From Octopus vulgaris (Eukaryota), in assembly GCA_951406725.2 (NCBI GenBank), contig OX597821.1, forward strand, positions 92,070,001 to 92,134,000: DNA of 64,000 nucleotides, in the 5' to 3' direction. The notes beneath the pieces were generated by a model. That model saw only the letters and a program-made list of their open reading frames with translations, had not been told where the DNA came from and made no database searches. Positions 1 to 64,000 of the stretch are shown here, piece by piece. How positions within the stretch are numbered: position 1 is the stretch's first letter; each line of letters starts with the position of its first letter. A program made the translations under genes and the position numbers.

Positions 1-289
1 GGGTTTCATTTGATCCGATCAACGGAACAGCCTGCTTGTAAAATTAGTGTACAGATAGCTGAGCACTCCACCAGCATGTGTACCCTTAACATGGTTATCA
101 GGGAGATTCAGCATGATACAGAATGTGACAAGGATCACCCTACAGGCACTACTCATTTTTGCCGGCTGGTGAACTGGAGCAACATGAAATAAAGTGTTTT
201 GCTCAAGGACACGACGTGCTATTGGAAATCGAACTCACAACCTCATGATTGTGATCTGAATACTCCTAACTACTAGGCCATGTACCTTT
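1..289 (-). mobile_element. SINE-D (tRNA-derived head, CORE-like middle), truncated at window edge
   Basis: Minus strand has A-box TGGCCTAGTAG and B-box GAGTTCGATTTC, then TTGAGCAAAACACTTTATTTCATGTTGCTCCAG; the 3' part matches the copy at 18115-18498. Confidence 0.8.
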
Positions 290-430
290 GCTATATAATT
301 GAATATGCGACCATTTGGTTCTGGTTTTTCATTGCCTCTGGTAATTGATAGACTAAAATACTACAGTCAAGTACTGGAGTTGATTCAATCGACAAAACCT
401 CTACCCACTAAACTCAGACCTTGTGCATAT

Positions 431-858
431 TCTCTTTCTCTTTTTTCTTTTACTTGTTTCAGTCATTTGACAGCGGCCATGCTGGAGCACCGTGTTTATT
501 CGAGCAAATCGACTCCAGGACTTATTCTTTGGAAGTCTACTACTTATTCTATCGGTCTCTTTTGCCAAACTGCTAAGTTACAGGGACATAAACACACCAA
601 CATCTGTTGTCAAACAATGTTGGGAGGACAAACACAGACACACAAACATATACACACACATACATATATATAAATATATATATATACATATATACAATGG
701 GCTTCTTTCAGTTTCCGTCTACCAAATCCACTCACAAGGCTTTGGTCAACCCGATGCTATAGTAGAAGACACTTGCCCAAGGTACCATGCAGTGGGAATG
801 AACCTGGAACCACGTGGTTGGTAAGAAAGCTACTTACCACACAGCCATTCTTGCGCCT
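431..858 (-). mobile_element. SINE-A, full length
   Basis: tRNA-like head (TGGCTGTGTGG...GGTTC), internal TA/CA microsatellite, 3' tail GGTGCTCCAGCATGGCCG...TGACTGAAACAAGTAAAAG; about 20 homologous copies in the window. Confidence 0.9.
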
Positions 859-1018
859 GATGGAAAAAATTATCATATTCATTAAGATATAATGCCTTGC
901 AGTGCTTAGTTATGTCTTTTTCAATGCATGTTTATACTCTGCATGAATTGGTAGGCTCTTTCTTCTGGGGCTGTGGATGCTGCTACTGTTGTTGTTACTG
1001 TTGCAACTGCTGCTGTTG

Positions 1019-1377
1019 CTGTTGAGCAAACAGTCTTCGTCCCAGAGCTCACAAGATGGGAGAATTTCGAAACGTGGTCCTTTGCTATCCGTAAGACACA
1101 CAGAAGAGAAAGCAGCTCAACCCCCGGCACCGAGTGCATCGACGGATGGATTAATGCGTATTCAGGCTCAGCAGCTGTGTAGGAAGTCAGGGACAAGAAA
1201 CAGGAAGAAAGAGTGAGAGAAAGTTGGAGCGAAAGAGTACAACAGGGGTCGCCACTACCCCCTGCCAGAGCCTTGTGGAGCTTTAGGTGTTTTCGCTCAA
1301 TAAACACACACAATGTCCAGTCTGGGAATCGAAACTGCGAGTCCACTACCCTAACCATTGGGCCATTGCGTCTCCAC
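1019..1377 (-). mobile_element. SINE-D with (AAC)n-type tail and 17-bp TSD
   Basis: Head GTGGAGACGCAATGGCCCAATGGTTAGGG; TGCAACTGCTGCTGTTG duplicated at 1002-1018 and 1378-1394. Confidence 0.85.
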
Positions 1378-1554
1378 TGCAACTGCTGCTGTTGTTGTTG
1401 TTTCTGTTGCTCTTGTTTTTGTTGTTCTTCTTATATTTTTCATTCTTGCTCTTGTGTAGCTCCATACTTTGTTGAAGTAAAATTCATGATTCTTAATACA
1501 ATAGTGTTGAACAGATTTGCAATGTTAATATTCTAACAGAAAAATAAAGTTGTG

Positions 1555-1965
1555 AATGGGCAGAATTGTTAGCCTGCTGGGCAAAATATTTAGTTCAAAT
1601 TCTGCCGAGGCTGACTTGGCCTTTTATTCCTTCAGAGTTAATAAAATAAGTACCAGTTGAGTATTGGGGTCAATGTAATCGACTTAACCCCAGCCCCAAA
1701 ATTGCTGGCCTTGTGCTAAAATTTGACACCAATATTCTAACAATAAAATAAGGCAGTGAGTTGGCAGAACTGTTAACACACTGGGCAAAATGCTTAGTGG
1801 CATCTTGTCTGTCTTTACGTTCTGAGTTTAAATTCTGCTGAGGTTGACTTTGCCTTTCATTCTTTTGGGGACAATAAAACCTGTACCTTTTCAGTACTGG
1901 TGTTGATGCAATCAACTTAGCCCCTCCCCTGACATTGCTGGCCTTGTGCAGAAATTTGTAATAAA
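1555..1965 (+). mobile_element. Two tandem SINE-B copies
   Basis: TGGCAGAA...GAGTTCAAATTCTGCCGAGG...GCCTTTCATCCTT...AAGTACCAG...GGCCTTGTGC-type sequence twice (about 1555-1735 and 1751-1965). Confidence 0.8.
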
Positions 1966-2205
1966 AATTCTAACAGAAAAATATGTGCAATATTATCAGA
2001 CTTTGATAGTGACTTCATTGCTTTTAAAAACACTTTCCACCTTATGCAGCACGAGACACGGCAGCTTCTTTTAAAACTAATATAACAACAACAACCTGCT
2101 AGTAACAAAATTCTATGAAGTCATTTATGTGGACATATATAATGGATGGTAAAGTTTATGATATCGGGAAAATATCGCCTTCTTCCATTATCTCCTTTTG
2201 TTCTT

Positions 2206-2644
2206 TGTGTAGTTCAGGCTCCGGCAGGTGAAGAGAGAAGACTTCATGTACAAATGCAATTTACAACTGGTTTATTTACAAGTTTCACAGGATAAGGTGA
2301 AGTGTGCCGCCCTCGGCAACCATCTTTAGCTGTGTGAATTGTGTAGTAGCTCCGTTAGTGCGGGTACATTGCCTCTGGAGGTACAACATACAGGCAGGCC
2401 CAGCCAATGGAGTATAGAGTGCGCTCAGCAAGCATTGCTGCTAAGAGGTGGAAAGAAGAGGTGGCAAAAGAGAGAAAGAATCTCAATATGTTTTGCCCTT
2501 ATATACAGTTTGCCATCGTGAGTCTCGTTGTGATCTCGCACATGGCAAATGGATGCAGGTGAGGTCTCGTTCCAGTCTCAGAGATGGCAATGACTGCCGC
2601 GAGATCTCATCCAATACAGCACTGACTGCTTGTGCTGCTACACA
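2206..2644 (-). mobile_element. Probable solo LTR
   Basis: TGTGTAG...CTACACA inverted ends; on the minus strand a TATA-like GTATATAAG (2498-2506) precedes AATAAA (2271-2276); GC-richer than flanks; no clear TSD. Confidence 0.5.
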
Positions 2645-2703
2645 TACAAAACAAATCTGGTTTTGGTCAGGTGTGAACTTGGCAAGTGGTCTAAGATGGA
2701 AGC

Positions 2704-2940
2704 TGGTGTCAGATAAAGATGTTTTCCTTTCACCAATTTTATTTCATTGTGTTTCTAAAGTGCATGATGATGGAAGACCTAGAGTCTTTTGAAGGAAATG
2801 TTAGAGAATTAGGCAGGTATGTCACTAATCTTGATTTTGCTTATGATATTGAGCTTATGATAACAGAATGAGAAAGAACTTAGAGGTTTAACAATACTTC
2901 TTGAGACAACTGCATAAAGATGGTGAATAGAAATAATTGT
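2704..2940 (+). pseudogene. Degenerate non-LTR (RTE-like) reverse transcriptase fragment
   Basis: Broken frames read GVR*RC..LSPILF...GRYVTNLDFAYDIEL, matching the RT motifs GVRQGCxLSPxLF and NLRFADD. Confidence 0.6.
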
Positions 2941-3263
2941 GGATAAAAAGTAAAATTATAATAATAAAGAAAACAGACAATCTAATTGGATTGGCTGGGG
3001 AGACACTAAAAAAGATGATGAAATTATACATATTGGGAAGAACATTAACAGAAGATATGCAATTAAGAAGATATGCAATTAAAAGAAGTAAAATGCTGGA
3101 TTGCACCAGCTATAGTAGTTTAAGAAAAGCTAAGCACTATTTAAGAGAAAAAATTACTATAACAAAAGTTCTACCAAGTCTGCCAGTAATAATAGTCATT
3201 GTTGAGGCTGTGATGCTGGTACAGTTGTGAAGGTGTAGAAAAAAGAAAAGCCTCAAATCAATT

Positions 3264-3470
3264 TTATCTTCCTGATATGAATAGACTATTGAAAAGGTTG
3301 CAAGACGCAATGAAAATTTTAGGAAAATAAAAACAATAAGAAATAAGTGGAAATGAGTGTGTTACATTATAAGGTGCAAAAAGAAAATGACTCTCCCCAG
3401 ACACAACAGAATATGCTTCAATACACGAACTCATATAAGGAATCTTGCAAACCAAATCCAAAAATGAAAT
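3264..3470 (+). repeat. Penelope-like terminal repeat fragment with U3-A8 hammerhead-like motif (3286-3322)
   Basis: Homologous in opposite orientation to 48945-49140; CUA-UUGAAAA-G-GUUGC/GCAAU-GAA-AAUU-U-UAG. Confidence 0.55.
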
Positions 3471-3568
3471 AGACGAAGTATTAAGGGCAAATACTATCCT
3501 GCAATATATATGTGTGGACAACAATTTGAAGACTCTATTATATTTCAGATTACTTAGTCAGAGGTGTG

Positions 3569-3728
3569 AAGGTGCATGGTTTAGCAGGTAGGCTATTGGA
3601 TTTACAATCATATGACTATGAGTTCGATTCCCAGCAGCACAATGTCCTGGGGTCAATTTGTTTGACTAAAGGCAGTGCTGCAGCATGGCCACAGTCAAAT
3701 AACTAAAACAAATAAAAGAATAAGAGAA
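3569..3728 (+). mobile_element. Chimeric SINE: D-type tRNA head joined to SINE-A 3' tail
   Basis: GAAGGTGCATGGTTTAG...GAGTTCGATTCCC followed almost directly by GTCCTGGGGTCAATTTG...CAGCATGGCCACAGTCAAAT. Confidence 0.6.
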
Positions 3729-3972
3729 TATATATATATATATACACACACACACATGCACACACACATATATATATACAGACATACATATACATATAAA
3801 TATATATATATATACATACACAAACATATATACAAACATACATATATATATATATGTATGTTCGTATATATGTTTGTGTATGTATATATATATATATATA
3901 TATATTTATATGTATATGTATGTCTGTATATGTGTGTGTGTGTGCATCTGTGTGTATATATCAATATCAATA

Positions 3973-4009
<37 letters not shown>

Positions 4010-4345
4010 CATATAAGCATACATAAATGTGTGTGTGTAGAAAACAGTCAGAGAAAATCAGGCTCAGTTGTGAGTTCTACATTCCACTCCAGCATTCAGT
4101 GTATGATATAGGAGGGTGGGGTGGGGGTGGGGGTCCTTCAACTTCAGGATAGGCTAATGTGCAGAATATGAGCCAAAAAATGGAAATAATTATAATATAC
4201 CCAAAACAGTTATGGTAGCCAATGCTTTATAGACCATGAAAAGCATTGAGTATAACAATAAATGTTCAAATCTTGGCACAGGGCCAGCAGTTTTTGAGGG
4301 GAGGGGGAAGTCACTTGCATCAACCCCAGTACTTGACTGTATATA

Positions 4346-4650
4346 TGAAGGTGCGTGGCTTAGTGGTCGGAGTGTTGCATTTACAATTGCGAGATTGTGG
4401 TTTCAATTCCCAGGCTGGGTGTTGCATTGTGTTCTTGAGCAAAGCACTTCATTTCACATTGCTCTGTGATCCTTTTGTCAACTGACATGTGGCACATGGT
4501 GCACATGTACAGGTAGTTTTGATTTGATGGAGGGAGTGAGCTTATGTCAACACAAACAATTGGTCACTATAAACAAATAACCTGTGTGTTTGTTTGGCAA
4601 GAAATTGCCAAACCCCTCATACATTGTCTGATGACAGAACAGTCTATGAT
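4346..4650 (+). mobile_element. SINE-D variant (CORE-like middle, distinct tail)
   Basis: TGGCTTAGTGG A-box, GGTTTCAATTCC B-box, TTCTTGAGCAAAGCACTTCATTTCAC middle. Confidence 0.7.
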
Positions 4651-4680
4651 ACATATATATGAATATCATATATATATATA

Positions 4681-5052
4681 CTCTCTTTTACTCTTTTACT
4701 TGTTTCAGTCATTTGACTGCGGCCATGCTGGAGCACCGCCTTTTAGTCGAGCAAATCGACCCCGGGACTTATTCTTTGTAAGCCTAGTACTCATTCTATT
4801 GGTCTCTTTTGACGAACCGCTAAGTGACGGGGACGTAAACACACCAGCATCGGTTGTCAAGCAATGCTAGGGGGACAAACACAGACACACAAACACATAC
4901 ACATACACATATATATATACATATATACGACAGGCTTCTTTTAGTTTCCATCTACCAAATCCACTCACACGGCATTGGTCGGCCCGGGGCTATAGCAGAA
5001 GACACTTGCCCAAGATTCCATGCAGTGGGACTGAACCCAGAACCATGCGCCT
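4681..5052 (-). mobile_element. SINE-A, head partly deleted
   Basis: Homology to other SINE-A copies. Confidence 0.85.
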
Positions 5053-5117
5053 ATGAATATATATATATATATACACACACACATATATATATATATACAC
5101 ACATACATATATATATA

Positions 5118-5669
5118 CGAGCAAAATGCCCCATGCCCAATGGGCAGTGCTGAATCATATCTGCTGAATAAAAAGCAATCAGTGTTTTCTTTTCATTAAA
5201 AAATAATTAAGCATGCCTTTATTTCAATAAAATTTTTGGTTTTGTTAAACGAAGTTAAGGCAAAAAAAAGAAACTTCTTGAGAAACCAAATAGTCTTTCC
5301 TTCCTTCATGCCAAGTTTGAAGAAAATATCTCTTTTGCACCTTACTTTTTTGGCCTCTTAAATATACTGCATTCTGTGACATTATTTCAAGCTCGCCGGC
5401 TTTTTTTGCGCAAAGTGCACATGCATTTTTCTCGCATATGCATTGTATCGATTGCAACAGCTGATGTACTTGCACGTACAAATGCACATTCCCACAGCTT
5501 TATCGATCGCTTTCTCATCTGGAATCGATTTTTGTAATCTTTTCAAGACTTATACGCAACCTGATACCGTTGGTATCTACATATCAATTTTGAGCGCAAT
5601 CAGATGGAGGATGCTCGAGATTCTAGAAGACACACACACAGACAGACAGAATGGATTTTATATAATAGA
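5118..5669 (-). mobile_element. Non-autonomous Helitron
   Basis: Minus strand starts A|TCTATTATATAAA and ends with hairpin TGCCC...GGGCA then CTCG|T (CTAG variant). Confidence 0.55.
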
Positions 5670-5866
5670 TCATCATCATCATCATCATCATCGTTTAACG
5701 TCTGTTTTCCGTGCTAGCACGGGTTGGACGGTTAAACCGGGATCTGGGAAGCCAGGGGCTGCACCAGGCTCCAGTCTGATCTGGCAGTGTTTCTACAGCT
5801 GGATGCCCTTCCTAACGCCAACCACTCCGCGAGTGTAGTGGGTGCTTTTTATGTGCCACCTGCACA
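5670..5866 (-). mobile_element. Element C, 3' part with (GAT)n tail
   Basis: (CAT)n-CGTTTAACGTC...GGATGCCCTTCCTAACGCCAACCACTCC, as in more than 12 other copies. Confidence 0.85.
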
Positions 5867-6630
5867 GAATATATATATATATATAAATATGTGGGCATAT
5901 AAGTATGTATGTATATCTATCTATCTATATCATTTTATCATCTTTGAAAGGATGAAGAGTGAAGTTGACCTCACCAGAATTTGAACTCAGAATAAAAAGA
6001 TGGATGAAATGCTGCTAACCGTTTTGCTTGGCATGCTAACAGTTCTGCCATCTTGCTGCCATACACAACACTCAAGTTATCTACAAATGGTGAATGACAC
6101 TATGAAATATGTTTCAACTAGAATTTGTGAATTTATTTTTACCTCTTAGTAAGGCAGAGTAAGCTTTTAGTCCTAACAATATCTCGTATAACATTACAGC
6201 CATCATTCATTTGGTGAAAAGAGACACGAAATGTATGCATAAAATATGAATTAATAGCTATGAATTTTAATGTAAATGTATTTAGTACTACAGATAAAAA
6301 AACATTCACAGCTTAATTTGAAAAAAAATTACTACAAAAAATATGTTTATACGAAGTCTTTGTGGTGAAATAGCAGCACATATCCCTACTAAAAATGAGA
6401 TATATAATTCAATTTCCGTAAACAAGTTCATTGTGTTTTTAAGCCTTTGAATTGCTGTTTACAAATGTATGCTGTTTAATATTCATTATATCAAGTCTTC
6501 TTGCTTTGCTTTATTATGTATAAGCATACATATATATATGTGTGTATATAAATAAATGCATGCACTTAGAAAAAAGAATCCAGGGAGACTGGTGGAGGTA
6601 TGTATCAACAAAAATTGTATTTATCGATAT

Positions 6631-6727
6631 AAAAGTAAAATTACTTTAGGGGATATGCCATCATGAGGGGAAGTTGTCGGAAACATCCCCCTCACAACGG
6701 CAGACCAACTAAAGTAATTTTACTTTG
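6631..6727. repeat. Imperfect inverted repeat
   Basis: AAAGTAAAATTACTTTAG...TGAGGGG pairs with CCCCTCA...CTAAAGTAATTTTACTTT. Confidence 0.7.
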
Positions 6728-7382
6728 ATACTAATGTATATACACATATATACAACATTACTTAAGTAAATGTTGGCCAGAGGTGGCCTATACAATGTTT
6801 AATTCAATAGCACCAGAATACTTATATACTATACATTATAGTACATAGCGCCATGCACACATGGTTACTATACATACATACATACATGTGTGTGTGTCAA
6901 TGTATATATGTATGTTTGTATGCATGCATGTATGTATGTATATCTATCTATTTATCTATCTATCAATGTGTGTGTGTATGTGTGTATGTGTGTGTGTGTG
7001 TTTGTGTGTGTATGTGATTAGACGTGGCTGTGTGATAACAAATTTGCTTCTCAACCAAATGAATCCAAGTTCGGTCCTACTGTATGACACTTAGGCCAAG
7101 CGTCTTCTGTTATAGCCCCAGGCTAGGCCAAAGCCTGGTGGGTAGCTTTAGAAAACAGAAACTGGTAATATATATTATATTAAAATGGACCAATGTTCCT
7201 TGTCAAGCCAGTCAGTTTCGGGATTATTCATTTTTGCTCAGGGTCGAATGGAGCTGCATGAAATAACATACATCATCTCACCCAGTCACATGCCTACACA
7301 CACACACACACATAAATGTTTGTTTATATATCTATGTATGTCCTCGTGTTTTTGTTTGTTCCCCACCACTGCTTCACAACTA

Positions 7383-7794
7383 CTCTTTTACTCTTTTACT
7401 CTTTTACTCTTTTACTTGTTTCAGTCATTTGACTGCGGCCATGCTGGAGCACCGCCTTTAGTCGATCAAATCGACCCCGGAACTTATTCTTTGTAAACCC
7501 AGTACTTATTCTATTGGTCTCTTTTGCCGAACTGCTAAGTGACGGGGACGTAAACACACCAGCATCAGTTGTCAAGCAATGCTAGGGGAACAAACACAGA
7601 CACACACACATATATATATATACATATATACGACAGGCTTCTTTCAGTTTCCGTCTACCAAATCCACTCGCAAGGCATTGGTCAGCCCGGGGCTATAGCA
7701 GAAGACACTTGCCCAAGATGCCATGCAGTGGGACTGAACCCGCAACCATGTGGTTGGTTAGCAAGCTACTTACCACACAGCCACTCCTGCGCCT
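7383..7794 (-). mobile_element. SINE-A, full length, young
   Basis: Close match to 8293-8707; (CTCTTTTA)n tail. Confidence 0.92.
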
Positions 7795-8255
7795 GTTGAT
7801 TTTTATTTACCACCCCCATAACTTAGTGGTTCAGCAAGACTGATTGATAAAATAAGTACCAATATTTAACAAAAGGAAAAGTACTGGGGTTGATTTGCTC
7901 ACCTAAGCACTTCAAGGTGACACTCTGCATAACCACAGTCTATTGGCTGAAAATAAGATAAAAGTTATAAGATATATATGAGATGTTCATTAACAGTAGA
8001 TCTTGATGTTGCTCCAGTTCACTCAACTGTAGAAATGAGTTGCAATGTCACTGGTACCAAGTCATATTGGCATTTGCCCTTCTCTTGGCTGACAATGGTG
8101 GGGTGGAGAGAGGAGACTGGCATGCATGGGTAACTGTTGGTTTTTCTATAAACAACCTTGCCTGGACTTGTGGTTTGGAAGGGAACTCTCTAGATGAAAT
8201 CCCATGGTCATTCATGACCAAAAGGGTTCTTTGGTTCTTTACCCTTTACACTGAT

Positions 8256-8286
<31 letters not shown>

Positions 8287-8292
8287 TATATT

Positions 8293-8707
8293 GGTGCGGG
8301 AGTGGCTGTGAGGTAAGTAGCTTGCTTACCAACCACATGGTTCCGGGTTCAGTCCCACTGCGTGGCATCTTGGGCAAATGTCTTCTGCTATAGCCCCAGG
8401 CCGACCAATGCCTTGTGAGTGGATTTGGTAGACAGAAACTGAAAGAAGCCCATCGTATATATGTATATATATATATGTATGTGTGTGTGTGTGTGTGTTT
8501 GTGTGTCTGTGTTTGTCTCCCTAGCATCGCTTGACAACCAATTCTGGTGCGTTTACGTCCCCGTCACTTAGCGGTTCGGCAAAAGAGACCGATAGAATAA
8601 GTACTGGGCTTACAAAGAATAAGTCCCGGGGTCGATTTGCTCGACTTAAAGGCGGTGCTCCAGCATGGCCGCAGTCAAATGACTGAAACAAGTAAAAGAG
8701 TAAAAGA
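8293..8707 (+). mobile_element. SINE-A, full length, young
   Basis: Head GGAGTGGCTGTG...GGTTCAGTCCC, internal microsatellite, tail hairpin CAGTCA-AA-TGACTG, GTAAAAGA repeats. Confidence 0.92.
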
Positions 8708-9122
8708 ATATATATATATATATATATATATATGCATATATTATTTTATACTTTAATGTCTCCTGGAGGCTAGAATCCTTTTCATAAATGCCCAGAAGTT
8801 TAAGATCCCACAGAGCTCTGCCATTACAATTGTATGAAGAACAACTTTACCAAAACCTAGCACTCTATTATTAACAGTCTTTATCCTTGTTGCAAAAACC
8901 TATATCCTGTACAGTGTAGAGGTTTTGATAAACCAAATCTGCAGCAACATTCTGCAAGATGTTTAAATCATCACCACTAATAAAACCCAAATACTGGAAA
9001 ATTCAGTTCTCAACCATCACGTGCCTCAAGCTTTTACTAAACTGCAGTGAACCATGGTTTGGCCCATTAAACTTCTCTTTGTAATTCAAATTTCCAGCAA
9101 TTTTATTGTTAATGAATACATT

Positions 9123-9172
9123 ATACATATAAGTATATGAGTATGCTTGTGTATGCACGTATATGTATGTGT

Positions 9173-9265
<93 letters not shown>

Positions 9266-9267
9266 TT

Positions 9268-9305
<38 letters not shown>

Positions 9306-9715
9306 ATAAACATACATGCACACACATATATGTACATGTACATGTATATATATACATATATATACATGTATGAATATGTATATATATATAAGTATGTATA
9401 TAATTTATATATATATGTGTGTGTATATATATATATTTTATATATAAATGTGTGTATGTATATATTTGGATGTATGTCTATGTATATCATAATGTGCATA
9501 TATACATATATGAAAATATATATATATATGTATATATGTGTGTGCATATATGTATGTGTGTACATATGTACATATATATATATATGATTGTGTGTATATG
9601 TACATATATGTATGTGCATGTGTCCACAGATATGTAAGTAGAAACAGAAGGAAGAAGAAACAGTGAGAGAGGGAAAGATGAATTGTGTATGTATATATAT
9701 ATATATATATATATA
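9123..9715. repeat. Complex (TA)n/(TG)n microsatellite
   Basis: Direct inspection. Confidence 0.95.
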
Positions 9716-9722
9716 GCAAAAA

Positions 9723-9761
9723 CTGTCTGATGAAAGGGCAACGAGAAACTCAGAGTAACAG
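9723..9761 (+). ncRNA. Minimal type-I hammerhead ribozyme motif (stem II decayed)
   Basis: CUGU-CUGAUGA-...-GAA-ACUC-A-GAGU-A-ACAG; same family as 32103-32278. Confidence 0.6.
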
Positions 9762-10081
9762 ATTTTGTTGAATTTTCTGCTGCTTTAAATAAAGTATATA
9801 TATATATATATATATATATAAGATGTTTGAAAACGCCACTATACAAGAAAAATTTTTATTTTCTTAAAGATTTTACATGTTTCGGTTCTTCTTGAAAAAA
9901 AAACGAACCTTATGAAAAATATATACTTTTAAAAGTTAAGCGTAATAAAAGAAACGTTCATAATTATTTCTTACTAGTCTCAACAGAGTCCACATGGTGG
10001 TGTTTTGTGTGTGGGGCATAATGGCTGTCCTGTGCATTGACTAGAACCATTGGCTAATGATTCTATTCAACGCACAAGAAA

Positions 10082-10116
<35 letters not shown>

Positions 10117-10118
<2 letters not shown>

Positions 10119-11058
10119 GTAATTTTAGAGACAGAACCACTCTCAACTCAATCAACATTGAAAGATATTATACCCAACCAAGCCATAAAATATTAAATAT
10201 AATACTTACTATATCAATTCAGAATCCCATACTTTCCCTTTTAAAGACAACACGTGTTTCATGTTAGTATATCGGTATTTTTGAGATACAAGGTCTCTAG
10301 TTTCAATACTCAATTAAATCGACATACTCCCAATCTTCAGGTCTGGATTCTACACATTTATTACTCTATCTACATTCTATATAACTCTATGATGATTGAA
10401 ATTATTTGACTAAAAATCGTTAACATAATACGAATAAGAAATTGTTAACAAAATACGAATAAGAAATGCGAATAATATTAATTAGAATTACCTCTTATAC
10501 AGTGGAATTATCATGTGTGGAATGTACGTTATTTGCAAGATGTAACCATATTTAATTTTCGCAGGGAGGGAACCACAAATAGATAAGTTAATATTCGTTT
10601 TGCTCATTATTTTTTATTTTTATTCCTTTTTTTTATTCATGTTTTTTATCCTCTTTTATTCCTTAAATTTTTATTTCTTAAATTTTAAGGTTCATTCATT
10701 ACTTTTATTTTTATTTTTATTTATTAATTTGTAAAGTAAAATTATGTTAACGATTTTTAGTCAAATAATTTAAATCATCATAGAGTTATAGAGAATGTAG
10801 ATAGAGTAATAAATGTGTAGAATCCAGACCTGAAGATTGGGAGTACGTCGATCTAATTGAGTATTAAAACTAGAAACCTTATATCTCAAAAATACCGACA
10901 TACTGTCATGAAACACGTTTTGTCTTTAAAAGAAAAGTATGGGATTCTGAATAGATATAGTAAGTATCCTCCTATTTAATATTTTATGGCTTGGTTGGGT
11001 ATAATATCTTTCAATGAGGATTGAGTTGAGGGTGATTCTGTCTCTAAAACTACTTTTA
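10117..11058. mobile_element. Long inverted repeat (~310-bp arms), Penelope-like, hammerhead motif in each arm
   Basis: 10117-10429 is the reverse complement of 10741-11058; HHR at 10245-10344 (-) and 10826-10925 (+); TA-rich flanks. Confidence 0.75.
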
Positions 11059-11191
11059 TATATATGAATAAAATATTGAGAGAAGTTCATTTTAGTACCT
11101 ATAATTTGAACGTCTCATTCCTGTGTACTCGGAATTAATCTTCCCTAATAACTATAATATATATATTTTTTTTTTTCTTATATATTTATAT

Positions 11192-11231
<40 letters not shown>

Positions 11232-11445
11232 CCATTATCACCTAACGTCTATTTCCCATGCAGGCATGGGCTGGATGGTTTGACAGGAACTGTCCAGGTT
11301 TTCGCATGGTTACTACAGCTGGATGCCTTTCAAACAACAACCTCTTTACAGAGTGTACTGGGTGCTTTTACATAGGACTGGCATGCCTGCATTCAAGCAG
11401 CACTGGTACAAGTGCTTATTACATGACACAGCACACTTATATTGA

Positions 11446-11467
11446 CAGACAGACAGACAGACAGATC

Positions 11468-11508
<41 letters not shown>

Positions 11509-11517
11509 GTAGATAGG

Positions 11518-11602
<85 letters not shown>
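11446..11602. repeat. (GACA)n(GATA)n microsatellite
   Basis: Direct inspection. Confidence 0.95.
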
Positions 11603-11642
11603 TGATAAACAGATACATAGACATCTCATACATATCAATATA

Positions 11643-12473
11643 TGCAATGTGTTCAAGCTAAATTTGACAGTTTTCATAAAAGAGAAAGTAGAAGTAAAAC
11701 ATTATCCCATTCAAAAATAAAATATTTAAAAAAATCAAAAAATATCAACTAAATTATGACTGGGAGATTAAGTAACAACCTTCCATTTCCATCATGGTCT
11801 CAAGACAGCTCTAGGAGCTGGCACATGTGTTCCTTACTATGTGTCTTGGAAGATCTTTGGACTCTTGGTTACTAGCTCATCCCTAGGGTTGCAAGCAATC
11901 TGGTTGGTGTCTTTCTCAACTGCACCCAACACATAGTAAACTTTGTGATTACAACTGGAGGAATTAGGAGGTCAGAACTTGGAGCTGGTTGAAGTTGTAG
12001 AAATTCTTCAATAAGCTCTTCGGACACATTCCAGAGGTATGGCAAACCTTTCTAGCAAGGGATTGACCACAGTCTCCACCATGTTCACATAGTCACCTGA
12101 ATTGAGCCTAAGACTCTATTCAAAGACATGGAGTGGCATGATGTCCACCTTATTGGAGACACACACAAAGATCATCACAGTATGGAGTAACTTGGTTTTC
12201 ATGATGTCCACGTCACATCTTACAGCCTTTACAGTGTTCACAGACCACTTTGCAGCAGTCATGATTGATATTCTGATACATGGCACAAATCATCAAGATG
12301 CATGTAATTCTTTTCCCTTATTCAGGTGGTTTCCAGTTGTCCATATCAGCCAACTTTCTCTTTACAGCCTTAACTTTTATGCTTTCCAATGCTGTTTTAC
12401 AGTTCACCAGTACATCAAGTTGTTCCTGAAATCAGAAAACATAAAAATTGTCAAATTTAGCCTGGACATCCTA
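11643..12473 (-). mobile_element. Decayed maT/DD37D-like Tc1/mariner element
   Basis: Degenerate TIRs containing GCTAAATTTGACA; minus strand reads F*PPNSSSCNHKVYYVLGAVEKDTN (WPPNSPDxNPxDY-like) and TVMIF..VSN..DIMP. Confidence 0.65.
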
Positions 12474-12475
12474 TA

Positions 12476-13739
12476 TTGGGTCATTCCATAAATAATGTGG
12501 GTTTTTTTCGATTACCTGAACTAAAAGTCGGAGGGGCACGGGATAAACTACCTGCATGAACTTGCTATAAAAGTAGTTAGTAATTTTATCTTATACTTAT
12601 TCTTAGTGCAAGTTTTGGAGAGTGCAGATTTATTTTAACAATTATTTTTTCAAAAATAAAATGGAAGTGACAAAGGAGCATATTCAGCATATTTTGCTTT
12701 ATAAGTTCAATAAAGTCAACAACATAGAAAGTGAGAAATATTAATGCAGTATATAGGGGTCAGACAATAAGTATAAGCCAGTGTCAACAATGGTTCCAGA
12801 AATTCCAAGCTGGAAACTACAGCCTAGAAAATGAGCCTCACCCTGGAAGATCTGTAGAGCTTGACAAGGACATCCTGCAAATCCTGGTGAAACAAAATCC
12901 CATTGTAACTATTGAGGAACTAGCAGAGAAGCTTGGATTTGGTTATTCCACCATTCATCAACACCTGTGTTCCATCGGAAAAGCCAGCAAATTGGGTCAA
13001 TGGGGTCCTCGCAATCTTTCTGAGTCTAATCATGCACAGAGGGTGAATGTGTGTTTGTCTTTGGTGTCATGTCTCATGAATGAACCATTTTTGGATCGAA
13101 TAGGGACTGATGATGGAAAATGGGTTCTATATAAAAATGTCAAGTGCCAAAGACAGTGGGCAGGGAAAGGAGAAACACCAGTACTCCAGACTAAAGAAGG
13201 TCTTTACACATGTAATGTGTTGTTATCTGTTTGGTGGGATATGAAAGGTTTAGTGTACTTTAAACTTTAAAATCCAAACCAAATGATAACAAAGGAGATA
13301 TACTGTGAGCAGCTTGAGTGGCTTAAGTCAGTACTAGAAGAAAAACGGCCAACTTTGATTTCAAGATGAAATGTGATCTTTAATCAAGATAATGATAAGG
13401 ATGACATTCCAATGGCTGGAGCAGTTTGAATGGGAAATGATACTCCACCCATCATATTCACGGGACATTTCCCCATCTGATTATCATTTATTCCATAGTC
13501 TTCAAAATCATTTGAGCAGAAAAAAATATGAATTCTGTAGACAAGGTCAAAACAGTACTGGAGGAGAATTTTTGTTGAGTGAATTTTGGAAAAGGGCCTT
13601 GCAAGCCTACCAGATAGGTGGAAGAGCATTGTAGAAGATGATGGAGCATATATTTTAGATTAAAAGAGAACTTTGCTTATCTTAATTTTGAGAAATACAA
13701 GAAGTATAAAAATAATGCATTATTTATGGAAGGAACCAA
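12476..13739 (+). mobile_element. Full-length mariner (DD34D) element
   Basis: TIRs TTGGGTCATTCCATAAATAATG / CATTATTTATGGAAGGAACCAA with TA at both ends. Confidence 0.92.
12661..13663 (+). pseudogene. Mariner transposase pseudogene
   Basis: MEVTKEHIQHILLY..., WGPRNL (WVPHEL), TDDGKW (TGDEKW), YSRDISPSDYHLF (YSPDLAPSDYHLF); frameshifts and stops. Confidence 0.92.
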
Positions 13740-13844
13740 TATATATGTATGTATGAGTAGATAGACAGATAAATATAGATAGATAGATAGATAGATAAAT
13801 AGATAGATGTAAAGACAGATAGATAGATTGATACACACACACAT

Positions 13845-13879
<35 letters not shown>

Positions 13880-13966
13880 TTAACGTCCACTGATTATAAT
13901 GATGAGATGATATGTGTGTGTGTATCAATCTATTTATCTGTCTTTATATCTATCTATCTATATCTA

Positions 13967-14005
<39 letters not shown>

Positions 14006-14016
14006 TTATCTATCTA

Positions 14017-14060
<44 letters not shown>

Positions 14061-14417
14061 CATACACATGTGTGTGTCTGTATTCACACATTCTGATATA
14101 TAAGAAATAACCACTATCTTCCATATATATCTCAGTAGTATCAATATTTTAAGAGAAATAATTTCTTAGCACTTACTAACAAACTATTAAAGTCTTTAGG
14201 GAAATGGTTTGAAGTGCAGTCACATAAAGTAGGTTCCTTTCAGCTCCTACCTAAAGGTATATGTAAGCACACACACATACGTATCTATGTAAGCATCCAT
14301 AGATACATATGCGCTTACACACATACAATATATATATATATATATATACACATACATGTATATACATATGCACTTACACACATACAATATATATATATAT
14401 ATATATACACATACATG

Positions 14418-14461
<44 letters not shown>

Positions 14462-14531
14462 TATACATATATATATATGTATGTGTATATATATATATAT
14501 GTGTATATACTATATATATATATGTATTGTG

Positions 14532-14602
<71 letters not shown>

Positions 14603-14626
14603 GTCTGTATATATATATATACATAT

Positions 14627-15044
14627 AGGAGTGGCTGTGTGGTAAGTAGCTTGCTAACCAACCACATGGTCCCAGGTTCAGTCCCACTGCGTGGCATCTT
14701 GGGCAAGTGTCTTCTACTATAGCCCCGGGCCGACCAATGCCTTGTGAGTGGATTTGGTAGACGGAAACTGAAAGAAGCCTGTCGTATATATGTATATATA
14801 TATATGTATGTATGTATGTGTGTGTTTGTGTGTCTGCTGTGTTTGTCCCCCTAGCATTGCTTGACAACCGATGCTGGTGTGTTTATGTCCCCGTAACTTA
14901 GCGGTTCGGCAAAAGAGACCGATAGATTAAGTACTGGGCTTACAAAGAATAAGTCCCGGGTTCGAGTTGCTCGACTAAAGGCGGTGCTCCAGCATGGCCG
15001 CAGTCAAAATGACTGAAACAAGTAAAAGAAAGTAAAAGAAAGAA
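14627..15044 (+). mobile_element. SINE-A, full length
   Basis: Homology to other SINE-A copies. Confidence 0.92.
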
Positions 15045-15410
15045 AGGGTGTGATGGGTAAATTGTCACCATTTTATACTTTTAATTTCACACATTTGATT
15101 TGTATGTTTTTAATTTTGTCAACTACACAGTATAGTAGAGTCATTTGGGCACTGTCTGTGAGAAAAACAGCACCATGACACAATTCACTTTGCCAGAAAT
15201 TTGGAAATGAGGTGTTGTACTGCATGGCATTCACACTGGAACCTCTAATATGAACATTTCAGAGTGTTGTAGGGGAGTCAATCTGAGGACAGTGCAATCT
15301 GAGGACATGTACCAAGAGTGATAAAAATCAAACATCCACTCAACATCATCTCGTTTGGAGTGATCATGAGTGATGGCAACATTATGCCTCTATTCATCTT
15401 TCCACAACAT
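15045..15410 (+). mobile_element. maT/DD37D-like element, internally deleted 5' fragment
   Basis: Starts AGGGTGTGATGGGTAAATTGTCACC (TIR-like); encodes KIKHPLNIISFGVIMSDGNIMPLFIFP. Confidence 0.6.
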
Positions 15411-15439
15411 AGAGCCCTACTTAACCACCAAATCTATAA

Positions 15440-15600
15440 GTTTTTCATTCTCTCTGTGTTTATTTTCTCTTATTCCTTTCTGTTGAAGAGCATAGGCTGG
15501 AAACGTAAAAGACTTTTTCATTTTCCTGTGCATCAAACGAATACACTTACTTGTTATTTATACACCTGCTTTTGTCTTTTGCTTTTCTATAAATTTCATC
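15440..15600 (+). repeat. Penelope-like terminal fragment with hammerhead-like motif (15476-15511)
   Basis: CUUU-CUGUUGA-A-GAGC-AUAG-GCUG-GAA-ACGU-A-AAAG; same family as 24910-25230. Confidence 0.55.
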
Positions 15601-15602
15601 TC

Positions 15603-15662
<60 letters not shown>

Positions 15663-15896
15663 GGCATGGCTATGTGGCTAAGAAGCACACTTTGAAACTA
15701 CATGGCTTCAGATTTAATCTTACTGCATGGCACCTTCAGCAAGTATCTTCTACGATAGGTCAAGGATGATTGATGAGTGAATTTGGTAGATGAAAACTGT
15801 ACAGAAGTTCTGGGCTCAAATTGTTCAAGTACATCCTTTAAGGTCATGCCCCAGTATGGCCACAGTCCAACCATGGAAACAAGTAAAAGATAAAAG

Positions 15897-15930
<34 letters not shown>

Positions 15931-15937
<7 letters not shown>

Positions 15938-16232
15938 ATCACGTGACCGACCAGACCATCAGATGTTGTTACACATCGCTGGTCACAATGCGTTCGCATT
16001 GTTTTATGCCTTCGAATGATGCCACCCCGCTGGCTAAGCGAGCAGGCCAACAGAAGAAAGTGGGAGAAAGAGTGGTGAAAGAGTATAGCAGGGATCACCA
16101 CCCCCTGCCGGAGCCTCGTGGAGCTTTAAGGTGTTTTCGCTCAATAAACACTCACAACGACCGGTCTGGGAATCGAAACCGTGATCCTACGACCACGAGT
16201 CTGCTGCCCTGACCACTAGGCCATTGCACCTC

Positions 16233-16235
<3 letters not shown>
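15931..16235 (-). mobile_element. SINE-D with a third tail type
   Basis: Head as in 18115-18498; tail ends GGTCACGTGATCACGTGA; inserted in (TA)n. Confidence 0.85.
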
Positions 16236-16273
<38 letters not shown>

Positions 16274-16720
16274 TTATATCCATATACATGTGTGCAGACA
16301 CTCAGGGGATTGGTGGAAAATTCTGTATATTATCTCTAATTTGTAATAACGTTTTCATGTGTTCTCTCAGTTTCTCTCACTATCTGTTTATATCGTCTTT
16401 CTAACTGTCTTTCACCTCAATAGGCAGACTTATTTATTTCATTACTTGCTCCACGATCAAAGACATCTCCAAAAGATTCCAAGATAAGAATTTTTAAGCC
16501 TTGTGATTTCGCTATTATTTGATCATCAGCACTAACATATCATCATCATCTTCATCATCATCATTAATGTTTTTATTGGAAAATTTACTGATAGAAATAC
16601 TATTAATAGTATTATCCATGTTGTGATTCAAGGGCCAAGCAGAAAACCATGTGAAGTCTCTTTAAGTTCTAATATTTCCATATGCTCTCTCTCTCTTTCT
16701 GTCTCTACCTCTGACTCTTT

Positions 16721-17215
<495 letters not shown>

Positions 17216-17571
17216 TCTTCTCCCGACTTATCCTTCTCTTCAATAGTCAGTTACTTATTATATTATTTGCTCCATAACCAAAAACATTGCTAAAACATAG
17301 CAAGATAAGAAACTTTAAGCTTAACTTGATTTTCACCCATTCTAGTAAATTGTTATTAATTTTTCTTATTATCAATGTTTCAGTTAGAATATTCATTGAC
17401 AAAATTATATCAATAATGATATTTGTATTGTGATACTGGAGACTAACAGAAATAGTGTACACCACCCTTCTGTGTTTCACTCACTAGTTTCTGAAAAGCC
17501 CATTCATAATAATTCCCTTGGTAACTAGTGATGGCCCCATTTTCATGCCATTTAAAGCATGAATGTCAAAT

Positions 17572-17886
17572 TGGCACGTAAAAAGCACCATCTGATCGTG
17601 GCCATTGCCAGCCTCGCCTGGCCTCCGTGCCGGTGGCATGTAAAAAGCACGATCCGACTGTGGCCGTTTGCCAGACTTGTCTGGCACCTGTGCAGGTGGC
17701 ACGTAAAAAGTACCCACTACCCTCATGGAGTGGTTGGCGTTAGGAAGGGCATCCAGCCGTAGAAACATTGCCAGATCAGACTGGGCCTGGTGCAGCCTTC
17801 TGGCTTCCCACATCCCAGTTGCACCATCCAACCCATGCCAGCATGGAAAGCAGACGCTAAACGATGATGATGATGATGATGATGAC
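17572..17886 (+). mobile_element. Element C with three ~60-bp internal repeats
   Basis: GGCACGTAAAAAGCACC-type units, GGTTGGCGTTAGGAAGGGCATCCAGC, (GAT)n tail. Confidence 0.88.
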
Positions 17887-18114
17887 CCAATACGTAATTG
17901 ATTATTAGTAAAAGTTAGTTTGTGAATGAGAGAATAATAAACAAATCAGTTAAAGATGGAAATGGTTAATCATGGGTGAAAAAACCTCGAATGTGATCAC
18001 ATGGCATCAGGTACTCTCTTCATTTCAAATGCCCAAAATAATTACCAATCCATTCACCAAAATCCTCCTTCTTCCTGTCTGGTTTCAGACTCTAGAATCG
18101 TCACAACAACATTG

Positions 18115-18498
18115 GGAAGCACTCCGTCGGTTATGACGACGAGGGTTCCAGTTGATCCGAATCAACGGAACAGCCTACTCATGAAATTAACGTGTAAGTG
18201 GCTGAGCACTCCACAGACACGTGTACCCTTAACGTAGTTCTCGGGGATATTCAGCATGACACAGAGAGTGACAAGGCCGGCCCTTTGAAATACAGGTACA
18301 ACAGAAACAGGAAGTAAGAGTGAGAGAAAGTTGTGGTGAAAGAGTACAGCAGGGATCACCACCATCCCCTGCCGGAGCCTTCGTGGAGCTTTAGGTGTTT
18401 TCGCTCAATAAACACTCACAACGCCCGGTCTGGAAATCGAAACCCGCGATTCTATGACCGCGAGTCCGCTGCCCTAACCACTGGGCCATTGCGCCTCT
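18115..18498 (-). mobile_element. SINE-D, full length, 12-bp TSD
   Basis: ACAACAACATTG at 18103-18114 and 18499-18510; tRNA-like head. Confidence 0.9.
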
Positions 18499-18720
18499 AC
18501 AACAACATTGACACAACAAGTAAAATAGGAAAGGCTGAAGAAATGCTGAAGTAAAGATGGTTAGCTTCAAGTATTATATATGAGAGACAAAATGAAAGGT
18601 TTCATCAACCTTCTCACAAACCAAAATAACAAGTTGAATATTCTTCAGTGGAAGTGAGCATATTGTTAGAAGAAAATGTATAGATTAGGTTAGCTAAGTT
18701 TTGTCATCAATAACATAATA

Positions 18721-19122
18721 CTCTTTACTCTTTTACTTGTTTCAGTCATTTGACTGTGGCCATGCTGGAGCACCACCTTTTTAGTCGAGCAAATCGCCCC
18801 CAGGACTTATTCTTTGTAAGCCCAGTACTTATTCTTTCGGTCTCTTTTGCCGAACCACTAAGTTACGGGGACCTAAACATACCAGCATTGGTTGTCAAGC
18901 AATGTTGGGGTACAAACACAGACACACACATATATATATATATATACATATATATATATGACAGGCTTCTTTCAGTTTCCGCCTACCAAATCCACTCACA
19001 AGGCTTTGATCGGCCCGAGGCTATAGTAGAAGATACTTGCCCAAGGTGCCATGCAGTGGGACTGAACTCGGAACCATGCGGTTGGTAAGCAAGCTACTTA
19101 CCACACAGCCACTCCTACGCCT
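18721..19122 (-). mobile_element. SINE-A, full length
   Basis: Homology to other SINE-A copies. Confidence 0.9.
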
Positions 19123-19458
19123 GTGAACATTATCTCTGCATATGCACCTCAATCAGGGATAAAAAAATCATCAAAATTTTTTAATTCTATGGGTCTTTGC
19201 ATATTGATTCTAGTTTGAGGGTAGATTAAAGAACCCAGAGACAAAAATGAATCCGGAAAAGGAAGATATTGAAACTTAAATTGACATCAACCAGCTATAG
19301 GTTGATGCAAAAGTAGGGGACAAATCGTAAAGAAACTTTTACTTCTACATTTTCAGTCACATATTGAAACACTGTTATCTGATACCAACAGAAAAGAATT
19401 GCCTTACTTTCTAAATATTAAGAAAGTTCTGACAAAATACTTTGCTGAGCCAAATGGT

Positions 19459-19662
19459 TCTTCTTCTTCTTCTTCTTCTCCACCTCCTCCTCCTCCTCTC
19501 CTCCTTCCCACCCTCCACCTCCTCTCCTCCTTCTCACCCTCCACCTCCTCCTTCCTCTCCACCACCTCCTCCTTCTTCTCCCTCCTCCTCCTCACCCCTT
19601 CCCCTCATCCTCCTCTTTCTTCTCCCCCTGCCCCCTCCTCCTTTTTCTTCTTCTTCTTCTCT
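19459..19662. repeat. Polypyrimidine (CTT/CCT) low-complexity tract
   Basis: Direct inspection. Confidence 0.9.
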
Positions 19663-19929
19663 CACTTTTGATAACTTAACACATTCATTTACATTGAGGT
19701 TATTTAGTTCATTTGATACTAATAAATGACCACCAATAATACTAAATGTCTAAAAATATACTTTGATTCAAAGGAAAATATTCCGCCAGATGTCTTCATT
19801 AATTCTTAAATTTTTTTCCCCCCATGTCTATCACATCATCTCTAAGGACTGTTTTCTGAAGATGCAGAAAAACCATTTCTCTTTTCCTGATAACCTCTCA
19901 TTGTACAACTGAATCGTTTTCCACTGCTC

Positions 19930-20260
19930 ACGATAATGTTGCTCCCATGGCACAACCACCCGTTTTCCATCAGCTGTTGGAATTTCTTTACCGCAGCTCA
20001 TTAAAAAAAACTTTACCGCAGTTTCTTCCTCTTATAGGTTTTCTAGACACAAATTATTCCTAGATCCCATGATTGTAAACCTGCAGTGTAATTTGGTGGC
20101 AAATACTCGACTTGATTGTTATCAAAATGAAGCACTTTGCTATGTACAGAGCAATTATCTAACAATGAAATTCTCTAGTTATCTTCTTCATTTTCTTGTT
20201 TGGTTCATTTAGACAAACATCTCTCTCTTCATCCATATTTAACCAGAAAATATTTTATGT
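19930..20260 (-). pseudogene. Decayed pogo/Tigger-like DDE transposase fragment
   Basis: Minus strand reads LDNCSVH and PPNYTAGLQSWDLGII..KTYKRK (cf. LDNxxxH, PPNTTSxLQPLDxGII). Confidence 0.55.
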
Positions 20261-20802
20261 TTTTGTAATATTTTAGATTTTTTTACACTTCTTATAACAA
20301 TGGCAAATCATTTCTCACTTCCCATTGTGTTACAGCAAACAAAAATACTTGATGTTGTTTTCTCTTCTTTCTTCCTTTGCTGGAATTTTATTTGGCTACT
20401 AGAATACTATGAGGTAACAACATTAAATAAGTCTTCTTTTTTGTAAGAAGTAATATTTATTCATTTCCCTTCCATTCTATTTATTTTTTGTACTGAGACA
20501 TCAGGTCCATCACCACAGACCACTGTGGTTTCATAGCAATCATACAATCAAGTGAACCATTCAATGCTGACCTGAAAATCCAAGTGGCTCAAAAGTATTC
20601 CTGTATAAAAACCTTTTAAATAAGTGTCCCACTAACTGAAATGTTTATTTACCTTTGGTTAGTAAACCAGAGAAAACTGCTTCATCAGTATCTTCAGAAC
20701 ATTACCGTCCTTAACCGTTTTCATCGCAGGCCAAAATTTTCGTTTTTGATTTTTCTGTAACTTTAGATTGATCCATAATAGCTCTAGCAGATAGTTTAAT
20801 AC

Positions 20803-21033
20803 CTATTTCTTTACTACCCACAAGGGGCTAAACACAGAGAGGACAAACAAGGACAGACAAACGGATTAAGTCGATATAATCATCGACCCAAGTGAGTAAC
20901 CGGTACTTATTTAATCGACCCCGAAAGGATGAAAGGCAAAGTCGACCTCGGCGGAATTTGAATTCAGAACGTAGTGGCAGACGAAATAACGCTAGGCATT
21001 TCGCTTGGTGTGCTAACATTCTGCCAGCTCGCC
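20803..21033 (-). mobile_element. SINE-B subtype with 14-bp TSD
   Basis: AGATAGTTTAATAC at 20789-20802 and 21034-21047. Confidence 0.9.
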
Positions 21034-21134
21034 AGATAGTTTAATACTGATGGGATGATGCTAAACAGCAATGCACTGACATTTTTCTTTTAACCTCAGT
21101 ATCAAAGACTTTCAGATTTATCAAGTTTTCTGTA

Positions 21135-21300
21135 TGGCGTTAGGAAGGGCATCCAGCTGTAGAAACTCTGCTAGATCAGATTGGAGCCTGGTGCAACCAT
21201 CTGGTTCGCCAGTCCTTAGTCAAATCATCCAACCCATGTTAGCATAGAAAGCGGACATTAAACGACAGTGACGATGATGATGATGATGATGATGATGATA
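21135..21300 (+). mobile_element. Element C, 5'-truncated
   Basis: TGGCGTTAGGAAGGGCATCC...(GAT)n. Confidence 0.8.
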
Positions 21301-21849
21301 ATGGTAAACAAAATGTCACTTTTCTTCGTCTTTGTTTTCCATGATTTACATAAAGTCTTTACTTTAATGCTTGTTGCCACATCAGCCTGGCTGTCCCATA
21401 CAGAACTATGTCACTAGATTTTAACCCCAGGCAAACATCTTTTCCAGCTGGTTAACAACACACAACCTCTGTCTGATATATTGCAAGTAAGGGGACAAAC
21501 TACTCCCCTCCAGTATAGTAAGACCTGTAGACCAGACTGGTTTATGGGTGCCTACCAATCCTCAGTAACATTGTTCTGCATGGAACAGCTATACAAAAGT
21601 GGCAACAAGCATTACTGCTTAATATTGTTATTACTGGTATCTCTTAGAGAATTGAGAACTCACTACTCATCTTTTACTTTACTATCAAAAATAGAAATTT
21701 TACAAAACAAAAACAAAAGCAGTCAAAGCAGCCAACTTTGTTTATTTGTTTAAGTTGTTTTTGTGCATATGTACAAGAAATATGCAAGTATGAATGGGAT
21801 AAAAGTTCACAGGTAATTAGTCAATGGAAAATTTTCTTTAAATATTTGT

Positions 21850-22080
21850 AACTTTCTTTTACTTTCTTTTACTTGTTTCAGTCATTTGACTGTAGCCATG
21901 CTGGAGCACCGCCTTTAGTATTCTTTGTAAGCTTCTTTCAGTTTCTGTCTACCAAATCCACTCACAAGGCTTTGGTCAGCCAGAGGCTATAGTAGAAGAC
22001 ACTTGCCCAAGGTGCCACGCAGTGGGACTGAACCCGGAACCATGTGGTTGGTAAGCAAAGCTACTTACCACACAGCCACA
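21850..22080 (-). mobile_element. SINE-A with internal deletion
   Basis: Tail joined to head, middle and microsatellite missing. Confidence 0.85.
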
Positions 22081-22087
22081 CCATTAA

Positions 22088-22307
22088 CCCTTTTGATACC
22101 ACACCACCTGAAACTACCTGGCTCTGTTGTACAAATATCTTGTTTTCATAAGTTTTGAATAAGAATCTTCCATCAAACCTCAGTCACAATTTATGTTCCT
22201 AACACTAGCTTAATGATAACTAAGTTATTTTACTAAATTCTTTGTTATATTTAAAATTATTTGAAAGAAGCGCAAAGTATCTCAAAAGAAATACAGTAAC
22301 AAAAGGG
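22088..22307. mobile_element. piggyBac-type MITE
   Basis: TTAA|CCCTTTTGATAC...GTAACAAAAGGG|TTAA. Confidence 0.85.
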
Positions 22308-22894
22308 TTAACAATATATGTTTTAGTCTAGTAAATCAGTATGTACTAGAATGGGATAATAATGCAAATAGAACATTGAATATGAAAAATAATAATAAAG
22401 ATGATATTGAAACTTTGCCTTTGAAAATACTGCACTTAATTAGTCCTTTTAGTACAGTTTAAGAACTTTACTAAGGCTTTAAAGAATAACAAAGTTATAA
22501 ATTATGTGTCCATTATGTTGGCATGTTGATGCTTGAATCAATATGTGTGTGTGATATTCAAATTACCACTTGAATAACGGTGTGGAGTTTTGAATGCATT
22601 TTGTGTTGCTTCGGCTGTCAATACATTGGTAAGATAGCATTTGTGCAAGGAGGAATAGGGTTGAAATTTTAGGATTTTTTTTTCCTTTGTTGAAGCAAAA
22701 AATTTTTGAATGCTAGGAATATTATTTTATTTCATTTTTTATAATGAATTTTATTATGGTGAAATTCATATGCTTTGTTTTAACACGCTGGTTATAACGA
22801 ACCTGTGAATTGGAAAAATTTCATTAAACTGAAAAATTCACAATAATTGTTTTCAGTGTAATAGAATTTCACGTGTATGTATTAAACACACATG

Positions 22895-22947
<53 letters not shown>

Positions 22948-23404
22948 ACATGTATATACATTCACATTTCAAACACATACATAGATATGTATGAATATAC
23001 AAATGTGTATCTATATGTGTGTGTGTGTGTGTGTGTGTAGGTGAATTAAGTGTGAGTGCCCACATATATACACATGTGTATGTATACACACACATACAGA
23101 AATTATTATCAACAGAATCTTAATTCAAAGTTTTAATTTAATTAGGAAATGAGTCATCAAATTAATTAGATACACTTATTGTCCCCAATGCCTGGTTTTT
23201 CTATTGAGAAATAAGGTATTTAAACTCTTGGAATGTCTTATGTTTGTGGAATGGTAAAATCAGTAAAACATCTGACAGTATTTATTCCTCTTTTTATACA
23301 TTCTGAATATGAGTGCTGCAGACATTGGCTTTGCCTTTTCTCTTTCTGGATGGGATGATAAAATATACATTAGGCAAGTACAAAATCTGTAACAAATTGT
23401 CTAA

Positions 23405-23600
23405 ATTGGTTTCAAATTTTGGCACAAGTCCAGCAGTTTTAGAGGAGGGGTAAATCAATTAAATCGACCCCAATGCTCAACTGGTACTTATTCTATCAAC
23501 CCTGAAAGGATGAAAGGCAAAAATCAACCTTGGCAGAGTTTGAACTCAGAACATAAATTCAGATGACTGTTGTACTAACAATTCTGCCAGCTCACCACCT
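23405..23600 (-). mobile_element. SINE-B
   Basis: Homology to other SINE-B copies. Confidence 0.85.
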
Positions 23601-23751
23601 AAGCCAAATATTTAAATTGCTACCTGTGTATATATATATCACACCAATTACAGGAATTCCTCTTTTGGTTCCCACCCAGCACTATCAATTTGGTGCTTGC
23701 ATTGTTAAGCTTGGCTTTTGGGGTTGGTAACGCAATTTTTAGGATCAAAAA

Positions 23752-24027
23752 TCAATGGAAATTGTAGTTGTGATACCAGTGCCGGTGGCACGTAAGAGAA
23801 CCATCTGAATGTGGCTGTTGCCAGCGCTGCCTCGACCGGTGGCACGTAAAAAGCGCCCACTACACTCACTGAGTGGTTGGTGTTAGGAGGGGAATCCAAC
23901 TGTAGAAACACTGCCAGATCAGACTGGGCCTGGTGCAGCCTCCTGGCTTCCAAGACCCCAGTCGAACCGTCCAACCCATGCTAGCATGGAAAGCAGACGT
24001 TAAACGATGATGATGATGATGATGATA
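23752..24027 (+). mobile_element. Element C
   Basis: Homology to other copies; (GAT)n tail. Confidence 0.85.
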
Positions 24028-24304
24028 ATGAGACAGGATTTGAGCACAAAAAAGACGACAGAGCTGAAATTCATACTTTAAGGCATTTCATCTGACGCTT
24101 TTACAATGTTGTTGATTCATTACCTTGGAGTAGTAATTTATTCATCTTCTATTTCTACTTGTTTCAATCACTGGACTGTGGCTATACTGGGGCACCACAT
24201 TGAGTGGGTTTTCATTGAACAAATCAACACCAGTTGTCATGTGGTAGAGGTGAACTAACACAGACAAAAAGAAACACACACACAGAGGTATATATATATA
24301 TATA

Positions 24305-24553
24305 TAAATTAGAAAAAAACACCTTTTATCAATTCAAAATGAACAATTAAATTACACCATCTAGAAAATAGAAATATTAAAATTAAAATAACAATAATAT
24401 ACCAAATATATACGTTTTTATTATTTTTTTGCAATTTACTTAATCTTCAGTATATTAGTGTTATTTTAATTTTAATATTTCTATTATATGTAATTTTCTG
24501 GATGGTGTAATTTAATTGTTCATTTTGAATTGATAAAAGATGTTTTTTTTCTA

Positions 24554-24560
<7 letters not shown>
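24305..24560. repeat. AT-rich inverted repeat embedded in (TA)n
   Basis: AATTAGAAAAAAACACCTTTTATCAATTCAAAATGAACAATTAAATTACACCATC and its reverse complement at about 24500-24556. Confidence 0.8.
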
Positions 24561-24604
<44 letters not shown>

Positions 24605-24688
24605 TTTGTGAAATTTGATTTAGTATTTCTAAATTGAATTTTTTCCTGTAAGTTAGGAATAATATTCCCTCAAATAATTATTATAATT

Positions 24689-24727
<39 letters not shown>

Positions 24728-24909
24728 GAAAAAATCCAGTGAAATCCGTGAAGGTCGAGTAAGTAGTTCCAGTGGTAATCCAGGTGGAATGCTGGTATGT
24801 GGATGAGGAAAGGTGCTGCAAGTTCAGGAAGTGGTTAAGATATGCAAGTCCAAAGTGTGGGATGTTCAGTCAGGATCAAACTAGGGTAATCACGTGAGCA
24901 TATAATATA

Positions 24910-25230
24910 TAGTTGAAATTTGTAGAAAAACAAAAGACGAGGACAAGTGTATTAGTTTGATGCTCAGGAAAAATGAAAAAGTCTTTTACATTTTGAGCCT
25001 ATGCTCTTCAACAGAAAGGAATAAGAGGAATTCAACAGAGAGAGAATAAAAATGCTGGACTGCTGAATCTACATGTTCTTTTTCATTCTCTCTCTGTTTC
25101 ATTCCCCTTCTCCATTTCAGTTGAGGAGCATTGGCTTGAAATGTAAAACACTTTTTCATTTTTCTTGAGTACACTTGCTTGTTGTTCATACACCTGTCTT
25201 TGTCTTTTGTTCTTCTATAAATTTCAACTA
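24910..25230. mobile_element. Penelope-like inverted repeat with decayed hammerhead-like motifs
   Basis: ATAGTTGAAATTT...AAATTTCAACTAT ends; HHR-like at 24983-25018 (-) and about 25114-25149 (+). Confidence 0.65.
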
Positions 25231-25526
25231 TATATATATATATATATATGTAGTGGCTGTGTGGTAAGTAGCTTGCTTGCCAGCCACATAGTTCCAGGTT
25301 CAGTCCCACTGCATGGCACCTTGGGCAAGTGTCTTCTACTATAGCCTCGGGCTGACCAAAGCCTTGTGAGTGGATTTCGTTGAAGGAAAATAAAAGAAGC
25401 CCGTTGTATACACACACACATACACACACGCACACATATATGTATACATAAATATATATATATATGTGTGTTTGTGTGTGTGTATGTGTGTATGTATATA
25501 TATATATAAATATACATATATACATA

Positions 25527-26747
25527 CAGGGGTTGGACAAAATAATGGAAACACCTAGCATCATCACATCATAATTCTGTCATAAAGCTTGTTTATGTTT
25601 TTTGATCTATTATTAGTGTTGCTTAATATGTTTTCCTAAAATTGCTGTTTCTTTTCAGATATCATCAGAAAAAAGTAATTAAAATTCATTAAAATGTCAG
25701 ATTTATTGGACTTTCAAGCAGATCAAATTGTTGGTGTTCATATGGCAGGTGCTAGCGTAATGAAAACAGCCAAAATGCTTGGTGTATCAAGAAGTACTGT
25801 CTTGAAAGTAATGACAGCCTTTGAGAAAGAGGGAAAAACCTTCTTGTCAAAACAAAACTCTAGAAGAAAACTAAAACTTTCAGATAGGGATCATCAGACT
25901 CTTATGCAAATTGTTAGAAAGGATCACAAAAGTACAGCTCCCAAAATTACTGCAGAGCTTAATGACCTCCTCGAGAACCCAGTTTCCACAGGAGCTGCAC
26001 AAGTCAGATTTTACGGGAGGGCTGTAATCAGAAAATCACTACTTTCAAAACCAAACGTTGCAAAGTGTTTAGAGTGGAGTAAAAACCTACAGAATTGGTC
26101 CCTAGTGCAGTGAAAGAGTGTTATTTTCATGAATGAGGCATCCTTCACCTCATTATACATGTGGAGACAGCCAAAAGAAGCATTTGACCCAGACTGCGTT
26201 CTTCCAAATGTTAAATATGGAGGAGGATCTGTGATGATCAGGGGGTGGGCTATATCTTGGAAATCCACCAGCCTGATGGTTTTCTTTCATGGCAGAATTA
26301 ATAGTCAAGACTATTTAAGCATTTTATCTAATCAAATTCGTCCTATGTTTGCAGAACTGTTTCCAGAGGGAAACGCAATCTTTCATGATGATAATGCACC
26401 ACTTTGCATAGCTAAAGTTGTTACTGAATGGTATGAAGAACATTCTAGTGAAGTTGAACATATTATCTGGCCACCAGAGTTCCCAGATCTTAATATTGTT
26501 GAACATTTATCATGCATTTTAGAAAAACAAGTAAGGAGTCAATATTCTCCACCATCATCACTACAAGAACTGGAGACTGTTTTAGCTGACGAATGGAGAA
26601 AAATTCCTTTGGAAACAATTCAGACTTCGTACAAGTCCATACCTCATAGAATTCAAGCAGTAATGACTGCCAAAGATGGTCCTACCCCATGTTAAAATAA
26701 ATTTGTTTGAAATTTGAAGATGCTTCCATTGTTTTGTTCAACCCCTG
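25527..26747 (+). mobile_element. Full-length Tc1 (DD34E) element
   Basis: TA|CAGGGGTTGGACAAAATAATGGAAACA...TTGTTCAACCCCTG|TA. Confidence 0.95.
25694..26695 (+). pseudogene. Tc1 transposase pseudogene
   Basis: HTH N-terminus, VKYGGGSVM, FHDDNAP, WPPEFPDLNIVEH; in-frame stop at 26111-26113 and first catalytic D changed to N. Confidence 0.93.
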
Positions 26748-26987
26748 TATATGTGTGTGTGTGTGTATATATTTGTGTGTCTGTGTTTGTTCCCACCAAC
26801 ATTGCTTGACAACCATTGCTGGTGTGTTTACATTCCCGTAACTTGGCAGTTCAGCAAAGGGACTGATAGAATAAGAACTAGGCTTACAAAGAATAAGTCC
26901 TGTGTTCGATTTGCTCAAATAAAGGCGGTGCTCCAGCATGGCCACAGTGAAATACTGAAACAAGTAAAAGAACATCAAAGAACAAAG

Positions 26988-27030
<43 letters not shown>

Positions 27031-27039
27031 TTATAGAAG

Positions 27040-27092
27040 GAGCTTCTACAGGACTAGAACTGTTTCATTCAGATGAAATCTTCAGGAAGCTC
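27040..27092 (-). ncRNA. Type-I hammerhead ribozyme, complete core
   Basis: GAGCUUC-CUGAAGA-U-UUC-AUCU-GAA-U-GAA-ACAG-UUCUAGUC-CUGU-A-GAAGCUC: 7-bp stem I, 4-bp stem III, GUA cleavage triplet. Confidence 0.8.
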
Positions 27093-27147
27093 TGCTATGT
27101 ATTGAGTACCTTATTTACTGTGGTTAACTCCGACTCAACCCGGGACC

Positions 27148-27206
<59 letters not shown>

Positions 27207-28599
27207 GCATATATATATACACATACACACCCACATACATACACACACACACATATATGCATGCAAATATATACAGATATATACATATATATAAACTAAG
27301 CTTCCACACATTTTCATTTACTAAATTCACTCACAAAGCATTAGTCATCCTGTGTTACAACGGATAAAAAAAAACCTCGTGTAAGCTGAAGCATTGTGGG
27401 CCCAAACTGGTGGCAAAGCACTCTTCTTAACCACACAGTCATTCCTATCTCTACAACCATAAAAAAGACGAAAGGCAATGTTTGCCTCAGCAGGATTTGA
27501 AATCAGAACACAGAGATCCAAAAACAAATACCAGAAGGTAGTTTGCTTCGTTTTCCTTTTTTTCTTATCAATGTTTCAAAGACTTTACCAATTCACTGTC
27601 TAAATTAGAAGTCAATAATTTAGAATAATATAAAATATAATTAAAATGACGATAGTTGTGGTAATGACATTGGCATTAGCAGTAAAACTTTCTTGAATAG
27701 ACAGAAAGCCTAAAGCAAGTGGGATAAGAACACATGGTCAGGCAATAAAACCAGTGTTTCAGCTAGTTGGTCATTGCACATTTCAATAATAATTATTTCT
27801 TCTGTCCAGGCACAATTCTCTACCATTTCTGTTATTTCAATATAACCCATTATTTCTCTCAATTTCCTTTCCTCTCAAAAACTCACACAGCTCTTTCCCA
27901 TGTGTCTTTTATGCTCTTTTTCCTTTCTTCTCTTGTACTTATTGAAATAATTTAAATAATATTAGTCATTGACTAATATTGTGTCTTCCTAATTGCATAA
28001 TTATTTCTGGTCGGCTTTTTTAATGTTCCGTAGAAGGCAGCTAATTAGCAGCGTCATTAAAGCGTCAGAAAGAATGCCTCACAGTATTTCTTATTAAAGT
28101 AAAGGACAAAAGATTTATCTTTTCAAAGTGAGGGGAAACCAGAGTATTCTTGGTATTTTTCCCACCTCACAGAGCACAGAGTTCAAATCCAGCTCATGGC
28201 AGCTTTGCCTTTCAACCATTCAAGGTTACAAATCGAATATTAAAAGTGCTATTTTTCTTCTCTGTTTCACTCCCTTTATTGGCTTGTAAAGGGGCCAACA
28301 AACGGAAGATCACAGCATGGCTCGATCAATCCTCTCGCCATTATTCCGTGAGAACTGGACGGAGAGTGATGCAGATGAGGGAAAGCAGTGGCAGCAGCAG
28401 CAAAGATGACAATATTGGTTTCAAATTTTGGCACAATGCCAGCAAGTTTGGAGGAGGGGTAAGTCGATTACATCAACCCCATCATACAACTGGTACTTAT
28501 TTTATTAACCCTGAGAGAATAAAAGGCAAAAATCGACCTCAGCAAAGCTGACGTTGGTAAAATCAACCTGTGTGTGTGTATGCATGTATGTGCATGTGT

Positions 28600-28825
28600 T
28601 TCTTATTTACTGCACATAAGGGGCTACACACAAAGGGGACAAACAAAACTGACAAATGGATTAAGTCGATTATATCAACCCCAGTGCGTAACTGGTACTT
28701 ATTTTATCAACCCCAAAAGTATGAAAGGCAAAGTTGGCCTCAGCGGAATTTGAACTCAGAGCGTAGCGGCAGACGAAATATCGCTAAGCATTTTGCCCGA
28801 TGTGCTAACGTTTCTGCCAGCTCAC
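28600..28825 (-). mobile_element. SINE-B (further copies at about 28415-28550 and 29305-29510)
   Basis: Homology to 20803-21033. Confidence 0.85.
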
Positions 28826-28988
28826 TGTATGTATGTGCATGCGTATATGTGTGTCTGTCTGTCTGTCTGTTTGTTTCTGATTGCCATTATATTAATACAC
28901 TCTAAAAGCTGTATTGGTGGTTGTATTCATGCCTTGTTACTTAGCAGTATAACAAATAGTGATCAATGAAATAAGTATCAGATTTATA

Positions 28989-29126
28989 GATTCCTGACTT
29001 TCACCCAGGCGGCCCGGGTTCGATTCCCGGCATGGGAACGTTATATAAAATGGCGGTGCCCCAGCATGGCCACAGCTCAAGAGCTGAAACTGGAAAACAT
29101 GAAAACATAAAAACATAAACATAAAC
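28989..29126 (+). pseudogene. 5'-truncated tRNA-Glu(TTC) retrocopy (28989-29038) fused to a SINE-A-type tail
   Basis: GATTCCTGACTTTCACCCAGGCGGCCCGGGTTCGATTCCCGGCATGGGAA, then GGCGGTGCCCCAGCATGGCCA-CAGCTC-AA-GAGCTG-AAAC and (AAACAT)n. Confidence 0.85.
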
Positions 29127-29520
29127 TACTGAGATAGATACATTTGAATAAATCCATTCAGCTAGTGCCTTCTTATTGACACAGTCCAATGACCGAAACA
29201 ATTAAAACAGAAACTAAATCAAAACATTATCATTTGTGATTAATACTGTTTTTCCTTCATCATTTTATCACTTTCAATTGTCTTTTAATGCTCGTTGAAT
29301 ATATCGATTTCAAATTTTAACACATGGCCAGCAGTTCCAGGGATGTGTGTGTGTGGGGGGGGTAAATTGATTACATCGACCTCATCACTCAAATAGTACG
29401 TGTTTTATTGACTATGGAAGGTTAAAAGACAAAGTCGACCTTGGTGAAATTTGAACTCGGAAATGAGTAAGCATTTTGCCTGGCATGCCAACGGTTCTGC
29501 CAGCTCACCACCCTAATGCC

Positions 29521-29924
29521 TACTCTTTTACTTGTTTCAGTTATTTGACTGTGGCCATGCTGGAGCACTGCCTTTAGTTGAGCAAATCGACCCCAGGATT
29601 TATTCTTTGTAAGCCTAGTACTTATTCTATCAGTCTCTTTTGCCAAACCACTAAGTTACAGGGACATAAACACACCAGCATCGATTATCAAGTGATGTTG
29701 GGGGGACAAATACAGACACACAAACATACACACATACATACATACATACATACATACATACAATGGGCTTCTTTCAGCTTCCATCTACCAAATCCACTCA
29801 CAATGCTTTGGTCGGCCCGAGGCAATAGTAGAAGACACTTGCCCAAGGTGCCACGCAGTGGGACTGAACCAGGAATCATGCAGTTCATAAGCAAGCTACT
29901 TACCACACAGCCACTCCTACGCCT
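29521..29924 (-). mobile_element. SINE-A, full length
   Basis: Homology to other SINE-A copies. Confidence 0.9.
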
Positions 29925-31225
29925 ATAAATATATTTTTGAATATATTAACACTAACTTTTTCTATGCATATTCATGTTTATAAATCTTTCTGTTAAGTTA
30001 GGGTTGATTAATAAATGTAGAGAACCATGATAAGCTCATTGGAAATAATTACACTGGATAGTTTTTATAATACAATGAAACATATTCGTTATTTTTAAAC
30101 AAATATAAACGACAATTCCTAATCATTTCATGTCTTATTTTGACCTCATCAGTAAAACATAGATTAAACAATCATTAAACAAATGTTCAAGATTGCACAT
30201 TTATTGGTATAGGAAATTAAAATTACTTAGGATTTAAATAATTCAGATATACATGGTGATTAATGTATGCAATGGTCAAACTAACTTTGTGTCTGGTTGT
30301 CTCTGTTCTATCTACATGTAGGTTGTATACAATACATTATAACTTGGAAAAAAAAACAGTGAGTGTTTGAGTTGGCTAAAAATATTCCAAGAGGAAATGT
30401 GTCACTTAAAATAAATGTTACATATTGTATTCTAGAAATGTTTCTTGAAGTGTTTCATCCTCAACACATACAAACCTCCTTTCCCTTTCTTGATAAAGAG
30501 CACTTAGCCCAAAGCATTGGAATCTTTTCTTTCTTCACAGTAACAATATTTATATCAAATAACTATGTATGTCTATTTACCAGTCCCTTTCTTTGTTACT
30601 TTTCAAGGGCATCAAGCGGTTAAAATATGGCCGAAATAAAATATACAAATGGCACTCTATGAAGTCAATAGCTTTTGATATGAAGTGACTCAGATTATGT
30701 CAGTATGAAAAGTAGAAATAAGAATGAGGATATGATGTCAATGATTTCATGATTTCTTTTGCTCAGTACTCAAGGAGACATGCTTATGTATCAGCTCAGG
30801 CCAATCTGCCAGAGTTGGTTACTAGACTTCACCCCTACCATGAGTGTAAATTTATTTGAGTGGTCAAATACCAATGAAAAAAAACGAATTGTGTGAAATT
30901 ATTTATAAATAAATATAAGAACAATTATATTTCTAAAAATAATATTAGTGGCCATGATCATACAGCTGTATAGGAAAATTAATAAAATATATTTGGATCA
31001 TGATGGTGCTAAATTAAAAATTGTGTTATCAAATTACCCAGCATTCCTCTTGCATCCCCCCCTCCCGGCAAAGGGAGGAAGCTATTCTTGTTCATTAAGA
31101 TTCCTATCAGGCTTGTATTAATTTTGTGACTCCTCTGTGACTTAGAAGTATTTTGACTTCTATTTTTAGCAAAGTAGTTGCTTATGTAGTACCCTAGTGT
31201 GTGTGTGTATATATATATATATATT

Positions 31226-31342
31226 ATAATTTAGGGTATCTAAGAGATACCACCATGCTGGAAATAGCAGCCAAAACGTGACTCTAAAACCACATTAAAT
31301 GTTCATACAGTGTGGTGGTATTTCTTAGATACCCTAAATTAC
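31226..31342. repeat. Short inverted repeat next to (TA)n
   Basis: TAATTTAGGGTATCTAAGAGATACCACCA / TGGTGGTATTTCTTAGATACCCTAAATTA. Confidence 0.8.
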
Positions 31343-31487
31343 TATTTTAATAATAATTATTACCTTTGAAAGTATTTATTCCCATGCTGGCCACTTGATA
31401 AGATCAATATTTAAATTAATGATCTTATTCTTATTTCTATAAATTTATATATTTATACATACATATATATATATATATACATACATA

Positions 31488-31529
<42 letters not shown>

Positions 31530-31533
<4 letters not shown>

Positions 31534-32090
31534 AACCCACTTTGCTTGTGAAGACATGTTGGGGCAAGCGAAATCGAAATCGAATTGAACCAGCCAGGAT
31601 CCCTGGTCTGGTGGTACGTAAAAAGCACTATCCGACTCGTGGCCGTGGCACGTAAAATACTCCAATGCGGCCGTACGACAGGCACCCATGCCAACCCCCT
31701 TTGCATGTGAAGACATGTTGGGGCAAGCGAAACTCGAAATCGAATTGAACCAGCGAGGATCCCTGGTCTGGTGGTACGTAAAAAGCACTATCCGACTCGT
31801 GGCCGATGCCAGTACCGCCTTGTCTGGCTTCCGTGCCGGTGGCACATAAAATACACCAATCTGACCGTGGCCGTTGCCAGCCTCGCCTGGCACCTGTGCA
31901 GGTGGCACATAAAAAGCACCCACTACACTCACGGAGTGGTTGGCGTTAGGAAGGGCATCCAGCTGTAGAAACATTGCCAGATTAGACTGGAGCCTGGTGC
32001 AGCCTTCTGGCTCCCCAGAACCCCGGTCGAACCGTCCAACCCATGCTAGCATGGAGAACGGACGTTAAACGATGATGATGATGATGATGA
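31530..32090 (+). mobile_element. Element C, long copy with internal duplication
   Basis: Block of about 115 bp repeated at 31530 and 31689; four repeat units; (GAT)n tail. Confidence 0.88.
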
Positions 32091-32102
32091 TATATATATA
32101 TA

Positions 32103-32278
32103 TATACTTTATTTAAAAGCACCAGAAATATAAGAAAAGCTATTACTCAGAGTTTCACGTTCCTGCTCGTCGGACAGTTTTGCTTTTTTTTTTTTAACAA
32201 AACCGTCCAACGAGTGGGAACATGAAACTCCGAGTAATAGCTTTTGTTATATTTTTGCTGCTTTTAAATAAACCATAT
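32103..32278. mobile_element. Penelope-like inverted repeat with hammerhead-like motif in each arm
   Basis: 32140-32177 (-) CUGU-CCGACGA-GCAGGAACGU-GAA-ACUCUGAGU-A-AUAG; decayed mirror copy at 32203-32240 (+). Confidence 0.7.
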
Positions 32279-32341
32279 AACTCTACCTCTGGTATTTGAG
32301 TACTGTTTTTCCATCTTGTTTCACATTTATGTGCTTACTCC

Positions 32342-32393
<52 letters not shown>

Positions 32394-32549
32394 AGTTCAG
32401 TAAAAATTTAGATTTAGTTGAATATGGTACTTAAGTTAAAGGCAGCAGAATTTGGTACGGTATTATCCATATAATTCAAAATGAGGTGATTATAATCACC
32501 CTATTTTGAAATATTTATATATATATATATATATATATATAAATATATA

Positions 32550-32763
32550 CAGGGTGTCCCAAAAAAATGTATACACACTTTAGCAGCTGATAACTCATTT
32601 GATATTTTTTCTTTCCAGATGAAACCTATAGGATTTAATGATGGCAGTCAGATTAAGCGCTTTGAACAAAGAAAATTCATTCTAAAATGATACTGGAAGT
32701 GTGAAAATGCAGTTGAAGTGCAAAAACAGTTAAAATATGCATTAATTTTTTTGGGACACCCTG
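32550..32763 (+). mobile_element. Tc1/mariner-superfamily MITE (internally deleted)
   Basis: TA|CAGGGTGTCCCAAAAAAAT...TTTTTTTGGGACACCCTG|TA; keeps a transposase-like N-terminus FEQRKFILK*YWKCENAVEVQKQ. Confidence 0.85.
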
Positions 32764-33208
32764 TATATATATGTTACTAGCAGCTAAGCTTGGTTTGACC
32801 CTGTCAGTTTCGATGATGTGGGCTGTAAAACCTGCTTTGTGTAAGCAATAGAATGACTGTTTTCTGTCAAAACACTAAAAATAACTGACAAACAAAAAAA
32901 AACCCCAACCAAATAAAAAAATAAACCAAAATACTAAGTGAACAAAAATGAATCATCCCACTTTCATTGCACATGCACACGCACACAAAAACACACACAC
33001 TCACATACACACATTCACATATCCCACCTTTTACATACATACGCATATCCACACGAAGTTGAAACGCTGTTTGATTTATTTTTTTCTGCGTACAATTTTC
33101 CTAATCACACTACCAGATCAGGCTGGAGCCTGGTGCAGCCTCATGGCTTCCCAGACCCCAGTCGAACCGTCCAACCCATGCAAGCATGGAAAACGTACAT
33201 TAAATGAC

Positions 33209-33241
<33 letters not shown>

Positions 33242-33571
33242 ATATGCATATTTATCAATGCAACTGCATCCTTGTTTTATTCATTTTTTTTATACTTGTC
33301 TTCAAAGATTGCAAAAGAGCCAGACATCCAGAGAGGAATAAAAAGTTAAGATAGTGTGAAAGAGATAGGGTGATAAGATATAGAGAAAGGCATAAAGAAA
33401 CAAGATGAAGAGCACAAGAGATTGAGAGAGAGAGAGAGAGAGAAAGAGAGTGTGTAACAAAACTAATAAACTTAAACATCTGCCAAGAAAACCTGTAAAA
33501 ATTTTATAGAATTGGAGATTAGAAAGATAATAAATTATAACAATGGTACCAAACTAATAGCAAACACACAT

Positions 33572-33984
33572 AGGCACAGGAGTGGCTGTGTGGTAAGTAG
33601 CTTGCTAACCAACCACATGGTTCCAGGTTCAGTCCCACTGCGTGGCATCTTGGGCAAGTGTCTTCTGCTATAGCCCCAGGCCGACCAATGCCTTGTGAGT
33701 GGATTTGGTAGACGGAGACTGAAAGAAGCCCGTCGTATATATGTATATATATATATATGTGTGTGTCTTTGTGTGTCTGTGTTTGTCCCACTAGCATTGC
33801 TTGACAACCGATGCTGGTGTGTTTAAGTCCCCGTTACTTAGCGGTTCGGCAAAAGAGACCAATAGAATAAGTACTGGGCTTACAAAAAGAATAAGTCCTG
33901 GGGTCGAGTTGCTCGATTAAAAGGTGGTACTCCAGCATGGCCGCAGTCAGATGACTGAAACAAGTAAAAGAGTAAAAGAGTAAA
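33572..33984 (+). mobile_element. SINE-A, full length
   Basis: Homology to other SINE-A copies. Confidence 0.92.
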
Positions 33985-34338
33985 CAGGATGGTCACAACT
34001 GGAATGCTCAGCATCATAGATCTGCTGGACCAGAGTTTACAAGGAACTAAACAACAGCAACTGCGACTACAATTATATTATTATAACTGATTCTAACATA
34101 AATAAAAGATCTGAAATTTGGTGGAGAGGAATATTCTTTTCTACTCTAGGCACAAGGCTCGAAATTTTTCAGGAGGGGTCCAGTCAATTAGATCAACCCC
34201 AGTGCATAAGTGGTACTTAATTTATCGACCCCCGAAAGGGTGACAGGCAGAGTCGACTTAGGCAGAATTTGAACTCAGAATGTAAAGACAGACAAAATAC
34301 CGGTAAGAATTTCGCCCGGCATGCTAACATTGTGGAGA

Positions 34339-35873
34339 GGACAAAATAATGGAAACACTTTATCATCACTTCATAATTTTGAAAAATCTGTAAAACCATC
34401 AAAAGCTTGTTTATCATTATGTTTTTTTATTTATTATTAGTCTGGCCCCCATGACAGTGGCATGTAAAAGGCCGTTGCCAGCCTTGCCTGGCCCCATGCC
34501 GGTGGCACATAAAAAGCACCATCCATCCGTGGCTGTCTGTCACCTGTGTGGGTGGCACGTAAAAAGCACCCACTACACTCACGGAGTGGTTGGCATTAGG
34601 AAGGGCATCCAGCCGTAGAAACACTGCCAGATCAGACTGGGCCTGATACAGCCTTCTGGCTTCACAGACCCCAGTTGAACCGTCCAACCCATACTAGCTT
34701 GGAAAGCAGACGCTAAATGATGATGATGATGTTGCTTAATATGTTTTCATAAAATTGCTCTTTCTTTTCAGATATCATCAGAAAAAAGTAATTAAAATTC
34801 ATTAAAATGACAGATCTATTGGGCTTTCAAACAGGTCAAATTCTTGGTGCTCGTATAGCAGGTGCTAGCGTAATGAAAACAGCTAAACTGTTTGGTGTAT
34901 TAAGAAGTGCCGTCTCGAAAGTAATGACAGCCTTTGAGAAAGAGAGAAAAACCTCCTCATCAAAACAAAACTTCAGAAGAAAACCAAAACTTTCAGATAG
35001 GGATCATCAGACTCTTATGCAAATTGTTAGAAAGGATCACAAAAGTACAGCTCCCAAAATTACTGCAGAGCTTAATGACCTCCTCAAGAACCCAGTTTCC
35101 ACAGGAGCTGCACAAGTCGGATTTTACGGGAGGGCTGCAATCAGAAAATCACTACTTTCAAAACCAAACGTTGCAAAGTGTTTAGAGTGGAGTAAAAACC
35201 TACAGAATTGGTCCCTAGAGCAGTGGAAGAATGTTATTTTCTTGGATGAGTCATCCTTTGCCTTATTTCTGAGCAACAGCTGAGTATACGTGTGGAAACA
35301 GCCAAAAGAAACATTTGACCCAGACTACAATCTTCCAACTGTGGATGAGGATCTATGGTGATCTGGATGGAGGGGCTACATCTTGGAAATCCGCCAACCC
35401 AATGGTTTCCTTTCATGGCAGAATTAATAGTCAAGACTATTTAAGCATTTTATATGATCAAATTCATCCTATGGCTGTGGAACTGTTTCCAGAGGAAAAC
35501 ACAATCTTTCAGGATGATAATGCACCAATTCACACAGCTAAAGTTGTTACTGAATGGCATGAGGAACATTCTAGTGAAGCTGAACATCTTACCTGGCCAC
35601 CAGAGTTCCCAGATCTCACTATTATTGAACATGTAGGGAGCATTTTAGAAAAACAAGTAAGGAGTCAATATTCTCCACCATCATCACTACAAGAACTGGA
35701 GACTGTTTTAGCTGAAGAATGGACAAAAATTCTTTTGGAAACAATTCAAACTTTGTACAAGTCCATACCTCATAGAATTCAAGCTGTAATTACTGCTAAA
35801 GATGGTACTACCCCATACTGAAATAAATTTGTTTGAAATTTGAAGGTGTTTCCATTATTTTGTCCAACCCCTG
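34339..35873 (+). mobile_element. Tc1 element (same family as 25527), left TIR clipped, element C inserted at 34442-34730
   Basis: Right TIR TTTTGTCCAACCCCTG|TA; aligns with 25527-26747. Confidence 0.92.
34807..35821 (+). pseudogene. Tc1 transposase pseudogene
   Basis: WKNVIFLDES, FQDDNAPIH, WPPEFPDLTIIEH; frameshifted. Confidence 0.92.
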
Positions 35874-37196
35874 TATATCAGAAAGAATATATATGTCAAA
35901 ACTATTGTTGACCTTTTATGGTTATTATAATAATTTATTGTTATATAATATTATGTTATATTATATTATATTCATAGTACTTAATATAATATTGTAATAT
36001 AAATATATTATTGGATTGTCAATAGTATATCTCTAATTTATCTTTATTGAATGTACTCAATATATGTTGTACAATATGTTATGTATAATAAACTAAATTT
36101 TTTCCTTTAACTTGAGTTTTATGTTACTCCATAAAGACAGAGTCACATGAAGCTCAACTCTTGAGAAACGGAAATTCACTTTCAGTATGTAAATAAATGT
36201 ATGTGTTGGTATTTTTCTGTACATAAATATGTGTCGGTATGTGAATTTATATATGTGTATGTATATGTGTTTGTGTGGGTGTATTAATTAGTGTATGTAT
36301 ATATATATATATAGCTTTGTGCATTTAGACATATATGTGTGTGTACACATAGACCTGAACATACACATATGCACACACATCCATACACGTATGCACAGAT
36401 GAAGTGAACAGTAAGAGTGATTGTGTAATTTGTAGTATGTAATTTGTCAGTGTGCATGTATATGTGTATGTGTATGTGTGTGTATATGAGAGAGAGAGAG
36501 AGAGAAAGAGAGTGTGTGTGTGTGTGTGTGTGTGTGTACATATAAGGTGAATGTATATAACATAATCTCATTAACAACTGCAAGAAATAATCACACTGTA
36601 AAGAAATTACTGTTTTGCTACTCTCTGGCTGCAAAGAAGGCAAAATTAACAAACGTTGCTCAATAGATCTCATCAGAAGATTAGCTACATTGCTGATTTC
36701 CTCGTTAATATGAAATTATTTCCATTGAGATTGCAAGATAACAAAATGCCATTTCTTTAACCTGTGATATCAATCTCCTTACATTGGCATACACATTTGT
36801 TTTATTTATTTTTTATCTTTCATTTGTTTATTTTTTGGTATTTTCTGCTTTGTGTTTTTCTTTTCTTTTTTAATATTGGTTCATTGATTATTTTATTTTC
36901 TCTTCGTGGTTAGAGTAGATGGCGATTATTTCCTTGTTTGTTAAAAGAGAAAGCAAAATAATGATAATGGCTTCTTTTGACTAGGCACTGTGATAATTTC
37001 TGTTAGAGAAGACGATAGCTGTCATATTTGATTGTCTTGATAGTAACATATTACTGGTATACACCATAGAAACAGAAAGTTTTAACAGACTAGTTTTACA
37101 GAGGATTTTATAGAATGGCAAAGATTAACAATTCATATTTATAATGCCCCTGCTACACACACTCAACTCACTGTAGTACAGTATCTTGAGCAGTCA

Positions 37197-37590
37197 ATAA
37201 AATAATGAAATTATTGCATACAGTGCTCAGGTGACCCACAACTTGTCAAAAGTGCATATAAAGCATATGCAGTAATGCACAAATGTCTGGAAAGTGAACA
37301 GTGTATGAGTCAGATACATGCTTGCGTGTGTATGGAGGGGAGAAAATCAGGTGTAGTGTTGGCGAATCTCAGGAAGCATGGAAGTTTTGAAGGATGCAGT
37401 GCTCTGACAACTAACAACTGATGCCAGCAGTCTGTTCCATACTTCAGCAACTCTTAGTGTGAAAAAATGTTTCCTAAAGTCATGGGAGCTGTGCTGTTTT
37501 CTGACTTTGTAAACATGTCCACGGGTGTTAGACAGATGGAGTTTGAAAAGGTGCTCAGAGTTATTGTTTGTAAGATGGTTAATAATTTTT
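37197..37590 (-). mobile_element. CR1-clade LINE 3' fragment
   Basis: 37589 to 37347 reads KIINHL...NTRGHVYKVRKQHSSHDFRKHFFTLRVAEVWNRLLASVVSCQSTASFKTSM...*, typical of a CR1 ORF2 C-terminus. Confidence 0.88.
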
Positions 37591-37719
37591 TGGTTAATAA
37601 TATGTAAAATGGTTAATAATTTTAAATGCCATAAGAACTAGAATTCATTCAAGGTTTCAATCTAATTGCTTTGTTACTGTGAAAAGCTGGGCTAAAAGTA
37701 TGTTTAAAAGTAAGTTACA

Positions 37720-38130
37720 AGTATGGTTGTGTGGTAAGATGCTTGCTTCTCAGCCACATGGTTCTGGGTTCAGTCCCACTGTGTGGCACCTTAGGCAAGC
37801 ATCTTCTACTATAGCCTCAGGCTGACCAAAGCTTTGTGAGTGGATTTGCTAAACAAAAACTGAAAAAAGTCTGTCGTATATGTGTGTGTGAGTGGTTGTG
37901 GGTGAGTGGGTGTATGTGTCATTGTATCTGTGTTTATCCCCGCCATCACCACTTGACAACCGGTGTTAGTGTGTTTACATCCCAGTAACTTAGCAGTTTG
38001 GCAAAAAGACCAATAAGTGCTAGATTTAAAAAAAAAAACAAGTCCTGAGATCAATTTATTCGACTAAAACTCTTCAAGGGGGTGCTCCAGCATGGCTGCA
38101 GTCAAATGACAGAAACGAATAAAAGAATAA
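37720..38130 (+). mobile_element. SINE-A, older copy
   Basis: Homology to other SINE-A copies. Confidence 0.85.
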
Positions 38131-38239
38131 TAGAGCTGTAGCTTATATAGGTATAGCTTTAGAGCTCATCTCTTCAACACTGGACAGAAGGCTGAAAACT
38201 ACTATTTTTATATACTAATTTATAAATGAAAAAATGATA

Positions 38240-38970
38240 AGCCAAGTTCATTATTTACATTATTTATATTCGACAGATATTTCTCCTCATCTTGTTTATT
38301 GTTAACACAACGATTTGGCTGATATACCCTCCAGCCTTCTTCAGGTGTCTTGGGGAAATTTCGAACCTGGGTTCTCATTCCTACGGTATTTTTCGATGTT
38401 GTTGTTATTATTATTCGAAATTGATCAATCGAAATTGCAGCTGAGATGCCAGTGCCAGTGGCATGTAAGAGAACCATCCGAACGTGGCCGTTGCCAGCAC
38501 CGCCCCAACTGGCCTCATGCTGGTGGCACGTAAAAAGCACCATCCGATCGTGGCCGTTTGCCAGACTTGTCTGACACCTGTCCCAGTGGCACGTAAAAAG
38601 CACCCACTACACTCATGGAGTGGTTGGCGTTAGGAAAGGCATCCAGCTGTAGAAACTTTGCCAGATCAGACTGGGCCTGGTGCAGCCTTCAGGCTTCCCA
38701 GACCCCAGTTGAACCGTCCAACCCATGCTAGCATAGAAAGCGGATGCTAAACGATGATGATGATGATTATTATTATTATTATCATTATTATTATTATTAT
38801 TATTATTATTGTTAGTGCTCAGGTCACTGCATGGAATCAAACTCGGAATCTTGGGGCTAGTAGCCCGCGTTCTTAACCACTACACCATATGCCCATGGGC
38901 ATATATATCTGTCGAATTAAAATAATGAAAATAACGTACATAATTCCTCATCTCTTAAATATAGAACTGT
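38240..38970 (-). mobile_element. tRNA-headed, hammerhead-bearing Penelope-like element, interrupted by element C (38416-38766)
   Basis: Head GGGCATATGGTGTAGTGGTTAAG...GAGTTTGATTCC (38894-38833), (AAT)n, decayed HHR at 38305-38348, inverted copy of its 3' end at 38905-38935. Confidence 0.6.
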
Positions 38971-40323
38971 AACCCAGTTCATGTTGGACAGTGGAGAAAG
39001 GATTATAGTATAAACTTATACTCTAGATATACAACAGGTACAGGAATACCTGTGTGGTAGGAATGTTTGCTTCGTCACCACATTGTTGTGTCACTTTAAG
39101 TTGATGTATTCTACTATATCTTTGGGCCAATAAAAGCTCTGTGAGTGGATTTGGTAGACGGAAACTTGTATGTGTATAGATATTATATAAATGATTTTGT
39201 TATAAGGACTGATATGAATCTACTGAAACAGTTGCTTGGTTACTGTAAATTATAAATGTCATTTATGCTAATTTTATATATAAGCACCCGTGCAGGGGAC
39301 ACGTTAAAAGCACTCCTGCTGGTGACACGTAAAAGGCACCCACTACACTCTTGGAGTGGTTGGTGCTTATGAAGGCCATCCAGCCATAGAAACCAAGCCA
39401 AAATCAGACTGGAACCTGGGGCAGATCTCTGGCTTACCAGTTCCAGTCAAACCATCTAACCCATGCCAGCATGGAAAACATATGCTAAATGATGATGATG
39501 ATGATGATGTGTGTTTATGTGTGTGTGAGTGTGTGTGTGTGTGTGTGTCTTTGTGTTGTGTCAGTGTTTGTCCCTCATCAATGCTTGACAACCAGTTTTG
39601 CTGAGTTTATAGCCATGTAACTTAGCAGTTCAACAGAAGAGACCGATAGAATAAGCACAAGGTTTTTAAAAAATTTAGGTACTGAGTCAGGTGATCCAAC
39701 CGAAAGTTTTTTCATGGCAGTGTGGCAGTGCCCCAGCATGGCCGCAGTCAAATAGCTGAAACAGGTAAAGGAATGAAAGAATAATACAAATTGAATTTAG
39801 GATAAAAAGTGTGAAGCATGTTGTCTTGATAAATTGTGTCCAATTAAGAAAGTAATTTTTCATATTAGCACAAAGTAACCATAGAATTTGAATGGACCTT
39901 GGTTTTGTGACTGGTACTCATTTTCCTTTCACCTGAAGAGATGAATGTTAAAAAGTGCCCCTGAAAAGCTTTGAACTCAGAACATTAAGTTATAAAGTCT
40001 AGCACTTTACTATTTTTATCAACTAAATCCTATCATTGATTTTTAATATCAACAGAAAAACCGCAATTAAAACAATTCAGTAATTGTTGGTAATTATATT
40101 AACAAACGAAATGGATGGAAAACAACTATGAACTCGGAACAAAAAGGGATATAACTAAACACCACAAGGCATTTTATTAACCACTCTACTGATTCTACCA
40201 TCGAACTCCTTTTCTAAAAATAACATTAATAATAAGATTTCCTTTTTTCTCTTTTAATTCTACTTCATATCGTTTCACGTTCTTGTATCAGTAATACCAT
40301 TGTTCCATTCTTAATCTTGCTTC

Positions 40324-40439
40324 CTTTTGCTTTGAACCATTTTCCTTTCTTTGGTCATAAATGAATTTAAATCTCTGTGATAAATAAATACCAAATGAGG
40401 AACACTAAACATCACTTAATTCTAACTCTACAGCAAGTT
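40324..40439. repeat. Unclassified ~115-bp repeat, inverted copy at 46628-46743
   Basis: Direct reverse-complement match with few substitutions. Confidence 0.85.
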
Positions 40440-40613
40440 CTTTTATTTCTATTCTATTAATTGCTTTTTCTTTTCTACTGTATTCAGAGCTAACTGTGAT
40501 TCATTTAAGTGTTGCAGGTATTTGCATTATGATAGTGCTGTATACTAAGCTCAGTGTTAATGGTTCATATCCCATGGTTGCTGTGGTACTGAATCCCTGA
40601 TAATGTCACTTAA

Positions 40614-41090
40614 CCCTTTAGCATTCAAACCGCCCATATCCAGCCCAAATATTCTACTTGTTTTATACCCAAGTTGGCCAGATCAAACCTTTCATACCTA
40701 TCCCACAATGTGATTCTGAAAAAAAAACAATCACATTATTATTGAAATCTTGAAGCTATGAGATAATGTATGGTTGATTCAAAATAATGTGAATAAATAA
40801 GCATTACATATAACAAAGTGGAAGCGCATGACTTAGTGGTTAGGGTGTTGAACTCATGATCGTAAGGTTGTGGTTTCGATTCCTGGACCGGGTGATGCGT
40901 TGTGTTCTTGAGCAAAACACTTCATTTTCATGTTGCTCCAGTCCACTCAGCTGGCAAAAATGAGTAATCCTGCGACGGACCAGCGTCCCATCCAGGTGGG
41001 GAATTTCTATGCTACTGAAACCAGGAAACTGGCCCTTATGAGCCTGGCATGGCTTGAGAAGGAACATTTGACAAAATAATCTGAATGCTT
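40614..41090. mobile_element. piggyBac-type MITE interrupted by SINE-D (40818-41065, +)
   Basis: TTAA|CCCTTTAGCATTC start; homologous to 57977-58192. Confidence 0.75.
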
Positions 41091-41182
41091 AATTCTTAGT
41101 TCTTGCTAGTATTATTGACCTAGCTCTCACCAAGAATTATGTGAACTGGCTGTTTTTAATAGAAGCATTTGTCATTTAAATT

Positions 41183-41385
41183 GATTCCAAATTTTGGTGC
41201 AAGGCCAGGAATTTTGGTGGAGGAGTAAGTCAGTAGCATCAACCCCAGTGCTTGACTGGTACTTATTTTATCAACCCCAAAAGGATGAAAGGCAAAGTTG
41301 ACCCTGGCAGAATTTGAACTCAGAACATGAAAACAGATGAAATGTTGCTAAGTTCTTTTCACAGCATGCTAATGATTCTGCCACC
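41183..41385 (-). mobile_element. SINE-B
   Basis: Homology to other SINE-B copies. Confidence 0.85.
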
Positions 41386-41396
41386 TTTATATTTAA

Positions 41397-41910
41397 CTAG
41401 CAGTATCGCCCGGGGTTGCTCGGGTTTGTAAGGGAAATAACTATATAAGCATTTTTAGAGAGTTACTTCCCTTATAGATGCCAATTCAGGCTTTCTTAGC
41501 CATTTCTGTTTTGGTGTCTTCAAGCCATGAAGTCGTTGTTCTAAAAGAACGCTGGTCTTCTTGACAACGCATTACGACGTTGATTTCCTTACACTCCCTT
41601 CCCCATAGCTTCACGAGGGAGGGAAGAAGGGGGAGAAGCAACACAGGTGCAGATGTGAGCGTGGACGCCAACTCCGCCGCCATCGACACACGAAAATATA
41701 TGCATTAAAATGGAATAAAAAATGATGTTAAATTATTTTTAAAATCGTAGACTCATCGTAGACGCGCGCTAATACCCAGATGGGCTTGATATGAATCACG
41801 ACTATAAGATACCCGAATTTGGTTAAACTGCATCACAAAATGTGGGAGTAGTTAGGAATCTAAATCGAAGGGGACAGACACTCACCCAACTACAGTTTTA
41901 TATATATAGA
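41397..41910 (-). mobile_element. Non-autonomous Helitron
   Basis: Minus strand A|TCTATATATAT...CCCGAGCAACCCCGGG hairpin...CTAG|T, no TSD; relative at 52138-52533. Confidence 0.85.
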
Positions 41911-43150
41911 TTTAATATTTGATATTTAAATCGAAATTATAAATGACAAATGCTTTGTCAGCTTGCAATTTTGGAACTCAAATCACTCTAGCAGCTCCTA
42001 GGCCCTTCATATTAGGGGCCAAAATCTATCTGTGAATTGATAGCATAAAACTTATCTCCAATAATTCAGTCATATTGTAGTATATTTGCAATGAAGCTAA
42101 ATTCCTGTATTGATGATATTTAAGCCAATTGACTTTTGAGTCATTAAGTCATATCCTAAAATTGTGCCCAGAGGTTTTGGCTAAATATATTGCAATAACA
42201 ATCCTCTTTGAAAAATATAGCTCTGAATTTTCTGGGACTGCTCATTATTCATGGTCAGATTTATCTTTTATCAATATCAAATGGTGTGTTGTAGTTATTC
42301 TATGGTGCATGATAGTCACTCTAATATCTTAGAAAGAATGGATATCTATTGCTTTCTGCTTCGCTTTTTACAGTCTCTGCAATTTCCACAAAAGCCAGCA
42401 TGATACAAGTTAATCTCAGTTCACCAAAGTGGCAAGGTTTCAAACAACCAACCAAGAGATCAGCAGTTTCTATCCTGTCAGAACCATTGTTTTTGAGTCT
42501 CTCACCAAATTTTCAATAGTTCTAAGTACTCAGCTCCATGATCAGAGTCGTTCCACCCTTGACCATCTTTTCTTTTTTGCATGTCTAGGATTACACTGTG
42601 CATTAAGTACTAATTTTCTAAGATGTAGGATATGAGTTTAAAGGACATTTGGTCACTGTTTTTATCAGGATGGGAGATGACACATAGGCTTCCACATTGA
42701 CTCACCCTAGCTTTAAGTGGGTACTTTGAGCGAATTGACAGTAGTTTCATTAGCTTGTAAGCTGGTTTAAATCCTTTGACAGTTCGCTGCAAGGTTTCTG
42801 TTTAAATACTTTCTTATGCTGTAAAACTAGATTCAAAGGCTCTTAAAGAAAGGTTATATGCCATAAGAATTTTGTGCCTTATATGGGGATAATAAATTAT
42901 TCCAGAATTTTATCAAATCAACTGGGTATTTGCTTTCTTGTAACTCATCTTTTATTTAATTTGCAATTCTCTGGCATCCTGCTAAAGGAGATTTATTATT
43001 CACTCACTCAGCATTTCAGGAAAATGGAGATAAGAACTGGTCCTATAAAGCTTAGTGATTTGGAAGAGTATTAACTACAAGCATTCATCAATAACATTAT
43101 AACTATGTGTGTGTGTATGTGTATATATATATGTATATATATATATATAT

Positions 43151-43358
43151 AAATATAAGAGTGAATTTTTTAACCACTATGTGGAAACCCTTATGCTAGA
43201 AGAAGATCCGCTATGGTCTCAACCATAAAGAATTTTTCTCCAAAAATTTAGCACACCCGAATTTTCTGGAGAGCAATTCTTAGTGGTTGAGACCATAGCG
43301 GATCTTCTTCTAGCATAAGGGTTTCCACATTGTTGTTAAAAAATTCCCTCTTATATTT
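43151..43358. repeat. ~95-bp-arm inverted repeat next to (TA)n
   Basis: TGTGGAAACCCTTATGCTAGAAGAAGATCCGCTATGGTCTCAACCA is perfectly mirrored at about 43284-43329. Confidence 0.9.
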
Positions 43359-43473
43359 ATGTATGAAATACTACTTACTGAATCTCAGTTTTTTTTATAT
43401 GCTACACCACTGGTGTTAAAATTGATGTTATCAAATTAATATCCAATTTTTCACCCTCATTTTGATTTTCATT

Positions 43474-43513
<40 letters not shown>

Positions 43514-43604
43514 ATGCGTGCGTTCCGTCATATAATAACAAATTAATAAATAAAACATATGCATATATACATACATATATGTACATACCTACATCTATAT
43601 GTAT

Positions 43605-44044
43605 AGGCGTGGCTGTGTGGTAAGAAGCTCGCTTCCCATCCACATGGTTCAAGGTTCAGTCCCACTATGTGGCACCTTGGGCAAGTATCTTCTACTACAG
43701 CCTCGGGCCAATCAAAGCCTTGTGAGTTGATTTGATTGATGGAAACTGAAAGAAGCCCATCGTGTATTTATAAATGTATGTATGTATGTATGTATGTATG
43801 TATGTATGTATGTATGTATTTATGTGTGCGTGTCTGTGTTTGTCCCCCTGCCATTGCCTGACAACCAATGTTGATGGGTTTATGTTCTAGTAACTCAACA
43901 GTTTCACAAAAGCAACTGATAGAATAAGTATTAGACTTACAAAGAATAAGTCCTGGGGTTGATGTTTTCAACTAAAATCCTTAATGCAGTGCTCCAGCAT
44001 GGCCACAATCAAATGACTGAAAAAAAAGTTAAACAATAAAAGAA
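43605..44044 (+). mobile_element. SINE-A
   Basis: Homology to other SINE-A copies. Confidence 0.88.
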
Positions 44045-44046
44045 TA

Positions 44047-44411
44047 TGTAAAAGCACCATCCGTTCGTGGCCGTTTGCCAGCTCTGTCTGGCCCCATGTC
44101 GGTGGCACGTAAAAGCACCATCCGGTCATGTTCATTGCCAGCCTCGGCTGGCCCCGTGCCGGTGACACGTAAAAGCACCATCTATTCGTGGCCGTTGTGC
44201 TAGCTCTGTCTGGCACCTGTGCAGGTGGCACGTGAAAAACACCCACTACACTCGCGGAGTGGTTGGCGTTAGGAAGGGCATCCAGCCGTAGAAACACTGC
44301 CAAATCTGACTGGGCCCGATGAAGCCTTCCGGCTTCACAGACCCCAGTTAAACCGTCCAACCCATGCTAGCATGGAAAACGGACGCTAAATGATGATGAT
44401 GATGATGATGA
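44047..44411 (+). mobile_element. Element C with four repeat units
   Basis: GGTGGCACGTAAAAGCACC-type motif at about 60-bp period; (GAT)n tail. Confidence 0.88.
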
Positions 44412-44630
44412 TATATATATATACACACATATAGACACACACAAACACACATATACATATACTTACATGGAGGTGCAAGCATGTCCATGTAGTCAAGACG
44501 TTTGCTTTAAACCACAAGATTTGGGGTTCAATCCCATTGCACATCACCCTTGGGCAAGTATCTTCTATAATAATCCCAAGTCATATATATACATATGTGT
44601 ACATGTGCATGCATATGTGTGTGTATACAT

Positions 44631-44669
<39 letters not shown>

Positions 44670-44802
44670 ATATAAATGTACAGATAAAGTATATACATAT
44701 CATTAATGTTTGTTTTTATGTAGAGTTGTAATAAAAACAACTTTGCATTAAACTGAAGTACTGAAGAATTACTTGATACTTTTTGTATGGTACATATTTA
44801 TT

Positions 44803-45088
44803 ATTCTTAAACAAGAATAATGTTCACAGTGACTTCAAAGTTTTAACCTGTTTTGCCTTCATCAGACAGTCTGATAAAGGCTAACAAGGGTGAAACTACA
44901 AAGTTACTGCCATTCCTTAAATCCTTAAATCCTTAAAAATGTTTCAGCCCGAAGGCTGCGGCCATGCTGGGGCACCACCGCTGAAAATTACAGGGAGGCT
45001 GCCGTGACCAGGATTCGAACCTGGGTTACCACGGCCACAATGTGGGGTCCTAACCACTAGACGATCACGGCATTCCTGTTTAAAGAAT
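44803..45088. repeat. Penelope-like palindrome with decayed hammerhead motifs, interrupted by the tRNA-His chimera
   Basis: ATTCTTAAACAAGAAT...CATCAGAC-A-GTCTGAT...ATTCCTGTTTAAAGAAT; HHR-like at 44867-44909 (+). Confidence 0.55.
45000..45071 (-). tRNA. tRNA-His(GTG), probably a retroposed copy
   Basis: GCCGTGATCGTCTAGTGGTTAGGACCCCACATTGTGGCCGTGGTAACCCAGGTTCGAATCCTGGTCACGGCA: full cloverleaf, one A-C mismatch in the anticodon stem; followed by a trailer, TTTT and a SINE-A-type tail. Confidence 0.9.
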
Positions 45089-45098
45089 GATATATTTA

Positions 45099-45134
<36 letters not shown>

Positions 45135-45149
45135 CTGTCTATCTATCTA

Positions 45150-45189
<40 letters not shown>

Positions 45190-45629
45190 TATATATATAT
45201 AGCTAGCTAGCAGTTTGTCAGTCTATCTATCTATCTATCTACCTGAGTGCATGTGTATGTGTGTATTTATGTGCTATAAAATTGGAGATTATAAAAGTCA
45301 TATCAGTTTATGTATTGAAAAGAAGGTCAAAGATAGATCTGACACTACACTAAGTAACAAAGCAGTCTCTGAAAATCTTGGAAAATATTCCTCAGAATGG
45401 TGAAGGGAATTCAAATAGTAGTCTATTTTAGCCAAGCACTCTGGACAAAATAGTCTGTAAGATATGACTTAATAATTGTCTGTTGGTTTACAGCTCATCT
45501 GTTCAGTAATTTCACTTCATTGTAAGGATACTACAGTAGAATTGAATTATTGGAGACAGGTTTTATACAAACGATTTGCTGTTAGATTTTGTCCTTTCAT
45601 AGAAAGAACTAAGGTGCCACTAAACTGAG

Positions 45630-46150
45630 ATCATCATCATCATCATCATCATCATCGTTTAACGCCCGCTTTCCATGCTAGCATGGGTTGGACGATTTCG
45701 ACTGAGGGCTGGCAAGCCAGAAAGCTGCACCGGGCTCCAATCTTGATCTGGCAGAGTTTCTACAGCTGGATGCCCTTCCTAACGCCAACCACTCCGATAG
45801 TGTAGTGGGTGCTTTTTACGTGCCAACGGCACGGGGGCCAGTCAGGCGGTATTGGCAATGACCTAGCTTGAATCTTTTTACACATGCCACTGGCACAGGT
45901 GCCAGTGAAGCGACATTGGTAACGATCACGCTTGAATGGTGCCCTTTTACATGCCACGGGTATGGAAGCCAGTTGGCTGCTCTGGCAATGATCTCACTTG
46001 GATGGTGCTCTTAGCACCCTACTAGCACAGGCATAAGTGCCAGTAAGGCGACACTGGCAACGATCATACTCGAATAGCCGCTCTGTCAACGATCACACTC
46101 GTATGGTGCTCTTTGCACCCCGCTAGCACAGATGCCAGTCAACGAATTGA
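45630..46150 (-). mobile_element. Element C, long copy with about five repeat units
   Basis: Homology to other copies; (CAT)n at the left end. Confidence 0.85.
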
Positions 46151-47093
46151 TTGCAAACTAGCTAAAAAATTGTCTTTTAGTCAACATCTCTATTACTTCT
46201 AGTAAAACTTGAGTATTTGCACAGCTGTAGCTGAGATCTAGGTGGGTAATATTAGCAAGAATTAGATAATATTGTCAGAATCACAGTACAACAACAGTTA
46301 AAGTATATCAGCCTTTGACCCAGGGTCATCTTAGTAGCATTATTGGCACCCAGGCAAATCAGTGCTATGGGCCCTATATTATTTATTTATTGACAGCAAA
46401 CCATAGAATGCATAGATCAGAACTGGGTCCATAGATTCTGAGGCTCCTGAGCAGCTGCCTAGTCTACTTTTGCCTTAGGATAGCACTGCATTGACCCTGT
46501 ACCTAGCAAGATAGCTCCATCAGAATAGCAGCTGTGATGCTTAGATAAATCATAAGTCCTGAACAAAATAGAAAGAAAAAAGAAACAAAAAGAAAAAAGA
46601 AAAAACATGAATAATAACAGTTTTTAAAACTTGCTGTAAAGTTAGAATTAAGTGAAGTTTAGTGTTCCTCATTTGGTATTTATTTATCACAGAGATTTGA
46701 ATTCATTTATGACCAAAGAAGAGAAAATGGTTCAAAGTAAAAGAAAGGAAGGAAGGAAGATAAAGCATGGAAGGGAAAGCATCTCTAATACAAGAGCATG
46801 AAATCATGTGAAGTTAAATTTTGAAAAAGAAGGGAAATAAGTGGAAAGCCTTGTTAGAGGAAGCAAAGACCAAAATAAAACTTCAGTTAAAAGGGAAGAG
46901 AGACTAAAGAGAGTGAAGTTCAGTGAATGCGTGTGTATGTGTGTGTGTGTGTGTGTTTGTGTGTGTATGCATGGTGTAGTATGAGGTGAATATCTAAAAG
47001 TGTAGATACAGTGTAAGACCTGTAACAGATTAAAAGGCTTGCATTCACAGTGTTTTACTAAGATATATATGCATGTATGCATATTTGTATGCA

Positions 47094-47376
<283 letters not shown>

Positions 47377-47768
47377 TATTTGTATATGTGTGTGTATGTA
47401 TATGTATATATACTCATATATACACATATACATATTTACACACAGTCACACACACACATATATCTTCACATATGTATATGAATATGCAGTTAGATAGATA
47501 TGCATAACATTTCTACATGGTAACTGAAGAAATAGGATTAGGATTATAATCATCAGGTTGAATAGTCAACTGTTGCCCTGTCATTCATCCTTTTTATATA
47601 CATATGCAACTACTTAACTCTTCATGGCCAAGTCTTTCAGCCAGCAAACAGGTTATTCAGGACACTGAATAGTGCTTATGTTAATTACCAATACTGAACT
47701 TCCATAGATATTGGTGAAAGAAATAGAGGCACAGCTGGAAATAAATTTATCAGTGGTGCACAAACATA

Positions 47769-47982
47769 TTGGGTTACTCTTTTACTTGTTTCAGTCATTT
47801 GACTGTGGCCATGCTGGAGCACCACCTTTAGTCAAGCAAATCGACCCTAGGACTTATTCTTTGTAAGCCTAGTACTTATTCTATTGGTCTCTTTTGCCAA
47901 ACTGCTAAGTTACGGGCACGTAAACACACCACCATCGGTTATCAAGCGATGTTGAAGGACAAACACAGATACACAAGCATAT

Positions 47983-48018
<36 letters not shown>

Positions 48019-48438
48019 GTATACATATATATGAAGGGCTTCTTTCAGTTTCCGTCTACCAAATCTACTCACAAGGCTTTGGTTGGCCTGAGGCTATAGT
48101 AGAAGACACTTGCCCAAGGTGCCATGCAGTCGGACTGAACCCGGAACCATGTGGTTGGTAAGCAAGCTACTTACCACACAGCCACTCCTATGCCTGGTAC
48201 ATAATTATTGCGGCATTTTTTCAGCAAATTTTATTCAGCAAAAACAATAACAACATGTAACAAAAACATCTTTAAATGATTATTCTGGAGCATATTCACC
48301 ATCTACTTCCATTACTGCTTCCCATTTGCTTGGCAGATGGTCAAATCGTCATTTAACGATGTTTTTGTTAAATAACGTTATTGCCTTTGTTGAATAAAAT
48401 TTGTTGAAAAAAGCCGCGATAATTATGCACCAACCCAA
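47769..48438 (-). mobile_element. Mariner MITE with SINE-A (47776-48195, -) inserted in one TIR
   Basis: TA|TTGGGTT[SINE]GGTACATAATTATTGCGGC...GCCGCGATAATTATGCACCAACCCAA|TA; minus strand keeps DHLPSKWEAVMEVDGEYAPE*. Confidence 0.85.
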
Positions 48439-48914
48439 TATATATAGGGTTTATAGATGAGAGACTGATGTTCTCCATATAGAATAGGCATCATAGTGCT
48501 CAAGAGATTTAAACTAAACAGGTAGAGGAGTAAATGTAAGCATAAGCAAGTCAATATACAAAAAATATTAAATACATTTAATACAAAATATATACATATG
48601 TCTACATAAAAAAAAAGCCGACTTATATTGAATAGAAATGATATGAGGAATTAAATGGGTTGAATAAGAGTTTTACAAGTCCAACAGCTGTATCTGGGAG
48701 GTTAGTGCTCCAAAATAATGATTGTAAATTGATTCCATCATTGGATAATAATAGCCACCGCCTTCAGGGGGGAATTTTACATTTGAAAAGTTTGCAGAAA
48801 GGAGATCAAAGATGGAATGATTTTGTGGAGAACTTAAGTGTACAATTTTTGTATAAAAAGTATTTGAAATTTTTTGTAAATTTGCTTTGCTTAATTTGCT
48901 TAACCTTACATTTA

Positions 48915-48944
<30 letters not shown>

Positions 48945-48945
<1 letters not shown>

Positions 48946-49140
48946 TTCGTTTTGGGATTTGGTTTGCAAGATTTTTTATATGAGTTCGTGTGTTGAAGCA
49001 TATTCTGTTGTGTCTGGGGAGAATCATTTTCTTTTTGTGCTTTATAATTTAACATGCTCACTGGTAAAAATTCCACTTATTTCCTATTTTTATTTTCCTA
49101 AAATTTTTGTTGCATCATGCAACCTTTTCAATAGTCTTGA
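48945..49140 (-). repeat. Second copy of the 3264-3470 repeat (hammerhead-like 49098-49134)
   Basis: Reverse-complement match. Confidence 0.75.
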
Positions 49141-49175
49141 CTCTCTCTCTCTCTCTCCATATATATATATATATC

Positions 49176-49206
<31 letters not shown>

Positions 49207-49830
49207 ATATATATAATATCATCATCATTATCATCCTATAATGTCTGCTTTCCATGCTAGCATGGGTTGGACTTTGTAATAATTTTGTGGACTAAACTTT
49301 TCATGTCTCACCAAGCAGATAACAACACCTTACATGGGTGAAGACATTTTTTAGCCTGGGGTGACAGTGTTTCTCCTTTTTCTACCCACTGTCTTTGGTG
49401 CTTGTCATTTTTATAGAAAACCTATTTCTCCTTACCAGTCACTATTCGGTCCAAATAATACAATAACAAAAACGATCTACGGCAAGCAGCTCAAGCGAAT
49501 TAAGTCAATGCTAGAAGAAAGACAACCATCAAAATGAAAGGTGTTCTTCCATCAGGATAATGCTTGGCCATATACAGCAAGGATGATATTTTAAAGGCTG
49601 GAGCAGATTGAATGGGAAACTATGCCCCACCCACCATATTTGCTCCATCTGATTATCATTTATTCCACATTTTTCAAAATCATTCAGATGGAAAAAATAT
49701 GAATTCTGTAGACGAGGTCAGGTCAGTACTGGAGGATTATTTTTCATCATGGACAAGTGAATTTTGGAAGAGAGGCCTTGCAAGTCTATCAGATAGATGG
49801 AAGAGCTTTGTAGAAAATGAAGGAGAGAAT

Positions 49831-50106
49831 TACGGAGATGTACTTGCATAGCAAGTGATTTGATCTGAGATCATGTGCTGAAACGAAAACAATTGCAGCG
49901 TGGAAGGTGTTTGTAAGCCATTTAAGAAACACACAAAAGCCGTTCGATTCATTTCAACATTTAAGTTTAATTTGTCAAAATATTTTCGTCGCTATAAGAC
50001 CGCGACCTGTTCACTAACAAAAATCCGTGCTGCATCTCAGCACGGATTTTTGTCAGTGAACAGGTCGCGGTCTTAAAGCGACGAAAATATTTTGACAAAT
50101 TAGACT
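49831..50106. mobile_element. Penelope-like insertion with 13-bp TSD and terminal palindrome carrying two G3-C8 hammerhead motifs
   Basis: TGAAGGAGAGAAT at 49818-49830 and 50107-50119; palindrome 49963-50107. Confidence 0.8.
50049..50099 (+). ncRNA. Minimal hammerhead ribozyme, G3-C8 core variant (mirror copy 49971-50021, -)
   Basis: UUUGUCA-GUGAACA-G-GUCGC-loop-GCGAC-GAA-AAUAUU-U-UGACAAA. Confidence 0.7.
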
Positions 50107-50208
50107 TGAAGGAGAGAATATTTTAGATTAGAAAAGAACTCTGTTTCTTTTAATTTTGAAAAATAAAAGAAGTATTAAAAAAACTGCATTATTTATGGGA
50201 TGACCCAA

Positions 50209-50535
50209 TCGGAATCGAAATTGAACCAATCCTATGACTGGCACCCGGCAGATGCCAGGACCCCTGGACTGGAGATACGTAAAAAGCACTATTCGAATCG
50301 TGGCCGATGCCAGCGCCGCCTCGACTGGCTTCCGTGTCAGTGGCACATAAAAAGCACCCACTACACTCACGGAGTGGTTGGCGTTAGGAAGGGCATCCAG
50401 CTGTAGAAACATTGCCAGATAAGACCGGAGCCTGGTGCAGCCTCCTGGCTTCCCAGATCCCCGGTCGAACCGTCCAACCGATGCTAGCATGGAGAACGGA
50501 CGTTAAATGATGATGATCATGATGATGATGATGAT
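50209..50535 (+). mobile_element. Element C
   Basis: Homology to other copies; abuts the mariner TIR. Confidence 0.88.
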
Positions 50536-51155
50536 GCTAAGATATCATTATCCTCATTCCCTTAAAATGTATGTTCAGCATCTCTAATACATGAGTCCAT
50601 AACCAATCTTACAGATTATTCTGAAAATTGATCTAATCTGCATATCACACTAAGTATTCAGTAATCAGTGTCACAGATTTAATTATGATTACTTTAATAA
50701 TGACTTCATCAGCTGTCATTACGTAGTCTCATTATCTGTGACATTTACTCTGTTTCAGTTAACTTAAGTTGAAATAAAATGGACTCTCACAACTTCACCT
50801 GGAAATGTATACCTCAGTGTGACATTGAGCACTCTTAAAGAAAATTAGCTTTCTTATCTCTGTTGTATTCATTTGAATATGCATGATCTATATATCTGAC
50901 TTATGCAAACATGGTATATTGCAGTGTTCCTCAAACATTTTTTTATTATTTATGAAGCCTTGATTTCTATTTTACTCAGATGGACTCTCCTAACCATTTG
51001 GTTTTTCAAAACATTATATGTTTGCAATTAAATATTATCAGGAACTGTATAAAAAACATTGTTACGATATTTTGTGTTTTGTAAGCATATAACCAATTTA
51101 TTGCAGATAAATTCTGATAAAATCTTACATGGACCCCAGTTGAGAACTACTGATA

Positions 51156-51372
51156 TCTATCTATCTATCTATCCGCTCAGTCGAAGTCGACTCTTGGTTA
51201 CTCCATGGATCGGTGTCCTCCAGTCAGTTTTTTCCTCGGCCGCTTCTTTCAGATTGGTTATGTCCATTCCGGTATCACTCTTGATGGTGTCAAGCCAGCG
51301 GTTTCTTGGTCGGCCTCTTCCTCTCTTGCCACTGACCATTCCGAGCATGATGTCCTTCTCCAGGGATTTTCT
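51156..51372 (-). mobile_element. RTE/BovB-like LINE 3' fragment with (GATA)n tail and 9-bp TSD
   Basis: RKSLEKDIMLGMVSGKRGRGRPRNRWLDTIKSDTGMDITNLKEAAEEKTDWRTPIHGVTKSRLRLSG*; CTACTGATA at 51147-51155 and 51373-51381. Confidence 0.9.
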
Positions 51373-52137
51373 CTACTGATAAAGTGGATATGAAAAGGGA
51401 GATGACAATGTAGATGATGATGATGATGATGACAATGACATTGATGATGACGACGACGATGACTATGACGATGACGATGATGATGATGATGATGATGATG
51501 ATGACGGCAGCATCAACAACAGATGTGCATGTGTTTGTGTGTGTTTGTCCCTATCAGGTTCAGAAGTCTGCTTCTCAATCACAAAGTTCTGAGTGAAAAT
51601 CCTATTACTCAGTATTTCAAGCAAGTATCTGCTACTCTAATCTTAGACTGCCATAAAGTAATGTTGGGTGACAGAAATTCTGTGTATAAGCCCATCAGAT
51701 GGAATTATTATTATAATGAAAATATTTTCTTTATTTATATGTATATTTTGTTCTGTTAATGAATATGTATAAAAGGTTGATTTTATAGAAAATGTAATAA
51801 ATATGGGAAGGATAATAATTGTATAAATTAGTAGATAATTAAATATAAGAAAATTATTAATAAAACAGATTGGTAATATTCAACCTAAGTGTGAAATTGA
51901 TGAGTATACCATAGTTGTAAACTAGATTGATTAATAGCTTGGATTCTACCTAAAATAGAACTTATGAAAGCTGGTAAAATTATGATTTGAGGCCCAACCT
52001 AGTCATATTAATTCTGTCTGAAAATTATTTTGATTATTTGTACAATCTGCTAATCCACTTATACTATACTATAATGAAATAATAGTTCGGATAAGTGGAA
52101 TGCTTATTTCTCAGAAACTATGAAAGAATCAGTCACA

Positions 52138-52533
52138 TCTTTATATATAAATGTGAGGTTGTGTGCTGTCTGTCTCCTACGATTTAGATTCCTAACTACT
52201 CCCACATTTTGCGGTGCAGTTTAACCAAAAGCGGGTATCTTATAGTCGTGATTCATATCGAGCCCTTCTGGGTACTAGCGCGCGTCTTCGATGAGTCTAT
52301 GATTTTAAAAAAATTTACCATCAATTTTTCCCATTTTTAATGCATTTTTGGCATATATAAGGGAAGTAACTCTCTAAAAATTTATTATTAACTCTCAGAA
52401 CATAAAAAGCTACAGTAACATCCCCCCTTTGTGGGTTAGCCATATTGAGATGGCTATTATACTTTACATCTCTAAAAATGCTTATATAGTTATTTTCCTT
52501 ACAAACCCGAGCAATGCCGGGCGATACTGGTAG
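52138..52533 (+). mobile_element. Non-autonomous Helitron
   Basis: A|TCTTTATATAT...CCCGAGCAATGCCGGG...GTAG|T; shares both ends with 41397-41910. Confidence 0.85.
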
Positions 52534-54233
52534 TTATGTATAAAATCAGACAAGGTAAGGTAGATTTCCATACCTATTTAAGTTTGCAACTATGTTTATC
52601 TTTTCTGAAATAAGCAACCTTAAAATATGTAATTCATGTTATGTATGGTTCTATGCTTTATGAGTCAAGTTCAGGATGTTCTTCATTTGTGAGTTTTGTT
52701 TGAAGAAATCATGTTAAAAGTTGTAAAGCATCCTTTCCAAATAAAGAGCTTCTTTCAAGCAAAAGTCTTAACATGCTTGCATAGTTCTGTATAGAAAGGA
52801 AGGAAAGACTTTAAGAAGTCATCAAATGTTATGTATTTTTATTATGTAGTTGCAGTAATCTTATTTTGGTACTAATATTTTGTGCACTTTAAATAATAAC
52901 TGTGTCAATGTACATCTATGGACCTGGGAAACATAGCATAGCAATAAAAGAAATCTATGAAGGGAACTTTAACACAGAAGGGAAGGTAGCATGGTCAGAT
53001 GTAAAGACATTGTGAAACGAGCAGTCAAGGATAGAATAAAAGACAAATATAGAAATTGTATATAATTAACCACAAAACAAGAAGTTTCCTTGAAGAAATA
53101 AAGTTGCACAAAGCAGCATTACATAAGATATATTTGTGTAAAGTCATACTTAACACACTTGAGTGCACTTAGACATGGAATGATCATCTGGTGTGGAAAT
53201 AGCCACAGTAGAAAATTCGCCTCTTGGACTACATGTGCAAAGCCACTTTGGGCTGTGAATTACATCATTGCATCATAGAATGCATGCATTTCCATGTTCT
53301 TTCACGTTGTCAACTATGAACACTAGATGTGTCATTTACAGCCTGATAAAAATGGATAGAGATGATAAAATGCATCTATTGAATCTCTTGAAAGTGAAAA
53401 GACTCGGAAATTGCAAAAAAAATATTATCAGTCTGTGGAGTTGCTCTAAAAGGAATAAGAACACTTGATAAACTCAAGAAAAATGACTGGAATCTGAATA
53501 TGATAGAAAAAACTTCACTCTAAGACAATACATTCAGTAGAAAAAAAAAAGTATCTGATGCATTGCACCCAGAACATATTTTATGTAAACAAGATTTCTT
53601 TTGTGTATAACTCTAGTAGACATTTTATCAAAGTAAAGAAAACTACCCAGAGATATGTTTTGGCAATCACAGTGAAAGAGAATACACTGGAGAACTAAAA
53701 GAGGAAAACTTTATCCCAAATAGAGCCAACATTGAAGAATCAAAAGAGAATGTCTCTGTGTGTGTTTGTGTGTGTGTGGGTGCATGTATGTGTGTTCGTT
53801 TTGCCATGTTACATTCTTATCAAACATTACTGAAAGAGAAATTATATCTAATGCTTTCAAACATATTTGTTTCTAGCGCAGACAAATAATACTGTGGTTG
53901 TAATTTGGTAAGAATTAGTAACAACTCTACAACAGTTTCCATGCCTTGTTTCATCTCACAATCTCTGTCATAAGAAATGTTTAATACCCTTACTGCTTGG
54001 TGATCTTCATAGTTTTTATTATTAATATCAGTCAGATCGAAGGCAGTGAACTGGCAGAATAGTATATGAATATATATAGGTATACTTCCCAACCAAGTGG
54101 TCTTGGGGTTCATTTCTAATCTCATCGCATGCCATCTTGCACAAGTGCCTTCTGCAGTAACCCCAGGCCAACTAAAGCCTTGTAAATGAATTTGGTAGAG
54201 GAAACTGAAAGAAGCTAGTTGAATACATGTGTG

Positions 54234-54750
54234 TCATCATCATCATCATCATTGTTTAACGTCTGCTTTCCATGCTAGCATGGGTTGGACGATTTGACTG
54301 AGGACTGGTGAACCAGATGGCTGCACCAGGCTCCAATCTGATCTGGCAGAGTTTCTAGAGCTGGATGCCTTTCCTAACGCCAACTACTCTGAGAGTGTAG
54401 TGCGTGCTTTTGTGTGCCACCGGCATGAGGGCTAGTCAAGCAGTACTGGCAATGGCCACACTCAAATGGTGTTTTTTATGTGCCACCTGCACAGGAGCCA
54501 GTCCAGCAGCACTGGCAACAACCTCGCTCAAATGTTTTTTCATGTGCCACCGGCACAAGTGCCAGTAAGGCAACGCTGATAACAATCACGCTTGATTGGT
54601 GCTTTTTATGTGCCACCGGCATTGAAGCCAGTTAGCTGCTCTGGCAACGATCATGCTCGAATGGTGCTCTTATTGCTCCACTAGCACCGATGCCAGTCAT
54701 CGAATTTGATTTCAATTTCACTTGCCTCAACAGGTCTTCGCAAGCAGAGT
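54234..54750 (-). mobile_element. Element C, long copy with five repeat units
   Basis: Homology to other copies. Confidence 0.85.
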
Positions 54751-54757
54751 TTATCGT

Positions 54758-54801
<44 letters not shown>

Positions 54802-54939
54802 TTTTGTATTTGTGTGTGCATGTCCATGTATTCTTGACTTGAGATGATGCAATGGTTGTAAAAGAGCATCATCTGCTTACAAGTGATGTTTTGTTTCTTT
54901 CCAGTCTTCTGTGAAAAACATGTCAGGACATTGAAAATT

Positions 54940-55155
54940 GTTGGTTTCAAATTTTGGCACAAGGCCAACAAGTTCAGAAGAGGGAATAAATCAATTACAT
55001 TAACCCAAGTGCACAACTGGTACTTATTTTATCAACCCTGAAAGGGTAAAAAGCAAAGATGACCTCAGCAGAATTTGAACTCATAACATAAAAGATGGAC
55101 AAAATACCACTAAGCATTTTGCCTGGTATGCTAACAATTCTGCCAGCTCACCACC
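54940..55155 (-). mobile_element. SINE-B
   Basis: Homology to other SINE-B copies. Confidence 0.85.
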
Positions 55156-55446
55156 TGAGGCCAATGGAAATATTACCCTTCAAAACAGGTGTGGTTTTAG
55201 GACAGAAAGGGCATGTGGCTGTAGAAAATCTGCCTCAACAAATTTGAACTGACCTGTGCTAGAATGGAAGGGTAGACATTAAATTATGATGATTATGACG
55301 GAATGTCTTCTGGTGCTTTCCTTGTGATTTAAACTGTAGAAATGCATTATTTATAGAAGAATTTTGGTCAAGCTACCTAACCAGAGATGAGAACCATAAT
55401 AAAATTTATATCTATTGTTATTTTAATTTTATTATATATATCATAA

Positions 55447-55484
<38 letters not shown>

Positions 55485-56275
55485 GAAACTGTGTGTTTAT
55501 TTATAAATATATACCAAGACAAAGAGAAGGGGTAGTTAGAGAGAAGTTGAAAGTAATTTCAAAAGCAATATGATATCAGTGAGATGAAATAAAAATATAA
55601 AAGTCATAATTAAAAATGAGATATATTAAATTTATTCTTATAAAAAATTGAATTTGTAAACAATAGTCAGACAATGTATAAATCGACACAAAGTGTATTG
55701 AGTAGGGGTGAGAAATGTATGAATGTTAGAATTTTATTGTTTCACATTTATTAAAATTTATTAAAATGTGAAAAAAGCAGCAACAGACAGTGTCTACGAT
55801 TCCTTTAAACAGTCCTCTGGCATTGTCTTCAGTGACTGTATTTTCGTTTTGTTATTACACTTGGCTAAGCTAGACTTGGAAACTTCTAGAACACAACTTG
55901 TAGTTATATCTATTGAATTGTCTGCACAAATTATGAAAGTTTCTGTTTTTTTTTATTATTGTTATTTATTGTTTATTTGTTTTAGCTGAGTTTATTTTAG
56001 TTTTATTATTATTTTTTATATTTTTTTTTAATTGTTGTTGTTCCCTACCCTCCTCCGCCACCCACCACCCCACCCATATGTCCCAATCTCCAATATGGCA
56101 TTTCACTAATAATTTGGAATAGAGAAGAATAAAAATAAAAATAAAAATGAAAATAAAAATAAAAAAAAAAACTTCAATAAATAATAATATTAAAAACAAT
56201 CGAAATAATAAAAGGTGAAAATAAAAGACGAAAACAGTGACAACCAAAAACTACATTCAATACTGATAATAATGC

Positions 56276-56327
<52 letters not shown>

Positions 56328-56427
56328 GGTGGCGGTGGCGGCGGCAGTTGTGGTGGTGATAGTAGTAGTAGTAGTAGTAGTAGTAGTCAGGATAATAATG
56401 TGTTCATCAAGCAAGGGATGGTATTGG

Positions 56428-56473
<46 letters not shown>

Positions 56474-56485
56474 AATGATGATGAT
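56276..56485. repeat. Compound (GTA)n/(GTG)n/(GAT)n microsatellite
   Basis: Direct inspection. Confidence 0.95.
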
Positions 56486-57115
56486 GGAGAAGGAGAAAAG
56501 AAGAAGCGGAAGAAAAAGAAGACAAATGTACATATATATAAAAAAAAAAGCATGATAATAAAAAAAAAAAAAGGCATCACAAAAAGAAGATAAATGAGGA
56601 CAGCATTGATAGAAAGGAAAACAATGAATGAAATATAACATTAAAAGCATTATGCCCGTTGAAGACTGTTTCATTCTTTTGGAATTTCCCATTTTTATAA
56701 TTCCATTGTCATCCTATCACTGTGCTGGATATAAACTTTTCAAGTGTGAATTAAAATGAAGCTATTTAAGCGGAAGATCTTTCAAAATTCTTTGATTGCT
56801 TTCAGGTTGATATTATGGAGAGAGAGAGAGTTATAGATGGGCAAAAAAACAAGTCACATACATGGACACGTATATACACGCACGCGTGCACTTTAATACC
56901 CAGTGGTGGTGCCACAGGATCTGATACACGTCGACGTATGCATATGCAAATTGATACTTGCACATTGGCACAGAAACACACATGCACACACATGACACAT
57001 AGATGCACATACACATAAATGCAGAATTATATGTGTATATGTGTGTATGTGTCTATGCATTTTCTACCTACCTATTTATCTATTTCTGTGTATGTATGTA
57101 TGCGTGTATATATAT

Positions 57116-57160
<45 letters not shown>

Positions 57161-57227
57161 TACATATACACACATATGTATACATATATGTACATGTATA
57201 TAAATACATAAACATATATGCATATAT

Positions 57228-57684
57228 AGGTGGCTGTGTAGTAAGTAGCTTGCTTACGAACCACATGGTTCCAGGTTCAATCCCACTGTGTGGCACCTTG
57301 GGCAAGTGTCTTTTACTATAGCCTCGGGTCAACCAAAGCATTGTGAGTGGATTTGGTAGATGGAAACTGAAAGAAGGCCATCGTATATATATATATATAT
57401 ATATATATATCATGCCAGCATGGAAAGCGGACGCTAAACGATGATGATATATATACGTGTGTGTATATATGTTTGTCTGTCTGTGTTTGTCCCCTTAACA
57501 TCACTTGACAATCGATGCTGGTGTGTTTATATCCCCGTAACTTAGCAGTTCGGCAAAGAATACCGATAGAATAAGTACTAGGCTTACAAAGAATAAGCCC
57601 TGGGGTCGATTTGCTCGACTAAAGGCGGTGCTCCAGCATGGCTACAGTCAAATGACTGAAACAAGTAAAAGAGTAAAAGAGTAA
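57228..57684 (+). mobile_element. SINE-A containing a short element-C 3' end (57411-57448)
   Basis: Homology to other SINE-A and element C copies. Confidence 0.88.
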
Positions 57685-57976
57685 CATATGTGTGTATAAA
57701 TATTATTTAAGATTAGTATTACAAAATAAGTTTAAGAATAACTGCAAAATATTTACTGATTGGGAGACACAAAACTGAATGTAGATTTTAATTTGTTATA
57801 AGTTTGTGCTGAGTGAGGACATTAGGTTTTTGCCTTATGGCTTATACATCCAGTATAAACCATCATTAAAGGAAACTTGAAGACACAGTGAAAACAAATT
57901 TCACAATTAGATTCTACTTAGACTATTGCTTCACTCTATCAATAAATAATCTCTTGTTATTCTAAACTTGCTTTAA

Positions 57977-58192
57977 CTCATTAGTGTTTAAACTGGTCAT
58001 ATCCAAGCAAAATAGTCTACCTGTTCTATCTTCAGACTGGTCAGATATTGTCTTTCATAGCTACCTTACAGAGTTTAAAAATAAACAATCACATCGTTGA
58101 AATCTCAAAGCCATGAAATAATGCACGATTAATTTGAAATGGTGTGAATACATAAGCTTTACACTTGACAGAAGAATCTGAACGCTAAAGGG
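57977..58192. mobile_element. piggyBac-type MITE
   Basis: TTAA|CTCATTAGTGTT...AACGCTAAAGGG|TTAA. Confidence 0.78.
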
Positions 58193-58857
58193 TTAAAATA
58201 ATAACACACACACATGCATACACATCCACACACACACACACAAGCACACATAAAGGCACAGGTATGGTAGTGGGAACAGGTGCAGTAAATGTACACAGGT
58301 GTGGTAATGTAGTGAAGACGCTTGCTTCCAAATCATGTGGCTTTGAGTTCAGTCCGACTACCTAGCATCTTTGGCAAGTGTCTTTCACTTTAACACAAGT
58401 CAACTTAAAGTCTGTCAGTAGTGGATTTGGTAGACAGAAACTGAGGGAAGCCTGTTGAATAAGGGTACATTTGGCTGCTATATCTAGCAGTTCAAACAAC
58501 TGTACAAATGCCTTCTTGTGGATTCTACTGCAGATGTAAAGCCTAAATACTGAAGAATTTAGATGTAACTGTCCAAAAGAAATGCTATCATGTTTATAAA
58601 ATAATCCCTATTCTTGTGTTGGGTGCACTTCGAAATAAAACATTTTGCAGAAGGAACCTTCACTAAAATTCAGATAATATCCTTAACTTTCGTTGCCAGG
58701 TGAAGTGACAGAAATGTGATTTAACAAAGGCTTATTCTATTATGGATCTGCCTAAAACATATCAGAATGAAATACAAACACAATACTAGTTCCAAATTTT
58801 TGCACAAGATCAGCAATTTCATTGACAACAGTACTCAACTGGTACTTGTTTTATTTA

Positions 58858-59156
58858 GTGGAGGCACATGGCCTAGTGGTTTGAGCAGCAGACTCGTGGT
58901 TGAAGGATTCCAGGTTCGAATCTCAGACTGGGCAATGTGCATGTTTATGAGCAAAACACCTAAGCTCCATGCGGCTCCAGCAGAAGGTAATGGCGAACCT
59001 CTGATGACTGTTTCGCCACAACTTTCTCTCACTCTTTCCTCCTGCATCTTGCAGCTCACCTGCGACGGACTGGCATCCTGTCCAGGTGGGGGACTTGTAT
59101 GTCAAGGAAACTGGGAAACTGGCCCTTATGAGCCAGGCATGGCTCAAGAAGGGACA
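58858..59156 (+). mobile_element. SINE-D with 14-bp TSD, nested in a SINE-B
   Basis: ACTTGTTTTATTTA at 58844-58857 and 59157-59170. Confidence 0.9.
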
Positions 59157-59479
59157 ACTTGTTTTATTTACCCCAAAAGGAGGAAAGGCAATGTCAGCCT
59201 TGTCAGAATTTGAACTCAGAACATGAAGACAGATGAAATGCTGCTAAGCATTTTGCAAATAAACTTACAAAATAACAATGAAGGGCCTGTGCTGTTGTTG
59301 TTTAGCTCAATTTTAGCCCTAATTGGGACAAAATAGAATCAAAAGCATTTAAGACGTGACTTCCAATCTTTTATTCTGAGTGTATGAGGTTACATTATCT
59401 AATGTTTCTGCACTTTCTTAAAGTTCTTGGTGGTTATTTAAGAAAGACTTTCATTGTTATTTCTAACAGTTCAATTCAG

Positions 59480-59835
59480 GGAGCTGGCAGAATTGTTAGC
59501 ATGTTGCATGAAATGCTTAGCAGTATTTCACCCGTCACTACGTTCTGAGTTCAAATTCCACCGAGGTCGACTTTACCTTTCATCCTTTCAGGGTAGATAA
59601 ATTAAGTACCAGTCAAGTACTGAGGTCGATGTAATCGACTATCTCTCCCCCCATCAAATTCCAGGCCTTGTGCCAATAGTAGAAAGCTGGTAGAATCATT
59701 AACATGCCAAGCAAAGTGCTTAATGTCACTTTATCCATCTTTACGTTCTGAGTTCCAATTCTGCCAAGACTACCTTTGCCTTTCAAATCTTTCAGAGTCA
59801 ATACAATAAGTACCAGCTGAATACTGGGGTCGATG
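59480..59835 (+). mobile_element. Two tandem SINE-B copies
   Basis: Homology to other SINE-B copies. Confidence 0.82.
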
Positions 59836-60303
59836 TTCCATGCTAGCATGGGTTGGATTGTCTGCCAAATATCCAATGAGTCGAGGACTGCATCATAATC
59901 CAGTGTTTGCTTTAGGATGGTTTCTGTGGTTGCATGCCCTTCCTAATGTCGCTTACATATACATGCATTTATATATGCACATAGATACATATCTGAATAA
60001 GTGCAGGTCTTACTCTTTGGTATGAATTTGCTTCCCAAATACTCGGTTTCGGGTTCCCAATTAATATCGAAGATGGATGTTAATTGATGATGTAGATGAT
60101 GATGATCATTATGTACTTCATTTAATTAACAAAATGGAGAATCCATTACAAGTCTGCAATCAAGAAAATTTGCAATGTGTTGATATATATATATGCATTT
60201 TTGTGTGTGTGTTTGTGTGTGTATACATATGTGTGTGCATGTGTATGTGTGTGTGGGGTGGGTGGATATACGTGTGTGTATGTGGGAGGTGTAAATATAT
60301 ATA

Positions 60304-61564
60304 CAGGGGTTGGACAAAATAAATGGAACGGTAGAAATTTAAACTCCAATATTTCAATGAGCCATTATACTACGAATAGCCATCCAAATTTCATTGTGAG
60401 TGTTTGTTTTTATAATGTACATGGTTTTAGTTATCTAATTTAATGATTAATTCTATCTCTCTTTTCAGATCGTAGTATAAATTAAGCTAAGATTTGTGAC
60501 CCCCACTGAGTTTGAAAAGGGGAAAATTGTTGGTGCTCAAATGGCAGGAGCTTCCGTCTCCAGAACAGCTGAACTTCTTGGTTTTTCGAGAGCTACCATA
60601 TCAAGGACTATGACTGAATTTGAGAAGCAGGGTAAAACTTCCAGCAGGAGGGGTAAGTCCAGCAGGACCTTGAAGCTCACTGAAAGAGACTGATGAGTAT
60701 TTAATCCCATTGTGATGAAAAATCACTAGTCAATTCCCCCTAAAGTGACTACAGAGCTGAATCAACATCTAAATAGTCCTCTTTCGACCAACACTGTTTG
60801 CCATGAGCTCAACAGAGCTGGATATCATGGAAGAGCTACCATCAGGAAACCTCTGGTTTCTCATCAAAACATTCAGAAAAGGCTGAAGTGGTGTAGAAAT
60901 CACAAGGACTGGTCGACAGACCAATGGAAGTAAATAATATTCTCCGATAAGTCCAGTTTTCCTCTTTTCCCCACTGCAGGGTGAGTTTATGTGTGGAGAC
61001 AGCCTGGGGAAGCTTTTAATCCTGACTGCCTTCTTCCTACAGTGAAGCACGGAGGTGGGTTTTGTGATGGCTGGGGCAGCCATTTTTTGGAATTCTCTTG
61101 GTCCAATCATTGCCCTGCCGGTAGGATCAACAGCCATGATTATCTGAATATTTTGGGTAATCAAGTCCTTTGCATGGTCCAGATATTACTCCATAATGGT
61201 GAGTGCAGCTTCCATGATGACAATGCTCCAATACACACCTCTCATGTGGTTAAGAATTGGTATGAAGAACATAGTAGTGAGCTACAACACATGGAGAAGC
61301 CGTCTCAGTCTCCAGATCTTAATATTATTGAGCATCTGTGGTGCATTTTGGAGCAACAAGTTACTCTTCACCGTCATGTCTGCAACAACTGGAGTATGTT
61401 TTGAAGGAAGAATGGCTCAAGCTTCTTTCAGAGAAGTCAGGACGCTGTATAAATCAATTCTTAGATGCATTGAAGCTGTTCAGAAAGCTAAAGAAGGACC
61501 ACTCCTTATTAACTAAATATTCATTGAATTTAACATATGTTCCAATTATTTTGTCCAACCCCTT
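60304..61564 (+). mobile_element. Tc1 element of a second related family; decayed transposase at about 60484-61516
   Basis: TA|CAGGGGTTGGACAAAATA...TTGTCCAACCCCTT|TA; PTVKHGGG, FHDDNAPIH, QSPDLNIIEHLW. Confidence 0.92.
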
Positions 61565-61622
61565 TATATATTCATGGAAACAAACAAGCATACATACAGG
61601 TTTATATATATACATATATATA

Positions 61623-63025
61623 TCTTTATATATATAAAACTGAGAATGTGTGTGTGTCTGACTGTCTGTCTGTGTGTTACCCTAAAACTTGAGAACTACA
61701 CAACCAATTTCATTCAAATTTTACACATGCCTTACTTAGGGTCCATGTAGTTTCGTGGGCTAAAAAAATGTTCAACTTTTTGCATAGAGCGAGCCCATAG
61801 CAATATCATATCTTCTCCACTATTTCAGTATTACGTGTTAAAAGTGAAACAAAAACATTTCTCTATTTTATGTCAGATACTTTCACTGTAACAATAAAAA
61901 TTAGAGATAATAATAACACTTGAATTATATGTAGTAAGTAATAATTAAAATCAAACTAAAGTATAATATAATCGTAACATAACAAAAGTAAAAATAGTAC
62001 TTGGTATAAAATTGCATCAATGACTTGAACTTGAATAAGTGGTTTCACATGAATGGGAATAAATTAAATTAAATCGACTGCGTACTGCTTTTTGATTCAC
62101 CGTAAGGTTTGTTGTTATTATTATTACTGTTTAACTATTGTTATCACGTTTGTTGGTCCCTCGTAAGGGAAGCGTTGTTGTGTTGCATTTGTTAAATAAT
62201 TGTAAACTGTAACCCTCCCCCTTTGGGAGAAGGAGCTTTGGTTATTGTTTAAAAATTGAATTGTGTCCCTGTTTGGGGAAATTGAAAATATTTTCACCAT
62301 TTACACGGAAGCATTTTTGTTACAATGCCTTCAATAGAAGAAAGTCCAAAAATGAATTTCGCTGCAGCCGTCGGCGGGCGCGAACTCATTAAAATTAAAA
62401 TGGAAGAAATACAGACCTATTTCAGATTGATCACCAACAAAGACGGTAAATCTAGGATAACACCACTAAACGAAATAAAAAATTAAAATAAAGAAAAACT
62501 ATTGTCTATAAAGTATACAATGTAGAGAAAAAAAATGATTTGATCACCTGGAGAAAAGCACCATCAAAATGTGTCTTAGTGTGACTATGAAAGATATCAA
62601 GTATCTAACCAGAGGCGGTAAATACGCCACAATAGAAGCAAGATTCGAGTCAACAGAGAGTGCAAGGGAGTACTCGACTTGAACCTTGCAAAGTGGAAAT
62701 ATTTTATTTTTACCTTTATATCTGGGACGTAGGACGTCCCCGATAAAAACTTGGAATGTCCCCCCAGAAGTAGAGGTAGGCTGGATTGTAGCCACACTTC
62801 TACACAAGAAGGAGGACAAGATACAATTGATCGAAATTGCAAGAGACAGGCCTACAATTCCAGTCTGTTATATATTTTGAGTATTGTTATCACTAGCGAT
62901 ATCAAGACATAACTTTGTATTTTGTATTTTATGTGTAGATGTATATATATAGATGTACATGTAATATGTACACATATATACATGCACTAGCACTATGACC
63001 TGGCAACGACGGGTCATAATGCTAG
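61623..63025 (+). mobile_element. Non-autonomous Helitron, ~1.4 kb (continuity of the two ends inferred)
   Basis: A|TCTTTATATATATAAAACTG start; TATGACC...GGTCATA hairpin then CTAG|T. Confidence 0.65.
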
Positions 63026-63166
63026 TATATATATATATATATATACATATACACACACACACACATATATATATATATTTATATTTATATTTATATACAA
63101 CCCATGCTAGCATGGAAAGCGGACGCTAAATGATGATGATGATGATGACACACATATATACATATG

Positions 63167-63230
<64 letters not shown>

Positions 63231-64000
63231 GATATACATAGACATGTAGACTATATACTTATGCCTATACACACAGATACATGTACACAAACATATGCAC
63301 ATATACATAAAATTACCTAATTAGCTAAGAAAAATACTAGTGTTTAATGAAACCAGTGACAGAATGTATCAGCAATAATCAAGTAACAAAATTTTCAAAA
63401 CAGAATTATTATAGTGAAATGAAACAAAGTAAATTCTACCATTTTGGAGACAACCTTTACATCTCTTAGACAGTCCTGTTCCAATTAATGTTTTAAGTTT
63501 GATGAAGCTTGCATCAAATTCACAGCATGTTAATATTCTGCTTATGTCTAAGACAGTTATAGCATACTGAGAGCTAATAGACAGATGGATTAATATGGTG
63601 GATTATAATAACTGTAAACAAATGCTCATTACAGATATGAAACGGGAAATTAAAACCTTAATTATTAAGTAACATTCCTGAGATATGACAATGACTAATT
63701 AAAGGTCTTGATATTTGTTTTGATATTATTGATTGATTAGCTGTGGTCATCTTAATCTTCTTTCAGACAGATTAAGAAATGGAAAAGTGGGCTGTTTGTA
63801 TAAATGTCTATCAATAATGAAGTTAAATAATGCTGTAATTTAAGTTCAAATCCCATTAGAATCAATAAAATACTACTAATTCCACTTGGTTGCTGTCTGC
63901 CTGTGTAAGAGATTGGTTATCTCATAACATATTTCGTGAAAATAAGATGGAACATTCAATCATGATGGAATTAACGAATTAGTTCTAAAGAAGGTCCCAA

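What the first reader, a model, noticed from the sequence alone, without database searches (positions are those of the whole stretch)
44912..45077. Complete pre-tRNA-His fused to a retroelement 3' tail
Seen on the minus strand: a full tRNA-His(GTG) without CCA, a 12-nt trailer, TTTT, then GGTGGTGCCCCAGCATGGCCG-CAGCC-TTCG-GGCTG-AAAC and (TTTAAGGA)n. ATTCCT flanks both sides and the whole unit interrupts an older palindrome. The tail is homologous to the SINE-A tail. Established: LINE RTs can template-switch onto Pol III RNAs (U6-L1 chimeras). Inference: an unprocessed tRNA precursor was captured and retroposed, which is how a new SINE could arise and how tRNA gene counts could be inflated.
Basis: partly seen in the sequence, partly recalled or inferred. 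Interest (0 to 1): 0.75.

Follow-up and report, generated by a model that had tools for sequence, protein, structure and literature searches.

The report
Pre-tRNA copies glued to LINE tails
This is one of an estimated 150 or more scattered copies of unprocessed tRNA precursors that a jumping gene's copying enzyme likely pasted into this genome, almost always joined just ahead of that gene's tail hairpin; they pad the apparent tRNA gene count and likely show how new short repeats (SINEs) get started.

Summary
Confirmed, and not a one-off. The locus is a whole tRNA-His (one anticodon-stem mutation, no CCA), the trailer of a tail-less source gene, TTTT, and the last ~70 nt of a LINE (CR1-like; clade label recalled). 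A strict pattern finds 179 tRNA-T-loop-plus-tail sites; 73 of 85 examined are tRNA-like, from many isotypes, some with introns, with different trailers and tails, so mostly independent events. U6 and 5S RNA are captured likewise. Of 70 tRNA-His T-arm sites, 25 are chimeras, and ARAGORN of these as tRNA genes. The surprise is the fixed joint: in two LINE subfamilies that have no T there, all 63 joints lie 5-8 nt before the GGTGC core, at the foot of the tail hairpin; none was found further up. Best reading (inferred): reverse transcriptase runs off the 5' end of a short tail RNA and jumps onto U-ended Pol III transcripts; RNA ligation is the main rival. Corrections: the tail comes from a LINE, not the SINE; the AGGAAT 'target duplication' is doubtful; no amplification as a SINE was seen. 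This scan earlier noted one U6-tail chimera in this genome, not this class.

The parts
45000..45071 (-). Full-length tRNA-His(GTG) copy without CCA and without 5' leader; one substitution (G31A, at a CpG) in the anticodon stem
44988..44999 (-). 3' trailer of the precursor, matching the tail-less gene at G000:C4:150470115 (14 of 16 nt including the T run)
44984..44987 (-). TTTT, the Pol III terminator end of the precursor; the last TT is also present in the native LINE
44941..44983 (-). LINE 3' tail core: hairpin 1 (44981-44958) and hairpin 2 (44958-44945), then AAAC; joint 2-4 nt 5' of hairpin 1
44914..44940 (-). Terminal repeat of this LINE subfamily, (TTTAAGGA)x3 after ATT
45072..45077 (-). 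AGGAAT, 5' copy of the apparent (doubtful) target duplication; part of the host palindrome
44912..44917 (-). AGGAAT, 3' copy; AGGA overlaps the tail repeat
44790..45092 (.). Older palindromic (MITE-like) repeat, centre near 44868, interrupted by the chimera
28989..29126 (+). Second chimera of the same class in this window: 5'-truncated tRNA-Glu (to 29038), short trailer, tail of LINE subfamily B

Best explanation
The locus is a single-copy chimera of an unprocessed tRNA-His precursor and the 3' tail of a LINE, likely made when the LINE's reverse transcriptase ran off the 5' end of a short tail RNA and jumped onto the U-rich 3' end of the pre-tRNA. Shown: the anatomy, the LINE source of the tail, the source-like gene, the recurrence with many tRNAs, U6 and 5S RNA, and the fixed joint at the foot of tail hairpin 1. 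Inferred: (i) insertion as one unit by target-primed reverse transcription; (ii) a discrete ~65-70-nt tail RNA whose 5' end lies 6-8 nt before GGTGC, most likely a decay product protected by the hairpin and bound protein; (iii) an end-to-end jump helped by untemplated A's pairing with terminal U's; (iv) most chimeras are dead ends as SINEs because their own terminator, and trailer removal from an intact tRNA, would cut off the tail.
For: Tail = LINE 3' end: L052 carries an RT domain (Pfam RVT_1, E 2e-30) running into the tail; 29 of 29 further copies share the native upstream sequence; 1236 exact native ends. Recurrence: 179 strict matches, control 0; 73 of 85 examined have a paired T-arm; 42 of 85 called by ARAGORN, 15 amino-acid labels; 0 of 73 have CCA, several keep introns. 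Independence: 66 distinct source keys among 73, and the 6 repeated keys differ in T-run or tail. Source genes lack tails; homology ends 0-16 nt upstream. Fixed joint: subfamily B 51 of 51 and C 12 of 12 at 5-8 nt, though a median 17.5 nt was detectable; 0 matches with 18 nt or more of native B sequence; all 15 CR1-tail His chimeras, found without any length filter, join there. B and C have no T at that site, so microhomology is not needed. Tail-only insertions start at the same place (5 of 30 B, 4 of 30 C). Eight His and nine U6 copies are joined to SINE heads, most at the SINE's conserved 5' start, which points to joining at RNA 5' ends. 7 of 8 U6-tail joints carry 1-5 extra bases. R2 RT adds untemplated A's and needs such additions to jump (PMC8857657, section 10).
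Against: No RNA evidence: no tail RNA end or chimeric RNA was observed (only assembled contigs were available). For this locus's own subfamily A the last TT is shared with the native LINE, so a microhomology switch fits it equally, and 2 of 7 A joints deviate. No clean target duplication here or in the class, and no empty site was seen, so insertion as one unit is inferred. Some extra bases at U6 joints could be LINE variants or gene flank. PMC8857657 itself suggests that jumping may not be physiological and that human chimeras arise by prior ligation; PMC6789731 shows ligation for U6/L1. The His census was classed by eye; L012 and L141 are uncertain.
Confidence: 0.62

Rival explanations
1. 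RNA ligation first: an RtcB-like ligase joins the Pol III RNA to a site-specifically cleaved LINE tail, and the chimeric RNA is then retroposed.
For: Shown for human U6/L1 (PMC6789731, Discussion part 1). A fixed cut would explain the fixed joint just as well.
Against: RtcB needs a 2',3'-cyclic phosphate and a 5'-OH; nascent pre-tRNA and 5S ends are 3'-OH and SINE 5' ends are triphosphate (recalled), yet both are joined. Extra bases at 7 of 8 U6 joints are not expected from ligation.
Confidence: 0.16
2. No short RNA exists: the enzyme copies full-length LINE RNA, stalls just after unwinding hairpin 1 and switches in mid-template, using TT microhomology where available.
For: TT shared at 5 of 7 subfamily A joints, including this one; template switching is the standard model for U6 chimeras of L2 and RTE LINEs (PMC4476161 passages).
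Against: No microhomology in B and C (63 joints); a stall would be expected on entering a hairpin, not after it (general RT behaviour, recalled); the same RNAs are joined to full SINE 5' ends.
Confidence: 0.15
3. Two steps in DNA: a tRNA gene or tail-less retrocopy was here first and a tail-only LINE fragment later inserted at its T run.
For: Tail-only insertions are common and favour AT-rich sites; no target duplication or empty site proves a single event.
Against: None of the 45 gene-like His loci has a tail, while 25 of 31 dispersed loci are chimeras; chimeras share only leader and trailer with source genes; the same microsatellite often flanks both sides (shared 8-mers in 14 of 42, shuffled mean 6.3, maximum 11); this unit splits a palindrome arm.
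Confidence: 0.04
4. The locus is a daughter of a small, already amplifying tRNA-His SINE.
For: L002 has the same trailer type, tail subfamily and joint; three tRNA-Thr chimeras share a trailer and tail subfamily.
Against: L001 and L002 share no derived change (the same CpG decayed on opposite strands); the one trailer type is joined to at least four different tails; repeated source keys differ in T-run or tail.
Confidence: 0.03

Closest known systems
U6/LINE and U6/SINE chimeric pseudogenes of L1, L2 and RTE clades (PMC4476161, passages; PMC6789731, abstract and Discussion part 1)
   Same: Pol III RNA ending in a T run, sense-fused to a 5'-truncated LINE or a SINE in one insertion; U6 chimeras occur here too.
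   Different: There the LINE part is variably truncated and capture is said to be nearly restricted to U6/U6atac; here pre-tRNAs of many isotypes and 5S RNA are captured, the joint is fixed within about 4 nt, and target duplications are lacking.
Human tRNA/LINE-1 chimeras (PMC11838501, abstract and passages)
   Same: tRNA sequence inserted together with a LINE 3' part.
   Different: 21 loci, mostly tRNA halves in antisense orientation with 9-19-bp duplications; here an estimated 150 or more, sense, with trailer and terminator.
tRNA-head/CR1-tail SINEs TguSINE1 and PittSINE (PMC5729268, passages)
   Same: Same head-plus-hairpin-tail-plus-microsatellite architecture; template switching to a tRNA was proposed as the origin.
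   Different: Those are amplified families whose founding event is inferred; here the unamplified founding-type events are seen in numbers, most with a terminator between head and tail.
Pre-tRNA (tail-less) retropseudogenes of mammals (Schmitz 2004; seen only as cited in PMC4476161 and PMC4494074)
   Same: Unprocessed tRNA precursors are retroposed.
   Different: No LINE tail is attached in those.

Membership tests
Small-RNA/LINE chimeric retrocopy | 5' part copies a cellular small RNA up to its 3' end | tested here: met
   tRNA plus trailer plus T run matches a tail-less gene
Small-RNA/LINE chimeric retrocopy | 3' part is the 3' terminus of an autonomous LINE, same orientation | tested here: met
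Small-RNA/LINE chimeric retrocopy | Inserted as one event (target duplication or empty site) | tested here: inconclusive
   AGGAAT repeat doubtful; no empty site in 8 runs; class shows shared microsatellite flanks, not discrete duplications
Small-RNA/LINE chimeric retrocopy | Formed by template switch/jump or by prior ligation | not testable with these tools
   Only indirect signs
SINE family | Pol III head plus LINE-derived tail | tested here: met
SINE family | Many copies descending from one master (shared joint and private changes) | tested here: not met
   One look-alike (L002) without shared derived changes; 66 source keys among 73 loci
SINE family | Transcription reads through head into tail | not testable with these tools
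   TTTT lies between them here; 48 of 73 chimeras have 4 or more T's
Functional tRNA-His gene | Intact cloverleaf and promoter boxes under purifying selection | tested here: inconclusive
   Boxes intact and called as tRNA, but pair 31-39 is broken; chimeras as a group decay (13 of 21 with 2 or more changes versus 4 of 45 gene-like loci)
Hammerhead ribozyme (any permutation, PMC10085705 passages) | CUGANGA block near GAAA and the cleavage site | tested here: not met
   No CTGANGA from 120 nt before to 60 nt after the GGTGC core in 7 tails; no Rfam ribozyme hit in the window
CR1-group LINE (partner) | Placement of the RT in the CR1/Zenon clade by phylogeny | not tested
   Only RVT_1 was shown; the clade label rests on recalled motifs

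The most novel reading that the evidence does not exclude
These LINEs shed a defined ~65-70-nt tail RNA that acts as a portable retrotransposition adapter: its reverse transcriptase copies it to its 5' end and jumps onto whatever U-ended Pol III transcript is at hand (pre-tRNAs, U6, 5S, terminated SINE RNAs). The genome would then hold hundreds of independent SINE prototypes and tail swaps, a natural record that makes the long-proposed origin of SINEs countable and testable.
Probability: 0.45. Interest if true: 0.82.

Novelty: new variant of a known kind. Interest (0 to 1): 0.64.

Why it matters
The birth of tRNA-derived SINEs by joining a tRNA to a LINE tail has mostly been inferred from finished families. 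Here the raw products can be counted, their source genes traced by trailer, and the filter on success named and tested (25 of 73 lack a 4-T terminator and would be the read-through candidates). The fixed joint predicts a specific short RNA or RT stop that can be looked for directly. Practically, automatic tRNA counts in this genome include many retrocopies (21 of 25 His chimeras are called as tRNAs, two with changed identity), which bears on codon-usage and gene-number claims.

Tried and rejected
Exact source trailer: not among 14 genome matches; the nearest tail-less gene differs at 2 of 16 nt, and the commonest retrocopy trailer has no intact gene among the 70 His sites, so the source allele may have changed or be missing. 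Target duplication: tested at the locus and class-wide; not supported. In one search the 21-nt spacer class (20 of 38 arms) is read as the 18-nt class matched 3 nt early by the fuzzy pattern; this was judged from the alignment. Empty site: none in 8 runs; the joint 44844-45080 has other letters between and belongs to another copy of the palindrome. Microhomology as a general rule: rejected. Ribozyme in the tail: no hammerhead core, no Rfam hit; an unknown cleaving RNA is not excluded. One search gave a wrong joint table because a loose filter let chimeras into the native set; it was redone. The tail mismatch counts were off by one base and redone. My note of '20 of 30' ARAGORN calls is 19 of 30. 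Literature: 10 searches found no report of this class in cephalopods; PMC4758252, PMC3747384, PMC11481361 (passages) and PMC7245038 (parts 1-2 of 4) did not describe it. Repbase/Dfam, most subscription papers, the 1994 octopus SINE paper and all supplements were not seen and could bear on novelty.

Full report
Observation. On the minus strand the window has a 72-nt tRNA-His(GTG) at 45071-45000, no CCA, a 12-nt trailer, TTTT, CAGC, the two-hairpin tail and three TTTAAGGA units. It differs from the genome's common tRNA-His at one base, G31A, which breaks the last anticodon-stem pair. The window lies at G000:C8 of a 2.8-Gb genome; that it is an octopus rests on recalled repeat content and on earlier notes of this scan, not on a test of mine.

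Where the tail comes from. The tail motif has 20 matches in the window, most of them SINE ends, but this variant is a LINE end. Locus L052 has an RT reading frame (RVT_1, E 2.2e-30) running into it; the search with its last 261 nt gave 2001 candidates and 40 scored matches at 99-100%, and 1236 exact native ends exist. The window's tail differs at 2 of 54 nt from these young copies and at 1 from an older fragment. Two sister subfamilies, here B and C, have 7745 and 928 exact tail matches; 18 of the first 30 B and 25 of the first 30 C loci carry LINE body upstream. All fold into the same two hairpins, with a two-sided change at one pair of hairpin 1: T-A in 82 of 96 B tails, C-G in 43 of 52 C and 38 of 43 A tails. 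The CR1-group label is recalled from protein motifs and was not tested by a tree.

Source gene. Fourteen sites share the tRNA end and the first 8 trailer bases: 8 carry the short tail, 1 another repeat's tail, 2 a SINE head, 2 look like tail-less genes and 1 is a truncated fragment. The best source, C4:150470115, matches 14 of 16 trailer bases; its leader is complementary to the trailer, and other chimeras keep part of that leader. No tail-less gene has the exact trailer.

A genome-wide class. A T-loop pattern followed within 14-42 nt by the tail core has 179 exact matches, 0 for the reversed control. I examined 85 of them (the first 30, and 55 more of the first 100 listed; of the other 15 listed, 8 were already held and 7 were not fetched). 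73 of 85 have a paired T-arm, which extrapolates to about 150, a lower bound because the pattern is exact. ARAGORN of 85, with 15 amino-acid labels (one intron-bearing locus is probably mislabelled). None of 73 has CCA and several keep introns, so the captured RNAs were precursors. There are 66 distinct source keys among 73 and the 6 repeated keys differ in T-run or tail, so these are mostly independent events and not one family. Full U6 and 5S copies are joined the same way. Of the first 30 of 259 U6 3'-end sites, 7 are tandem genes, 7 separate loci plus a 6-copy duplicated locus are joined to this tail type, 9 to SINE heads and 1 to something else.

Census of tRNA-His. All 70 exact T-arm sites were read and classed by eye: 39 in two gene clusters, 6 dispersed gene-like loci (L012 uncertain), 25 chimeras (15 with this tail type, 1 with another tail, 8 on SINE heads, 1 on a SINE fragment). 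Chimeras share only 0-16 nt of leader and the trailer with their best source (4-5 have no good source). 13 of 21 near-full chimeras have 2 or more changes, against 4 of 45 gene-like loci; ARAGORN of the 25 as tRNA genes, two with a changed identity.

The fixed joint. Measured as native LINE bases kept before GGTGC: B, 51 of 51 at 5-8; C, 12 of 12 at 5-7; A, 5 of 7 at 7-9 (TT shared), 2 shorter. A median 17.5 nt was detectable, a search for joints keeping 18 nt or more of B sequence found 0, and the His set, collected without a length filter, gave 14 of 14 LINE-tail joints at 6-9 plus one SINE-tail joint at the same place. Native B and C have no T there, so microhomology is not required. The site lies 1-4 nt 5' of hairpin 1. 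Tail-only insertions begin there too (5 of 30 B, 4 of 30 C), and a SINE body is found swapped onto A and C tails at this site (L042, L252). Three or four of the 4 bases before the joint are T in 56 of 70 chimeras.

Mechanism. The captured RNAs are joined at their U-rich 3' ends, and where the partner is a SINE the joint is mostly at its conserved 5' start (profiles from 51, 35 and 21 copies). By analogy the fixed site in the LINE tail is most simply an RNA 5' end. 7 of 8 U6-tail joints have 1-5 extra bases, which fits a jumping RT that adds untemplated bases; for R2 RT such additions, mainly A, are required for jumping (PMC8857657 section 10). Against this, the same section doubts that jumping is physiological, human U6/L1 chimeras arise by RtcB ligation (PMC6789731), I have no RNA data, and this locus's own joint has a TT microhomology.

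Insertion site and age. The unit splits one arm of an old palindromic repeat (52 matches among 40 scored of 964 candidates). Against its relatives the one-duplication reconstruction is 5 nt short and the no-duplication one 1-2 nt short, so AGGAAT may be chance overlap of tail and target. In the class, shared flanking 8-mers occur in 14 of 42 loci (shuffled mean 6.3, maximum 11) but are mostly microsatellites: insertion into repeats, without discrete duplications. Contigs bridging the tail and the 3' flank by 31 or more letters occur in 5 of 8 runs laid (X4-X8, organism labels A, B, C, D; X1 and X3 reach 27 letters; X10 none), and no empty site was seen. The insertion therefore seems older than the split of those taxa and has stayed single-copy.

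SINE potential. The architecture equals that of tRNA-head/CR1-tail SINEs (PMC5729268 passages), but 48 of 73 chimeras, this one included, keep 4 or more T's between head and tail, and an intact tRNA would lose its trailer by normal processing (recalled). No amplified chimera was found. These are prototypes, not a SINE family.

Comparison and verdict. Small-RNA/LINE chimeras are known (PMC4476161; PMC11838501), and template switching as the origin of SINEs has long been proposed. What differs here is the number, the sense-oriented precursors of many isotypes, and the joint fixed across LINE subfamilies. Ten paper searches did not find this described; repeat databases, subscription papers and supplements were not seen. 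Papers were seen as stated: passages (PMC4494074, PMC4758252, PMC4476161, PMC5729268, PMC11838501, PMC3747384, PMC11481361, PMC10085705), abstract plus named sections (PMC6789731, PMC8857657), parts 1-2 of 4 (PMC7245038). Verdict: real, a new variant of a known kind; interest 0.64.

Noticed in passing
window 28989-29126 (+): Second chimera in the same window: 5'-truncated tRNA-Glu with short trailer joined to a subfamily B tail; missed by ARAGORN.
   Followed up: yes
L042:1330-1610 (-), L252, versus L165/L170/L178: One SINE body is found with its usual B-type tail and also cut at an internal CTCTT(T) and joined to A or C tails: apparent tail swaps between LINE partners.
   Followed up: partly
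L315-L320 (G000:C1:132.42-132.53 Mb): One U6/SINE-tail chimera repeated six times at about 20-kb spacing, likely a segmental tandem duplication.
   Followed up: no
L149-L154, L185-L187 (G000:C1:195.18-195.27 Mb) and G000:C25:3.4-4.3 Mb: Clusters of 31 and 8 tRNA-His genes; leaders are often complementary to trailers, extending the acceptor stem of the precursor.
   Followed up: partly
L105, L191, L228: Chimeras that retain tRNA introns, i.e. unspliced precursors were captured.
   Followed up: partly
L040 and L058; L043 and L048: Pairs of subfamily A tails joined to the same non-tRNA upstream sequence of unknown identity; possibly other captured RNAs.
   Followed up: no
L028: Pre-tRNA-His with leader joined to the short tail of a different, ATG-repeat-ending element, so a second retroelement system also captures precursors.
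   Followed up: no
L161, L264, L265: Several 'tail-only' insertions in (TA)n have two to five T's just before the tail; these may be jumps that copied only the U run of a Pol III RNA.
   Followed up: no
G000:C14:40147699-40147820, C4:31799588-31799723, C6:133037434-133037571: Close pairs of matches on opposite strands (one pair of tail motifs, two pairs of U6 3' ends, about 100-120 nt apart) seen in search listings; not fetched.
   Followed up: no
L017, L026: tRNA-His genes followed by tandem partial repeats of the T-arm, acceptor end and trailer.
   Followed up: no
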